Shown here: positions 1 through 64,000 of the stretch, piece by piece
Numbering within the stretch: position 1 is the first letter of the stretch
Layout: each line of letters starts with the position of its first letter
DNA from: Neoechinorhynchus agilis
Taxonomy: Eukaryota; Animalia; Acanthocephala
Direction: 5' to 3'
Assembly (NCBI GenBank): GCA_051530055.1
Contig: CM121343.1
Location: 6,418,389 to 6,482,388, forward strand
DNA length: 64,000 bases
Made by a program: the position numbers and the translations under genes
The notes under the pieces: generated by a model
Told to the model about the DNA's origin: nothing
What the model saw: the letters and a program-made list of their open reading frames with translations, nothing else
The model's database searches: none

Positions 1-1982
1 GGGTATCGAGCTGGTTGCTGTTGGGCAGCAACCACGGCTGCCATTTGTTGAAAGCTTGCCTGTTGAGCCGCCGCCGCGGCTGCCGCAGAAGCACTTTGTT
101 GATGTTGAATAGGATTTGGAGGAGGAGGAGGGGGATGATGATGGTGATGATGGTACATTGCATTTGGATGTTGTTGTTGTTGTTGGTGGTGGTGATGCGA
201 CGGGGCAACTTGTGGATTATGGACCGTTGGTTGATGAGATGCGACGTGTGCGGCAGCGGCAGCAGCGGCCATGGCAGCCGCTGCTGCGGCTTGCGTCGAA
301 ACACTCGATGGTACTTGTGGAGGACCACCTTGGTTTGGAGGTGCTTGAGGGCCGCCGGCGGTTCCGGGATATCCTGACAAATATGCAGCGGCGTTCTGCG
401 TTATAGTGCCACCATAGGGAGAGCCTGGTGCAAACATGGATGGATGAGGCGCTGCACCAGGTTGACCGATAATAACCGGTGGTTGACCAATGGGTTGAGT
501 AAGAGTGCCCCTAAGGGTACTCATCCGCTGCCAGAGTTGGTGTTGAAGATGCTGCCTTCGTTCTTCTTTTCTTTGAGCTAGAGCGACATAGAGAGGTTTG
601 GTGCCTAGTATTCGTCCATTCATTTCGGTAACAGCTCGAGTAGCTTCATCCGGTTGTGTAAAGCACACAAACCCGAAACCTCTCGAGTTTCCACTCTCGT
701 CCTTCATGACCTTTGCTGACGTTATCCTTCCGAATACAGCGAACTTTTCGTTCAGTTTTTGATCGTCTACAGAATCGTCAAGGTTCTTAATATAAAGATT
801 AACTCCTTGGTACTTGGTCATCCTTTCTGCTCTAACTTCCTCCATTTTTTCCCTTAACTCTTGCATCCTTTCAGCTTTCTTCTGTGCTCGTCCAACGTAG
901 ATATCTCTTGACCCAACTCGAGTGCCATTAAGGGTTTTCACTGCATGCTCAGCGCTTTCGGGTTTGTCAAAACTAACAAAGCCAAAGCCCCTTGATTGTC
1001 CTGTTTCTGTACGCATCACCTTTGCGCTTTCAATGTTGCCGTAAGGACGGAACATTGCAGCAAGAGATTCGTCATCAAGAAGGTCAGCGAAGTTCTTAAC
1101 GTAAATGTTAGTGAACTTGGGTGATCGGCCTCCCATTTCACGCATCCGTTGATGTTTTGGCATAAAATGATTTACGTAAACCTTCTTTTCCTTAATAAGC
1201 ATTCCATTCACTGATACAATGGCACTTTCGGCTGCATCAGCATTTTCGTAATGGACAAATCCGAATCCACGAGACACTCTTCGGTCATCGTACATAATCT
1301 TGCATGATAAAATGTAACCGAACACTGAAAACGTATCATAAAGTGTTTTTGCATCGATTGATTTATCGAGGTTTTTTATGAAAATATTCCCTACGCCAGA
1401 CTTGCGAAGGCTTGGATCACGTTGGCTCCACATGATTCGCATTGGTCGGTTGAATAAAATGTCATAGTTCATCGTCTCCAGAGCACGCTCGGCGTCCGGT
1501 TGATGTTGGAAGTTCACATACGCGTATCCTAATGATCGACGAGTCATCAGATCGCGGCATACGCGAATCGAGATGATTGGACCAGCCGTAGAGAATTTCT
1601 CAAACAATGCGGCTTCCGTGGCCTCTGGAGATAAATCTCCGACGTAGAGGGAAGTCAACGAATAGAGAGACGATGGAACATGAGAATCGGACGACACTTG
1701 TTGCGATTGTAACGCCATTGGCTGAGTTGAATTCTGGGACGTTGATGGCTCCTGTGCTGCCGTCAGATTGTTCGTAGTGTTTTCAGGCCTTCGTTGTTGT
1801 TCCGGCTGCTGCTGTTGTTGTGCCTGAAAGGGCGGTTGTTCATGTTGCGATTGGGAAGTGCTGGCGGCGGCGGCAACTTCGGTTGAACTCGAATGAGTGG
1901 TACTTTCGGTGACCGTGTCCCCTTCTGCATTGTTTGACGGTACAGGCCGGCTACTTGCGGTGGTCAGAGCTGGTAACGGCAT
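1..1982 (-). CDS. PABPC1: Cytoplasmic poly(A)-binding protein, intronless in this window, 3' end beyond the window edge
   Basis: Open minus-strand frame from ATG at 1982 to the edge (absent from the ORF track because it has no stop in the window). Four RRMs read by hand: [105 protein letters not shown], followed by a Q/P/A-rich linker. Confidence 0.97.
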
Positions 1983-3221
1983 TTTATCGGGATTTTTTCA
2001 ATTTTTTCTACAAACAAAGTGTATCAATGAGCTAAAGAGCCATGGGAGCATACACTCACTCGCCAACCGACTCAGACAGCAAACGTGGATGCAAGAACAA
2101 TGACACGCAGTAGTGCAAGACTAAGACGCAATGCAGACAACGCAACACTGAAGAAAGCGTAACCGACGTTGTCGCGCTGCTCTACCATTCGGCGTATACG
2201 CACGCTCGTTCTCGGCGAATATGTCTATGTGTTTGGATATGGAGGAAAATCCCCAGCAGAAAGACACCACTGCCACGGAACGTCAGTGAACGTGTGACGT
2301 AGGAAAACACACGTGCAAAAAAAGGAGAGGAAAAAGAGAGGGTATACGCACGCGTGCACAATGACGTCACTTCTATGAGAAAGAGAGAATTGAGTGGTCG
2401 TCAATGTAAACAATTTTTTTGTTTGCCAGAAAACAAACTTGTCGGAAGTGGACTATACACTCTTTGTAAACAAATCGTTAAAATAATGTAGGACCGAAAA
2501 TCAATTTCGAATAAGAAAAGTTCCGGTTTGATAGCATAAAACACATAGAATATTCGCACTTTCAAAATCTAAAAATGCAAACATAAAAAATTCAACTTTT
2601 ATAACGTAATATAGAAAGGTTAAACATTGATCCCCCGCATATGGCACTAACCTTCGACGATAAAGACGTAGTGTATTCTCGGCCGAGAAAAGAGAAAAAC
2701 AATCACACTACCTGAATTCTTTCGGAGCAATAACGCATTTACAAATAACTGAACTAATTAGAATTAATATTCGCGAACCGAATAACCATGACTAATGTGA
2801 TAACCGATAATGTGTTGCTCATTCGAATGGATTGCATGACGTCAGTGTCGCATGGATTTAAAGTAATTTTGGTAAGATTGATTGCCTGCTATATTATGCT
2901 CAATATTCTCCAGTACGTAACTTATGTAAAGCCGTCCACTAAAATATTAACCGCTATACTCTTTTGCTGCTTGAGTTTGAACTTCAAACATGCATGGAAG
3001 GGTCAAATTGAACTGTATGCGATTAGAAATGTCGGGGTCCAAATCAATATCATACCCCGATGCGATCTTATACCTTCCATCAGCGGTTTTCGGTTTGATT
3101 TTTGTCTTTAGCTAAAGAGTTTCTTTCATCGAAAAGCAACTTTGATAATTGAACTGACGTTTATATAGTGAAACGTCGTTTGTTCGAATTTATTGGGACC
3201 GGACAATATTCGGTAATAGAG

Positions 3222-3385
3222 TTGGTTTTTTTGGGATAACCGAAAATTCAATGTGATTTGTTCTTAACATTCGAGCGGGAAATGGTTTAAGAAAGCAAAA
3301 TTCGGCGGAGAATTATATAATTTTAGCTTTATTGTTTTTCGCTGCGAGTTCTCTGATTCTCTTGAATAGGACGGGATTCTGGTCC
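3222..3385. repeat. Dispersed ~165-bp repeat, copy 1 (inverted near-identical copy at 29368-29532)
   Basis: Reverse complement of GACCAGAATCCCGTCC...TTATCCCAAAAAAACCAACT at 29368-29532. The internal part resembles the arms of the 60018-60180 foldback. Confidence 0.85.
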
Positions 3386-4215
3386 GGATAATTTATGGTT
3401 CGGTTAATCGACGTTCCACTATATTTCGATTATGTTTGCTAGATTGTCCGGACGAACTCTTCGTGTTACGGGGTAGGAAATTCCACAAATACCGGCCAAT
3501 TAAAAGCCGTCGCAATAAGCAAATTAAAAAGAATGAGGGATTTGGTAATGAGATAAGGAAATTAATTCTGGTTGAATTTTGCATACCGAAAAAGAAACAT
3601 TTAATTCGTCATTAAATTCGGAACAGTGAATTATCTACTTTTGAATCGAACTTCCAATTTGTTTTGTGAAAATTGGCGCAAATAAAAACCAAATTTAGAT
3701 GTAAAATATTATTAATTCAAACAAATCAAAATAGTCCACTTCTTTAAAATAAGTGACGTCATTATCAAATCTCTCCTAAGGAATTTAGTTCCCTACCCGT
3801 CGTGTGTATCTCGGATCAATATTAAAAAGCGGGACGAGTTCGTCCAGACTTCATGCAAAGTTGAATTTTTATAATTTTGTCCGTTGGATCTATGGGATTA
3901 ATTATATTTTAGTAGTCTAGCAATCTACTACATCCATTCCAAAATTGCACTGTCAGATTTTACTCAAAATTGGCAAATCAGCAGTTTTCGGCAATATGGG
4001 TTGGAGACCTTAATTTGTGGAATTAGCAATCGATTGAGGACTGATGCAATTTATGACTAATGAGAACTTTAATTGTTGAAATATTTTTAAAATGTTATCA
4101 TTTTGTACGATCGATTACCGAAATCGTGATTTAAATTTTGTTGATAAACAGCACGGAGAATGCATGTTGATGTCTTCGATTTTACGACCTATCAAATCGA
4201 AAGCCGCTGTCTTAC

Positions 4216-6479
4216 ATGGCGCCGTCTCTGAACCGTAGGGAATTCATAGCCAGCGGCGATATTGATGCAATCGAGCTGATTACAAGGGTTAATCTCTTTA
4301 ATACACTAAATCAACTGGTAATAGTTAAGAAGGACGGAGTGAACAAAGTTGTAGTTGTGCAAAATAGCCAAGATGATTTTTTCTTGGTTTCTTTAGCACG
4401 AAATTTAAATCGTATCCTGTATTCAAGATGAAACTATTATTTTCCAGTCTAAATTGGGATGATACTGTAAGTGCTTCATTTGAATTGTTGAAAGCCTATG
4501 ATGCCAGTACTGACCCCAAGAGTGTCGTGGATTGCTTAGAAGAGTGTTACCGATATGCCACGGAACGCAATCGATCAGCCAGTTTCTTGATGAAGTTCTA
4601 TCAATCCAAAAGTAAATTGGCAGTGAGATATCTTCCCGTTAACTTAAAGACGGTTATCGGTGAGGCGCGATAAATTCTTTTAGTATTTAAAAGTCGCTTA
4701 TAATTCGATCTTAATTTATTTCTAAAGCTAGAATATTCGGTCGCAGGAAAAAGTTTGCGATAAGCATTTTGATTATATTTTTACAGCAATAAAAATCGTT
4801 AGAATTACTTTACACGTAGGGAGAATATACATCGCACAAAAATCAATCTATACTTGATGACAATTTCTCTTCTATAGCTTTTGATTCTTAGGTAAATACA
4901 AACATTGAACTGATTTTTTCCCAGAAGTTTTCTCCGACATTTTCACTTGAAAGTATAAAACTTAATGGATACTGGAGCCCTACTAATCAGCCATTGCTGA
5001 TGTGTTTTTGACTCAAGGTTTTACTGCCGGGTGCTCTTCCTGACGTCAACCCTCCCCAATTGTCCGGGCTTAGGACCGGCACGGAGTCACCCCGATGGCT
5101 AATCATAGATATGTCTTATTGATTTGATTTACAATTATCACGAAGTCGTCGTCATCATAAAATGGTGAAATAACTTTAATTACGTTTTGGTGTACAAATT
5201 CATTTTAGGCCATCTTATAAGCTGTTTTCAATTAATCAATACCCTCGTCAAATATGGACCGATATACGTTTAATTAATTGGTGACGGTCATGGTGTACTC
5301 ATTGATGTAAAGCTAAAAGGTTCAGGGCCTGACGAAAGGTTATTTGATGCTGATATAGAACTCCGGAATTATGTTGCACGGGGATTGACGTTAGTTAAAT
5401 GGAACTCTAATCCAGACGAAGTTGAATGGGCACTTCATGGAATGTACAAATTTACTGGCGGTGCCGACGATGACGATGACAGTGAGAAATCACATTATAA
5501 GTCATCATCTGATAATTGGAGAAAGTACTTTATTGACCAGAATTTTGAAGTCAATACTCGGCATGTTGCCTTTACCGAAAAACAAAACGGCGAAGCTGTC
5601 CACTTGTCAGTTATTGAAAACTTGGCTAATGTGTACGTCGTCGTCGGTTCAAAAAACAATCACTTTAGCGTTCAACTGAACGGTGAAGATTTGGTAGAGC
5701 AATTAACGGAAGCTGCGAAAGAGCCACGATTAGTAATGGCAAGAGCATTCGCCATTCCTCTCCTGGAAGATCTATCCTTGAACGAAAGGACAAATTTGTT
5801 TCTAAATTTCCTTCTACACACTCGGCTAACGGCAATTTTCGAATTTCTGCGTCCTTCACACGAGCATGTAGTGGAATTTTGCCATCTACCCAAACCTTCG
5901 TTTATGCTTATCGCATTTTCTGGTCCACCGAGGCTAATTGATGAAAAGCCAATAATCGACTCTCTTTTGCCACTTCCCGTACACATCTCGAATATATTGG
6001 CCCGCTGTGTGTTTAATCTAAACGCTACTGCAATTGAACGGATCGCGACGCCAATGGGGATCTCAAATGAAGATTATCGGGGAAAATTCGATCATATTGC
6101 CAACAAGGTCCGTACCGAGGGTGATGTTATCTACTACATGGATGAAAGCTTTAAAACGCTTGGAATTCTAAAGAAAAAGACTATTTGGTACATTGTTTTA
6201 AGAGCTTTACGAGAGAAAACAAAGTCTATTAAGAGATTGGGATCAGTGGGTGCAGTAAATGCGATGAAGACGAGGATAAAGGACATTGCTATTTGGCAAA
6301 AGCTTACTGATCAACAGCAATCGTCATTTTCTCAAGTCGCCTGTGATTTCCTCGCTTGGTATTCAGCATCAGAAGTGACATTTAGTATGGAAGGTCAATT
6401 TCCCCGCGCTTGGTCCTTATTTATCACTCAAACGGGCGTGAATGTTGATGCATTGTTCAATGATAGAAATGAGAGATAA
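4216..6479 (+). CDS. Multi-exon T4 Rnl1/Trl1-like ATP-dependent RNA ligase-type nucleotidyltransferase; 5' exon structure uncertain, one apparent +1 break near 5270
   Basis: Large last exon (frame open 5274-6479) has motif I TEKQNGE, Ia VGSKNNH, III TAIFEFL, IV EGDVIY and V LKKKTIWY. A 41-nt intron (GTTTCT..TTCAAG) joins ORFs 4216 and 4428 in frame. Further small exons are plausible at 4732-4797, 5109-5164 and from 5209. Confidence 0.65.
5005..5085 (+). mobile_element. SINE fragment resembling the conserved Nin domain, inside an intron of the ligase-like gene
   Basis: CAAGGTTTTACTGCCGGGTGCTCTTCCTGACGTCAACC..TCCGGGCTTAGGACCGGCAC resembles the Nin-SINE core as I remember it (..GGCCGGATGCCCTTCCTGACGCCAACC..). 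It is a GC-rich island in AT-rich intron sequence. Confidence 0.55.
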
Positions 6480-7129
6480 ATTTTAATTTGTTTACTTGTA
6501 TGCTTCTTATATCGTGAATTATCAAAGAAGATGATCTTAAAGGATTTTCGGATATTTGGTAAGTAGGCTTGATGCTTTCAATCATTGCCTTAAAGAACTA
6601 GCGCAATTTAGGTTATTATACAACTCGGATCAAGATCAACGTTCCGGAAAAATCTGTAAATAATTTAGTCCCATTCAATGTCGAAACCTAAGGCATTTCT
6701 ACTCAATTGACCAGATTACACTTTAGGACGTTTGTTCCATCGGACATTGCTTTTAACATGGATGAATTCTTAATTCATTATCAAAAAATAGAGATTAATT
6801 TAAAGGCAGATTACAGGCTGAAACCTAGGATAATGCCGCCGTGACCTACCTTTTAGACCTTAAGAAACGGATGAAATATTGAGATCAATAAATCAGTCTC
6901 TATTTTTCTTAAAGTCGATCCGAACCGTTCTGCCTCTTAATTGGCGTTCAGACAAATCACATTACAAGACAATATTATCCGAAAATTTTGGAAATGTGGT
7001 CAACCTTCGTATTTACGATATGTTGATTTGACAAGACTTTCTTTACGGTTTTTGTCACAAAGAATTTTTAATAATTGGAGTTTTTCAACTCCATTTGTTT
7101 TTTGACAGCGAAACATATTTATCCTCCAT

Positions 7130-8100
7130 TGCCACAAGGATGCATTCCCTTTCTGAGTCGCTGATTCTCTGATAAAAATTGTTTTCCAATCTTGGTTAAC
7201 AATTCTGCGGTGCTTGGTTCGGCGCCACCAATTGTCTCAATAGAAGAGAGGTTGGAAAATATAGAGGGATTGTACTTCTCCCCTTTTTCGCCAATTCACC
7301 GGCTCCTGAAACTGCAAGGGAAAAGTTGCTCTGAGCATTCGTATTCGGACAAATGAAATCCCAATGAGACGGCCTCTTTCCAATGGAGCTGTTGATGTGC
7401 CGTCCGGTCTTTTTCGTTCATTTCTACTCAAACCGTCCGGCTCGAGAAGAGATGGAATTTTGTGGATGCATCCAGCATTCCCTTTCCGAATTGCTGATTC
7501 TCACCTTGGTTCAAAAATTATGCGGTGCATGGTTCGACGGCATCAATTGTATCCATAGCGAGAGAGGTTGGAAAGTGTGGAGGGACAGATCGAGGAATTT
7601 TTATTTCTTAACTTTTCTGTGCCATTTTCGCCAATTCACCGGCTCCTGAAACTGCAAGGGAAAAGTTGCTCTTAGCATTCGTATTCGGACAAATGAAATC
7701 CCAATGAGACGGCCTGCCGTCCGGTCTTTTTCGTTCATCTCTACTCAAACCGTCCGGCTCGAGAAGAGATGGAATTTCGTTGCCATTGCCCCAATGTTTT
7801 AGAGCATTCGCCATGCTGTGGCTCGTTTTGTGGCAACCGAGTCCGTGGATTCCGGTGCTGTCCGTCTTGGCAACTCACTTTCATGTCGCTAGGATTGAGC
7901 AAGCCACGAATAAGCCTAATGTTCAAGCGAGACCAAATGAGCGGTCATCCATTTTAGTATCAAAGAACCGGATTAGTAAATCATTAAGAAAACCACTGGA
8001 CAATTTGGTTGCGGCCGCGAGTAGGTGTGCTCGTTCTATGGGGTTAGCACAAGAGTCAAGGAGGTCTCGGAATTTCTTCTCAAACCATGGATCTGATCAG
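7130..8100 (-). mobile_element. Decayed CRE-clade non-LTR retrotransposon C-terminal region with an internal ~345-bp tandem duplication
   Basis: Minus-strand pieces DSTGIHGLGCHKTSH..LLEPDGLSRDERKRPDG and SRNERKRPDGTSTAPLERGR match the CCHC knuckle plus restriction-like endonuclease (R.DGKRPDG) region. Roughly 7250-7600 is repeated at 7600-7770. Confidence 0.75.
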
Positions 8101-8929
8101 AAAACAAAAATTTTTGAATGTTAATTAGAATTTTCCAAATTTCACGGTAAATCTCTTTTAAAAGTGAACTATGAATTTAAATAGTTCTGTTTCACAGTTC
8201 AAAGAATCCCCTTCCGCATTTTAAAGCACTTATTTTTTCAAGTCCACAGCGTGATTTCAGTCGTTGTCAATGATTTGGCGCTCTTCGTTGGTTTTTTTGG
8301 ATTCTAGTTGATGTTTAACTATTTGCTCAAAAGCTTGCATCCATTTCGGTTTCGAGGACGTTTTATCAAAGAGCGGGCCTGAATCGTGACCGATGAAGGC
8401 AATTCGCAGTTTAGATATTGTTTTAGCGAATTCTGCAGTCTAAATACTGGTTCAGTACTGTCCACCCAGAGTCAGCAATTTAGACTTTAATCTAGGGCAT
8501 TTTACTTTTTTGATGGCTGAACATTGCCATCCAGCGTTATGAGCTACAGGTAGATAATTCGGTATTTGGGGAGTGCGCTTGCCTCGCAGTGCGTTGAATT
8601 GCTCAAGATACTGTGGGGCAACGCGAGGAGGACTCAAATCACACGCTCTTCTATTTTTGCGCTTCTTTCCTTGTTTGAGTAAACGTAAACCATAGCGGTT
8701 CTCCGACCCGCACCGGTCGGACAATGGTACTCGCGAAGGCTGATCCGGCATCCCTGATTTTCCCTTAATCAAAATCTACGGTCTCACAAGGTCAGATCGG
8801 ACGATTATTAGACACGGAAGAAAGCTAAAGCGATTCGTTGATTTCAAAGTATCGTAATCGTCTTGTTTTAAGTGTTCATAATCATGAAGGAGACATGTTT
8901 TATTGAATCGCTTACTTGAGGAACACAAC

Positions 8930-9300
8930 AGAGATCACATGAGCACAACACTCGTAATCCCAATTCACTTTCTTCCCGTGGCGGGAGGGCAAATGCCTTC
9001 TCTGGGACGCCACGTGTGTGGATACCCTCGCAACCAGCAGCATCCCCTAGGTGCCGCCAGTGCAGCGGAAGGGAGGAAAATACGGAAATATCTTCACTTA
9101 TTTTGTCCCCTTTGGGGTAGAGACGTATGGAGCGCTCGGCACTCTGCTCCAGGATCTCTCGAAGAAATTGAGAACCGGAGACTCAAGAGCAGGCGTATTC
9201 CTTCGACAAAATATCTCCCTCGCAGTACAACGGGACAATGCTGCCAGCGTGATAGAGACAGCCGAGGATGGAGATAAGCTGGAATTCGGCGGGAGGTGGT
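8930..9300 (+). mobile_element. CRE-clade retrotransposon 3' end fragment (frameshifted)
   Basis: AASAAEGRKIRKY / FVPFGVETYGALG..LSKKLRTGDSRAGVFLRQNISLAVQRDNAASV is the typical CRE endonuclease C-terminus. Confidence 0.8.
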
Positions 9301-9690
9301 GAGTGTGCTTCAAACAGATTTTTTGAATTGTTAAAAATATATTATGTTTTTCTTTTTTATAGCGAATTATCAAATAATGGATTTATTTGATAATTTTCGG
9401 CCAGTTTTAACAATTCAATTTTTCTTCGAAGTGAGTTTTACCGCCATAACCTTTTTTGATCCCATGAAATAAAGAATGAATCTAACAAGTTCACTCATGC
9501 GAGAAAAGCTTGAATGTTGCATTGTATGAAATTTGAACTACATGGACGTGGAATTAGCACTTTAATTAGTGAAGAGACTCGGCTCAAACTCCTCACCCCA
9601 AAGCACGCACACAACACTCATTTAAGAATAAATCTCGTGTCCTTTCTCGATCAAAAACGACGATTTCCTCTTCATTGGTGCTCTAAACCT

Positions 9691-10143
9691 TTACCGATTA
9701 TAACCTCCTATATCTACGCGGCATATCGGACACGTCCAATGTTGATTGACAACGACCCACTTGTGAAGGCAATGAGTATGGAAACAATGACGGCACGCCT
9801 TTAAGGTGGCCACCGAAGAGTGCTCATTGATGCTAACAAGGCTACTTAAGCAAATTGAACAATTCTCAAGTTCATATCCGCTTGGAGGAAAACGAGAACG
9901 GTCGCAAATGCGCTGAAACCTAGATATCCGAGTTCCTGAAGTACGCATCGGATAACGTCTATGATTTAGCTCGTTTCTACGAAAATGAACCGGTTGAGCA
10001 TGACGAGGTTGTCTGTGGCTAGCACTCACAGTTGAACGTCTTTCATTACCACGGACATTGCGAACAGATTGAGGTGCGTCTACTAAACCTTCAATCAAAC
10101 CAGCGTAGCTCTCAGTATTCTCATTAGACACTAAGCCAACCAC
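9691..10143 (-). CDS. Small intronless RING-H2 finger protein (may be 5'-incomplete or a retrocopy)
   Basis: CSICL..CRHCFHTHCLHKW..WTCPICR is a C3H2C3 RING at the C-terminus. The ORF starts at GTG with no clear ATG. Confidence 0.7.
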   Translation of the reverse strand: MVGLVSNENTESYAGLIEGLVDAPQSVRNVRGNERRSTVSASHRQPRHAQPVHFRRNELNHRRYPMRTSGTRISRFQRICDRSRFPPSGYELENCSICLSSLVSINEHSSVATLKACRHCFHTHCLHKWVVVNQHWTCPICRVDIGGYNR

Positions 10144-11014
10144 TCCAGTTAATCGCAGATATTCCTAACTGTATAAGATAGTTAGAAGGAACTGCTAACT
10201 AATGTCTCAGGGCCTGAAGGCAAGATGGGACTTGAACCTCGTTGTAATGAATTTCCGGGCGAATTCGACATCTGAAGACCCAGACTTTAAAGGGTAAAAT
10301 CAAACTGTTTCCAGATTGGTTTTTAGCTCCAAAAAATATACAAATAACAACCTTTTCCGAGTTTTCAGCTCTCAACGAATATTCCTTTGATACGTATAAA
10401 TCACCATAACGCTGTGTAGCTCCTAATTAAGTTCCATCCAACGGATTCTAATGATATCAAGCATTTTTGATTGGACAGTCACACTTTGGAATTCTAAACT
10501 GGTTTTGTTCTTCGAATTCATGGCCACGAAATCTTTCATGGAATTTGAAGAATACCAAATATAAGATGCGAAAGCTAGATTTAATATATATTCTTTAAAG
10601 TCTTCAGCTCCGTCAACGGGTGCGCGGCTATCTAGTCCACAAAATAACCCTACGATGGTTGTATTTTAGATGACAAACCTTGATAATTTCGAAATTATCC
10701 GACGAAATATCGGAAATCTCAACGAATCGCAATCGCGATACAGCCAGGGAACGCTGCCAGTATACTGGCAACGTCGGGATGTTTACAGGAATGAAAAGCG
10801 AAATAGTTTCACCAAAAAATAGAATAAATCGATTGTTCATTAAAAAAAATTTAAATCCGGGGTGTTTTAGTTAAAACTTCGTAGCTACCAAAGATGAAAT
10901 TTCTCTAAAATAATTTTTAAATCAAGAACGAAAAAACGTGCAGAACAGCTTACCTTAATATTCTTATCGCGAATATTCAATATTAAATCGACATTAGAAG
11001 TATATATTTTGTTT

Positions 11015-11150
11015 CGTGTTATAGAGATTAATTTATTTCACAATATTTCGTCAAATTCCTCAGCAAATAATATCAAATACGACGAAACGGACGAAATATT
11101 GTGAAAGGAAATTAATAAATTAATCTCTACATCGCCAAATCTACTATGCG
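11015..11150. repeat. Imperfect foldback / MITE-like element
   Basis: TAGAGATTAATTTATTTCACAATATTTCGTC...GACGAAATATTGTGAAAGGAAATTAATAAATTAATCTCTA. The right arm recurs at ~47885-47920. Confidence 0.6.
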
Positions 11151-11884
11151 GGATCTTTAATTTTCAACACTTGATAGATATGTCCAAATTTAAAATCGCA
11201 GGATGCTCAACGTCATTCCAGGAAACTAAACCTTCAATTTTTTACAGTTTTTAATATGCATAAATTCCGAAATCATTCCAGGATTAAAATCTAGCACATT
11301 GCTGTTTATGAAAATGCATAAACCCAGCCTAAATGTTTGGAGAGACAATTCAATTAAAAAAAAGGATATTCAATTGTTTTACAAATAAACCAATTTCATT
11401 AAATAACAGGACGGCAACATTCGTCTAACAACACTAAGTTTTTCCCTTAATCGTTGATGGAAAATCTTTCGGGAAGATAGAGTTGAAATTGCCGTGATGA
11501 TAGTCCCGGATAAAACGCATTTTATTAAATTGAAATATTTTGCGAGGGAGTCTCGCCCCATCAATCATTGTTTGTAAGCTTTTGCGATGTTTTGATCTAA
11601 TAAAATACGTTTTGGCATTATCATCACCTTTCAAATATAGTTAAAATCAGTTAAGCTTTGGACTCTCTTTTATAAGATTATTTGTGTTTTCATTGTTCCA
11701 TCTTTGCAGCTCATAAACGTAAAGTTTTAAGGTTGTTGTTTTGTGCTCTTTCCGCCAAATCGATTCGTGCGAGAAATTGAAGAATGAAAAATGCTGGGGC
11801 GACGAGTGTTTTAAATGTGAGAGAAATGCGTGGTAGAAATTAAGAAGGCAGAGAATGAATTCGCTCGGAATACTTTTGAAATAT

Positions 11885-14185
11885 TGGAACGCGGGATGAG
11901 GCGAGGTTTTCTCTTTCGAAATATTTCAAAATAATAAAAGAGTATTGAATTGGGATTCATCACCAGTGTCCATTTTCGGAAACAAAACTTGATTCAAATC
12001 ATGAAGCCCGGAAATCAAGTAGTATTTTACAATATTTTGAACATGCAGTTGAACAAACTGATCTTTACTACTGTCGCAAAGATGGCGAAAGCGTGAGAAT
12101 AAAGATTTTCTTATTGGACGGCGGTGAACATATTCCCAGTTCAAGATTCTTTTACTGTTATGAAATATTTCGAAAGAAACCTCATCCGGTCATTGCTTGT
12201 CGAGTTCAAATAGTAAGAAACTTACAAGCAATGACCCGGATGAGGCGAGGTTTTCTCTTTCGAAATATTTCAAAATAATAAAAGAATATTCAATCGGGAT
12301 TATCACCAGTGTCCATTTTCGGAAACAAAACTTGATTCAAATCATGAAGCCCGGAAATCAAGTAGTATTTTACAATATTTTGAACATGCAGTTGAACAAA
12401 CTGATCTTTACTATGTCGCAAAGATGGCGAAAGCGTGAGAATAAAGATTTTCTTATTGGACGGCGGTGAACATATTCCCAGTTCAAGATTCTTTTACTGT
12501 TATGAAATATTTCGAAGAGAAACCTCATCCGGGTCATTGCTTGTCGAGTTCAAATAGTAAGAAACTTACAAGCAATGACCCGGATGAGGCGAGGTTTTCT
12601 CTTTCGAAATATTTCAAGATAATAAAAGAATATTCAATGGGATTAATCACCAGTGTCCATTTTCGGAAACAAAACTTGATTCAAATCATGAAGCCCGGAA
12701 ATCAAGTAGTATTTTACAATATTTTGAACATGCAGTTGAACAAACTGATCTTTACTACTGTCGCAAAGATGGCGAAAGCGTGAGAATAAAGATTTTCTTA
12801 TTGGACGGCGGTGAACATATTCCCAGTTCAAGATTCTTTTACTGTTATGAAATATTTCGAAAGAGGAAACCTCATCCGGGTCATTGCTTGTCGAGTTCAA
12901 ATAGTAAGAAACTTACAAGCAATGACCCGGATGAGGCGAGGTTTTCTCTTTCGAAATATTTCAAGATAATAAAAGAATATTGAATTGGGATTAATCACCA
13001 GTGTCCATTTTCGGAAACAAAACTTGATTCAAATCATGAAGCCCGGAAATCAAGTAGTATTTTACAATATTTTGAACATGCAGTTGAACAAACTGATCTT
13101 TACTACTGTCGCAAAGATGGCGAAAGCGTGAGAATAAAGATTTTCTTATTGGACGGCGGTGAACATATTCCCAGTTCAAGATTCTTTTACTGTTATGAAA
13201 TATTTCGAATGAGGAAACCTCATCCGGGTCATTGCTTGTCGAGTTCAAATAGTAAGAAACTTACAAGCAATGACCCGGATGAGGCGAGGTTTTCTCTTTC
13301 GAAATATTTCAAGATAATAAAAGAATATTGAATTGGGATTAATCACCAGTGTCCATTTTCGGAAACAAAACTTGATTCAAATCATGAAGCCCGGAAATCA
13401 AGTAGTATTTTACAATATTTTGAACATGCAGTTGAACAAACTGATCTTTACTACTGTCGCAAAGATGGCGAAAGCGTGAGAATAAAGATTTTCTTATTGG
13501 ACGGCGGTGAACATATTCCCAGTTCAAGATTCTTTTACTGTTATGAAATATTTCGAAAGAGGAAACCTCATCCGGGTCATTGCTTGTCGAGTTCAAATAG
13601 TAAGAAACTTACAAGCAATGACCCGGATGAGGCGAGGTTTTCTCTTTCGAAATATTTCAAAATAATAAAAGAATATTCAATCGGGATTAATCACCAGTGT
13701 CCATTTTCGGAAACAAAACTTGATTCAAATCATGAAGCCCGGAAATCAAGTAGTATTTTACAATATTTTGAACATGCAGTTGAACAAACTGATCTTTACT
13801 ACTGTCGCAAAGATGGCGAAAGCGTGAGAATAAAGATTTTCTTATTGGACGAACATATTCCCAGTTCAAGATTCTTTTACTGTTATGAAATATTTCGAAA
13901 GAGGAAACCTCATCCGGGTCATTGCTTGTCGAGTTCAAATAGTAAGAAACTTACAAGCAATGACCCGGATGAGGCGAGGTTTTCTCTTTCGAAATATTTC
14001 AAGATAATAAAAGAATATTCAATCGGGATTAATCACCAGTGTCCATTTTCGGAAACAAAACTTGATTCAAATCATGAAGCCCGGAAATCAAGTAGTATTT
14101 TACAATATTTTGAACATGCAGTTGAACAAACTGATCTTTACTACTGTCGCAAAGATGGCGAAAGCGTGAGAATAAAGATTTTCTT
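11885..14185. repeat. Tandem array of 348-bp units (~6.6 copies); each unit is a ~110-bp inverted-repeat module plus ~240 bp of flank
   Basis: Identical ORF starts at 12780, 13128 and 13476 give the period. Each unit has GAAATATTTCGAAAGAGGAAACCTCATCCGGGTCATTGCTTGT...ACAAGCAATGACCCGGATGAGGCGAGGTTTTCTCTTTCGAAATATTTC. A solo terminus of the module occurs at ~45138-45160. Confidence 0.95.
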
Positions 14186-14749
14186 AATCATTTCAATAGC
14201 TCGCCTAAATGTCAATTTAGGAAAACAAAACTTGATTAATTTTGCCGCTGGAAAAACCAGTAAGGCCAGTGATTTCAGAATAATGAATCTTCCCTTATAT
14301 ACTTTTTAATAAATTCGGATAATTTAACGACTCGTTATAGATCGTAATATCACTTTCTCTATATTAAAGTTAAATTTACGGTTTTTGATGTCATCGATTT
14401 GGTTGATTCGCCTTCCAAAGTATTTAAACATTTCCATTTGCTATATTAGAAGATTTAAAACACTAAGAACGAGTTTAAAAGTGCAATAAAACATGAAAAG
14501 GCAATATTATTATTTTTGTGTTCATATAATTATTAAAACCGAATGATTCCAATATATTTGATCGATCAAATATCCAATATGACGTTTTGATCGTATGATG
14601 ACGTTGGATTTTAATCTTAACGACACGGCAGAAAGATAGATCGTCAGTCATTGAAATGTTTGAAGATTGAACTGTTCATATTGATTGTTTTATGGCGAAG
14701 AAATATTAAAATGATTTTATTTCTTCAACTCCTGAAGGGTCTGAAGCGA

Positions 14750-14855
14750 CGCCTTCAGGTTATAACCGGTGATGCAAGTCAAAATACCAGCATCGCCGTG
14801 TTGAGAGGCAACACTGCAAGCATTCGGGCGACAATTGAGGACGAGGACGGCTAGG
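14750..14855 (+). mobile_element. CRE-clade retrotransposon extreme 3' fragment
   Basis: TGDASQNTSIAVLRGNTASIRATIEDEDG* parallels the C-terminus of the 8930-9300 relic. Confidence 0.6.
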
Positions 14856-15529
14856 CATTCTCCAAGATTTCGATAAGTTCAATGTGATATCCTTTTTGAT
14901 AGCCAATTATAATAATTGATTTATTTGATAATTTTCGGCCTTCGCGTAAGCCTTATTCAGTCTATTGTTTGTTAGTAATTGACGTCCTTATTATAATTCG
15001 CTATAAAAATGTAAATGATGAACATCTCTATAAATTTTAGTATCCGATAGGTTGCTTTTATTAGTTTACCCCATAAACTTTTTATTCTTAAAGTTTTATA
15101 ATTTGTTAATACTTCCAATTCAGATGATCAACGCTCCCATTCATCGGCGCTGGCCAAAATGCTGGCTCAAAACTTACAAGCGTAGAAGATTGCGCGTTTG
15201 AAAACAACCTGATTTTAAAAAGTAAAATCATTTTAATATCTCCGGTAGAAAACAATCAGTGATTGAGATAACAGACGAATCAACAAAAGAAATCAGACTC
15301 AATTTGAGCGAGGAAAGTTGAGATTGGAAGTTGTAAGGTTATGTTTTTGTGGTAACGTTAATAATTTGATCGATATCATGGTTTCGTCGCCTATAAAAAA
15401 TTTCTGCGGGAATACATTAATTTTAGTATGAAGTACAATTAAGAATGTTTATTTTAAAAAATTCCTAAATGGTTAAATCTAAATGAATAAAATTGACGTC
15501 TAAAATCAATATCGGTTTGCAGGCTTTAT

Positions 15530-16420
15530 GGAAATTCTTCTCACGTACGCATTTTTCTATATTTCGAGAGGTCGCGGCTCCCTCGACAATCAATTTATCC
15601 TGTTGGATGCAATCCACCCATCATTTCTTCGGCCTTCCTCGTCGGCGATTTCCCGTTTTCTCAAGTTTCTCCGTGCTGCGCAGTATGTGATCTGCTTCGC
15701 ACTTCGAAACTTTATCGTGCCAGCGCAACCTTCTTTGGACGATCAACTCTGAACAGCGGCAAGTGCCGAGCAGCTCCCTGATGTTCATATTTCTTTTCTT
15801 ATCCTTGAGAGTGTACCCTGCTGTCCATCTCAGCATCCTCATCTCGTGCGTTTCTAATCTTCTGAGGTCGTTTTGCTTGGTCGTCCAAGCTTCTGCGCTA
15901 TATAACATGGCTGGTCGCACCACGGTCTCGAACACCAACCCTTTCAGTTTCAGTGAGATCCTTTTGCCGCCTAGTACACTAGACATCTTCCTCCAGTTGA
16001 GCCACCCGCTTTGTATACGAGCAGTTATTTCGGGTTCGAGGGAATTTGTCATGTTTACTTCGCTGCCTAGATATTTCACTGTTCTTCTCATCGTCAAATC
16101 AAAACCTTCTTCTAACTTAAACGCTTCCGGTCCCATGCATAATCATCTTTTCAACCTGTTTACCTTAAGACCTTTGGCTTCCAATGCCTCACGCCACCTT
16201 TCAGGACTTCGCTGAGCCTCTTCACAGATTTCAGCTGTCACAATCAAGTCATCAGCAAACAATAGTATCCATGGAGGCTTTCGGGCGATTTGCTTAGAAC
16301 CCAACACATCCATGATAGTGACGAATAGGAACGGGCTGACGGCTGATTCCTGATGCAATCCAACTGTAACCTCAAAATAGTTTCCCTCTCCCACGCTGCA
16401 TCTGACACATTTGCAGGATC
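15530..16420 (-). mobile_element. RTE-clade LINE reverse transcriptase 3' fragment (5'-truncated, frameshifted)
   Basis: GLHQESAVSPFLF..LLFADDL..GLKVNRLK, then VKYLGS..WRKMSSVL..LKGLVFETVVRPAMLYSAEAW..EMRMLRWTAG..RLRW..RRRGRPKK. Confidence 0.92.
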
Positions 16421-16679
16421 CTTCTCACATGATTTGGATTGCTCTTATGTATTCCTCGGGACAGTTCTTCTTTCTGAGGCACGTCCATACATAAATTCAT
16501 TATAATTGGAATTAAGTTGTACGATTTTAAAATGTATCTCTGATTTTTCGTTAACCCATTTGCTACAAAAGCGCTCATAGCTGAAGCGTTCAATACCCAC
16601 ATTTCATTGCCTTGTCCTCGTGATCCAATCGTGATTTTTTTGTTTCCAATTTTACAGCGATGGAAATTTAAGACCCTCC

Positions 16680-17335
16680 GAATTTCGATTGGCTGCAGAA
16701 AAATTGCCACTGAATGCTTAAAATAGAAATAAACGAATCTTTTTTGTTCTGTAAAAATAAGATTGAATGCTCTTAGATTTATGACTTTTGCTTATGGAAT
16801 TTTAGCTTTTAAGTGGTTTTATGTGGTCAAAATAGTTATAAATACGATTCGAATTTCGATTGGCTGCAGAAAAATTTCCACTGAATGCTTAAAATGAAAA
16901 TAAACGAATCTTTTTTGTTCTGTAAAAATAAGATTGAATACTCTTAAATTTGTGACTTTTGCTTATAGAATTTCAGCTTTTTAGTAGTTTTGATGTGGTC
17001 AAAATGGTTATAAATACGATTCGAATTTCGATTGGCTGCAGAAAAATTTCTACTGAATGCTTAAAATGAAAATAAACAAAAAAAATTTGTTCTGTAAAAA
17101 TAAGATTGAATACTCTTAAATTTGTGACTTTTGCTTATAGAATTTCAGCTTTTAAGTAGTTTTGATGTCTTCGAAATAGTTATAAGCGCGATGCGAATTT
17201 CGATTGGCTGCAGAAAAATTCCTACTGAATGATTAAAATGAAAGTAAACGAATCTTTTTTGTTCTGTAAAAATAAGATTTAATAGTCTTAAATTTGTGAC
17301 TTTGCTTATAGAATTTCAGCATTTAGTAGTTTTCA
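16680..17335. repeat. Tandem array of ~172-bp units (~3.8 copies, diverged)
   Basis: GAATTTCGATTGGCTGCAGAAAAATT recurs at 16680, 16851, 17023 and 17195. Confidence 0.93.
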
Positions 17336-18348
17336 TGCCAGTAAGCACATTTTTTCAAATTAAACCTAGATTCGCATTTTCGAAAAGGACGCGTGTAACT
17401 ATATTTGAAGAAATTTTGAAATTAGTAAGATTTGCAACGGTCACCGTTTCTATACAAAAACGAGTCTCAATTGTTTCCCCTTTCTATTCCGTTTATTGTT
17501 ATGTTATATATAGAAAACAAGAAACAACTATTTGCTTACGTCGCAAAACTATGACTGAAGCAATCTTCGAGCCAAAATGTTCATCGTGTTTTTGATTTTT
17601 CGCTAGTTTCCTTAAAAAGTTGTTTTTTACGAGTTCGTTTTGACTTCGATTTTGGCCAAATGAACGAAAGTTGGTATTTACTTCGAAATTAGTTTTTAGT
17701 ACAAGTTAAACATTTTTTTGAATATGGTTAAACATTAGATGCAGCCAAACCCGAGTTCGAGTGACTAAATTATTTTGCAGCTTTATTTTCTTAACAACCT
17801 CCTCCAAAATATGAGATTTAATAAAAAAATTAATTTTTACGCCATAAACAAGCATCAGAATAGTTCAAATTTCAAACATCTATTTTCTTTGATGAAGTTT
17901 AGTTTGAATCTTATTTTGTATCCATCCAGAATTCTTGAAAAGTTGGAAGTATTCCTGAAATTCGATCGTTTATGCCGGTTCCCTGGATCTAGTCAGTAGT
18001 AATCTCTGCCGCTTTTTCATTAAAAATTCCACCCGACAAATCGTGCATCATAGCCAAATGACACATCTAGAACGCGTTTTTTGGGTGTGTGTGTGTTTAA
18101 ACTTTGAAGCGTCAAAGGAATGTGTTGAACCTCTCAAAGTCTATATGCCACACCATCTACACATAACTCACCTAGGCAAATTTCCTTGCACGTTACAGCA
18201 TTTGTGTCAGCGTAAATTTCAACTCGTATTTTAGCGGAAAGGTTCTCATTTTTAAAGAGACACTCAGACGAGGTGCATGTCTTCACGGGTTTATTCTCTT
18301 GCAAACAATTCTCGTATTTTCAGATATCTGGTTTGCTGTTCAAAAAAT

Positions 18349-19156
18349 ATGATGGACAGGGTAGACTTCAATAAGCTGCTTAGTGAACGATGCGGTATTG
18401 ATTCAGCCGGGTTCGAAACTGTTCAAGTGATTGGAGCAAGCAGCGCGGAGGAAGCAGCCCATCATCTGAGTCAAAGTCGAGTGAACTTCGACCCTAACCC
18501 AATTGTTATAAGAAAACAGGATAATAGAGCTCCAGTGGAGTATAAGCAAAAAGTTTTTGTCCGGTATCTACAACCGCCAACAGTAAAACCAGGACCTTTG
18601 ATCATTAAGGAGCAGCGAGCGCCTCCAGAGAAACCTATGCCACCATTGATTGTTCGTCAGAGAGCAAGACGTGCGAAGACCCCACCACCACTCATTTTGA
18701 GAGAAGCACCTCCTGACGCAGTAGCTGGAGGAGCTCCACGATTCACAACCGCGAACGGACAAGCTTTTACGAATGAAGATTATGGAAATATGAGTTCTGG
18801 TAAGTGTACTCTCATTGGGTATTCCGGTTGACTTTAATATTCAAAAAAAAGAATCAAATATGCATACTCATGCGATGGGTGGAGGATATCACTCCTCAAT
18901 GAATCCACAGTTTGACCCGGTAAGAGCGTATTTTTCAATCAATTTCGGTTTGTGTACCGTATTTTCACCAGAATGTTGCAGTCATGGGTGGTGGAGGAAG
19001 CAGTAATCGAGGGGGACATGATTCGAAAGTAGTTCAACAACTGATTTCATCTGGTAAGTATTTAAAAATACTAAATTGCGATCTTCTTTCTTACGTTAAG
19101 GTCATTTGGATATACCAGGCGGTAAAGGGTGGACTACCGAAGTCGTTCGAAAATAA
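18349..19156 (+). CDS. Four-exon proline-rich protein of unknown function
   Basis: Exon 1 encodes DPNPIVIRK..VEYKQKVFVRYLQPPTVKPGPLIIKEQRAPPEKPMPPLIVRQRARRAKTPPPLILREAPP. Three GTAAG donors (near 18800, 18919 and 19053) with in-frame AG acceptors give the C-terminus ..GGKGWTTEVVRK*. Confidence 0.75.
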
Positions 19157-19287
19157 CGACATTTCAATACTTCTGCACTAACCAGATAAATGAGCTCTCA
19201 TTCGTCTGATAATATCAAAAATAATTTAAGATTGGTTTTGTTTGAAAATCTCCATTGAACACGCACACACACACACATTATTCGCAT

Positions 19288-19851
19288 TTAAGCTGCACGT
19301 TTTGCAATAACTCCAATTGTAAGAGATGTCAGACTGACAATAATAGAAATGGGGATAGTGATTTGAATGGCAAATGTTTTGCTGAATATTGCCGCCAGTA
19401 TATTTTCGAGTTCGCAAAAACGTTTTTCGGCGACCGGTTTGGTTTCTCCAGGGCATTCGGTAATGTTCTGTGCATCGTTATAGACTTTAGTCGACATCCA
19501 TTTCGTCCCGTGAGCGATCAATAAAAGTGTACCGAATACTATAATAAGTTGAGCGATTATGTTTAACAGTTGAACATAAGAAGAGAAATCCACGGCGAAA
19601 CCGACTCTGCATCGTATCCAAAGTATAGTAAGTGCGCTTATTATTAGATCAATAAGACAGGTAGCTGCAAAAATCCCGAAGAATAAAACAAGTAGTTGTT
19701 TGAATGATCCCCAGTCGTTTATCCGTTTTGTAAGATCTTGGCCTAGAAGGGATTTCATCATATCAGTCGCATGGGCAATGCAAAGACCTCCTACTGCAAG
19801 GTCAATCGTAATCGCGAATGCAGCAGTTAAGTACGTTATGAGTTTTATCAT
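19288..19851 (-). CDS. Intronless four-transmembrane protein of unknown family
   Basis: 187-aa ORF starting at ATG, with four hydrophobic segments and a two-cysteine loop (ITECPGE..RFCEL) between TM3 and TM4. Confidence 0.7.
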   Translation of the reverse strand: MIKLITYLTAAFAITIDLAVGGLCIAHATDMMKSLLGQDLTKRINDWGSFKQLLVLFFGIFAATCLIDLIISALTILWIRCRVGFAVDFSSYVQLLNIIAQLIIVFGTLLLIAHGTKWMSTKVYNDAQNITECPGETKPVAEKRFCELENILAAIFSKTFAIQITIPISIIVSLTSLTIGVIAKRAA

Positions 19852-20303
19852 TTAGAAAATGCAAACACTTCAACAACTCCAACAAAGGCGAGCTTAAGTA
19901 CGACTTTGTGGACTTTGCACTATCGTCACTAGTTGACATTGTCGCAAAGTGTGGACCTTACAAAAAAAGAGTGTAAAAACATTTTTGAAATGAATTCTTT
20001 TAAACCATTGAGGATTTAGGTAACGGTGAATTATAATCACCATTCGTTAATAAACCAAAGAATAAGAATCGATGAAATGCTTAATAGTTTATCAGGCATA
20101 TCGGGCTCCCAGCACTAATTTTTTCTAGCAACCTTTTAAATGGTTACAGTGGCATTCGATTCGATTCGATCAACTAGGGCGCTGGTAATAATGCTAAAAT
20201 CATTACGGAAATGATCACTACAACCCGCTTACTAGGGTGAACGAGTAGTAAAAAACTTGTTGCATTGCACCCAAAGAGTTCCTGATAAATTAATATGGCT
20301 TGA

Positions 20304-20890
20304 AGAATTTATTGATTTGATATTTCGATCCACTTTCTCGGATATTCTGCGGCGATTGTTTTGATTTGATATTTCGATCCACTTTCTAGGATCTTCTGCG
20401 GCGATTGTTTTGATTTGATATTTCGATCCACTTTCTCGGATCTTCTGCGGCGATTGTTTTGATTTGATATTTCGATCCATTTTCTCGGATCTTCTGCGGC
20501 GATTGTTTTGATTTGATATTTCGATCCACTTTCTCGGATCTTCTGCGGCGATTGTTTTCATTTGATGTTTCGATCCACTTTCTCGGATCTTCTGCGGCGA
20601 TTGTTTTCATTTGATATTTCGATCCACTTTCTAGGATCTTCTGCGGCGATTGTTTTGATTTGATATTTCGATCCACTTTCTCGGATCTTCTGCGGCGATT
20701 GTTTTCATTTGATATTTCGATCCACTTTCTCGGATCTTCTGCGGCGATTGTTTTCATTTGATATTTCGATCCATTTTCTCGGATCTTCTGCGGCGATTGT
20801 TTGCAAGTTTTTTTAGTTGAAAAAAAACTTGCAAACAATCGCTGAAGAAGATCCGAGATAGTGGATCGAAATATCAAATCAATAAATTCT
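20304..20890. repeat. Foldback element whose left arm is expanded into ~10 tandem 49-bp units
   Basis: Ends AGAATTTATTGATTTGATATTTCGATCCACT / GTGGATCGAAATATCAAATCAATAAATTCT; inner inverted repeat TTGCAAGTTTTTTT / AAAAAAACTTGCAA. Period is 49 (20321 to 20370). Confidence 0.93.
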
Positions 20891-22084
20891 CAATTTCATT
20901 TATTTTCTCCAATCAACAAATAACAATGAATTATCTTTTCAACAAGTTAATATGAGTTGAACACAATGTCCTTTTGTTTCTGTTGATTCAATTAATGTTT
21001 ATGATAAATAAAATTGTTTCAAATCATTGTGCTGATTTGAGCTTATTAACCGGCGGCACCGGATTCGCAACAAAAAACGCAGGTAAATGTTCTTGGAAAA
21101 GCAAATGGGTTTAATTAACGGGTGTTGAACATAAGGAAATCTCTTAAAAAACGAACAAATCATATTCGCTATTAAAAACCTTTCAAATAAAATAGGTTTA
21201 CTGACGTCAAACATAAAAAAATGTAAAAGCGAAGGAACTTAAAAATTAAGACAAACGTAAAGGCTCATAAATTGATGACTGAGACGAATAAACGTTTGGT
21301 ATCTATTGCAAAGTGAATTTTTTTAAAACGGAAAACGTACTGGACGGGTCAGAATTAAGAATAACCACGGAACGAAATTCTTTTTTGCTGGGCATTTTTC
21401 GAAGTATAAATTTAGATTTTGCAGCAAATTGAGTTGCGTCCGTACTTCCGAAATAGAAGCTCAATAAGCGATATTGAAATCACAAATAAGCCAAGTAAAT
21501 TGGAGTTTGTTATCGTCCTTGTACAAATAATAAATTGAAATCGGTATACAAGGTCCATGGGGCACCGTAAAAATGTCTTCGACATAAAACGTAATTGTCG
21601 CTTTTTACGGCGCTGTACCATGGTTAGAATTCTATTTGTTTATCCATTTAAATGTAAGAAACGCTCTAGAAGATTTAGAGTTCAGTGCGATCCTGAATTC
21701 AAAGGAACGAATAAACCTTCAAACGTTTTTTAGCACTTTCCGCAGTCGGCGATATTCTGTTTTACACCAGAGAAATGATGTTACCACTTTAACTCGGATG
21801 AAACGTTAAGAGTCCGTAGATCTCTCCGGACAAAAATTTATCATTGTGATTCACTGACAACAAATTATTCGTAGTTCAAAAGCGAGAACTCGCTGTTTCC
21901 AAGTTAAAATTCGAGCGCAGTCGTATATCGCTGATTCCATTGAACATTTGCTTGAAGTTTTAAACAATGAAGTTCATTTCGAAGGTCCCATGTTGGTTTA
22001 GCGCGCTTTAAATGTGAAAAACGTGGCTAAAATCCACAATGAGTTAAAGAATATCCCATTAAGCAGTCGGATTTTAATTGATAT

Positions 22085-22864
22085 TTAATAAACGTTAAGC
22101 TTAGCAGACCAACCGTTACCCTCAATATCGTCCTTGTGATAAATCATGCGCGTAGGTATCATCGCTCTTGTTTCGCAGAATTCGAACTTCACGGGACTCA
22201 CAATATATCCACCCCTATTTTATAAGGAAAATCAAAGGTAATCTTTCCTGAAATACCAAAATGATGGCCTTGGAATGTCATCAGAGGAAGGATATTGTTT
22301 TCGAATGGCATCGCAAGCGTCAATCAATTCCTAAAATCGACATGCAAAAAAAAAGATAAAACGAGAATGAACCTGTCGACTGTTAATCCAATCAGATTGC
22401 TTACTAGCCATGGCACTTAATTTGCTCTCATAAGGTCTGCTCATCCAATACAAATCGCTTTCATTCTCATTCATTTTTGTGGCATCTCCATCAATAACGA
22501 CCTGGTTAAGTTTGGTTAACATTGAAACAAACTATTTTCGCAGACCTGACGATTAAGTGGTGTCCAATTAAAGCAACATGAGACTCTTGCATTTGATTCC
22601 TAAGGCGAATAAAGTTCACTTAATTCATAAACGAACATACAATCTCCTTTGATTTTCGGCTCAGATAAGATGTGAAGAATTTAATGTTCCCATCAAATTC
22701 CTTCATGTATAAAACTCGGCAGTTGGGTTCTGAGTTTGACGTAGCGAGGCAAAACGCTTGTGGCTCAGGGATGGAACTACAACTCCGAGCGTCCGCGATC
22801 CATTGCTTGAAAATTAGACTCGGGTCTTCTATCATCAAATAATTCAGAAACCGAGAGATATCTT
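22085..22864 (-). CDS. PNPO: Pyridoxine/pyridoxamine 5'-phosphate oxidase-like protein, divergent C-terminus; first exon not located
   Basis: EDPSLIFKQW..EPQAFCLAT..CRVLYMK..FFTSYLSRKSKEI|ESN..WTPLNRQ|VVIDG..YWMSRPYESKL..SKQS|..IPRPSFW|GGYIVSP..EF, joined by four GT-AG introns of ~41-44 nt. Confidence 0.88.
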
Positions 22865-23544
22865 CTGCAAAAGAAGATAAATTTTTCCAAGAAAGCCTCT
22901 ATCATCAGAGAATCGATTTCCTTCACAATTCTTTGAGTGACTTTTTGAAATTACAATCAAAGATAAGATAATATCGATCATTGGCCGATTATTTTTTACA
23001 CTTACGAATTTGAACAATATTGGTAATTTATGGGGAAACTATTCCTTAAAATACCACCGACAATCCAACGTGAAATGTTTCGGCCGAAAAAACCAAACGA
23101 AGACCATTGATATTATTCAAAACACGAAATCAACGTCAGTTTGTCATTAAGTTTTTAGAAATCCAATTGACACTACCGAGCGAAATTATAAAACACGATA
23201 GATAAAATCACCGATTTCTTGATGAACGGAAGGTCCAATTACTTTACAATATCATTTCTTCTTTATAAGGTAAAAATAATTTAATAAGGAAACAAAGAAA
23301 TAATACAAGACGGAAAAATTGCCGATTTCGACATTCTGGAACTATAGAAGCATTCATAAGGAATAACCTGATCGCGGTCAAAGCAAGAAAAATGCTCAAC
23401 GAACACTAATTTTAAACAACTAAACTTGTAATAATTAAAATCCAGCTCAAAGTCGGAATTAAAACCTTCCCAACGAAAATTTGATTCTTAAACTCAATGC
23501 AAATGATTTTGAAATGACGTTCAGAAACGTCATGCAATCTATCG

Positions 23545-26500
23545 CGTTTCTTTCGTGAGTACGAAATTCGTCTTGGTTTTAGCAATTTCTCTTCGTTGAC
23601 GATGATGAAAACTTGGTCTGATTTGGTGATGACCAATTGCTCTAACCCAGCTCTCTGAGTCTCGATATTTTAGTCCACTGAAAGATAATGACGAAATGTC
23701 CGGCTTTTTAAGTTTCGACAATGTAGCCACCAGGGTTTTATTCTTATGATCTTTCCAACAAAGTTAATCTGATTTTATAGCCAATTAATAAAAAGTAATC
23801 CTTTCTTGGGAAGACTTGGAGAAAAGGGACAAAATGGTTAATTTTATGCTTTTACAAATGGCAAAGCAATGGATTTCGATACCGACCGCCTAAGCCATTA
23901 ATTTATACGCTCAGAAACGACAAACATTCTTGGGCGTTTTCTCGTGAGTACGAAATTCGTCTCGGTTTTAGCAATTTCTCTTCGTTGACGATGATGAAAA
24001 CTTGGTCTGATTTGGTGATGACCAATTGCTCTAACCCAGCTCTCTGAGTCTCGATATTTTAGTCCACTGAAAGATAATGACGAAATGTCCGGCTTTTTGA
24101 GTTTCGACAATGTAGCCACCAGGGTTTTATTCTTCTTATGATCTTTCCAACAAAGTTAATCTGATTTTATAGCCAATTAATAAAAAGTAATCCTTTTTTG
24201 AAGACTTGGAGAAAAGGGACAAAATGGTTAATTTTATGCTTTTACAAATAAGCAATGGATTTCGATACCGACCGCCAGCCATTAATTTATACGCTCAGAA
24301 ACGACAAACATTCTTGGCTTTTTCGTGAATACGAAATTCGTCTCGGTTTTAGCAATTTCTCTCGTGACATAAAACTTGGTCTGATTTGGTGATGACCAAT
24401 TGCTCTAACCCAGCTCTCTGAGTCTCGATATTTAGTCCACTGAAAGATAATGACGAAATGTCCGGCTTTTGAGTTTCGACAATGTAGCCACCAGGTTTTA
24501 TTCTTATGATCTTTCCAAAAGTTAATCTGATTTTATAGCCAATTAATAAAAAGTAATCCTTTCTTGGGAAGACTTGGAGAAAAGGGACAAAATGGTTAAT
24601 TTTATGCTTTTACAAATGGCAAAGCAATGGATTTCGATACCGACCGCCTAAGCCATTAATTTATACGCTCAGAAACGACAAACATTCTTGGGCGTTTTCT
24701 CGTGAGTACGAAATTCGTCTCGGTTTTAGCAATTTCTCTTCTTGACGATGATGAAAATTGGTCTGATTTGTGAGACCAATTGTCAACCAGCTTCTGAGTC
24801 TCGATATTTTAGTCCACTGAAAGATAATGACGAAATGTCCGGCTTTTTGAGTTTCGACAATGTAGCCACCAGGGTTTTATTCTTCTTATGATCTTTCCAA
24901 CAAAGTTAATCTGATTTTATAGCCAATTAATAAAAAGTATTCCTTTTTTGGGAAGACTTGGAGAAAGGGGACAAAATGGTTAATTTTATGCTTTTACAAA
25001 TGGCAAAGCAATGGATTTCGATACCGACCGCCTAAGCCATTAATTTATACGCTCAGAAACGACAAACATTCTTGGGCGTTTTCTCGTGAGTACGAAATTC
25101 GTCTCGGTTTTAGCAATTTCTCTTCGTTGACGATGATGAAAACTTGGTCTGATTTGGTGATGACCAATTGCTCTAACCCAGCTCTCTGAGTCTCGATATT
25201 TTAGTCCACTGAAAGATAATGACGAAATGTCCGGCTTTTTGAGTTTCGACAATGTAGCCACCAGGGTTTTATTCTTCTTATGATCTTTCCAACAAAGTTA
25301 ATCTGATTTTATAGCCAATTAAAAAAAGTATTCTTTGAAGACTTGGAGAAAAGGGACAAAATGGTTAATTTTATGCTTTTACAAATGGCAAAGCAATGGA
25401 TTTCGATACCGACCGCCTAAGTTAATTTATACGCTCAGAAACGACAAACATTCTTGGGCGTTTTCTCGTGAGTACGAAATTCGTCTCGGTTTTAGCAATT
25501 TCTCTTCGTTGACGATGATGAAAACTTGGTCTGATTTGGTGATGACCAATTGCTCTAACCCAGCTCTCTGAGTCTCGATATTTTAGTCCACTGAAAGATA
25601 ATGACGAAATGTCCGGCTTTTTGAGTTTCGACAATGTAGCCACCAGGGTTTTATTCTTCTTATGATCTTTCCAACAAAGTTAATCTGATTTTATAGCCAA
25701 TTAATAAAAAGTAATCCTTTCTTGGGAAGACTTGGAGAAAAGGGACAAAATGGTTAATTTTATGCTTTTACATGGCAAAGCAATGGATTTCGATACCGAC
25801 CGCCTAAGCCATTAATTTATACGCTCAGAAACGACAAACATTCTTGGGCGTTTTCTCGTGAGTACGAAATTCGTCTCGGTTTTAGCAATTTTCTCGTTGA
25901 CGAGATGAAAACTTGGTCTGATTTGGATGACCAATTGCTCTAACCCAGCTCTCTGAGTCTCGATATTTTAGTCCACTGAAAGATAATGACGAAATGTCCG
26001 GCTTTTTGAGTTTCGACAATGTAGCCACCAGGGTTTTATTCTTCTTATGATCTTTCCAACAAAGTTAATCTGATTTTATAGCCAATTAATAAAAAGTAAT
26101 CCTTTCTTGGGAAGACTTGGAGAAAAGGGACAAAATGGTTAATTTTATGCTTTTACAAATGGCAATGCAATGGATTTCGATACCGACCGCCTAAGCCATT
26201 AATTTATACGCTCAGAAACGACAAACATTCTTGGGCGTTTTCTCGTGAGTACGAAATTCGTCTCGGTTTTAGCAATTTCTCTTCGTTGACGATGATGAAA
26301 ACTTGGTCTGATTTGGTGATGACCAATTGCTCTAACCCAGCTCTCTGAGTCTCGATATTTTAGTCCACTGAAAGATAATGACGAAATGTCCGGCTTTTTA
26401 AGTTTCGACAATGTAGCCACCAGGGTTTTATTCTTCTTATGATCTTTCCAACAAAGTTAATCTGATTTTATAGCCAATTAATAAAAAGTAATCCTTTCTT

Positions 26501-27279
26501 GGGAAGACTTGGAGAAAAGGGACAAAATGGTTAATTTTATGCTTTTACAAATGGCAATGCAATGGATTTCGATACCGACCGCCTAAGCCATTAATTTATA
26601 CGCTCAGAAACGACAAACATTCTTGGGCGTTTTCTCGTGAGTACGAAATTCGTCTCGGTTTTAGCAATTTCTCTTCGTTGACGATGATGAAAACTTGGTC
26701 TGATTTGGTGATGACCAATTGCTCTAACCCAGCTCTCTGAGTCTCGATATTTTAGTCCACTGAAAGATAATGACGAAATGTCCGGCTTTTTGAGTTTCGA
26801 CAATGTAGCCACCAGGGTTTTATTCTTATGATCTTTCCAACAAAGTTAATCTGATTTTATAGCCAATTAATAAAAAGTAATCCTTTTTTGGGAAGACTTG
26901 GAGAAAGGGGACAAAATGGTTAATTTTATGCTTTTACAAATGGCAATGCAATGGATTTCGATACCGACCGCCTAAGCCATTAATTTATACGCTCAGAAAC
27001 GACAAACATTCTTGGGCGTTTTCTCGTGAGTACGAAATTCGTCTCGGTTTTAGCAATTTCTCTTCGTTGACGATGATGAAAACTTGGTCTGATTTGGTGA
27101 TGACCAATTGCTCTAACCCAGCTCTCTGAGTCTCGATATTTTAGTCCACTGAAAGATAATGACGAAATGTCCGGCTTTTTAAGTTTCGACAATGTAGCCA
27201 CCAGGGTTTTATTCTTCTTATGATCTTTCCAACAAAGTTAATCTGATTTTATAGCCAATTAATAAAAAGTAATCCTTTC
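23545..27279. repeat. Tandem array of ~390-bp units (~9.5 copies)
   Basis: The repeated 73-aa ORF at 23898, 25040, 25422, 26199, 26591 and 26980 shows spacing of 382-392. Copies at ~24240-24830 carry many small deletions. Confidence 0.96.
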
Positions 27280-27475
27280 CGGACAATGTCGATTGAATAC
27301 GAATGAAGCAATCATTTTGATATGATTTTCATCTTATTGATTTTGTAGTAAAGTGAATATAATCCTCTTTGTAACACGTTAGATTATTCACATCACCGCC
27401 CCTCTGGATCACTCAGCTGCCATCCTGGTGTTGTAATGATATTATGGAAAGCCTCTTTTCCCAACACCCTCATGT

Positions 27476-27620
27476 TTTATTCCAGATTTATTATCGAACG
27501 GAAAATGGGTGTTTAATTTGTTTATTGCTTCAAATTTTCGACGCCTTGCGTCTTCGTCAGGAAGCTTTTCTTCGGTTGTCTGAAAAGGAATCAGAGGAGG
27601 GCAACGCTGTCCGTCAGCTC
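27476..27620 (-). mobile_element. Second copy of the Penelope-like 3' end carrying hammerhead A (27527-27565)
   Basis: Near-exact reverse complement of 44854-44998, abutting a CRE-like 3' relic at ~27640-27740. Confidence 0.85.
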
Positions 27621-27757
27621 GGTCGAAAGGACAGATGCAGCGTTTGTTTTGTAGGAGGAATTCTGCCTTTGGATCGTCTCAATCTCTTAGACAATTGCTT
27701 GACACGGTCCTTTGTCGCGGTACCAAACGAACCGATTGCTTATTGATTAGACTTATT

Positions 27758-27835
27758 ATTTAGAAGTCTTCACCCGCGGTAAATAATTTTTATTAAAAAC
27801 GTTTCGAACGTCGTCGGGTTCATCATCCGTTTATT
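27758..27835. mobile_element. Truncated left arm of the TTAGAAGTC MITE family
   Basis: TTAGAAGTCTTCACCCGCGGTAAATAATT..GTCGGGTTCAT matches the left arm of 34695-34894 and the 46-47 kb copies. Confidence 0.7.
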
Positions 27836-28324
27836 GGTTATTAATAGACGTCTTATTAGATTTATTGTTTTGAAAAACCCAAATATGTCATTGGATTAAC
27901 ATTTAGCGTTCAAGGAATTCCACAAAAAAGTCCATTTGTGGTTGGCGGAAAGTTAGCTATAAAGGTGACGTGTCAATGAAGGAACCTAATTGCCCATTCT
28001 AAAGAGTTGGCAGATATTCTTTCCATGTAGATGAAAATGGTTCAAAAGTGAAGGCGTGTGTCCGGCGATCAATTTTTTTGTGAAATCCGGTAAAACTCTT
28101 TTGGCTTAAACATTTTAAATTGAAAATCGAGTATATACAAGAAACGCTTAAATATCTTCGATCTATAAAGCAGAGCAAAATTCGGTATACTAAAAGAAAA
28201 TTGGTCAAATCACATATTATAATCGAGCAACGCTACCATCCAAATTTAAATGGATTTCATACCACATTAATGAGAATCGCACGTCAATATATTTGAGTGC
28301 ATCGATGATAAAATAAGTTTTAGC

Positions 28325-28707
28325 TCAATCCTTTTTGCCAGAAAACGGCCTATTTGAAGAAATGTTCGCTATCTCTAATGCGAAATCTTTCATTGCTTGC
28401 TGAGTTTTACTTTTTTTCCTATTAGGCGGAGTCTCCAATTGTAAAAAATTGAAGGGACTGGTTAAATCCTCCGTGGACGATGAAGTAGATGACGACGAGC
28501 TACTTGATGAAGATAATCCATTTCTCATAGCTGTTTGCCGGCTTCGCATAATTTTCTTATATGATAACATTGAATCAGAATGTTTCTGGAAAACTTTCTA
28601 ACCTTTTTCATTTTCGCTAAAGGAGGTTTATCGCCTGCAATCCGATCAGCGGTCTTTGCAACAAGCTTACTGTATTCTAAAATTTGTTTAATCCCAACAG
28701 CACTCAT
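28325..28707 (-). CDS. Possible 3' exons of an unknown Ser-rich protein
   Basis: ORF MSAVG..AKMKK joins in phase 0 across a 47-nt GTTAGA..TATAAG intron to KIMRSRQ..SSSSSSSSTSSST..GKKD*. No family recognised. Confidence 0.35.
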
Positions 28708-29367
28708 CTAATTTGAAGTCGCAATCAGTTCTGTATTATAAAAGCAAAACCGATCTACCTGGTTATTCAGTTTAGAAATAAGCTTATCCACGGTCATTGG
28801 GATTGCATGATCCTGTGGCGGTACTGTTTTCTGTTTTTCTTATAGAATCGATGCAATTCCAGGACTTACGAATACTACCTGATTTTGAGAACCAATACTG
28901 CGATTCTTCTTTTCATTTTGAGGAAACACCTATGAGCAATTGTTGCGCTTTTTTTAATATCAATTCGGTTTACCCTTATCTGATTTTTTGAGAAATCACT
29001 ATGAGCAATTGCATGGAGAACCTCGGATAGTTCCGTATCGTTATGAAGAACTTGATTCCATGTCACTTGGTCAAGTGTTGGTCGACTTGTGCTCGATTCC
29101 CAGCGATCATACTTTAGATAGTTTTAGAACCTCTTTAATTGAATCTTGGAAACCTTTAATTTAGCGCCTTCGTTCAAAACATTTGTCCAGAGTATGGCGA
29201 CATTGGGATCGTCGGTAAACAACTCAAAATGGTGCTTTCGTCTTTGGATGCCTATATAATGGCTCGAAAAGATTTGAACGAAATTAAATTGAACATTTCG
29301 CCAATCGAACCACAGTGAAATATAAATGATCGAATAATAACGTACTAAAATGGAACGTCAATTATCC

Positions 29368-29532
29368 AGACCAGAATCCCGTCCTATTCAAGAGAATCAG
29401 AGAACTCGCAGCGAAAAACAATAAAGCTAAAATTATATAATTCTCCGCCGAATTTTGCTTTCTTAAACCATTTCCCGCTCGAATGTTAAGAACAAATCAC
29501 ATTGAATTTTCGGTTATCCCAAAAAACCAACT
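29368..29532. repeat. Dispersed ~165-bp repeat, copy 2 (inverted relative to 3222-3385)
   Basis: Direct sequence comparison by eye. Confidence 0.85.
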
Positions 29533-30989
29533 ATATTTTCAATAATCTGAATGTAAATTTCCTAGATAAGGCCAAGCTTCGGAATTGTTCGAACCAAGAT
29601 TGAACAAGAAACTTATGAAATTGTTCATTGCGCTTTGTGAGTCGAGAAATACTTACAAATCATATAAAATTTAAAGGTAGTCGATTTGTTCTTCGACAAC
29701 TCAACTTCGAAGGTAATAGGCGACATAAATGCCGAATTGATGTCTTCGACCGGTATCGTAATTTGGCATGAGTGGAAATTGTCATTTAATGGCTGATTTG
29801 AGTCAGAAGATTCCACTACAGCTACCTCATCGATCTGGTCTACTTTGTTGACCTTTTAATTTTCCGTCGTCGTTATTTTCGCTAGCCTAAAGACCATACT
29901 CACTCTGATGAAGCTACGACCGTCCATCATTCTTTGAACGATGACGAAGTGCAACCGTGGTTCAGATATAATTGATTGAACACACTTTTTCTGTTGATCA
30001 TCACTCATTGTCTGAACATCTAAATGATAGTTATGGAGAAATTGTTCATGGTTATCCAAGGATTACATTCGTCGTAAGTGCAAAAATTGAACGACGTTAA
30101 AGGAAACCAAAAAAATCCATGTTGCTTTACAACTATCTAAAATGTAAAGAAAGTAAGAATGAAAATTCATACATTTTCATACTTGAGAATTAAGGATATT
30201 TCGTATATGTTTGCACCAGGATTGTGAAACGACATCGCCAAACTGAGGAATTAAGACAATACAGTCCGTTTCCGATATAATATCTAAATCAATTGTCATT
30301 TACTTAAAAGTTTGAACTTAAAGATTAATACTGTACGTAATTCAAGATATTTGTTAATATCGGAATCACACGGTCGGCAGGTAAATGCAAACTTTACCGT
30401 TATGTAGGCATTATCCTAAAATAGTTGCACTTAAAATTTAACTAAAATCTATGCAAACACTGACGTCTAATGCTTTCATACACAACTTCATGCTATTTTC
30501 ATGTTTTTTAAGTTTCAACTCGAAGAGATTGAAGACGGCTGGAGATGCTTTTATATTAGCTCGAAAATAATCTTCTTTTATGTTTACCTAAACAGTTCGT
30601 TTTGTTTAGATAATTTAATCTCGTGAATTAATTAGCAGAATTTCTAAAAACGAATCATTGAGTTAAACAAGGCACTCACCGAAAATCAAATTCAAAGAAA
30701 TCCCTATTTCTTGTGTTTCCCTACAACTTTTTGTGCAAACACTGTATTCGATAAATGAAATTCGAATTTATCTAAAAAATCCGACCATTTAGCACCAATT
30801 TAAAGTTTTCGCCCCATCTTCAAATGTAGCAAAATCTGTTGTCACAAAAATATGAACACACAAGTGGAGTCAATTAATCTCGAATCCATTCAGCACACAA
30901 AAGTTTAGGCTAAAAACGACGAAACACCCGAAGATTAATTCATTTAGGGTCCCAAAATACTTTCTACAAGGTTCGCCTTATCGCAAATA

Positions 30990-31810
30990 CGTGGAAGTCG
31001 AAAAAGATTGGAAATCCCCCTATGTTTTATCATCGAAATCAGAATTGAAGATGGCAATATCTTCTTTTGCTAACGGATCAGCACCCAGGCTAGGCGGGTT
31101 GCGGCCCAAACACCTAAAGGATTATACTTCCTTTTCAGTAGGTGACGCTCCTCAGTCCCTTGAAGATGCATTGCAACGCTTAATCGGCCAATTTGCGTGG
31201 GGAGAGTTAATTCCGAAAGCAATTGAGTTATTTTTCGGCGCCTCTTTGTGTGACCTCGCAAAAAAGGAAGGTGGGATTCGTCCAATTGCAATTGGAACAA
31301 CTCTGCGCCACTTAACAGCAAAAATTTTAAATAAAATGATCGCAAAAAAGGAGAAATGCTGCTGCACATCTTGTGGCGCAGAGGCGAGATTGTTCATAAA
31401 CTCGAATCCGTGCGTGATCTTGAAATGAAATTTCAAAATGCGTTCAACAGAGTTCACCGAGCAGATTTGCTTGAAGAAGTTAGAGATCACACACCAGAAG
31501 CATTTCATTATTCCGTCAATGCTTCATGGGACTGCAACTCCCTTGTTCTTCAATAATCACGTTTTGTGTTCAGAAAGAGGAGTTCAACAAGGAGATTCTT
31601 TGGGTCTAATAGTCTTCTATCTCGCAGTCAATCCCGCCGCGCACTCTCCAGTCCAGCTTTAACGGCTGGAACCCGGACGATGCCATGCTCGGAGGTAACC
31701 CCTCCGAAGTACTGAACGATTTGGAGACACTCGTGAAGGAGACACTCGTGAAGGAGACGACGAAAACTGGCATTGAATTGAATGCTGCGAGATTTTAGTG
31801 ATGAACGTGG
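30990..31810 (+). mobile_element. Decayed CRE-clade reverse transcriptase fragment
   Basis: SFANGSAPRLGGLRPKHLKD, AKKEGGIRPIAIGTTLRHLTAK, FQNAFNRV, GVQQGDSLG and a degenerate YLDD (WNPDDAML), spread over several frames. Confidence 0.85.
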
Positions 31811-31817
31811 AAGTCCT

Positions 31818-32876
31818 CGAACCAGTACCATTTCAGGATTGACTTAGAAGTTTTCAAAATAACCCATAATTTTAAATGGCCAAAAAAATTCCGGAAAAAA
31901 AGCGTGTTCATTGTCGTTCAAATTTGGAATCCTGAGAGAGATTTTCCGAAGCAGAAACTTGATTTAGAAGTTTTCAAAATAACCCATAATTTTAAATGGC
32001 CAAAAAAATTCCGGAAAAAAAGCGTGTTTATTGTCGTTTAAATTTGGAATCCTGAGAGAGATTTTCCGAAGCAGAAAAATCAAAAATTGGTTTACTTAAT
32101 ATTCTGACCTAATTTCTCCCTTTGGAAATCCCCGAACCAGTACCAATTCAGGATTGACTTAGAAGTTTTCAAAATAACCCATAATTTTAAATGGCCGAAA
32201 AAATTCGGGAAAAAAGCGTGTTTATTGTCGTTCAAATTTGGAATCCTGAGAGAGATTTTCCGAAGCAGAAACTTGATTTAGAAGTTTTCAAAATAACTCA
32301 TAATTTTAAATGGCCAAAAAAATTCGGGAAAAAAAGCGTGTTTATTGTCGTTTAAATTTGGAATCCTGAGAGAGATTTTCCGAAGCAGAAAAATCAAAAA
32401 TTGGTTTACTTAATATTCTGACCTAATTTCTCCCTTTGGAAATCCCCGAACCAGTACCAATTCAGGATTGACTTAGAAGTTTTCAAAATAACCCATAATT
32501 TTAAATGGCCGAAAAAATTCGGGAAAAAAGCGTGTTTATTGTCGTTTAAATTTGGAATCCTGAGAGAGATTTTCCGAAGCAGAAACTTGATTTAGAAGTT
32601 TTCAAAATAACTCATAATTTTAAATGGCAAAAAAATTCGGGAAAAAAAGCGTGTTTATTGTCGTTTAAATTTGGAATCCTGAGAGAGATTTTCCGAAGCA
32701 GAAAAATCAAAAATTGGTTTACTTAATATTCTGACCTAATTTCTCCCTTTGGAAATCCCCGAACCAGTACCAATTCAGGATTGATTTAGAAGTTTTCAAA
32801 ATAACCCATAATTTCAAATGGCCGAAAAAATTCGGGAAAAAAGCGTGTTCATTGTCGTTCAAATTTGGAATCCTGA
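31818..32876. repeat. Higher-order tandem repeat: ~314-bp unit made of two ~120-bp subunits plus a ~75-bp spacer (~3.4 copies)
   Basis: GAACCAGTACCA recurs at 31818, 32135, 32449 and 32761; TTAGAAGTTTTCAAAATAAC occurs twice per unit. Confidence 0.92.
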
Positions 32877-33864
32877 ATAAACAGCAAAGTCGAAATGTGA
32901 AGAAAAACGCGATTGAAATCGCATTCGAAAACTCACCTCAATATCGGTTAAATTTACAAGTGATTGGCAAAACTGTTTACATTTTTCTTGTGATTGTGTA
33001 GCGAATATCCAAATTTCCTTAGACATTGCCTTGTCGGTGCATCGTAGTCTACACAAGAGAATATTTGATCGGAAATAAAACCGATCGAATTATACGTCAT
33101 TATTATTGCGATCACGCTTTGTTTGCCATTAATAAGTTCGAACCATTTCGTTTTAATATTTACGTGATTGGTAGTGATCGATATACAGGTTGTCCCGTGC
33201 TCAGTCTACATTGCAAGGTTTTAATCAATAAAAAATTAAATTTGATTCGACCTGGATTGAATATCGATCACAATGTCGTTTTATAAATACAAGTTGAGGT
33301 TGAGGCGATAATAAATATTCGATCGCATCCTTGTAATGGAGAAGAGAATCGATATTTGTTGTTGAAGTTATGGAAAAAGGACCGAACACCGGCGTCTCGG
33401 TGATCATCTTCAAAAAAATGGAATTATAAATGCTATCCATTCTTTGATTAAACTGCCGAAGACGTTAACAAACCAATACTACTAATAAACCAATCAATTG
33501 GAGTTTCCCTTCCGTTAAGGAGTGATATTGGAATCGAAACAGGAGGACTTGCCGCCAAACTTGAGAAAGAAATACGGCTAAAATTCCGGGAAAAATTAAT
33601 GAACATCGAGAGATTTGTAGAAGGTTTAAAAAATTCAGTCGGGAGGAATTTATTATTACTTCGAGATCCCAGAAAATTATGATCAATACAAGTTCAACTG
33701 TATCCGGATTTCATTTGAGATTAAATCTACACCTAAGAATTGCAGGTTAATGCTTGAATGGCCTACAGTTTCTTAAAAGTCAAGTCCGTCATTTAGAAGT
33801 TAGATTAAAACCCTTCTCATCGTAAAACTGTTTAAGATCGACCTTTTCAAGTTATCGCCCGTAA

Positions 33865-34370
33865 CATCCTCCGGATCCGTCCTTCATCTTCTCCCTTCAT
33901 CCTTCATCAACTCCAATTTCCGGATCCGTTCTCCTTCCTTCATCCGTCATCCACTCCAATTCCGCATCCGTAATCCAAATTCCGGATCCGTCATCCAAAT
34001 TCCGGATCCGTCATCCACTTCTTCGGATCCGTCATCCATATTCCGGATCCGTCATCAGATTCAGACTCCGTCATCCACCCCTCCAGATCCATCATCCACT
34101 CCAAATTCCGGATCCGTCATCCACTTCTTCGGATCCGTTATCCACTCCAATTTCCGGATCCGTCATCCACTCTAAATTCCGGATCCCTCCTTCATCTTCT
34201 TCCTTCATCCACTCCAAATTCCGGATCCGTCATCCATCTCTTCAGATAAGTCATCCACATTCCGGATCCGTCATCAGATTCAGACTCCGTCATCCACCCC
34301 TATGGATCCCTCATTCACTCCAATTTCCGGATCCGTCATCCATCTCTTCGGATCCGTCATCCACTCCAAA
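33865..34370. repeat. Cryptic minisatellite built on GGATCCGTCATCCA with 20-25 bp variable units
   Basis: About 20 variants of (CC)GGATCCGTCATCCA(CTCCAAATT); unit lengths do not keep a reading frame. Confidence 0.85.
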
Positions 34371-34694
34371 GTAGACAATCACATTCATTTATCCTGTCAG
34401 TGCTCGAGTGTTCATTAGTTCAGGTGTTCACGAGGACCCTGAGATACTTGGTTCCTCTTCTTTAACAAAATTAAACGTGTGATTAGAAACCAATATCCGC
34501 GATAATGAAAATTCTTGGAATTGACTAAATCCGATATTTCGGAGCCACAATTTCGTGAGTTTATAAAGATCGGATTTAACCAAAATTCCTTTAAATTTTC
34601 CGCAACAATCGAGCATGAATAGTTAAATCTTCAAATAAATATGAAACTAATTTTTTAGTCGTGGTGGCTTAATGTTAGAATATTTTAGGATTGT

Positions 34695-34894
34695 TGTTTA
34701 GAAGTCTTCACCCGGTAAATAATTTTTTTATTAAAGACGTTCTGCGAGCCTCGTCGGGTTCATAATTAGTTTGCCATTAAAAGAATCTTCGAGATGCCGT
34801 CCTTTTAATAACTAACAAACTAATTATGAACCCGACGAGATTCGCAGAACGTCTTTCATAAAAAAATTATTTATCAGGCGAAGACTTCTAAACA
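34695..34894. mobile_element. Complete ~200-bp MITE-like foldback (TTAGAAGTC family)
   Basis: TGTTTAGAAGTCTTC..GACGTTCTGCGAGCCTCGTCGGGTTCATAATTAGTTTG / CAAACTAATTATGAACCCGACGAGATTCGCAGAACGTC..GAAGACTTCTAAACA. Confidence 0.88.
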
Positions 34895-36457
34895 GGGATC
34901 CTAATCATGAACCCCAGTACCTCCTCCTCAAATACGGGCATTAGAATATTTTGTTTACGTCTTGTCGATGGACAACAAAAACAATTGTTTTTATTTCTCT
35001 GTTTAAAATCGCGGTAGTCACTTGATGCTCAATGTTAAAATTATTTCCTTTGGTCGAACTCCCAGGACTTTGTCCTCTGCTCAGAAGCACACAGATTTAT
35101 ACCATTTAAACTGTTCCAATAATTCTTAGCTAGACGCAACACGGTGAGTTGATTATCTTTCCTAGGTCCCTCACCTTTTATTACTTTAAACTTCTACATT
35201 TGATCATACAAATTCGGCTTTTACACGGTTACTCACTGCTCAACTCTTTTGACTTCTAATCGAAAAGAAATAATTATGAAAGAGCCACTGATCAGCACAT
35301 AGAGTTGATTTACTCTATGTTAAAGACTTGTATAGTTCTTAAAATTCCAAACTGAGACTGATTTATGTGTTTTTATAGCGGAAAATTTAAAGGAATTTAT
35401 TATATTCAATCCGCAGTTGGACGTCAACTACGTTGATAAGAATTGAAATATCGGATTCAGTAGATTCCTTCAATTTTTCTGCTATTTAATCTTCTAACAC
35501 TGATTCAAGTCGCACTTCGCAATTTCACTGGAAGCAAACAATTGCCCGGTTGAAGCCGTAAAACGGCGAAAGCTAGCCAAATAAATCAACTATATCTGTA
35601 GGTCGTACAAATGTCAAATTAAAATTAAGACATTCGTCTAGAAAATCAAGCAGCGATTCACGTCATTATGAATTTCTTTTATTATAGACATTAATTCAGC
35701 GAGACCGACTACCACTTACGTTTTTTCTTCATAAAATAAATTTAAATATCGGCAATTCTGTCCTAAAAACTTCCTTGTAAGATATACCAGCAGTTCAATA
35801 AATAACACGTATACCCAATTTTGTAAAAGGACATTTTTTTAAATGCAATTCTCTGAATTTTAGGGGTGACATTTCATAGACCAATAGCAAATCTATCGAA
35901 AACTAAAGAAAAACTAAGCGCTGATTTTCCTTGCAAGAAACTTCCTTTTTTATAAGCTACAAAATTATCGTAAAAATCTCTTCTCGACGCTATCTGAAGC
36001 TTAATTCAATTGAAAATATTTGGAAAATACCATCACACTCCATCGTGAAGGTTCTTAGTTGCTGAAATTTTACAGGCAATCGAAGCTTAAATAGAACAGC
36101 GTTTATGATAATCAATTACTGAACAATTTTGAATTCAAGATATAAGGAGATTTAGCGAAGGATGGCACCTGTTTGATTTTGTTTCCTGACTATCTTTTTT
36201 CTGATAAAAATAATCAACCGGGACCATAACTTTATAAGAGTCAATTTAAATATTACCGAGAAAAGGAAAGTTTTCTTTGAATTTAAACATTACAACCTTA
36301 AAACAAGGATCTCGTTCAAAGCTAAACCCACATTTGATTTTTCAAATCTATCTTTTTTCTTTACTCAGAAGTATGTCAAAAAAACAACTTTAGGAAATTG
36401 GAATTGTCACATTCTCTTGCACTTTCAAGTAGCTACTTTGTTCTTTTCCTTCCATGA

Positions 36458-38938
36458 CTGTTGCTGAGGTGATTCCTACTCTCCGGACAATATATTTATT
36501 GCGATATTTCGCTGGGCAAATCCAGAATTCTCAAGCAATTTTAGATTAATGCTTGAGAATGTCGGATTTGCCCAGCGAAGTATCGCAATATCTTTATTGC
36601 CCGGAGAGTAGGAATCACCTCAGCAACACTATAATACCTCCGAGGAACCTTCTACATCAGACGAATATTTGTTCTGTTGCTGAGGTGATTCCTACTCTCC
36701 GGACAATATATTTATTGCGATATTTCGCTCGGCAAATCCAGAATTCTCCAATTTTGGATAATGCTTGAGAATCCCCACGAAATATCCAATATCTTGCCGA
36801 GGACACGCAACACTATAATACTCGAGGAACCTTTACATCAGACGAATATTTGTCTGTGCTGGTGATCGACAAATATTTATGCGATATTTCACGGCAAATC
36901 CAAAATTCTCAAACAATTTTGGATTAATGCTTGAGAATGCTGGATTTACCCAACGAAATATCGCAATATCTTTATTGTCCGGAGAGCAGAATCACCTCCG
37001 CAACACTATAATACCTCCGAGGAACCTTTTACATCAGACGAATATTTGTTCTGTTGCTGAGGTGATTCCTACTCTCCGGACAATATATTTATTGCGATAT
37101 TTCACCGGGCAAATCCAACATTCTCAAACAATTTTGGATTAATGCTTGAGAATGCTGGATTTACCCAGCGAAATATCGCAATATCTTTATTGTCCGGAGA
37201 GCAGAATCACCTCCGCAACACTATAATACCTCCGAGGAACCTTTTACATCAGACGAATATTTGTTCTGTTGCTGAGGTGATTCCTACTCTCCGGACAATA
37301 TATTTATTGCGATATTTCACCGGGCAAATCCAACATTCTCAAACAATTTTGGATTAATGCTTGAGAATGCTGGATTTGCCCAACGAAATATCGCAATATC
37401 TTTATTGTCGGAGAGAATCACCTCCGCAACACTATAATACCTCCGAGGAACCTTTTACATCAGACGAATATTTGTTCTGTTGCTGAGGTGATTCCTACTC
37501 TCCGGACAATATATTTATTGCGATATTTCGCTCGGCAAATCCAGCATTCTCAAGCAATTTTGGATAAATGCTTGAGAATGCTGGATTTGCCCAACGAAAT
37601 ATCGCAATATCTTTATTGTCCGGAGAGCAGAATCACCTCAGCAACACTATAATACCTCCGAGGAACCTTTTACATCAGACGAATATTTGTTCTGTTGCTG
37701 AGGTGATTCCTACTCTCCGGACAATATATTTATTGCGATATTTCGCTCGGCAAATCCAGAATTCTCAAGCAATTTTGGATAAATGCTTGAGAATGCTGGA
37801 TTTGCCCAACGAAATATCGCAATATCTTTATTGTCCGGAGAGCAGAATCACCTCAGCAACACTATAATACCTCCGAGGAACCTTCTACATCAGACGAATA
37901 TTTGTTCTGTTGCTGAGGTGATTCCTACTCTCCGGACAATAAAGATATCGATTATTGCGATATTTCGCCGGGCAAATCCAACATTCTCAAACAATTTTGG
38001 ATTAATGCTGGATTTACCCAGCGAAATATCGCAATATCTCTATTGTCCGGAGAGCAGGAATCACCTCAGCAACACTATAATACCTCCGAGGAACCTTTTA
38101 CATCAGACGAATATTTGTTCTGTTGCTGAGGTGATTCCTACTCTCCGGACAATAAAGATATTGCGATATTTCGCTCGGCAAATCCTGCATTCTCAAGCAA
38201 CTTTGGATAAATGCTTGAGAATGCTGGATTTGCCCAACGAAATATCGCAATATCTTTATTGTCCGGAGAGCAGAATCACCTCAGCAACACTATAATACCT
38301 CCGAGGAACCTTTTACATCAGACTAATATTTGTTCTGTTGCTGAGGTGATTCCTACTCTCCGGACAATAAAGATATATTCATTGCGATATTTCGCCGGGC
38401 AAATCCAACATTCTCAAACAATTTTGGATTAATGCTGGATTTACCCAGCGAAATATCGCAATAATCAATATCTTTATTGTCCGGAGAGCAGGAATCACCT
38501 CAGCAACACTATAATACCTCCGAGGAACCTTTTACATCAGACGAATATTTGTTCTGTTGCTGAGGTGATTCCTACTCTCCGGACAATAAAGATATTGCGA
38601 TATTTCGCTCGGCAAATCCTGCATTCTCAAGCAACTTTGGATTAATGCTTGAGAATGCTGGATTTGCCCAACGAAATATCGCAATATCTTTATTGTCCGG
38701 AGAGCAGGAATCACCTCAGCAACACTATAATACCTCCGAGGAACCTTTTACATCAGACGAATATTTGTTCTGTTGCTGAGGTGATTCCTACTCTCCGGAC
38801 AGCATTCTCAAGCAACTTTGGATTAATGCTTGAGAATGCCGGATTTGCCCAGCGAAGTATCGCAATATCTTTATTGTCCGGAGAGCAGGAATCACCTCAG
38901 CAACACTATAATACCTCCGAGGAACTTTTTACATCAGA
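36458..38938. repeat. Tandem array of ~213-215-bp units (~12 copies), each a ~165-bp foldback plus a short tail; whole array flanked by a 12-bp direct repeat
   Basis: Unit TGTTGCTGAGGTGATTC..TCTCAAGCA-loop-TGCTTGAGAA..GAATCACCTCAGCAACA. TTCCTTCCATGA occurs at 36446-36457 and 38939-38950. Confidence 0.95.
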
Positions 38939-39394
38939 TTCCTTCCATGAGTATTGAAAAAGTCAAAAATCGTACTTAACCGATGAGGAAGCTAACAAGG
39001 AAAACGGTACTTAATGGCAAACAAGCTGAAAATAGTGGTACTCACAAACTCCACAATAACCTTCAGGCCGTCCAGGTAGTTGTTTTTCAGTATTTTTGCT
39101 CTTATAAAGATACACACCAATATTTTTATCCGGAACACAAGCGCGGCTATACGAAACAAATACTTTTTTATCCATTTCTACGTTGTATATTGCTGATGTA
39201 TTTTTCAAATAATGGAAAAATCTATGTTTAAATGTAATGTGTTGTTGATTTATTATTTATCATTGAAGATAAATTGAGGATTTTTGTTTGTGTTCAGCAG
39301 ATTCACATGCTTAAAAAGAGCCACTAAACTGGTAATCTCGTTATTCTTATAGCATTTTCGTATAAAACGAGAGTAGTAGAACTCGTTCAGCGAA

Positions 39395-39540
39395 AACTTT
39401 GGCGCCGACTGTCACTTTGACGGTCGTTTGGTACCGTGGCGCAGGACCTGGTCAATCAATTGTCCAAGAGATTGAGGCAATCCAGAGGCAGGAGAATTCC
39501 TCCTAGAAAACACAAGCCGACCATTACACCAGGGCGATTA
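39395..39540 (+). mobile_element. Very decayed CRE-like 3' relic, same subfamily as 27640-27740
   Basis: CGTTTGGTACCG..CAATTGTCCAAGAGATTGAG..GAATTCCTCCTA is shared with the reverse complement of 27640-27740. Peptides LVNQLSKRLR and PEAGEFL. Confidence 0.45.
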
Positions 39541-40420
39541 GATATTTAGCATTATTATTTGATTAACTTTCGGTAGAAAACTCCTCCAAGAGTGGATCAT
39601 ACAAAGGGAGCGCTTTGAACGAATGAATACCATTCGACTTGATACTTTTTGATATGCAGAGCTAAAAGCATTATTTATCCGTATCAAATTATGTGGACAT
39701 TATATATTTTTCGGTAAAGAACATATAAAAAGAGCAATTTTAATTAAGATGAAAATGGGATGAATAAATTCAAAAATTACACTTTTTTCAAACTTTAAGA
39801 GTCGACGAATTACATTTTTAAATTGCATTTCTCTAGGTTCTATCCTTGTTTCAATGTATCTACGGTTACTTTTGTCAGCCAACATTCGGAGCAGTCCCGC
39901 GAAATTTGGATTAATTTGACCATAAATTCTCTTTTGTTCCGTAACTTCGAAATTTCGAGCTAGATGAACAAATTAGGAAATATTTAATCTCACAATCAAA
40001 CATTTGGAACTAAACTACAGCGAATAAATGATTTTTTAAGACCTTTGAGGGTTTTAACTTTAGTGGTGATCCATTATCCGTTGTACCATTTATAAAGACC
40101 GCAGAAGTGCCTTGAGATTGGGAAAATGTGAATGTTTTAGATGCTATCCTGATTTGCAGCATGGATAATAAAACGTTTATTGTTAGAAAATACGAAGAAT
40201 AGGACTATTCGAGTTCAGAGTTATTCAAAAGAAAACCGTATCCTTTATAATTGGAATATGGGGAAGTTCGGCTACGCCAAGTTTGATTCCATGAGATACT
40301 CACGTAGCAAGAACGTGAGCAAGCATAAGGAAGTGAATCCATTTTAAAGAATTTGAGTCATATCTTGCTCATGAGTGTACATAGCTCAGTTTCGTGAACA
40401 TTTGAAATAATGGTACCTTT

Positions 40421-42249
40421 TTGACTATGCACAAAGTCGGATGGCGAAAAAGGCAACGCAAATCTCAAGATTCAAATCGGGTTTTACGTGATTTAATTTG
40501 TGAATACTTTGTAGCTCTTTATGCGTTCAGTTTGCTTATATGTGCGATTGTTCTCTTAATTTCATTAGTATTAACAGAGAAGAAAATCTCAAGACAGATT
40601 TCACCAATAGAAGAAGCATTCTTCGCTTTCCTCTACGCTGTATCATGCGCATGGATGCTTTTTATTCTGATCGATAGTTCATATCAGCACCGGAAACTAC
40701 CAGTGTTCAAGTACAGTTTGTTAGCTATCAACCGACGGCCATCGTGTCCTCCCGCAAAACCGAGATCATCCGTGGGCAAAAGCAGGAGGAAGACCGTTTT
40801 CAGCGCAAGTGCTCTAAGATCCGCACGAAGACGTTCAAATGGAAGCTGTACCCTCATTCCAAGACGCAAAACATTTCATACAAATAACTATGATTATATG
40901 TACAACAAACGGCATCCAACTGGAGGACTATTTATTAGAACAGGTCTTGGTATTTTCTGCCTGGGCAGTGCTATTCATTCGAGCCTTAAACTTATTCGAA
41001 ACGTCTACTTCGACAACTGCGACGAATTGATTCGATTACTGGACAATGTACTCTACATTGTCTTTTCATTTATACAATATCTTTTCTTATTTAAAAGATC
41101 CAACCTTGTAATAAAGAAAATGATCCCGGTTGCCCATGTCGGTGCACTTCATGTAGTAGTCACTAACTTTTGCGTTTGGATAAAGCAAATAATTATTGAA
41201 ACGCGTTTTAATATTGTCCATGAAGATCCAGAATGTCTCGCCCAATTGAGAATCAAACGGTTTCAGTCTCTATGAACCGAGTGGTTCTTTGATAAAGAGA
41301 ATAAACACGTCCACGATTACTCCCTTAATACGACCAGAAGTTCAAACGGACTGGTCAGCGAATGCAATGGGGAAAGTCCATGTAATCTTACAACTCGTAT
41401 ATCCATGCTGTGCCGAATACAGTTTAACTTGCATGATTATGATCTACATGATTTGGTCGCATATTGGAAAATCCGCCGGGTTAACATTGTCGACGAGGAG
41501 TAAGTCGATTTTTGTCATCGATTGCCATTCATCGACAAAAGGGTTTTTCGCCGGAATCTCAGTCTTCCTTTTAACCTTACTTAGCGTGTCAATCATCGCG
41601 GTTTCAGTAGACAATGAAGAACACGCTTCAGACTTCATCGTTGGACTTGGCTACTCCACAACTCTTGGCCTTAATCTCCTATCATTAATCGCCAGTCTTA
41701 GTGTGATTTATTCCATCCGAAATCCAACAGCACACTGATAATCTCGCCATTGATAATGTGGGAAAATACATTACTAGAGAATACAGTGAGATAAAGAAAC
41801 CCCATAAAAGGGATGAATTGGAACTTTATTTACTTATTATATCAATGATGGGGTCGTTGACGTATTGCTCCTTCAAATTTGTTCCGGCGCTATTCCGTGA
41901 ATTTCGAACCCATAAATTATTTAAAATCCGATTCGTTTTAAATTTCGTGCAGGTCACAGAATGTATCGTTCACGGTTTTCTCATGTTCCTTCTGATGTCC
42001 TGTCCGAAAAGAAGTCTCATCAAAGGCCACTGTAGAGCTTTCCTTATGTTCTTGATTATTTGCGATCTTACAATGTGGATCGATGAAAATCTAGCCGCTA
42101 CACAACCGGCTACTGATCCTTTCCAAATGAAGCTTTACGAACTTCTCTCATGGACAATCATTAAAGCATTCGCTGCTCCACTAAAGATCTTCTTCAGATT
42201 CCATTGTGCCAATTGCTTGTCGGACGCTTGGAAGGTTCATTATGAGTAA
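40421..42249 (+). CDS. OTOP: Otopetrin-family proton channel, split into three frames by two +1 breaks (micro-introns, indels or pseudogene)
   Basis: GLFIRTGLGIFCLGS, FSFIQYLFLF, ALHVVVTNFCVWI, YPCCAEYSLT..IWSHIG, DCHSSTKGFFAGI and WTII..PLKIFFRFHC..W are otopetrin hallmarks in the expected order across ORFs 40421, 41289 and 41758. Confidence 0.9.
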
Positions 42250-42489
42250 GACTACCTTTAGGATTTACTTTTGATTGAAATAACGAATAGGACTGGATAA
42301 ATAATGATCTCGGATTGTAAAATGCAGCAGCTATCTCTGATCTTGAATATTAGTTAAAAACTTAGTTAACATTTAAAACAATAAATTCTCCTTTTTTTGA
42401 CTTGTGTGTGTGGTCGATTTACTCGCCCGGTTAAAAATCATTTTATTTTCATATATCATTGCTTTCGGGGTAAATTTGATTATACGTTA

Positions 42490-44385
42490 GAAAATCCAGG
42501 GTGTTATCCATATTTATTAATTGCGAAATATTTCACAAGGTTTTTCTCGCCTCTTCAGTCGCTATTGAATGTAAGTTTTAAATGTGTGAGTTGATGTCTT
42601 GGCGAATCCTGTCCCCGGTGTTATCAATACTCATTTATTTGAGAAATATTTCACAAGGTTTTTTCGCCTCTTCAGTCGCCATTGATTGTAAGTTTTAAAT
42701 GTGTGAGTTGGTGTCTTGGCGAATTCGGTCCCCAGTGTTGTCGATACTCATTTATTTGAGAAATATTTCACAAGGTTTTCCTTGCCTCTTCAGTCGCTAT
42801 TGATTGTAAGTTTTAAATGTGTGAGTTGGTGTCTTGGCGAATTCGGTCCCCAGTGTTGTCGATACTCATTTATTTGAGAAATATTTCACAAGGTTTTCCT
42901 TGCCTCTTCAGTCGCTATTGATTGTAAGTTTTAAATGTGTGAGTTGGTGTCTTGGCGAATTCGGTCCCCAGTGTTGTCGATACTCATTTATTTGAGAAAT
43001 ATTTCACAAGGTTTTCCTTGCCTCTTCAGTCGCCATTGATTGTAAGTTTTAAATGTGTGAGTTGCGAATCCTGTCCCCGGTGTTATCGATACTCATTTAT
43101 TTGAGAAATATTTCACAAGGTTTTCCTTGCCTCTTCAGTCGCTATTGATTGTAAGTTTTAAATGTGTGAGTTGCGAATCCTGTCCCCGGTGTTGTCGATA
43201 CTCATTTATTTGAGAAATATTTCACAAGGTTTTCCTTGCCTCTTCAGTCGCTATTGATTGTAAGTTTTAAATGTGTGAGTTGCGAATTCTGTCCCCGGTG
43301 TTGTCGATACTCATTTATTTGAGAAATATTTCACAAGGTTTTCCTTGCCTCTTCAGTCGCTATTGATTGTAAGTTTTAAATGTGTGAGTTGCGAATTCGG
43401 TCCCCAGTGTTGTCGATACTCATTTATTTGAGAAATATTTCACAAGGTTTTCCTTGCCTCTTCAGTCGCTATTGATTGTAAGTTTTAAATGTGTGAGTTG
43501 CGAATTCTGTCCCCAGTGTTGTCGATACTCATTTATTTGAGAAATATTTCACAAGGTTTTCCTTGCCTCTTCAGTCGCCATTGATTGTAAGTTTTAAATG
43601 TGTGAGTTGCGAATCCTGTCCCCGGTGTTGTCGATACTCATTTATTTGAGAAATATTTCACAAGGTTTTCCTTGCCTCTTCAGTCGCTATTGATTGTAAG
43701 TTTTAAATGTGTGAGTTGGTGTCTTGGCGAATTCGGTTCCCAGTGTTGTCGATACTCATTTATTTGAGAAATATTTCACAAGGTTTTCCTTGCCTCTTCA
43801 GTCGCTATTGATTGTAAGTTTTAAATGTGTGAGTTGGTGTCTTGGCGAATTCGGTTCCCAGTGTTGTCGATACTCATTTATTTGAGAAATATTTCACAAG
43901 GTTTTCCTTGCCTCTTCAGTCGCTATTGATTGTAAGTTTTAAATGTGTGAGTTGGTGTCTTGGCGAATCCTGTCCCCAGTGTTGTCGATACTCATTTATT
44001 TGAGAAATATTTCACAAGGTTTTCGTTGCCTCTTCAGTCGCCATTGATTGTAAGTTTTAAATGTGTGAGTTGGTGTCTTGGCGAATCCTGTCCACGGTGT
44101 TATCGATACTTATTTATTTGAGAAATATTTCACAAGATTTTCCTTGCCTCTTCAGTCGCTATTGATTGTAAGTTTTAAATGTGTGAGTTGGTGTCTTGGC
44201 GAATTCGGTTCCCAGTGTTGTCGATACTCATTTATTTGAGAAATATTTCACAAGGTTTTCCTTGCCTCTTCAGTCGCTATTGATTGTAAGTTTTAAATGT
44301 GTGAGTTGGTGTCTTGGCGAATCCTGTCCACGGTGTTATCGATACTTATTTATTTGAGAAATATTTCACAAGGTTTTTCTCGCCT
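42490..44385 (-). repeat. Satellite of 118/109-bp units (~16-17 copies), each with a minimal hammerhead-like core on the minus strand
   Basis: Period 118 (42721, 42839, 42957) or 109 (43066). The minus strand reads GCGA-CTGAAGA-G-GCAAGG-AAAA-CCTTGT-GAAA-TATT-TC(G/T)C. Confidence 0.9.
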
Positions 44386-44908
44386 AGGCATGTTATCCCC
44401 GCTTTCGTTAACAGAATGGTCTATATGAGGGGCAAGCTGGTCAACAGGCGGTCGATTCGTGCTACGTTGGAGAAACTTAGAGAACAATGCCTAATGATGA
44501 GCTTGAGGAACTCTAGGGAGTCATTGCATTTTCTCAAGCGGAATTTGTTCAAGTATAGGGAGGAACTGCGCTCGTTGTGTTCAACAGGATGCTTGGAACG
44601 AATTATGGAGATGATCGATAGAAGCGTAGCTCCGTCATACCGGTCGATCCCATGGGCTACCCATTTCGCTACCTCTCACGTTGGTGCCAGCCCAGCCTTC
44701 GAGATTGAGGTGATGCACAAGGCATCCGATCCGGTGGATCTCTCGATTGCCGAAGCGCTATGCATTAATCGTGAGAAAGTAGTTGGATTGAGCGGGGTTA
44801 CGAGCAGCAAGGACAGACACAACGAGGCAGAGGGGATGCTCAATAAGAGGGATGAGCTGACGGACAGCGTTGCCCTCCTCTGATTCCTTTTCAGACAACC
44901 GAAGAAAA

Positions 44909-44947
44909 GCTTCCTGACGAAGACGCAAGGCGTCGAAAATTTGAAGC
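44909..44947 (+). ncRNA. Minimal type I hammerhead ribozyme motif (hammerhead A)
   Basis: GCTTC-CTGACGA-A-GACGC-AAG-GCGTC-GAAA-ATTT-GAAGC: 5-bp stem I, 5-bp stem II, and a palindromic AAATTT stem III of the dimer-forming type. Confidence 0.75.
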
Positions 44948-45027
44948 AAGAAATAAATAAAACACCCATTTTCCGTTCGATAATAAATCTGGAATAAAGA
45001 CACCAACTCACACATTTAAAACTTACA

Positions 45028-45080
45028 ATCAATGGCGACTGAAGAGGCAAAGAAAACCTTGTGAAATATTTCTCAAATAA
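45028..45080 (+). ncRNA. Minimal type I hammerhead-like motif (hammerhead B, same as the satellite unit)
   Basis: CAATGGCGA-CTGAAGA-GGCAAAGAAAACCTTGT-GAAA-TATT-TCTCAAAT; stems I and II each have a mismatch in this copy. Confidence 0.5.
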
Positions 45081-45499
45081 ATGAGTAACGACAACATCGG
45101 GGACAGGATTCGCCAAGGTACAATCATTTTATTATTAGGAAATATTTCGAAAGAGGAAACATCGACTTATCAATCGTTGCTTACTCAAATTTTATACTAC
45201 CCTGACGGATTTTCTTTTAATTAGAGGGAAATGAGAAAAATAAAGTTTCACCTCGATTTTAAGAAATTTCGAATTGTAAAAGGAATGAAAATTTAACAGA
45301 TTTATGGACGACAAAGCATGTGAAGCGTATGAACGTAATTTATGAATTTGAATAGCGGAAAACAGATTAAATCTCCTAAGGAAAACACTGTCAATTTCGA
45401 TATCCGATACAATAAATACGAAAATAAATTTTCTACAAAAGTATCAATAACTTTAATGAAATCTAATGTCTGAGATAAAGCAACAATCTCGTCTAAAAT

Positions 45500-47760
45500 G
45501 AGTATTGTCTTCAATTAAAATGAAGTGATTGAACTATTGTCGATAACAGGCGCTGATTTCTAATATAAAATCGATTTTCATACACGCACACGCAAAATGG
45601 TCATTATATTCAAAACTAAAATTTTATGAACTAAATAAATTGTTAAAAAAATACGACAGCGAAAAGTGATTTGAAAGTTGAATTCTAATAACGAGCCATA
45701 GACAATTATTGAACTACCTTATTACCAAGTCCTTCAACGGAAGAAAATTTCCTTCACTTAAGAAGTTTTCGTTTGGGGAAAAGTAACAGTCTTAATCGGT
45801 TCCTCTGAGAAATGTTCCAATTTTTGGGAACGGCGAAATTTTATTTCGTTCCCTTTTAACTTCATCTGGACCATAGAAGCTCGTTGGTCTGATTTCAATA
45901 TTTCTGCATTATCCTACGATTTTTCAATTTCAGGGTAAGAAATAAAGCCTTTAAAGCGTTCTATAAAATGTATATTTTCATAGTTTAAATTATGAATGTC
46001 TAAAAATCGCGAGAGATGTTGAATTGTCTTTAGATTTGAAAAACGCAATTTTATTATCCACGAGATTTAAAAACGTTGCGCTCCCGACGAAGTTCGTAGA
46101 ACGTCTTTTTAATCGAAATAATTATTTCGACCGAGGGTGTAGACTTCTAACCATAATAATTCTCTAATCACATTCCCTCCGGTATCTCACATATCGACAA
46201 TTAGAGAAATAACTTATCGTTAGCATCGGCCACTTTTTCAATTTTATTTGGTTATGATTCCATTTGGCAGATTTCTCGGAATCTTGTTGATTTATCTATT
46301 AATTAGAGAAGTCTACATCCGCGGTCGAAATAATTATTTCGATTAAAGACGTTCTGCGAACCTCGTCGGGTTTTGTTTACTAACAAACTGAGATGATGAA
46401 CCCTTTAAGAGGTTCGTAGAACGTCTTTTTAATCGAAATAATTATTTCGACCGAGGGTGTAGACTTCTAACCATAATAATTCTCTAATCACATTCCCTCC
46501 GGTATCTCACATATCGACAATTAGAGAAGTAACTTATCGTTAGCATCGGCCACTTTTTCAATTTTATTTGGTTATGATTCCATTTGGCAGATTTCTCGGA
46601 ATCTTGTTGATTTATCTATTAATTAGAGAAGTGTTTAGAAGTCTACATCCGCGGTCGAAATAATTATTTCGATTAAAGACGTTCTGCGAACCTCGTCGGG
46701 TTTTGTTTACTAACAAACTGAGATGATGAACCCTAAGAGGTTCGTAGAACGTCTTTTTAATCGAAATAATTATTTCGACCGAGGGTGTAGACTTCTAACC
46801 ATAATAATTCTCTAATCACATTCCCTCCGGTATCTCACATATCGACAATTAGAGAAGTAACTTATCGTTAGCATCGGCCACTTTTTCAATTTTATTTGGT
46901 TATGATTCCATTTGGCAGATTTCTCGGAATCTTGTTGATTTATCTATTAATTAGAGAAGTGTTTAGAAGTCTACATCCGCGGTCGAAATAATTATTTCGA
47001 TTAAAGACGTTCTGCGAACCTCGTCGGGTTTTGTTTACTAACAAACTGAGATGATGAACCCTTTAAGAGGTTCGTAGAACGTCTTTTTAATCGAAATAAT
47101 TATTTCGACCGAGGGTGTAGACTTCTAACCATAATAATTCTCTAATCACATTCCCTCCGGTATCTCACATATCGACAATTAGAGAAGTAACTTATCGTTA
47201 GCATCGGCCACTTTTTCAATTTTATTTGGTTATGATTCCATTTGGCAGATTTCTCGGAATCTTGTTGATTTATCTATTAATTAGAAGTTTAGAAGTCTAC
47301 ATCCGCGGTCGAAATAATTATTTCGATCAAAGACGTTCTGCGAACCTCGTCGGGTTTTGTTTACTAACAAACTGAGATGATGAACCCTTTAAGAGGTTCG
47401 TAGAACGTCTTTTTAATCGAAATAATTATTTCGACCGAGGGTGTAGACTTCTAACCATAATAATTCTCTAATCACATTCCCCTCTACCTCCTCCTCGCAC
47501 ATATCGACAAAATTTCAATCGATTCAGATTATGTATGGTCGCAATAATCCTCACAAAAAAATTAATCCTATTTACCGCGTTCTGGTCTGTAATGAGTCCA
47601 TGTTTCCGATATTTTTTCGGTTTCATTATTTATCTCCCCTTTTGATAATTTTCTCCAGTGTCGATTTCATAAATTCATAATAAATCGTTTTTTTTAACAA
47701 ATTCGTCCACTAAACCGAAAATCGAACGAATGCTTTTAGAGGCACTCGTTGCCATCTATA
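45500..47760 (-). pseudogene. Possible decayed leucine-rich-repeat gene interrupted by the 328-bp array
   Basis: Stop-ridden minus-strand pieces INKIPRNLPNGI, FLNLVDNKIAF, LNYENIHFIERFKG and NIEIRPTSFYG look like LRR fragments; a hydrophobic stretch follows near 45600. Confidence 0.3.
46090..47480. repeat. Tandem array of ~328-bp units (~4.2 copies): a 164-bp TTAGAAGTC-family MITE plus ~164 bp of flank
   Basis: TTAGAAGTCTACATCC..GGTGTAGACTTCTAA at 46635-46798, repeated at 46963 and 47289. Confidence 0.93.
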
Positions 47761-49000
47761 CACAACCACAATAAGTGAACTGTTGTAAAGAAGTTGTTCA
47801 TTGATAGATTTTGTTTGGTGATTGAGAAAATAAAAATTAATTTTATAAATTCAATATTTCTCAAGCTCCCGACGAGACGGATCAAATATTATGTGAAAGG
47901 AAATTAATAAATTAATCTCTATTTTCTCAATCACGAAACAAAAATAAACTTTCATTAACTGTTCATTCTCCTCGAGTAAAGGATGCTCCAACACTTGACA
48001 CATAAACCGTTGGACTTTAGTCGTAAAATTAATTCCACTCACTTTTCTATATAAATTTTATGAAAATATCCTTTGTTTTTGTGGGAAAATGCCAAACTGA
48101 CTTTGTCAAAAATACCGATTTAATTCCAGAGTCCGCTGCAGGTTTACTTTTCCGCGATACATTGTACCAAAGTATTAAATGGCCGTTATTCTTCTAAAAA
48201 ATTACTAGAAAACAATCGCTATGCTCGAACATTTATGGAAAATATTTCAATAAAGTCGAATTGGCCTTATCGATTTCGGTATTCTGACAATCGTTTTGGC
48301 ATCTTTGTGCAACAATTAAAACGCCGATTGTTTATGGCCGCCAGTGTTGTTTAGCAGAACTTTTAAATGGTTTTTAGCTTCCTTTGCGATGGATTGGCAA
48401 CAAGATTCCACCGCGCTGGATTGAATTTCTAATGTTTAATGCTATTCGAAAATGGGTCGAAATACTTGGTTCCTCCTAGCAATTACGAGCCGGCATCACT
48501 TTTTTAGATCGCTAAAAAGATTAAAGTTTCGTTCATCAAAAGAGCGAACCATTCCGTGTCTTTTAACAACACCGGGGCTTCTGTTGTTTTTGAAATGGAT
48601 AAAACTTGGTACCTACCCGAGTTTAGCAATTAAAGTTGTAAGCGCCAAAAATAAGTCTTACCATTTTTTAAATATTAAATTCAATCAAATCGACGACTCT
48701 CTTGATGCGATTTAGTGCCTATTTTCAAGCTATATAAATGGATCGTCGTGGTGTTGGATGCTTCGGATCCGATTCTTCGTCCGAAGAGTTTTTTGGACTG
48801 GACGTTGGATTTTCCCCACAGGTGATGGGAGCCCTAAGCCCCTGCGCATGTTGCCGAGATCCGTCTACACGATCGATGGCGAAACTACAAGTTGAGACGG
48901 TGATAATGATTGACGGTTGCATTTCCCTACTTTAGCGTTTCCCGACACTATCAAATGGAACATGTTCATTCCTTATGCTAGAAACGGATAATTGTTTTAG

Positions 49001-50243
49001 ATGAGTGATCAGGGATTGGCACCACCTTCCACGCAATATTCCACTCGTCCTCTTTCAGCAATTGGTACAGCTTCAGCAGAGACAAAGTTGCTGAATATTG
49101 GTGGATTCATTGAGGATTGGAAGACTCGATTTAGGTTAAATTCGAAAATAAATATTAACGGGCGCGATGAGCCTGAGTTATTTGACAAGATTCATGGAGG
49201 TCGATGCATGAATCCTGTTAAGAAAGGCAATTTCTAGCAATAAACAAGCAGGATTTAGTGGGCCTTTCTTCGATTTGTTCGCCTTCTCGGTTAGTGAACG
49301 AACCAAGTTTAGCCAAGGCAACCACGCCTGAGGCTTTGAATCCAGGACGTACGATCACAGCTCAACACATGCAAGAGTGCTTTAGTACTGTGAAGCCGCA
49401 TTCCAACACTAATAGATCTTTAAACGAGAATTATGAAGATTTGGTGAAGAAACAAGGACTTACCGAGGTAAAAGAAATAAAAGCAGTGCTCACGTATAGC
49501 ATTCATTATCCATTGATTGAAAGGAGTCACTCGGACTTGAGTAACTCGGCCGATTATTTGATCCATAGCGACCTTACATTGTTTGACATCAGAAAAAGTC
49601 TGAGATGTATGCATGAATATAGAAGAGTCGGGGAACTATCAAATGATCCAAGTGCGTTACTGACTCTTCCGGAAAGTCGGCAGGTGTATCCGGGTAGTTA
49701 CATGTTTATCGAAGGCGTTTTCTATACGGAATCCTTTGAGTATTGTGTATGTTCGCCGATTGCCGATTTCCTCAGGAAAGCCGCCAATCAACCGAGTAGA
49801 TATCCCATCAAACCAATGAAGGACACGAAATTAGTGGATCTGTCCATTCATCTGGGTAATGAGTGATTGATCTAATTTAAGAAAAAGAAGATCAATCACT
49901 CTTTAGGCCATATTTGATCTGCCACCAAAATCAATGTGAGCATGTACTCGTGTTCATTGACGTCACAATTATGACAATGGATAGTTTAAAATCAGTGGAC
50001 CTTTATCCCATAATAATTTATCATGGACGAAATGCACCAAAGTACTGCTTTATGTGCCAAAAAATAATCGCCAAATGGATAATATTCCATTCGCCTTTCT
50101 TACCTAATGAAAAAGCGGCTCTGTGCCACAATTGCCTCATGAGTACTCATTATGATCATAAAAATAAGCCAAAAAAAGAATTGCTGGATGAACAGGACGG
50201 GAATCCTCGATTCAAACTATTTCATCTTGCTCAAAATGACTAG
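49001..50243 (+). CDS. SNAPC3: snRNA-activating protein complex subunit 3 (SNAP50), three exons
   Basis: SYMFIEGVFY..MKDTKLVDLSIHLG-NE|PYLICHQNQCEHVLVFIDV..YP..CFMC..LCHNCLMSTHY. Proposed introns: 35 nt (GTTAAG..AAGCAG) and 44 nt (49863-49906). Confidence 0.92.
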
Positions 50244-50649
50244 TTTTGCCGTGATAAAACTTTCTATGAACAATTTAAGTGTTGCATTTTTAGAACTTTT
50301 CTATCATCCACAATGAACAAAATGAGCGTCAGTCCTCGTCATTTTAATGAACATTTTCGCTTAAATACGGGCTCGTTGCTCTTTTCTTTAACCTGTTTGG
50401 TTCAATCGTCAAATCCTCAACATCATCCAATGGAGTTTTCTTTAGACATTTCCTCACCATTATCGATTTTCGCCTAGGACTTTGTGTTATCTCCCGTCAC
50501 GTGTTCTATATAGCCAACTCCAACAGATTTAGATTCTAGGTCACAGCTTGTTCGATATCAAAAACCAACGAAGTCTTTGGGATTTCTCTTCTCCGTTTGA
50601 TTCCGCCATTTAAAACGCGAGTTCTTATTTTAGATTTGTTTTATTATAC

Positions 50650-52056
50650 ATGAGCAATCGTAGATATCCAGTCGTTGACCTCAGTGATTTGAACAGCGAT
50701 TCAAGTGATGAAGAAGTCATATCGGCAACCAATAAAAGGATTCAGAACCACAGACGATATGAAATTGAACATATTCCAAGTAAATTGGAGCGTAGCTGTC
50801 ATGAGGACACAGGGTTCAAGGTTTCAACTAAAGACGGAATTGAACAGTCTCTTCGAAGCCATAAAGACAATGATTCAAATTTAGTGGAAGCATTACATTT
50901 TCAGCTAAGTGAGCATCCATTAGAACCCAACGTTTTTAATGTTCAAAACCGACGGGCTATATCGGTAGAGGCGGATCTATCACTTTCCCTTGACAATTCA
51001 AATTTAAGTATTAATACCAGTTATTCGAATCCAGAAAAAAAGACAAAATCGAATAAGCGAAAAGTGATGATAGAGTCATCCGATTCTGATCGTGACAGTG
51101 ACTCTTCTAAGTCGAAATTTTCAGAGCCAGAAACTGAATTATGCTTCTCCGTGTCTCATAGTGATACTAAGATCTCAAGGGAATGGAACTCAAATTTTAG
51201 AAGATTGTCATTAAGTTCTAACCTTCAAGAAGACAGCTTCATCGTTGAAGATTCTTCTTTTCGTCGAAATGAAATATTTCCGGAAAGTGTTAAGCGGAAC
51301 TCATCACCTACCTCTCATCCTTCGCAATGTGAATATCTTGACTTGATAACATCACTTAACGCAGAAATCGATGGAAATTGCAAGCGGCATACGAATGCGG
51401 TATACATTTTAAGCCACTTCCCAGGAAATTGGAAATTGGCTGCAAAGTTTATCTACGAAGATGCCAATATTCATGTATTTCGAGGACAGCTTCCCTCTGA
51501 CATTGAAATAAAATGGAATAAACGCCTCACGATGACAGCAGGGAGGTTTATATGGAGAAAACCAAAATCTGACAATCAATTTACGAAATGTTTCATTGAA
51601 ATGTCTTCTAAGCTAAACAATACTGTCCAACGATTCAGAGACACTTTATTGCATGAGATGTGCCACGTCGCGAATGTAATGATTGATAATTTAACTAATG
51701 AGAATCATGGGAAGCATTGGAAGAAATGGACTAAAAAGGTCGCCAAGCAATATCCACAGATCCCTCCAATAAAAACGTTCCACGAATATGTAACCGATAA
51801 AAAGTATCGGTATAGATGCGTTGGATGCAATAAAGTCATCAGCGGACTTCATAAATTAAGAAATCTCCAAAGTTACCGGTGTGTTCGATGTCACGGACGT
51901 TTTGTTCGGGATACAAAAGTTGACACAAACAAAAAGGAATTAAACTCATTCGCTAAATTTGTGAAAGATAACTACGCAAATACCAAATCGAGATATGGAA
52001 AAAACTTCGGGGACACAATGAAAATGTTAAGTGTAGAGTATCGCAAAAACAAATGA
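50650..52056 (+). CDS. GCNA: GCNA/ACRC-type SprT-domain protein
   Basis: Acidic Ser-rich disordered N-terminus with a SIM-like PVVDL, SprT domain (WNKRLTMTAG..RFRDTLLHEMCH..HGKHWK), zinc motif YRCVGC..RCVRCHG and a C-terminal HMG-like FAKFVKDNY. Confidence 0.93.
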   Translation: MSNRRYPVVDLSDLNSDSSDEEVISATNKRIQNHRRYEIEHIPSKLERSCHEDTGFKVSTKDGIEQSLRSHKDNDSNLVEALHFQLSEHPLEPNVFNVQNRRAISVEADLSLSLDNSNLSINTSYSNPEKKTKSNKRKVMIESSDSDRDSDSSKSKFSEPETELCFSVSHSDTKISREWNSNFRRLSLSSNLQEDSFIVEDSSFRRNEIFPESVKRNSSPTSHPSQCEYLDLITSLNAEIDGNCKRHTNAVYILSHFPGNWKLAAKFIYEDANIHVFRGQLPSDIEIKWNKRLTMTAGRFIWRKPKSDNQFTKCFIEMSSKLNNTVQRFRDTLLHEMCHVANVMIDNLTNENHGKHWKKWTKKVAKQYPQIPPIKTFHEYVTDKKYRYRCVGCNKVISGLHKLRNLQSYRCVRCHGRFVRDTKVDTNKKELNSFAKFVKDNYANTKSRYGKNFGDTMKMLSVEYRKNK

Positions 52057-52217
52057 ATGGCTTAAAGAATGTCTACGATTAAAATAAATTGTCGAAATGA
52101 AGTTGTGGTGTTGTTCGAGTGAAGACAGTGAAGCTTCTGTAAGTCGACAATTTATCCATAGGCAAGTATCAAAAATGGCCGCAACGTAACCAAAACATCA
52201 TTCTCTTAAGCATTTTA

Positions 52218-55200
52218 CCACACGTTGAAGATTCAGATAAGGTTAATCATCTAGAGAAAATCCTTCGGAATGAAAGATTTGTGCCGATCGCAATCCCTTT
52301 TACGGGTATAAAACTTTAAATTGGCAAAGAAGTCGCCATAAAAAGATTTTATTTGAATTGTACGGATCGGGTGGCTTGCGTCCCCCTTCCTCGCGAAAAA
52401 TACCGAAAGATTGAACGATGATAAATTAAACTAATGATTTAGTAAACGCAAAGATTTGTTCGTTAAAAAGGATCGGGTTTTTTCGGTCACTTTAAAAATC
52501 ATTACTCGGAAGCGAGATTTGTGAATTTATTCGGTTCAATCGCTATCGAGAATTTCACTATAGTCGATATCCCACACGTTGAAGATTTAGATAAAGTTAA
52601 TCATCTGGAGAAAATCCTTCGGAATGAAAGATTTGTGCCGATCGCAATCCCTTTTCCGGATAGAAAACTTTAAATTGGCAAAGAAGTCGCCATAAAAAGA
52701 TTTTATTTGAATTCTACGGATCGGGTGGCTTACGTCCCCCTTCCTCGCGAAAAATACCGAAAGATTGAACGATGATAAATTAAACTAATGATTTAGTCAA
52801 CGCAAAGATTTGTTCGTTAAAAAAGATTGGGTTTTTTTGGTCACTTTAAAAAATCATTACTCGGCAGCGAGATTTGTGAATTTATTCGGTTCAATCGTTA
52901 TCTAGAATTTCACTAAAGTCGATATTTTCCATTCGATATCCCGTTGAAGATTCAGATAAAGTTAATCATCTAGAGAAAATCCTTCGGAATGAAAGATTTG
53001 TGCTGATCACAATCCCTTTTACGGGTATAAAACTTTAAATTGGCAAAGAAGTCGCCATAAAAAGATTTTATTTGAATTCTACGGATCGGGTGGCTTGCGT
53101 CTTCTTCCCTCGCGAAAAATACCGAAAAATTGAACGATGATAAATTAAACTAATGATTAGTAACGCAAAGATTTGTTCGTTAAAAAGATGGTTTTTTTCA
53201 CTTTAACAACCACAAAATTCGTTCAACATCAGAATTTCAAAAAAAAAAATCCTCGATGAAGATTTGTGCTGATCCAATCCTTTCGATAAAACTTTAAATT
53301 GGCAAACATAAAAGTTTATTTGAATTCGGATCGTGGCCTCTCGCGAAAATACCGAAAAATTGAACGATGATAAATTACAATGATTTAGTCAACGCAAAGA
53401 TTTGTTCGTTAAAAAGGATCGGGTTTTTTCGGTCACTTTAAAAATCATTACTCGGAAGCGAGATTTGTGAATTTATTCGGTTCAATCGCTATCGAGAATT
53501 TCACTATAGTCGATATCCCACACGTTGAAGATTCAGATAAAGTTAATCATCTGGAGAAAATCCTTCGGAATGAAAGATTTGTGCTGATCGCAATCCCTTT
53601 TCCGGATATAAAACTTTAAATTGGCAAAGAAGTCGCCATAAAAAGATTTTATTTGAATTCTACGGATCGGGTGGCTTGCGTCCCCCTTCCTCGCGAAAAA
53701 TACCGAAAAATTGAACGATGATAAATTAAACTAATGATTTAGTCAACGCAAAGATTTGTTCGTTAAAAAAGATTCGGGTTTTTTCGGTCACTTTAAAAAT
53801 CATTACTCGGAAGCGAGATTTGTGAATTTATTCGGTTCAATCGCTATCGAGAATTTCACTATAGTGATATCGATATCCCACACGTTGAAGATTCAGATAA
53901 AGTTAATCATCTGGAGAAAATCCTTCGGAATGAAAGATTTGTGCTGATCGCAATCCCTTTTCCGGGTATAAAACTTTAAATTGGCAAAGTCGCCATAAAA
54001 AGATTTTATTTGAATTCTACGGATCGGGTGGCTTGCGTCTCCTTCCCTCGCGAAAAATACCGAAAAATTGAACGATGATAAATTAAACTAATGATTTAGT
54101 CAACGCAAAGATTTGTTCGTTAAAAAGGATCGGGTTTTTTCGGTCACTTTAAAAATCATTACTCGGAAGCGAGATTTGTGAATTTATTCGGTTCAATCGT
54201 TATCGAGAATTTCACTAAAGTCGATATTTTCCATTCGATATCCCACACGTTGAAGATTCGATAAAGTTAATCATCTGGAAAATCCTTCGGAATGAAAGAT
54301 TTGTGCTGATCACAATCCCTTTTCCGGGTATAAAACTTTAAATTGGCAAGTCCCATAAAAAGATTTTATTTGAATTCTACGGATCGGGTGGCTTGCGTCC
54401 CCCTTCCTCGCGAAAAATACCGAAAAATTGAACGATGATAAATTAAACTAATGATTTAGTCAACGCAAAGATTTGTTCGTTAAAAAGGATCGGGTTTTTT
54501 TGGTCACTTTAAAAATCATTACTCGGAAGCGAGATTTGTGAATTTATTCGGTTCAATCGTTATCGAGAATTTCACTAAAGTCGATATTTTCCATTCGATA
54601 TCCCACACGTTGAAGATTCAGATAAAGTTAATCATCAAGAAAATCCTTCGGAATGAAAGATTTGTGCTGATCACAATCCCTTTTACGGGTATAAAACTTT
54701 AAATTGGCAAAGTCGCCATAAAAAGATTTTATTTGAATTCAACGGATCGGGTGGCTTGCGTCTTCTTCCCTCGCGAAAAATACCGAAAAATTGAACGATG
54801 ATAAATTAAACTAATGATTTAGTCAACGCAAAGATTTGTTCGTTAAAAAGGATCGGGTTTTTTCGGTCACTTTAAAAATCATTACTCGGAAGCGAGATTT
54901 GTGAATTTATTCGGTTCAATCGCTATCGAGAATTTCACTATAGTCGATATCCCACACGTTGAAGATTTAGATAAAGTTAATCATCTGGAGAAAATCCTTC
55001 GGAATGAAAGATTTGTGCCGATCACAATCCCTTTTCCGGATAGAAAACTTTAAATTGGCAAAGAAGTCGCCATAAAAAGATTTTATTTGAATTCTACGGA
55101 TCGGGTGGCTTACGTCCCCCTTCCTCGCGAAAAATACCGAAAGATTGAACGATGATAAATTAAACTAATGATTTAGTCAACACAAAGATTTGTTCGTTAA

Positions 55201-55340
55201 AAAAGATTGGGTTTTTTTGGTCACTTTAAAAAATCATTACTCGGCAGCGAGATTTGTGAATTTATTCGGTTCAATCGTTATCTAGAATTTCACTATAGTC
55301 GATATTTTCCATTCGATATCCCACACGTTGAAGATTCAGT
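52218..55340. repeat. Tandem array of ~350-369-bp units (~8.7 copies) between the convergent GCNA and NDUFB6 3' ends
   Basis: CCACACGTTGAAG recurs at about 52218, 52572, 53518, 53878, 54243, 54603, 54952 and 55321. The copy at ~53150-53400 is deletion-rich. Confidence 0.95.
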
Positions 55341-55553
55341 CAAGGCGATCGATGAATTTTATTGTGAAGATAAAGTTTTGGTTACTGGGACCAATGTGTT
55401 ATTTGGACCAAAACGATTGGTCTGAGTAACCCCAGAATCGACTATATTTATAAGAAGCGCGTGATCTAAAGGTTTAATAAATTCAGAATTAATCCGAATC
55501 AATGCAAAAAGTGTTTTCGCGCGGACTAATAATCACCACACCTTCAATCCAAT

Positions 55554-56232
55554 CTAGTAAGCGTATTCCGATCCAGTGAAGACTTTTCTTTTTGTAAATC
55601 CAAGATCATTGTATTCATGGGGTTCCATCGCAATTTCTTCCTATTTGCCACTCAAAAACAAAAATGGTCACCGTATACTCACTTGGGATGATTGTCTGTC
55701 CGTGTACCTTCCATAGTGAATGGTATGGAGATTTTCCCAGTCCTAAATAAATCGCTTATAGGAGAAAGAAGAACCACAATACTGACATTTGAGTGATAGA
55801 GAACAGCATAAGTTAAACCCAGAAGAGAAACGTAAGCACCGATAGCCTTGGGAAGGACTCGTCGGCCAACTCCGGTATATGGACCCTAAAGTAAATGAGG
55901 AATGAAGTATTTATGAACAAAGCACCAACTAAAAACTTAATAGCGACTTTTCCAAAGAACCAATCGAATGGAGTCCGAATAAATCGCCGGATTGGATTGT
56001 AGATCAATTTCCTCAACTCAGGACTAACTCTGATCTCTTCATCTTTTAACCGCAATTCTTTTAAATAACGTTTACGCCTAGCACGATCCATATCACTCAT
56101 TTTAAATGGAATTCTCTTCGGTTCATTTGGAAACGGTTCAATGTTGAACGGTTGTTCCCAAATAGGATTATAAATGTTCTCATTGGCATCACGCGTCCAC
56201 AAACGTCTCGCTGTCTTATCTACTTTTGGCAT
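55554..56232 (-). CDS. NDUFB6: NADH:ubiquinone oxidoreductase subunit B6 (B17), four exons
   Basis: MSDMDRARRKRYLKELRL..PELRKLIYNPIRRFIRTPFDWFF matches the invertebrate B17 pattern. Three ~40-44-nt introns give a TM helix, YHSN|DW and HEYNDLGF. Confidence 0.85.
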
Positions 56233-56600
56233 TTTCTGAAAAAAAAGGAATTAGTAAAAATACAAAATAGCAGGAATGATAAGGACGCAAATTATCGGAT
56301 TTATTTTTTAACATATAAAACAATCAATCGTGTGAATTCAGCGGACAATAGCAAGATCTCGCTTAATGCATTTGCTCATTTCCTTTAATAATTGTCAATA
56401 TCGAATTCTGGAAGTGCTCGTGTGTCTTTAGAAAAGAAATTTCACAATTTTCCGCAATGGAACAACTAATTTTGGAATGAAAAGCTATAACTTTTATGGA
56501 TTTTCTATAACCTAAACATGATTTGTTCACCTGTTCTTATAAAAATATTAGAATATAAATGCCAAGTCCGTCACTTTTGAAGTACTTTTATTTGGTACAA

Positions 56601-57113
56601 TCAAACCTGACGAGTAGTAGTAGTAGTAGTTGTTGTTGTTGTTGTTGTATTGCACATGGTTGAGGTGATCGCCTTCCGTGCTGATTTGTATTCAGCCTCC
56701 ATCACTTTAAGGCGATTTTTAAGTTCGCCTAACCAATTCGGATCGATAATTGGTTTTTCTGAGACGCATTTGCTTTTCAATGCTTGTTTCATATCTAAAG
56801 TCTTCTTGAGGTCATCCTCTGGATCGAGTCCACAATTCAAGCAGGATACCATTCTTGGGACACTGAAATCTTCGAATCCCGGCAACTGATCGCGCATTCG
56901 TGGTTCGTTGTCGAAATATTTTTCGTCTTTAACCAGATCCATTATTCGATTATCCCACATTCGTTGAATCAATTCATTTGAATCGGATGCGTTGGACGAT
57001 GATATATCAATTAAAGGTCGACGTCTTTGAAACTTGGCAATATCATCAGAGTACGCGATTGCTGGAGAATATAGACGATTTGGAAAGGGTTTTAGTTTAG
57101 GATGTTCCGCCAT
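56601..57113 (-). CDS. Unknown protein with a C-terminal poly-Thr tract
   Basis: About 170 open codons from the ATG at 57113, preceded by TTTTTATAG. An (ACA)n(ACT)n microsatellite encodes the Thr run. Confidence 0.5.
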   Translation of the reverse strand: MAEHPKLKPFPNRLYSPAIAYSDDIAKFQRRRPLIDISSSNASDSNELIQRMWDNRIMDLVKDEKYFDNEPRMRDQLPGFEDFSVPRMVSCLNCGLDPEDDLKKTLDMKQALKSKCVSEKPIIDPNWLGELKNRLKVMEAEYKSARKAITSTMCNTTTTTTTTTTTTRQV

Positions 57114-57854
57114 TCTATAAAAACACAAGTTTCCATGGATTAATAAGAATCAGGCAAAAAAAGAAGGAATTTTAATCAACATTGCAATTTAATCTTTCTG
57201 CTTTAAGACTAATTTTTAAAGCATTCAAAGAAATCATCAAATTCATGTATCTAATTGCTCAGAATATTAACGATTGCAGAAGACGAAATTTCACAAAAAA
57301 TCATATCTGACGAAACAAAAAAATTTAATTAATATTCGGACTATGTGATCAAATGAGTGAACAAAAAGTAAACATTTTAAACAGCAAATCACTAGATTTA
57401 CGAAATATAATTTTAAAAATTTTCGGCGAAAAATCAAACACCATCTCGGACCTCGATAAAATCTCAATCAAAAAAACCAAGAAATTATTCAAAAAAAAGT
57501 CGATTATCAGTTGTATTTTGACAATTTGATTTTTCTCGTTGATCATCGTACGGCTTTTTGTCATTAAAATTGGCTTTAAAAATAACAGAATGCTAAATTC
57601 GATTATCCCCATCAATCAAAGTTAGAGGAAATATTGATAAGCGCGATTTCGAACAAATAATCATCACAAACTTAGATTGCGATTATTTCTCAACAAAAAG
57701 TTTCTTCTGAGACTTTTGTGAACCATTTCGAAGTGTTGGGGTCCGAAATAGAAATATTTTCGATTTAACTGAGGGATATTTCCCGAGAAAGCAGCGCCTC
57801 AACAGTCATTGTCAGCAAATGAAAGAAAGTTTAGAAAATTGAGCATGTCGGCCC

Positions 57855-57939
57855 CCGGATGGTGAAATATTTTATTAAGCCATTTTAAAGGTTTTTGTTA
57901 TTTTATATTCGAGGCTTAATAAAATATTTCACGATCCGG
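57855..57939. repeat. Short foldback with 27-bp arms
   Basis: CCGGATGGTGAAATATTTTATTAAGCC / GGCTTAATAAAATATTTCACGATCCGG (one mismatch). Confidence 0.8.
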
Positions 57940-58251
57940 ATGAGAATTACGATCACGTTTTGTGAAATCAACAAAACGTATCATTCTGTTTGAAGGGATT
58001 GAACTGTTCATAAAGTGGTTGTTTTCCGGCTAAGAAATTAAAATGATATTTTGTACGTGATCAAAGTTGTTAAACTCGTACAACAAAAACCTTAAAGTAA
58101 AATCATTTTAATTTCCATCATCGATAATGAAATTCCGCGTGATCTTCCGTATCGAGCCAATCACATGTTTCTTCCGTAGAAGAAAATAAGGTACGGCGTT
58201 CGAGGCTTATGACCAACAATTTTTTATGTTTAATTTTAAACTCTGAATAAG

Positions 58252-61200
58252 ATGACCAATCACGATAATGATATCGTATACGTCAACGCGACATTATCAT
58301 ATCTTCGAGGTAATTAAAATTGGACAAAAAATTTGTTGATAAACAAAACCTGATCATTTTAGGCGATATTGCGTTCGATGATTTAGAGCGAGCGTTTAAT
58401 TTTGGTGAGAAATACAGATTGCACCAATCAGATGATGACAGCAGTGAATTTTCGAGTGATTCCGAGATTGAAGAAATGATTAACCGAAATGGTAACATGG
58501 ATGATTTGACTGTAAACGATTTGGATAAAGTCATTGATTTGATTGAAAAGAAAGGTGATGGTCGGAAACGCCGAGCTGCTTTTCCGATTGAAAGAAGGGA
58601 TTTATCAAAGACTAAGAGAGTTGATAGACAACGTCGCCAATATCTACCAAATGATCTACAAATCTTGATGGGTAAAGCCAATACCGATTATGCGCTAGGG
58701 AATTTCAATGATGCCATTGAAAAATGCAAAGATCTGATTAGCAAAGCTCCTTTATCATCTGAACCTTACGCTACATTGGCTCTCATTTATAATGATCTTG
58801 GCGAACGGCAAAAATCATTCGAGGTACTTTTAATAATTTATATTTAAAATAAAGTATGTGGAAGTGGGGAAAAAATATATCCAAGACTGACTTTAATTGG
58901 AATATTTCGTCCAATCACATTGGACTTCTTCAGTCGCAAACAATAATTGACTGAAGAAGTCCAATGTGATTGGACGAAATATTCCAATTAAAGTAAGTCG
59001 TTGATATATTTTTTCCCCACTTCCACATACTCATGGATTTTATCTTTAATTAAAATAAATTGTATGTACATTATATAAAGCTGGATTTGTTGTCTGCTTA
59101 TTTGTCCAATCAAAAAGAAGACTGGATCAGAATGTTCAATAAATGTGTCGCCTTATCGGAAATTGAAATGGCTGGTGTCGCAATTACAAGAGGTTTGAAC
59201 TACTATTTCTAGTAAATTATTGAAGTATAATTTAGCAATCTATCGAGATCCTAAGGATATCGACCTACAATTTCAGCGAATAAGATTCTTAGATTTTAAT
59301 AAGATGGAAAGTCGATACAATTCGGCGCTGAAAAAATTATTCACAACTCTGATTGGCTCGTCGTATTGTGACGAGCGAGTGCTTTTAAGCGTTGTTGAAA
59401 AATTAATCGAGAAATTCGAAGCAGCAGGCCGAATCGATCGAGCAGAACGAGCCTTACGAGAAGTTTTTCAGAAAATGGGAAACCGCCTACCGGATAAAGG
59501 TGAGTTTAACAAAGTTTTATCTTTGATTTCTTCCGTGGCGGATTTTTCTATTCGTTGCGTCACGCGGATTTACAATCGATTTTCAATATTATAAAAAGTT
59601 TTGCTTCGAATTGGAACTCATTAATTGTTTTTTAAGAACGAATTGCTCATGTTTTTACGTGGCAACTTCAGTATAAAAACATTAATTATGGCTAATTTTA
59701 TGCACCGATTTGATGCTTAACTGCTCTCATTTTGTTTACAAGCACATTTTTAAATTCATTATTAAATAATAACTTATTCAATTTTGTTTTCTACATCGGA
59801 GAAGTGATGTTACCACTTTAACTCGGATGAGTCGTTATGAGTTCCAACATTTCTCCGGATCCTCAGGTACCTCCAGGAGGCGGGACTCGTCAGTGAGTTT
59901 CCTCCCTTCAGCGGTATTTCGTCCCTTTGGTTGTGCGTCATTGGCGATCGTGGATTCGAACCCTTGACCCTGAAACAGGGATCAGGGGCGCGAGTCCGCT
60001 GGACCACCTCCGCGCATTTTTAACAATAAAACTCAAATTATATAATTCTGCGTTAATTTTGCTTAAAATAAAATTGGATATTCGGATACGAGAGTTGTTT
60101 TTTTAGGATAACTGAAAATCCAATTTTATTTTAAGCAAAATTAACGCAGAATTATATAATTTGAGTTTTATTGTTAAAAAATAATAACCTATGTAAAGTT
60201 CATGTAGTTGACAAAGTTCTTTTTGCAAAAATTCAAACACAAAAAGTATCAATTATCGAGATATAGCCCAGCGGACCTTCCTATACTACCGAACCCGTAA
60301 TCCACTCCAAAATCAACAATCGATTTCTTTAAAACAAATCTGAACTCGAGTTTTATGAGAACCCAAACGGGGACATGGGCCCAATTATTTGTTAATTAAC
60401 AAATGACACATCACGGAAAATCCTCTACTGATTTGAGAGTATTTTTAAACATCGTTTACAAAAAACTTAAGAAAATCGCCCGTGAAATGCTACTCCTTCT
60501 GGGAAACGATGGGCCAAACTCATATACCGAATTTATTCGCATAGAAGAAGTCCGACGAAACTGATAAAAAATTGTCCCAAAGGGAATCAATAAATTCATT
60601 TCTATATCACCAAATAAAATAAATCAATTAACAATTTCTTTACACCAATCAGATACGAGAGTTGTTTTTTTAGGATAACCGAAAATCCAATTTTATTTTA
60701 AGCAAAATTAACGCAGAATTATATAATTTGAGTTTTATTGTTAAAAATAATAACCTATATAAAGTTCATGTAGTTGACAAAAATTTATCCGGATAATTGA
60801 AGTTCGACTGAATTTTCAAATCTTTGATCTTATTGGTCGTAGATTTCTCAAAAATTCTTTTCTAACCGTTTTAAGTTATTGAAATTTCGACTCAGTTTTC
60901 AAATCGTTGATCTTATTAATCGTAGATTTCTCAAAAATTCGTTTCTAATCGTTTTAAGTTATTGAAATTTCGACTCAATTTTCAAATCGTTGATCTTATT
61001 AATCGTAGATTTCTCAAAAATTCTTTTCTAACCGTTTTAAGTTATTGAAATTTCGATTGAATTTTCAAATCTTTGATCTTATTAGTCGTAGATTTCTCAA
61101 AAATTCGTTTCTAATCGTTTTAAATTATTGAAATTTCGACTGAATTTTCAAATCTTTGATGTTATTAATCGTAGATTTCTCAAAAAATCTTTTCTAATCG

Positions 61201-64000
61201 TTTTAAATTATTGAAATTTCGACTGAATTTTCAAATCGTTGATCTTATTAATCGTAGATTTCTCAAAAATTCTTTTCTAACCGTTTTAAGTTATTGAAAT
61301 TTCGACTGAACTTTCAAATCGTTGATCTTATTAATCGTAGATTTCTCAAAAATTCGTTTCTAATCGTTTTAAGTTATTGAAATTTCGACTGAATTTTCAA
61401 ATCTTTGATCTTATTAATCGTAGATTTCTCAAAAATTCGTTTCTAATCGTTTTAAATTATTGAAATTTCGACTCAATTTTCAAATCTTTGATGTTATTAA
61501 TCGTAGATTTCTCAAAAATTCGTTTCTAACCGTTTTAAGTTATTGAAATTTCGACTGAATTTTCAAATCTTTGATCTTATTAATCGTAGATTTCTCAAAA
61601 ATTCGTTTCTAATCGTTTTAAATTATTGAAATTTCGACTGAATTTTCAAATCGTTGATCTTATTAATCGTAGATTTCTCAAAAATTCTTTTCTAACCGTT
61701 TTAAGTTATTGAAATTTCGATTGAATTTTCAAATCTTTGATCTTATTAGTCGTAGATTTCTCAAAAATTCGTTTCTAATCGTTTTAAATTATTGAAGCTT
61801 CCACTGAATTTTCAAATCTTTGATCTTATTAATCGTAGATTTCTCAAAAATTCGTTTCTAATCGTTTTAAGTTATTGAAGCTTCGACTGAATTTTCAAAT
61901 CTTTGATCTTATTAATCGTAGATTTCTCAAAAATTCGTTTCTAATCGTTTTAAGTTATTGAAATTTCGACTGAATTTTCAAATCTTTGATCTTATTAATC
62001 GTAGATTTCTCAAAAATTCGTTTCTAATCGTTTTAAGTTATTGAAGCTTCGACTGAATTTTCAAATCTTTGATCTTATTAATCGTAGATTTCTCAAAAAT
62101 TCGTTTCTAATCGTTTTAAGTTATTGAAATTTCGATTGAATTTTCAAATCTTTGATCTTATTAATCGTAGATTTCTCAAAAATTCTTTTCTAATCGTTTT
62201 AAATTGTTAAAAGTTTACAAAAAGAGCAGATCTAAAATTACACTTAATATTTAGAGTTTGACAAGCTTATTGATCTTGAAATTAGTTTAGGACGTTTTTC
62301 CGATGTAATCCTGGTAAGTTATTTTTCAAAAAAAGGAGCCATTTCGAATTAAATTTCCGTTAGCTTCTATTGAATACGAAACGATTGTTGATGCATGACT
62401 TGGACAAGGAATCTAAGGAACGGGAGCATTTGGTCAAGGATGTTCATCATTACATACATATAAAGAATTTAAAAGATCGGCGATTTTATTTCGTTAACAA
62501 TGAGTGCAATTCAATGTTTTCGAAACGGTTGTTAAATGCTGCAGTTTGGTTAGACGGTGGATACAATGCAGTTAAACATCTAGTGAATGAATTTATCGAG
62601 TCGATTTCAACTGATGATAATTCAGAAGATATAAAGTTCGTTTTCGATATGATCGATGTGATAATCAAAACAGAAGTGCATGATGCTCAATCTATAATGG
62701 AAATCTTGTTTAAAATTCACCAAAAGTCCATCGAGAGTAGCAACGAACTGCGTATTCGATATTTAAAATTGAAAGCGGAGATTCTAATTGCTTATGAACA
62801 TTTGGATGATGCCATCCCAGTCTATGAGGAAATCATGTCGATCGATCCAAAGAACTATGAAATTTCTCTATCAATAATGGCGATCAAGCGTCGTCTTGGC
62901 CGTACAACTAACCACAATGCACATATCACGGATGTTGAATATATCGGAAAACCGACGCTTACTTCCATACAGTTAGCAATCGAAAATTCTGAGAGAATGT
63001 GATTAAAGGAATTTAGGTGATTAATTCAGGATCTTTGGCTTGGAACGTGTCCAGATCCTCCGGTAAGCGTATTTTTGGTTCTCCGTAACTTTAGAACCAT
63101 CTTCTTTTGAAGAATGAACGGTAGCGGGGATGAGGGGGGGGTCACTTATCTTTTTAAAAATGAACAAGGTCGAATAATAGATTTTCTTCACTATGCACCA
63201 TAAATTCCTTTCATTTATGAGCGAATTGTAATATTCGAAGGTCGTCTAAAATTGCGCCCGTGTGCTGATTGTTATCGTATGCAATCAAAGGAAGTGGAAG
63301 AGTTTTTGCAAAAAGCGAAAATGACTTTATTTGGCGAAGAAACGAATGGATTGGTAAAATCTATGTTGGGTTCGATCAAATGGCGTTATTATGGAGATCG
63401 ATCGACGGCATACACCAAAATGTTATCATCGAACAATTTGTTACTAAGGACTGGAGTTGCAGTTCGTTTACGAGATAGAACGATGTGTAATTGTGGTGGG
63501 ACTTATCACATTGCTCTATCGATAGAAGATCGTGTGAAAAACCGGATACTTGCGTTATACATTCGAGTTTGCAATCTTTTGATTACCCGTGGACAGTATG
63601 GATCATTGCAATTGATAGCAATGGCTGGTAGCATCCTTCCATTCTTGTACGATCGGAGTGATTGGATTTCTCAATGTGAAATGATTGCATTTATGTCCAG
63701 TATACTCTCAAATGACGGTCCTACATCCTTATCGTTTGTTAAATCAATCTTTGAAGCTAACTTGGATTCCGTCGAAGCTGGTAATTATCTGCTAATTGTT
63801 AATACAGTCGCTCCTCATGTAGGCCTCCAAAGATACATTGCGAGATTAAACAACAATCTTTGTAAGGCGTATCGAAACGAAGACAATCCATCGGTTGCAA
63901 AAACTGTCACTCGATATGTTCTCGCACATTTCGCTCTTCTCAGTGGACAATACAAACGATCCATAGAAGCGTATTCTGCACTTTTAGCCAAGGATCCACA
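58252..64000 (+). CDS. GTF3C3: General transcription factor IIIC subunit 3 (TPR protein, Tfc4/TFIIIC102), continues past the window
   Basis: MTNHD..SYLR|GDIAFDD..LMGKANTDYALGNFNDAIEKCKDLISKAPLSSEPYATLALIY, further TPRs, and HFALLSGQYKRSIEAY at the edge. A 23-nt micro-exon at 62291-62313 restores frame after the large intron 59500-62290. Confidence 0.92.
58853..59031. mobile_element. 179-bp foldback element in GTF3C3 intron 2
   Basis: About 83-bp near-perfect arms (AGTATGTGGAAGTGGGG..CTTCAGTC / GACTGAAG..CCCCACTTCCACATACT) around a 13-nt loop. Confidence 0.9.
59800..60013 (-). mobile_element. tRNA-derived SINE-like element containing hammerhead core strands
   Basis: A box TGGTCCAGCGG and B box GGTTCGAATCC, but no cloverleaf. 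The body has GGGAC-GAAA and CTGACGA-GTCCC. The distal 25 bp (GATGTTACCACTTTAACTCGGATGA) recur at ~21778-21802. Confidence 0.65.
60018..60180. mobile_element. ~163-bp foldback MITE; one arm duplicated at ~60650-60780
   Basis: TTTTAACAATAAAACTCAAATTATATAATTCTGCGTTAATTTTGCTTAAAATAAAATTGGAT is paired with its reverse complement. Confidence 0.88.
60800..62205. repeat. Tandem array of 83-bp units (~17 copies) in the large GTF3C3 intron
   Basis: Period 83 (60806, 60889, 60972). Confidence 0.96.

Follow-up and report, generated by a model that had tools for sequence, protein, structure and literature searches.

A satellite array on contig CM121343.1 of Neoechinorhynchus agilis is composed of 109/118-bp units that carry a genuine minimal type I hammerhead motif of the kind found in Penelope-like elements (PLEs). 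The whole structure, comprising the array, an adjoining PLE remnant and a single inverted satellite unit, spans 2.6 kb (42496-45118) of the 64-kb stretch of DNA that was analysed (the window). The explanation favoured here, with modest confidence, is that the array represents a tandem, non-autonomous PLE-kind tail module, placed head-to-head with the remnant of a PLE from another family, which has been 5'-truncated or rearranged. Satellites with PLE hammerheads are a known sort of element, and the current understanding of them is unchanged by this example.

TRF analysis resolved the array as a 118-bp period with 16.3 copies and 95 % matches (42517-44385), while unit-by-unit alignment showed that the outermost unit, which is the most divergent, reaches ~42496. 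Counted from the right, the units fall into blocks of six of 118 bp, six of 109 bp and four of 118 (117) bp, and the innermost unit is truncated (44350-44385), with the break between the core and helix II. Each unit commences with an AC-rich stretch, followed by the hammerhead (HHR-B), after which ~48 nt remain. Along the array, variant units separated by 0 to 11 differences form a mosaic, which includes adjacent identical units, two-unit relationships and one contiguous 109-bp block. The 9-nt indel distinguishing the 118- and 109-bp units is located exactly at the monomer boundary shown by the single inverted unit, between GCCAAG and ACACC and 48 nt from the predicted HHR-B cleavage site. The HHR-B sequence, searched as an exact pattern, had 0 matches among metagenome contigs. 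Tandem arrays with periods of 38 to 439 bp make up ~27 % of the window.

Table 1. Coordinates of the satellite array, the adjoining PLE remnant and related features in the window
Feature	Position	Strand	Remarks
Satellite tandem array	42496..44385	-	~1.9 kb; 16 complete units and a truncated innermost unit; GC 38 %
HHR-B, outermost unit	42523..42562 (C3 42558)	-	Sole copy in which the 4-bp helix I (GCGA/UCGC) is intact
HHR-B, representative inner unit	44238..44277	-	GCGA CUGAAGA G GCAAGG AAAA CCUUGU GAA AUAU U UCUC
C3 of inner-unit HHR-B	44273, 44155, 44037, 43919, 43801, 43683, 43574, 43465	-	
C3 of inner-unit HHR-B, continued	43356, 43247, 43138, 43029, 42911, 42793, 42675	-	
Head-to-head junction	44382..44389	.	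8-nt palindrome GCCTAGGC centred on 44385/44386
5' part of ORF	44386..44628	+	81 codons, in frame with the endonuclease (EN) part; GC above surroundings
C-terminal half of PLE-type GIY-YIG endonuclease domain	44629..44883	+	Stop codon 44881-44883
PLE 3' UTR or tail	44884..44998	+	End set by comparison with the copy at 27476-27620
HHR-A, minimal hammerhead of the PLE remnant	44909..44947	+	~25 nt after the stop codon
Single inverted satellite unit	44997..45117	+	One unit exactly, with a terminal redundancy of 3 nt (AAG)
HHR-B of inverted unit	45035..45074	+	UCUC; helix I mismatched
Second PLE tail copy	27476..27620	-	5'-truncated to 145 bp; 98 % identical; HHR-A identical

The hammerhead core that a preliminary description of this DNA had assigned to the minus strand of each unit could be recovered from 16/16 complete units, as GCGA CUGAAGA G GCAAGG AAAA CCUUGU GAAA UAUU UCUC or near variants, and from the inverted unit. 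CUGAAGA...GAA with U17 (H17, not G) is unmutated in the 16 array units and the inverted unit, with cleavage predicted after U17, 31 nt 3' of C3. A bulged G is located between A9 and position 10.1. Helix II comprises 6 bp in most units and 4 to 6 bp in variants, and is closed in every unit by G10.1-U11.1, with G10.1 itself kept; U11.1 could plausibly have arisen from a C-to-T transition, given that a CpG occupies this site. The outermost unit alone has an intact stem I, as had been described (motif 42562-42523), while in 16/17 units UCUC places a C x U mismatch at 2.3/1.3. Helix I of fifteen array units and the inverted unit consists of 2 bp, the mismatch and then 1 bp. A palindromic AUAU replaces the helix III hairpin; the palindromic character of stem III noted earlier thus stands, with its length extended from 6 to 10 nt (GAAAUAUUUC; 33 occurrences in the window vs 0.38 expected). 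A 4-bp helix III duplex alone is computed to be unstable (+1.6 kcal/mol), and the 10-nt palindrome duplex (-7.8 kcal/mol, computed) would sequester G12-A14 in dimers. Dimer-acting variants of PLE hammerheads were reportedly described by Lunse, Weinberg and Breaker in 2017. The predicted minimum-free-energy fold of the monomer is the hammerhead fold for the outermost unit and differs from it for the inner unit. Circular unit RNAs of the hammerhead-sense strand are predicted to fold at -9.9 and -10.5 kcal/mol (z -0.64 and -0.85 vs shuffles), and their self-pairing is not unusual.

A minimal hammerhead descriptor, built from CUGANGA, an optional bulge of one base, a helix II with 4 bp or more, GAA, a palindromic helix III with 4 nt or more and H17, identified 22 perfect-core sites in the window, against a mean of 0.01 over 200 dinucleotide shuffles, and these sites fall in four independent sequence families (A-D). 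The preliminary description had proposed a motif or a covariance search, and it was the former that succeeded. No Hammerhead_1/3/II/HH9/HH10 match was obtained when the whole window was compared against Rfam with cmscan at the gathering score, and the region 42300-45300, searched at E<=10 with relaxed filters, gave no hammerhead, only chance sRNA and snoRNA matches. This result would favour a chance hammerhead resemblance in AT-rich repeat DNA, but the Rfam hammerhead models need a closed helix III hairpin, which minimal hammerheads by design do not have (PMC4209133). Eight families could be distinguished in N. agilis, A-F in the window and G and H at three other loci (L001, L006 and L003), all of which have the core in common, along with an unpaired base following A9 and a helix III that is palindromic (AAUU, AGCU and ACGU in families other than that of HHR-B). 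Their helices covary. Several of the shared features were not imposed by the search. The bulge, for which the descriptor allowed 0 or 1 base, is a single base in 11/11 sequences of the eight families; helix I, outside the descriptor requirements, is 83 % paired, with 4/4 pairs varying on both sides (covariation score 0.99 vs 0.23 in shuffles; 0/500); and sites occur at a position following PLE stop codons. The descriptor statistics and helix covariation refute chance resemblance, which is regarded as extremely improbable. The 10.1-11.1 pair is G-C in the seven other families, HHR-A included, and G-U only in HHR-B.

HHR-B resembles the PLE minimal hammerheads described by Cervera and De la Pena in 2014 (PMC4209133) in its CUGANGA...GAAA core with one unpaired base between A9 and 10.1, and a palindromic 15.x-16.x segment that implies dimers, with no helix III hairpin; helix II is likewise long in most units (6 bp), and in the outermost unit helix I is short and open, with 4 bp. 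The setting is also shared, including location in PLE tails, tandem arrangement and opposite-strand pairs 100-700 bp apart. The published norms are a helix II of 6-8 bp, a helix I of 4-5 bp and a highly conserved G10.1-C11.1 (PMC4209133), from which HHR-B differs in its G10.1-U11.1 pair, in the helix I mismatch of most units and in a palindrome that stretches to 10 nt, overlapping G12-A14. The short helix I of HHR-B is compatible with membership of this group, since that of D. virilis comprises 2 bp (PMC4209133). The published minimal hammerheads cleave poorly without protein (PMC4209133, PMC11167929), and the hammerhead of the anole PLE was assisted by protein.

The array had been described as abutting a Penelope-like mini-ORF, and a PLE 3' remnant does adjoin it, with residues 82-165 the only part of the ORF that is demonstrably PLE, matching the GIY-YIG ends of N. 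agilis paralogues. The EN part shares 50 % identity with the paralogue P0004, while the ORF shares 36 % identity with the paralogue P0001 over 154 aligned positions (query residues 30-165); BLASTP extends the alignment collinearly into P0001, by an extension that is not significant by itself. The first 81 residues gave no significant match to PLE segments in tblastn and shuffled Smith-Waterman comparisons (z <= 1.3), and their assignment to a PLE N-terminus or a degenerate N-half of the EN is unsupported. As none of the PLE parts compared resembles these codons, the remnant may equally well have arisen by simple 5' truncation or by divergence as by the deletion initially suggested. This copy is without an RT domain and only the C-terminal half of the EN is recognisable, marking it as a remnant rather than an element. 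Pfam gave no match to the 165-aa ORF product (44386-44883), and the GIY-YIG matches of the paralogues are sub-threshold (E 4e-4 and 0.03). Protein searches, both word-indexed and exhaustive, for which the ORF, a thumb/linker ORF of locus L001 and an EN profile were the queries, returned hypothetical proteins exclusively from N. agilis and did not reach a named PLE of any other species, and the EN profile found nothing meaningful among PDB sequences. As the AlphaFold2 model of P0003 (four-sequence alignment) was poor (pLDDT 49.8), and Foldseek gave no PDB match below E 0.1, the GIY-YIG fold is without structural confirmation. With no named PLE reached, sub-threshold Pfam scores and a poor model, the ORF is assigned to the PLEs by its motifs, its domain order and its tail hammerhead.

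This tail hammerhead, HHR-A (GCUUC CUGACGA A GACGC AAG GCGUC GAA AAUU U GAAGC), lies just after the PLE stop codon, is better than that of the satellite and was overlooked in the preliminary description. It has a 5-bp helix I and a 5-bp helix II closed by G-C, with a predicted cut between 44942 and 44943, and its monomer minimum-free-energy fold (-13.3 kcal/mol) is the hammerhead fold. PLE remnants occur in the window and at five other N. agilis loci, and, as with the paralogues, a hammerhead is present at the homologous post-stop position in L001, L003 and L006, with decayed copies in L004 and L005. The tail of the remnant ends at ~44998, before the satellite unit, and no satellite follows the second tail copy. 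The satellite unit has no significant similarity to the PLE tail (z 1.7). Because the 98 % identical tail copy is free of satellite and the satellite is unlike the tail, the adjoining PLE, which has its own HHR-A, is rejected as the parent element that it had been taken to be. Sequence comparison instead indicates that the remnant belongs to a different family from the satellite module.

The inverted unit was located at the 3' end of the element, in accordance with the earlier account (44997-45117, + strand). Both outer ends of the structure lie 31-48 nt past the HHR, in or near the AC-rich stretch and in nearly the same unit phase; visual inspection at 42496 and 45118 revealed no target-site duplication. 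The window contains a second array with a single inverted unit (49 bp x10; 20312-20880) and an HHR-C inverted pair (58853-59031). Features of PLE-type complex insertions include the head-to-head junction at 44385/44386, a head-to-head PLE pair in locus L003 and the truncation of the second tail copy to 145 bp. Integration products of PLEs include inverted 5'-truncated partners and partial tandems (PMC8557442), while in vitro the enzyme of an anole PLE cleaves the two strands of the DNA and extends them both, with RT starting internally, downstream of the hammerhead (PMC11167929). The structure is similar to reported PLE insertions (Craig et al. 2021, PMC8557442; Frangieh et al. 2024, PMC11167929) in its 5' truncation, partial tandems, inverted 5'-truncated head-to-head copy and AC-rich ends tens of nt past the hammerhead. 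It differs in that a tail-only module, repeated in 16 units, makes up one arm, while the other joins one unit to the PLE remnant of another family as a chimera.

Under the favoured explanation, this layout would have been produced by PLE integration, by a mechanism known from one vertebrate PLE studied in vitro. Copying of a multi-unit satellite transcript may have given one arm, and copying of one satellite unit followed by PLE RNA the other, with unequal exchange later reshaping the array. The hammerhead would be an inherited part of the module, weakened in 16/17 copies, and array formation need not have required an active one. Alternatively, a single PLE-tail relic, or two relics placed head-to-head, may have been amplified purely at the DNA level, through slippage or unequal crossing-over, in which case the hammerhead would be a fossil carried along, and the PLE remnant would have no connection to the array, having inserted later or simply lying next to it. 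Given the extent of tandem arrays in the window, DNA-level amplification could explain the array without an RT step, and unequal exchange typically leaves identical adjacent units, two-unit relationships and contiguous blocks such as that of 109 bp seen here. PLE coding pieces also form arrays that have no hammerhead. Ordinary satellite amplification is nevertheless considered rather unlikely, as it leaves unexplained the occurrence of an array with a single inverted unit twice in 64 kb, the near-identical unit phase of both outer ends, and the number of arrays derived from HHR tail modules (118/109, 49, 348 and 328 bp).

The satellite may also be compared with the non-LTR retrozymes, with which it shares low-GC short tandem repeats, each unit bearing one type I hammerhead, and the coexistence of PLEs, from whose pLTRs the retrozymes have been proposed to derive (PMC7229834; preprint 10.64898/2026.07.22.740005). 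The preliminary view of hammerhead tandem repeats as PLE-related non-autonomous elements agrees with this literature (PMC4209133, PMC7229834, preprint 10.64898/2026.07.22.740005). By the 2020 definition retrozymes comprise ~170-400 nt (Cervera and de la Pena, PMC7229834), as opposed to units of 109/118 bp here, but consensus lengths of 51-972 bp were subsequently reported (Li, Clavereau and Pollet 2026, preprint 10.64898/2026.07.22.740005), a range in which these units can no longer be termed unusually short. The N. agilis satellite differs from non-LTR retrozymes in its minimal PLE-type hammerhead, with an open helix I and no helix I/II loop contacts, and in a predicted circle that is not highly self-paired. 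Newt satellite 2, Schistosoma Sm-alpha and cave-cricket pDo500 are likewise tandem, with one type I hammerhead per unit (PMC4209133, PMC7229834) and a weak or palindromic helix III needing a second copy. The hammerheads of those satellites, however, are canonical, with tertiary contacts between helices I and II, their units comprise ~330-500 bp, and their transcription and self-cleavage are documented (summarised in PMC4209133 and PMC7229834).

Were the satellite a true retrozyme, minus-strand multimers would self-cleave at HHR-B dimers and be ligated to 109/118-nt circles, with rolling-circle reverse transcription by a PLE RT generating tandem cDNA for integration. The unmutated core of every unit, tandem neighbours able to supply the partner for a dimeric helix III, the co-occurring PLE remnants, the position of the 9-nt indel exactly at the monomer boundary of the inverted unit and the published precedents (PMC7229834; preprint 10.64898/2026.07.22.740005, units of 51-972 bp) are consistent with such a cycle. 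This route is nonetheless judged unlikely on several grounds: the monomer boundary is 48 nt off the predicted cleavage site; helix I is mismatched in 16/17 units and 10.1-11.1 is G-U in all; the predicted fold of the inner unit is not the hammerhead fold and the 10-nt palindrome would pair G12-A14 in dimers; the predicted circular RNA is not unusually self-paired; and catalysis is dispensable for PLE insertion in vitro (PMC11167929). The units are, moreover, a mosaic rather than copies of one template, on account of which a single recent rolling-circle origin is rejected. Sister arrays have also been amplified with dead or absent hammerheads. For example, units of the 49-bp array carry two core substitutions (CCGCAGA), an array of 115 bp x6 lies inside the EN coding region at locus L001, and one of 133 bp x8 at locus L005 ends inside helix II. 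On the basis of their sequences, other PLE-derived arrays in N. agilis thus appear to amplify without a working hammerhead.

More tentatively, and with low confidence, the PLE machinery itself may seed satellites, turning 49-118 nt tail modules, and even internal coding pieces (115 and 133 bp), into arrays repeatedly. Seeding could proceed through repeated template jumps or renewed initiation in the course of dual-strand target-primed reverse transcription, in which the tail modules would supply a hammerhead and an RT-start region, and an array with one inverted unit would be the signature. If this is true, a sizeable share of the ~27 % tandem content would be retrotransposon-made, and the 109/118-nt units could rank among the smallest hammerhead-bearing retroelement RNAs.

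No description of acanthocephalan hammerhead tandem repeats tied to PLEs was found in the literature searched, and the N. agilis transcriptome paper makes no mention of such repeats. The Acanthocephala thus join the animals with PLE-tied, hammerhead-bearing tandem repeats. Within one 64-kb window, a compact natural test set is available, comprising an intact HHR-A in a PLE tail, the satellite hammerhead, weakened by two specific changes (U11.1 and U1.3), a single unit of the array in which helix I is intact, and sister arrays with dead hammerheads. This material is useful for asking whether hammerhead catalysis matters to the spread of the repeats, and bears on how PLE integration yields inverted and tandem structures.

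The satellite consists of 118/109-bp tandem units on the minus strand (TRF: 42517-44385, period 118, 16.3 copies, 95 % matches), and all complete units incorporate a hammerhead motif, HHR-B, which reads GCGA CUGAAGA G GCAAGG AAAA CCUUGU GAAA UAUU UCUC or a close variant. TRF analysis and unit-by-unit cutting reproduced the array, the per-unit motif and the single inverted unit of the preliminary description, as well as the intact stem I it ascribed to the outermost array unit, which alone contains a perfect 4-bp helix I (UCGC; C3 at 42558). This unit is also the most divergent and fades out at ~42496, while a truncated 36-bp unit adjoins the neighbouring ORF at 44385. The 109-bp units (n=6) lack CAAGACACC. 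Units differ from one another at 0-11 positions in a mosaic pattern, with identical neighbouring pairs, a relationship spanning two units at the right-hand end and an uninterrupted run of 109-bp units, and this is not the variant pattern of one recent rolling-circle copy.

Hammerheads were searched for with an RNAmotif-like descriptor, as the preliminary description had proposed, comprising CUGANGA, zero or one bulged base, a helix II (4 bp or longer, closed at 10.1/11.1), GAA, a palindrome of the form A...U spanning 4 nt or more and an H17 other than G, with helix I unspecified. Twenty-two perfect-core sites were found in the window, against a mean of 0.01 in 200 dinucleotide-preserving shuffles, ruling out chance resemblance of the motif to a hammerhead, and allowing one core mismatch added two sites (0.15 expected). 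The Rfam hammerhead models did not match the motif at gathering score or at E<=10, as expected for a motif without a helix III hairpin. The same descriptor distinguished seven further sequence families in the Neoechinorhynchus agilis genome, with one bulged base and G10.1-C11.1 in 7/7. In a spliced alignment of nine family representatives (32 columns), helix I, which is absent from the descriptor, is 83 % paired, with 4/4 pairs changing on both sides. Over the structure as a whole, paired cells make up 93 % (55 % in shuffles), and the covariation score is 0.99 (0.23 shuffled; 0/500 shuffles); the pairing of helices II and III is imposed by the search and so does not count as independent evidence. 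HHR-B is thus a somewhat degraded member of a genuine, covarying family.

Features of the hammerhead modules, Penelope-like element (PLE) remnants and tandem arrays (window positions unless a locus, L001-L006, is named)
Feature	Position	Description
Main array units, right to left	42496-44385	6x 118 bp, 6x 109 bp, 4x 118/117 bp, plus truncated innermost unit
Single inverted satellite unit	44997-45117	opposite orientation to array
PLE remnant ORF	44386-44883	stop codon 44881-44883
HHR-A	44909-44947 and 27560	descriptor
PLE tail copy 2	27476-27620	minus strand
HHR-C	58933/58951	descriptor; pair at 58853-59031
HHR-D	20842 (C3)	descriptor; region to 20880
Relic E	14960	descriptor, one core mismatch; 14880-14990, minus strand
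Relic F	27829	descriptor, one core mismatch; 27741-27847
Family G	L001 and L006	descriptor
Family H	L003	descriptor
L003 hammerhead		GCCG/CGGC and AGCU; after stop codon
L001 and L006 hammerheads	L001 6475, L006 6077	GCCGU/GCGGC and AAUU; core variant CCGAAGA
L004 and L005 hammerheads		decayed copies; after stop codon
L003 PLE remnants	~2860-2910 (minus), 6750-6795 (plus)	head-to-head, about 3.8 kb apart
49-bp array	20312-20802	x10, hammerhead-like on minus strand
Palindromic spacer	20803-20832
348-bp satellite	11894-14186	x6.6
348-bp family fragment	45127-45171	minus strand, just beyond right boundary of main structure
215/426-bp array	36868-38801
328-bp array	46092-47481	x4.3, 1 kb right of main structure
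115-bp array	L001 5452-6142	six copies, 100 % identical
133-bp array	L005 5830-6892	eight copies, 98 % matches
SprT-like ORF	50650-52056	intronless, Pfam PF10263, 468 aa

Residues 82-165 of the ORF adjoining the array (44629-44883) align with the C-terminal halves of the N. agilis paralogues P0001 to P0004 (identity <=50 %; pairwise E 2e-23 and 2e-25), and its three closest relatives are annotated N. agilis hypothetical proteins, likewise on CM121343.1. The N-terminal halves of these paralogues bear ...VVY...C..C...YIGKTER...EH, with Pfam GIY-YIG matches below threshold (E 4e-4 and 0.03). The L001 ORF preceding the EN contains a thumb/linker-like stretch, which we take to be PLE-like. None of the protein searches reached a named PLE of another species, and the structure prediction for an EN paralogue was too poor for use. 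The first 81 residues (44386-44628) matched nothing in any comparison made, and the internal deletion implied in calling the PLE 'deleted' is not borne out; the open frame shared with the EN part and GC above background suggest former coding sequence. Overlooked in the preliminary description, a second hammerhead (HHR-A; GCUUC CUGACGA A GACGC AAG GCGUC GAA AAUU U GAAGC) lies 25 nt past the stop codon, and its monomer minimum-free-energy fold is the exact hammerhead secondary structure (-13.3 kcal/mol). Hammerheads with differing helices occur at the equivalent place past the stop codons of the paralogous loci. Together, these place the ORF within a PLE-type element that carries its own hammerhead, and calling it a PLE 3' remnant is safe. 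The CCGAAGA core (C at position 4) is shared by the L001 and L006 copies, which belong to a single PLE family but are independent of each other and have otherwise perfect helices I and II; this change either inactivates the hammerhead throughout the family or is a variant that the motif tolerates. Both L003 remnants encode a perfect-core hammerhead past the stop codon, with helix II differing at one compensated position.

The satellite had been tentatively placed next to its parent element, but its neighbour bears its own HHR-A, and the similarity between unit and PLE tail is not significant (z 1.7). A second, 5'-truncated tail copy (98 % identical) runs into unrelated sequence past ...GGAATAAA; the tail end is placed at ~44998 because this copy diverges there, and the inverted unit is a piece separate from the tail. 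Given the z of 1.7 and a second tail copy without satellite, the adjacent remnant is ruled out as parent. The unit does resemble one arm of the 348-bp satellite (z 5.0) and relic E (z 4.8), its closest dispersed relative found within the window.

Tandem repeats take up ~17 kb (27 %) of the 64-kb window, spread over at least eleven arrays with periods of 38-439 bp. In each 348-bp unit, two hammerhead-like relics (CGGAUGA G ... C GAAAUAUUUC) lie head-to-head on either side of a palindromic centre, and the unit has its 10-nt palindrome and flanks in common with the 118-bp unit. A long internal palindrome containing CGAAAUAUCGCAAU-like ends underlies the 215/426-bp array. Relic E combines a CUGAAUA core and AAUU with a G-C-closed helix II of 5 bp. 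Relic F (CGGAUGA U GAAC...GUUC GAA ACGU U; 4-bp helix I) adjoins PLE tail copy 2, and its relationship to the 328-bp array holds in both orientations. HHR-C (CUGAAGA A GUCCAAU GUG AUUGGAC GAA AUAU U) has a perfect core; its arms (83 nt each, 96 % complementary, 13-nt spacer) both end inside helix I, and the pair, which may be intronic, directly follows an ORF at 58320-58847. The SprT-like host ORF is encoded identically at CM121343.1 6469038-6470444 (GCA_051530055.1), placing the window at about 6418389-6482388 of that record, with a SNAPC3-domain gene immediately upstream (assembly annotation; L002 1-217).

The evidence on HHR-B catalysis is of an indirect kind and points both ways. All 17 copies retain an unmutated core, which is weak evidence of activity since array-wide divergence is low. 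Counting against it are the helix I mismatch in 16/17 copies, a G-U pair at 10.1-11.1 in all copies, an inner-unit minimum-free-energy fold other than the hammerhead, a 4-bp dimer helix III computed to be unstable, and the 10-nt palindrome GAAAUAUUUC (-7.8 kcal/mol), which would pair G12-A14. Also counting against activity, the predicted 118/109-nt RNA circles show no unusual degree of structure (z -0.64 and -0.85). Furthermore, judged from their sequence, three other PLE-derived arrays in the genome have been amplified in the absence of a functional hammerhead. The 49-bp units read CCGCAGA (two core substitutions). The 115-bp unit, within the PLE GIY-YIG coding region, has no hammerhead, and its array reflects very recent tandem copying of a piece internal to a retrotransposon. 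The 133-bp unit runs from the last ~100 nt of the PLE ORF through its stop codon and the 3' UTR to the first helix II strand, with a decayed hammerhead past the last copy. For an anole PLE studied in vitro, insertion is independent of hammerhead catalysis, and its hammerhead cleaves only in the presence of protein (PMC11167929).

The locus comprises sixteen minus-sense units head-to-head with the ORF remnant, HHR-A tail and one unit in plus sense. The innermost array unit is cut between core and helix II, the array-ORF junction is an 8-nt palindrome (GCCTAGGC, 44382-44389), and the inverted piece spans precisely one unit, with AAG (3 nt) overlapping at either end. The outer ends lie 31 and 48 nt past the predicted HHR-B cleavage site, both in or beside the AC-rich stretch ACAACAC...CAAGACACCAACUCACAC. 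The same layout of an array and one inverted unit is found at 20312-20880, where the 49-bp array is followed by the palindromic spacer and a single inverted unit whose core is intact (HHR-D), and head-to-head arrangements recur in the bare HHR-C pair and the L003 remnants. PLE insertions include 5'-truncated, partial-tandem and inverted arrangements of just this kind (Craig et al., PMC8557442). In vitro, the anole PLE protein cuts and extends both DNA strands (Frangieh et al., PMC11167929), and reverse transcription begins internally, at an AC-rich stem-loop lying downstream of its hammerhead (PMC11167929). The unit is probably a tail-only, non-autonomous PLE module of hammerhead and RT-start region, and the structure probably derives from PLE-type dual-strand priming. 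One arm would be a copy of a multi-unit transcript, and the other would result from copying of one unit followed by a jump at AAG onto PLE RNA, with the array afterwards reshaped via unequal exchange.

The minimal type I hammerheads of PLEs are characterised by catalytic boxes, one unpaired base between A9 and 10.1, a conserved G10.1-C11.1, a helix II that is long, a helix I that is short and has an ill-defined loop, and palindromic positions 15.2-16.2, from which they are taken to act as dimers; they also come in pairs, 100-700 bp apart, whose members lie on opposite strands (Cervera & De la Pena, PMC4209133). With its catalytic boxes, bulged G, palindrome AUAU, a helix II of 6 bp in most units and an open helix I that forms all 4 bp in the outermost array unit only, the satellite fits this description save for its G-U pair. 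Hammerhead tandem repeats are established as PLE-related non-autonomous elements (PMC7229834), a relation argued explicitly in a 2026 preprint (consensus lengths 51-972 bp; 10.64898/2026.07.22.740005). Compared to the 2020 definition of non-LTR retrozymes, the hammerhead is minimal rather than canonical, the unit is shorter and the predicted circle is weakly structured, unlike described retrozyme circles. The satellite is a known kind of element, for which the literature searched yielded no report from the phylum Acanthocephala. The recurrent signature of an array with one inverted unit may point to retrotransposon-driven birth of satellites, and the main value of the locus is that one window offers a natural gradation of hammerhead modules, from intact through weakened to dead.
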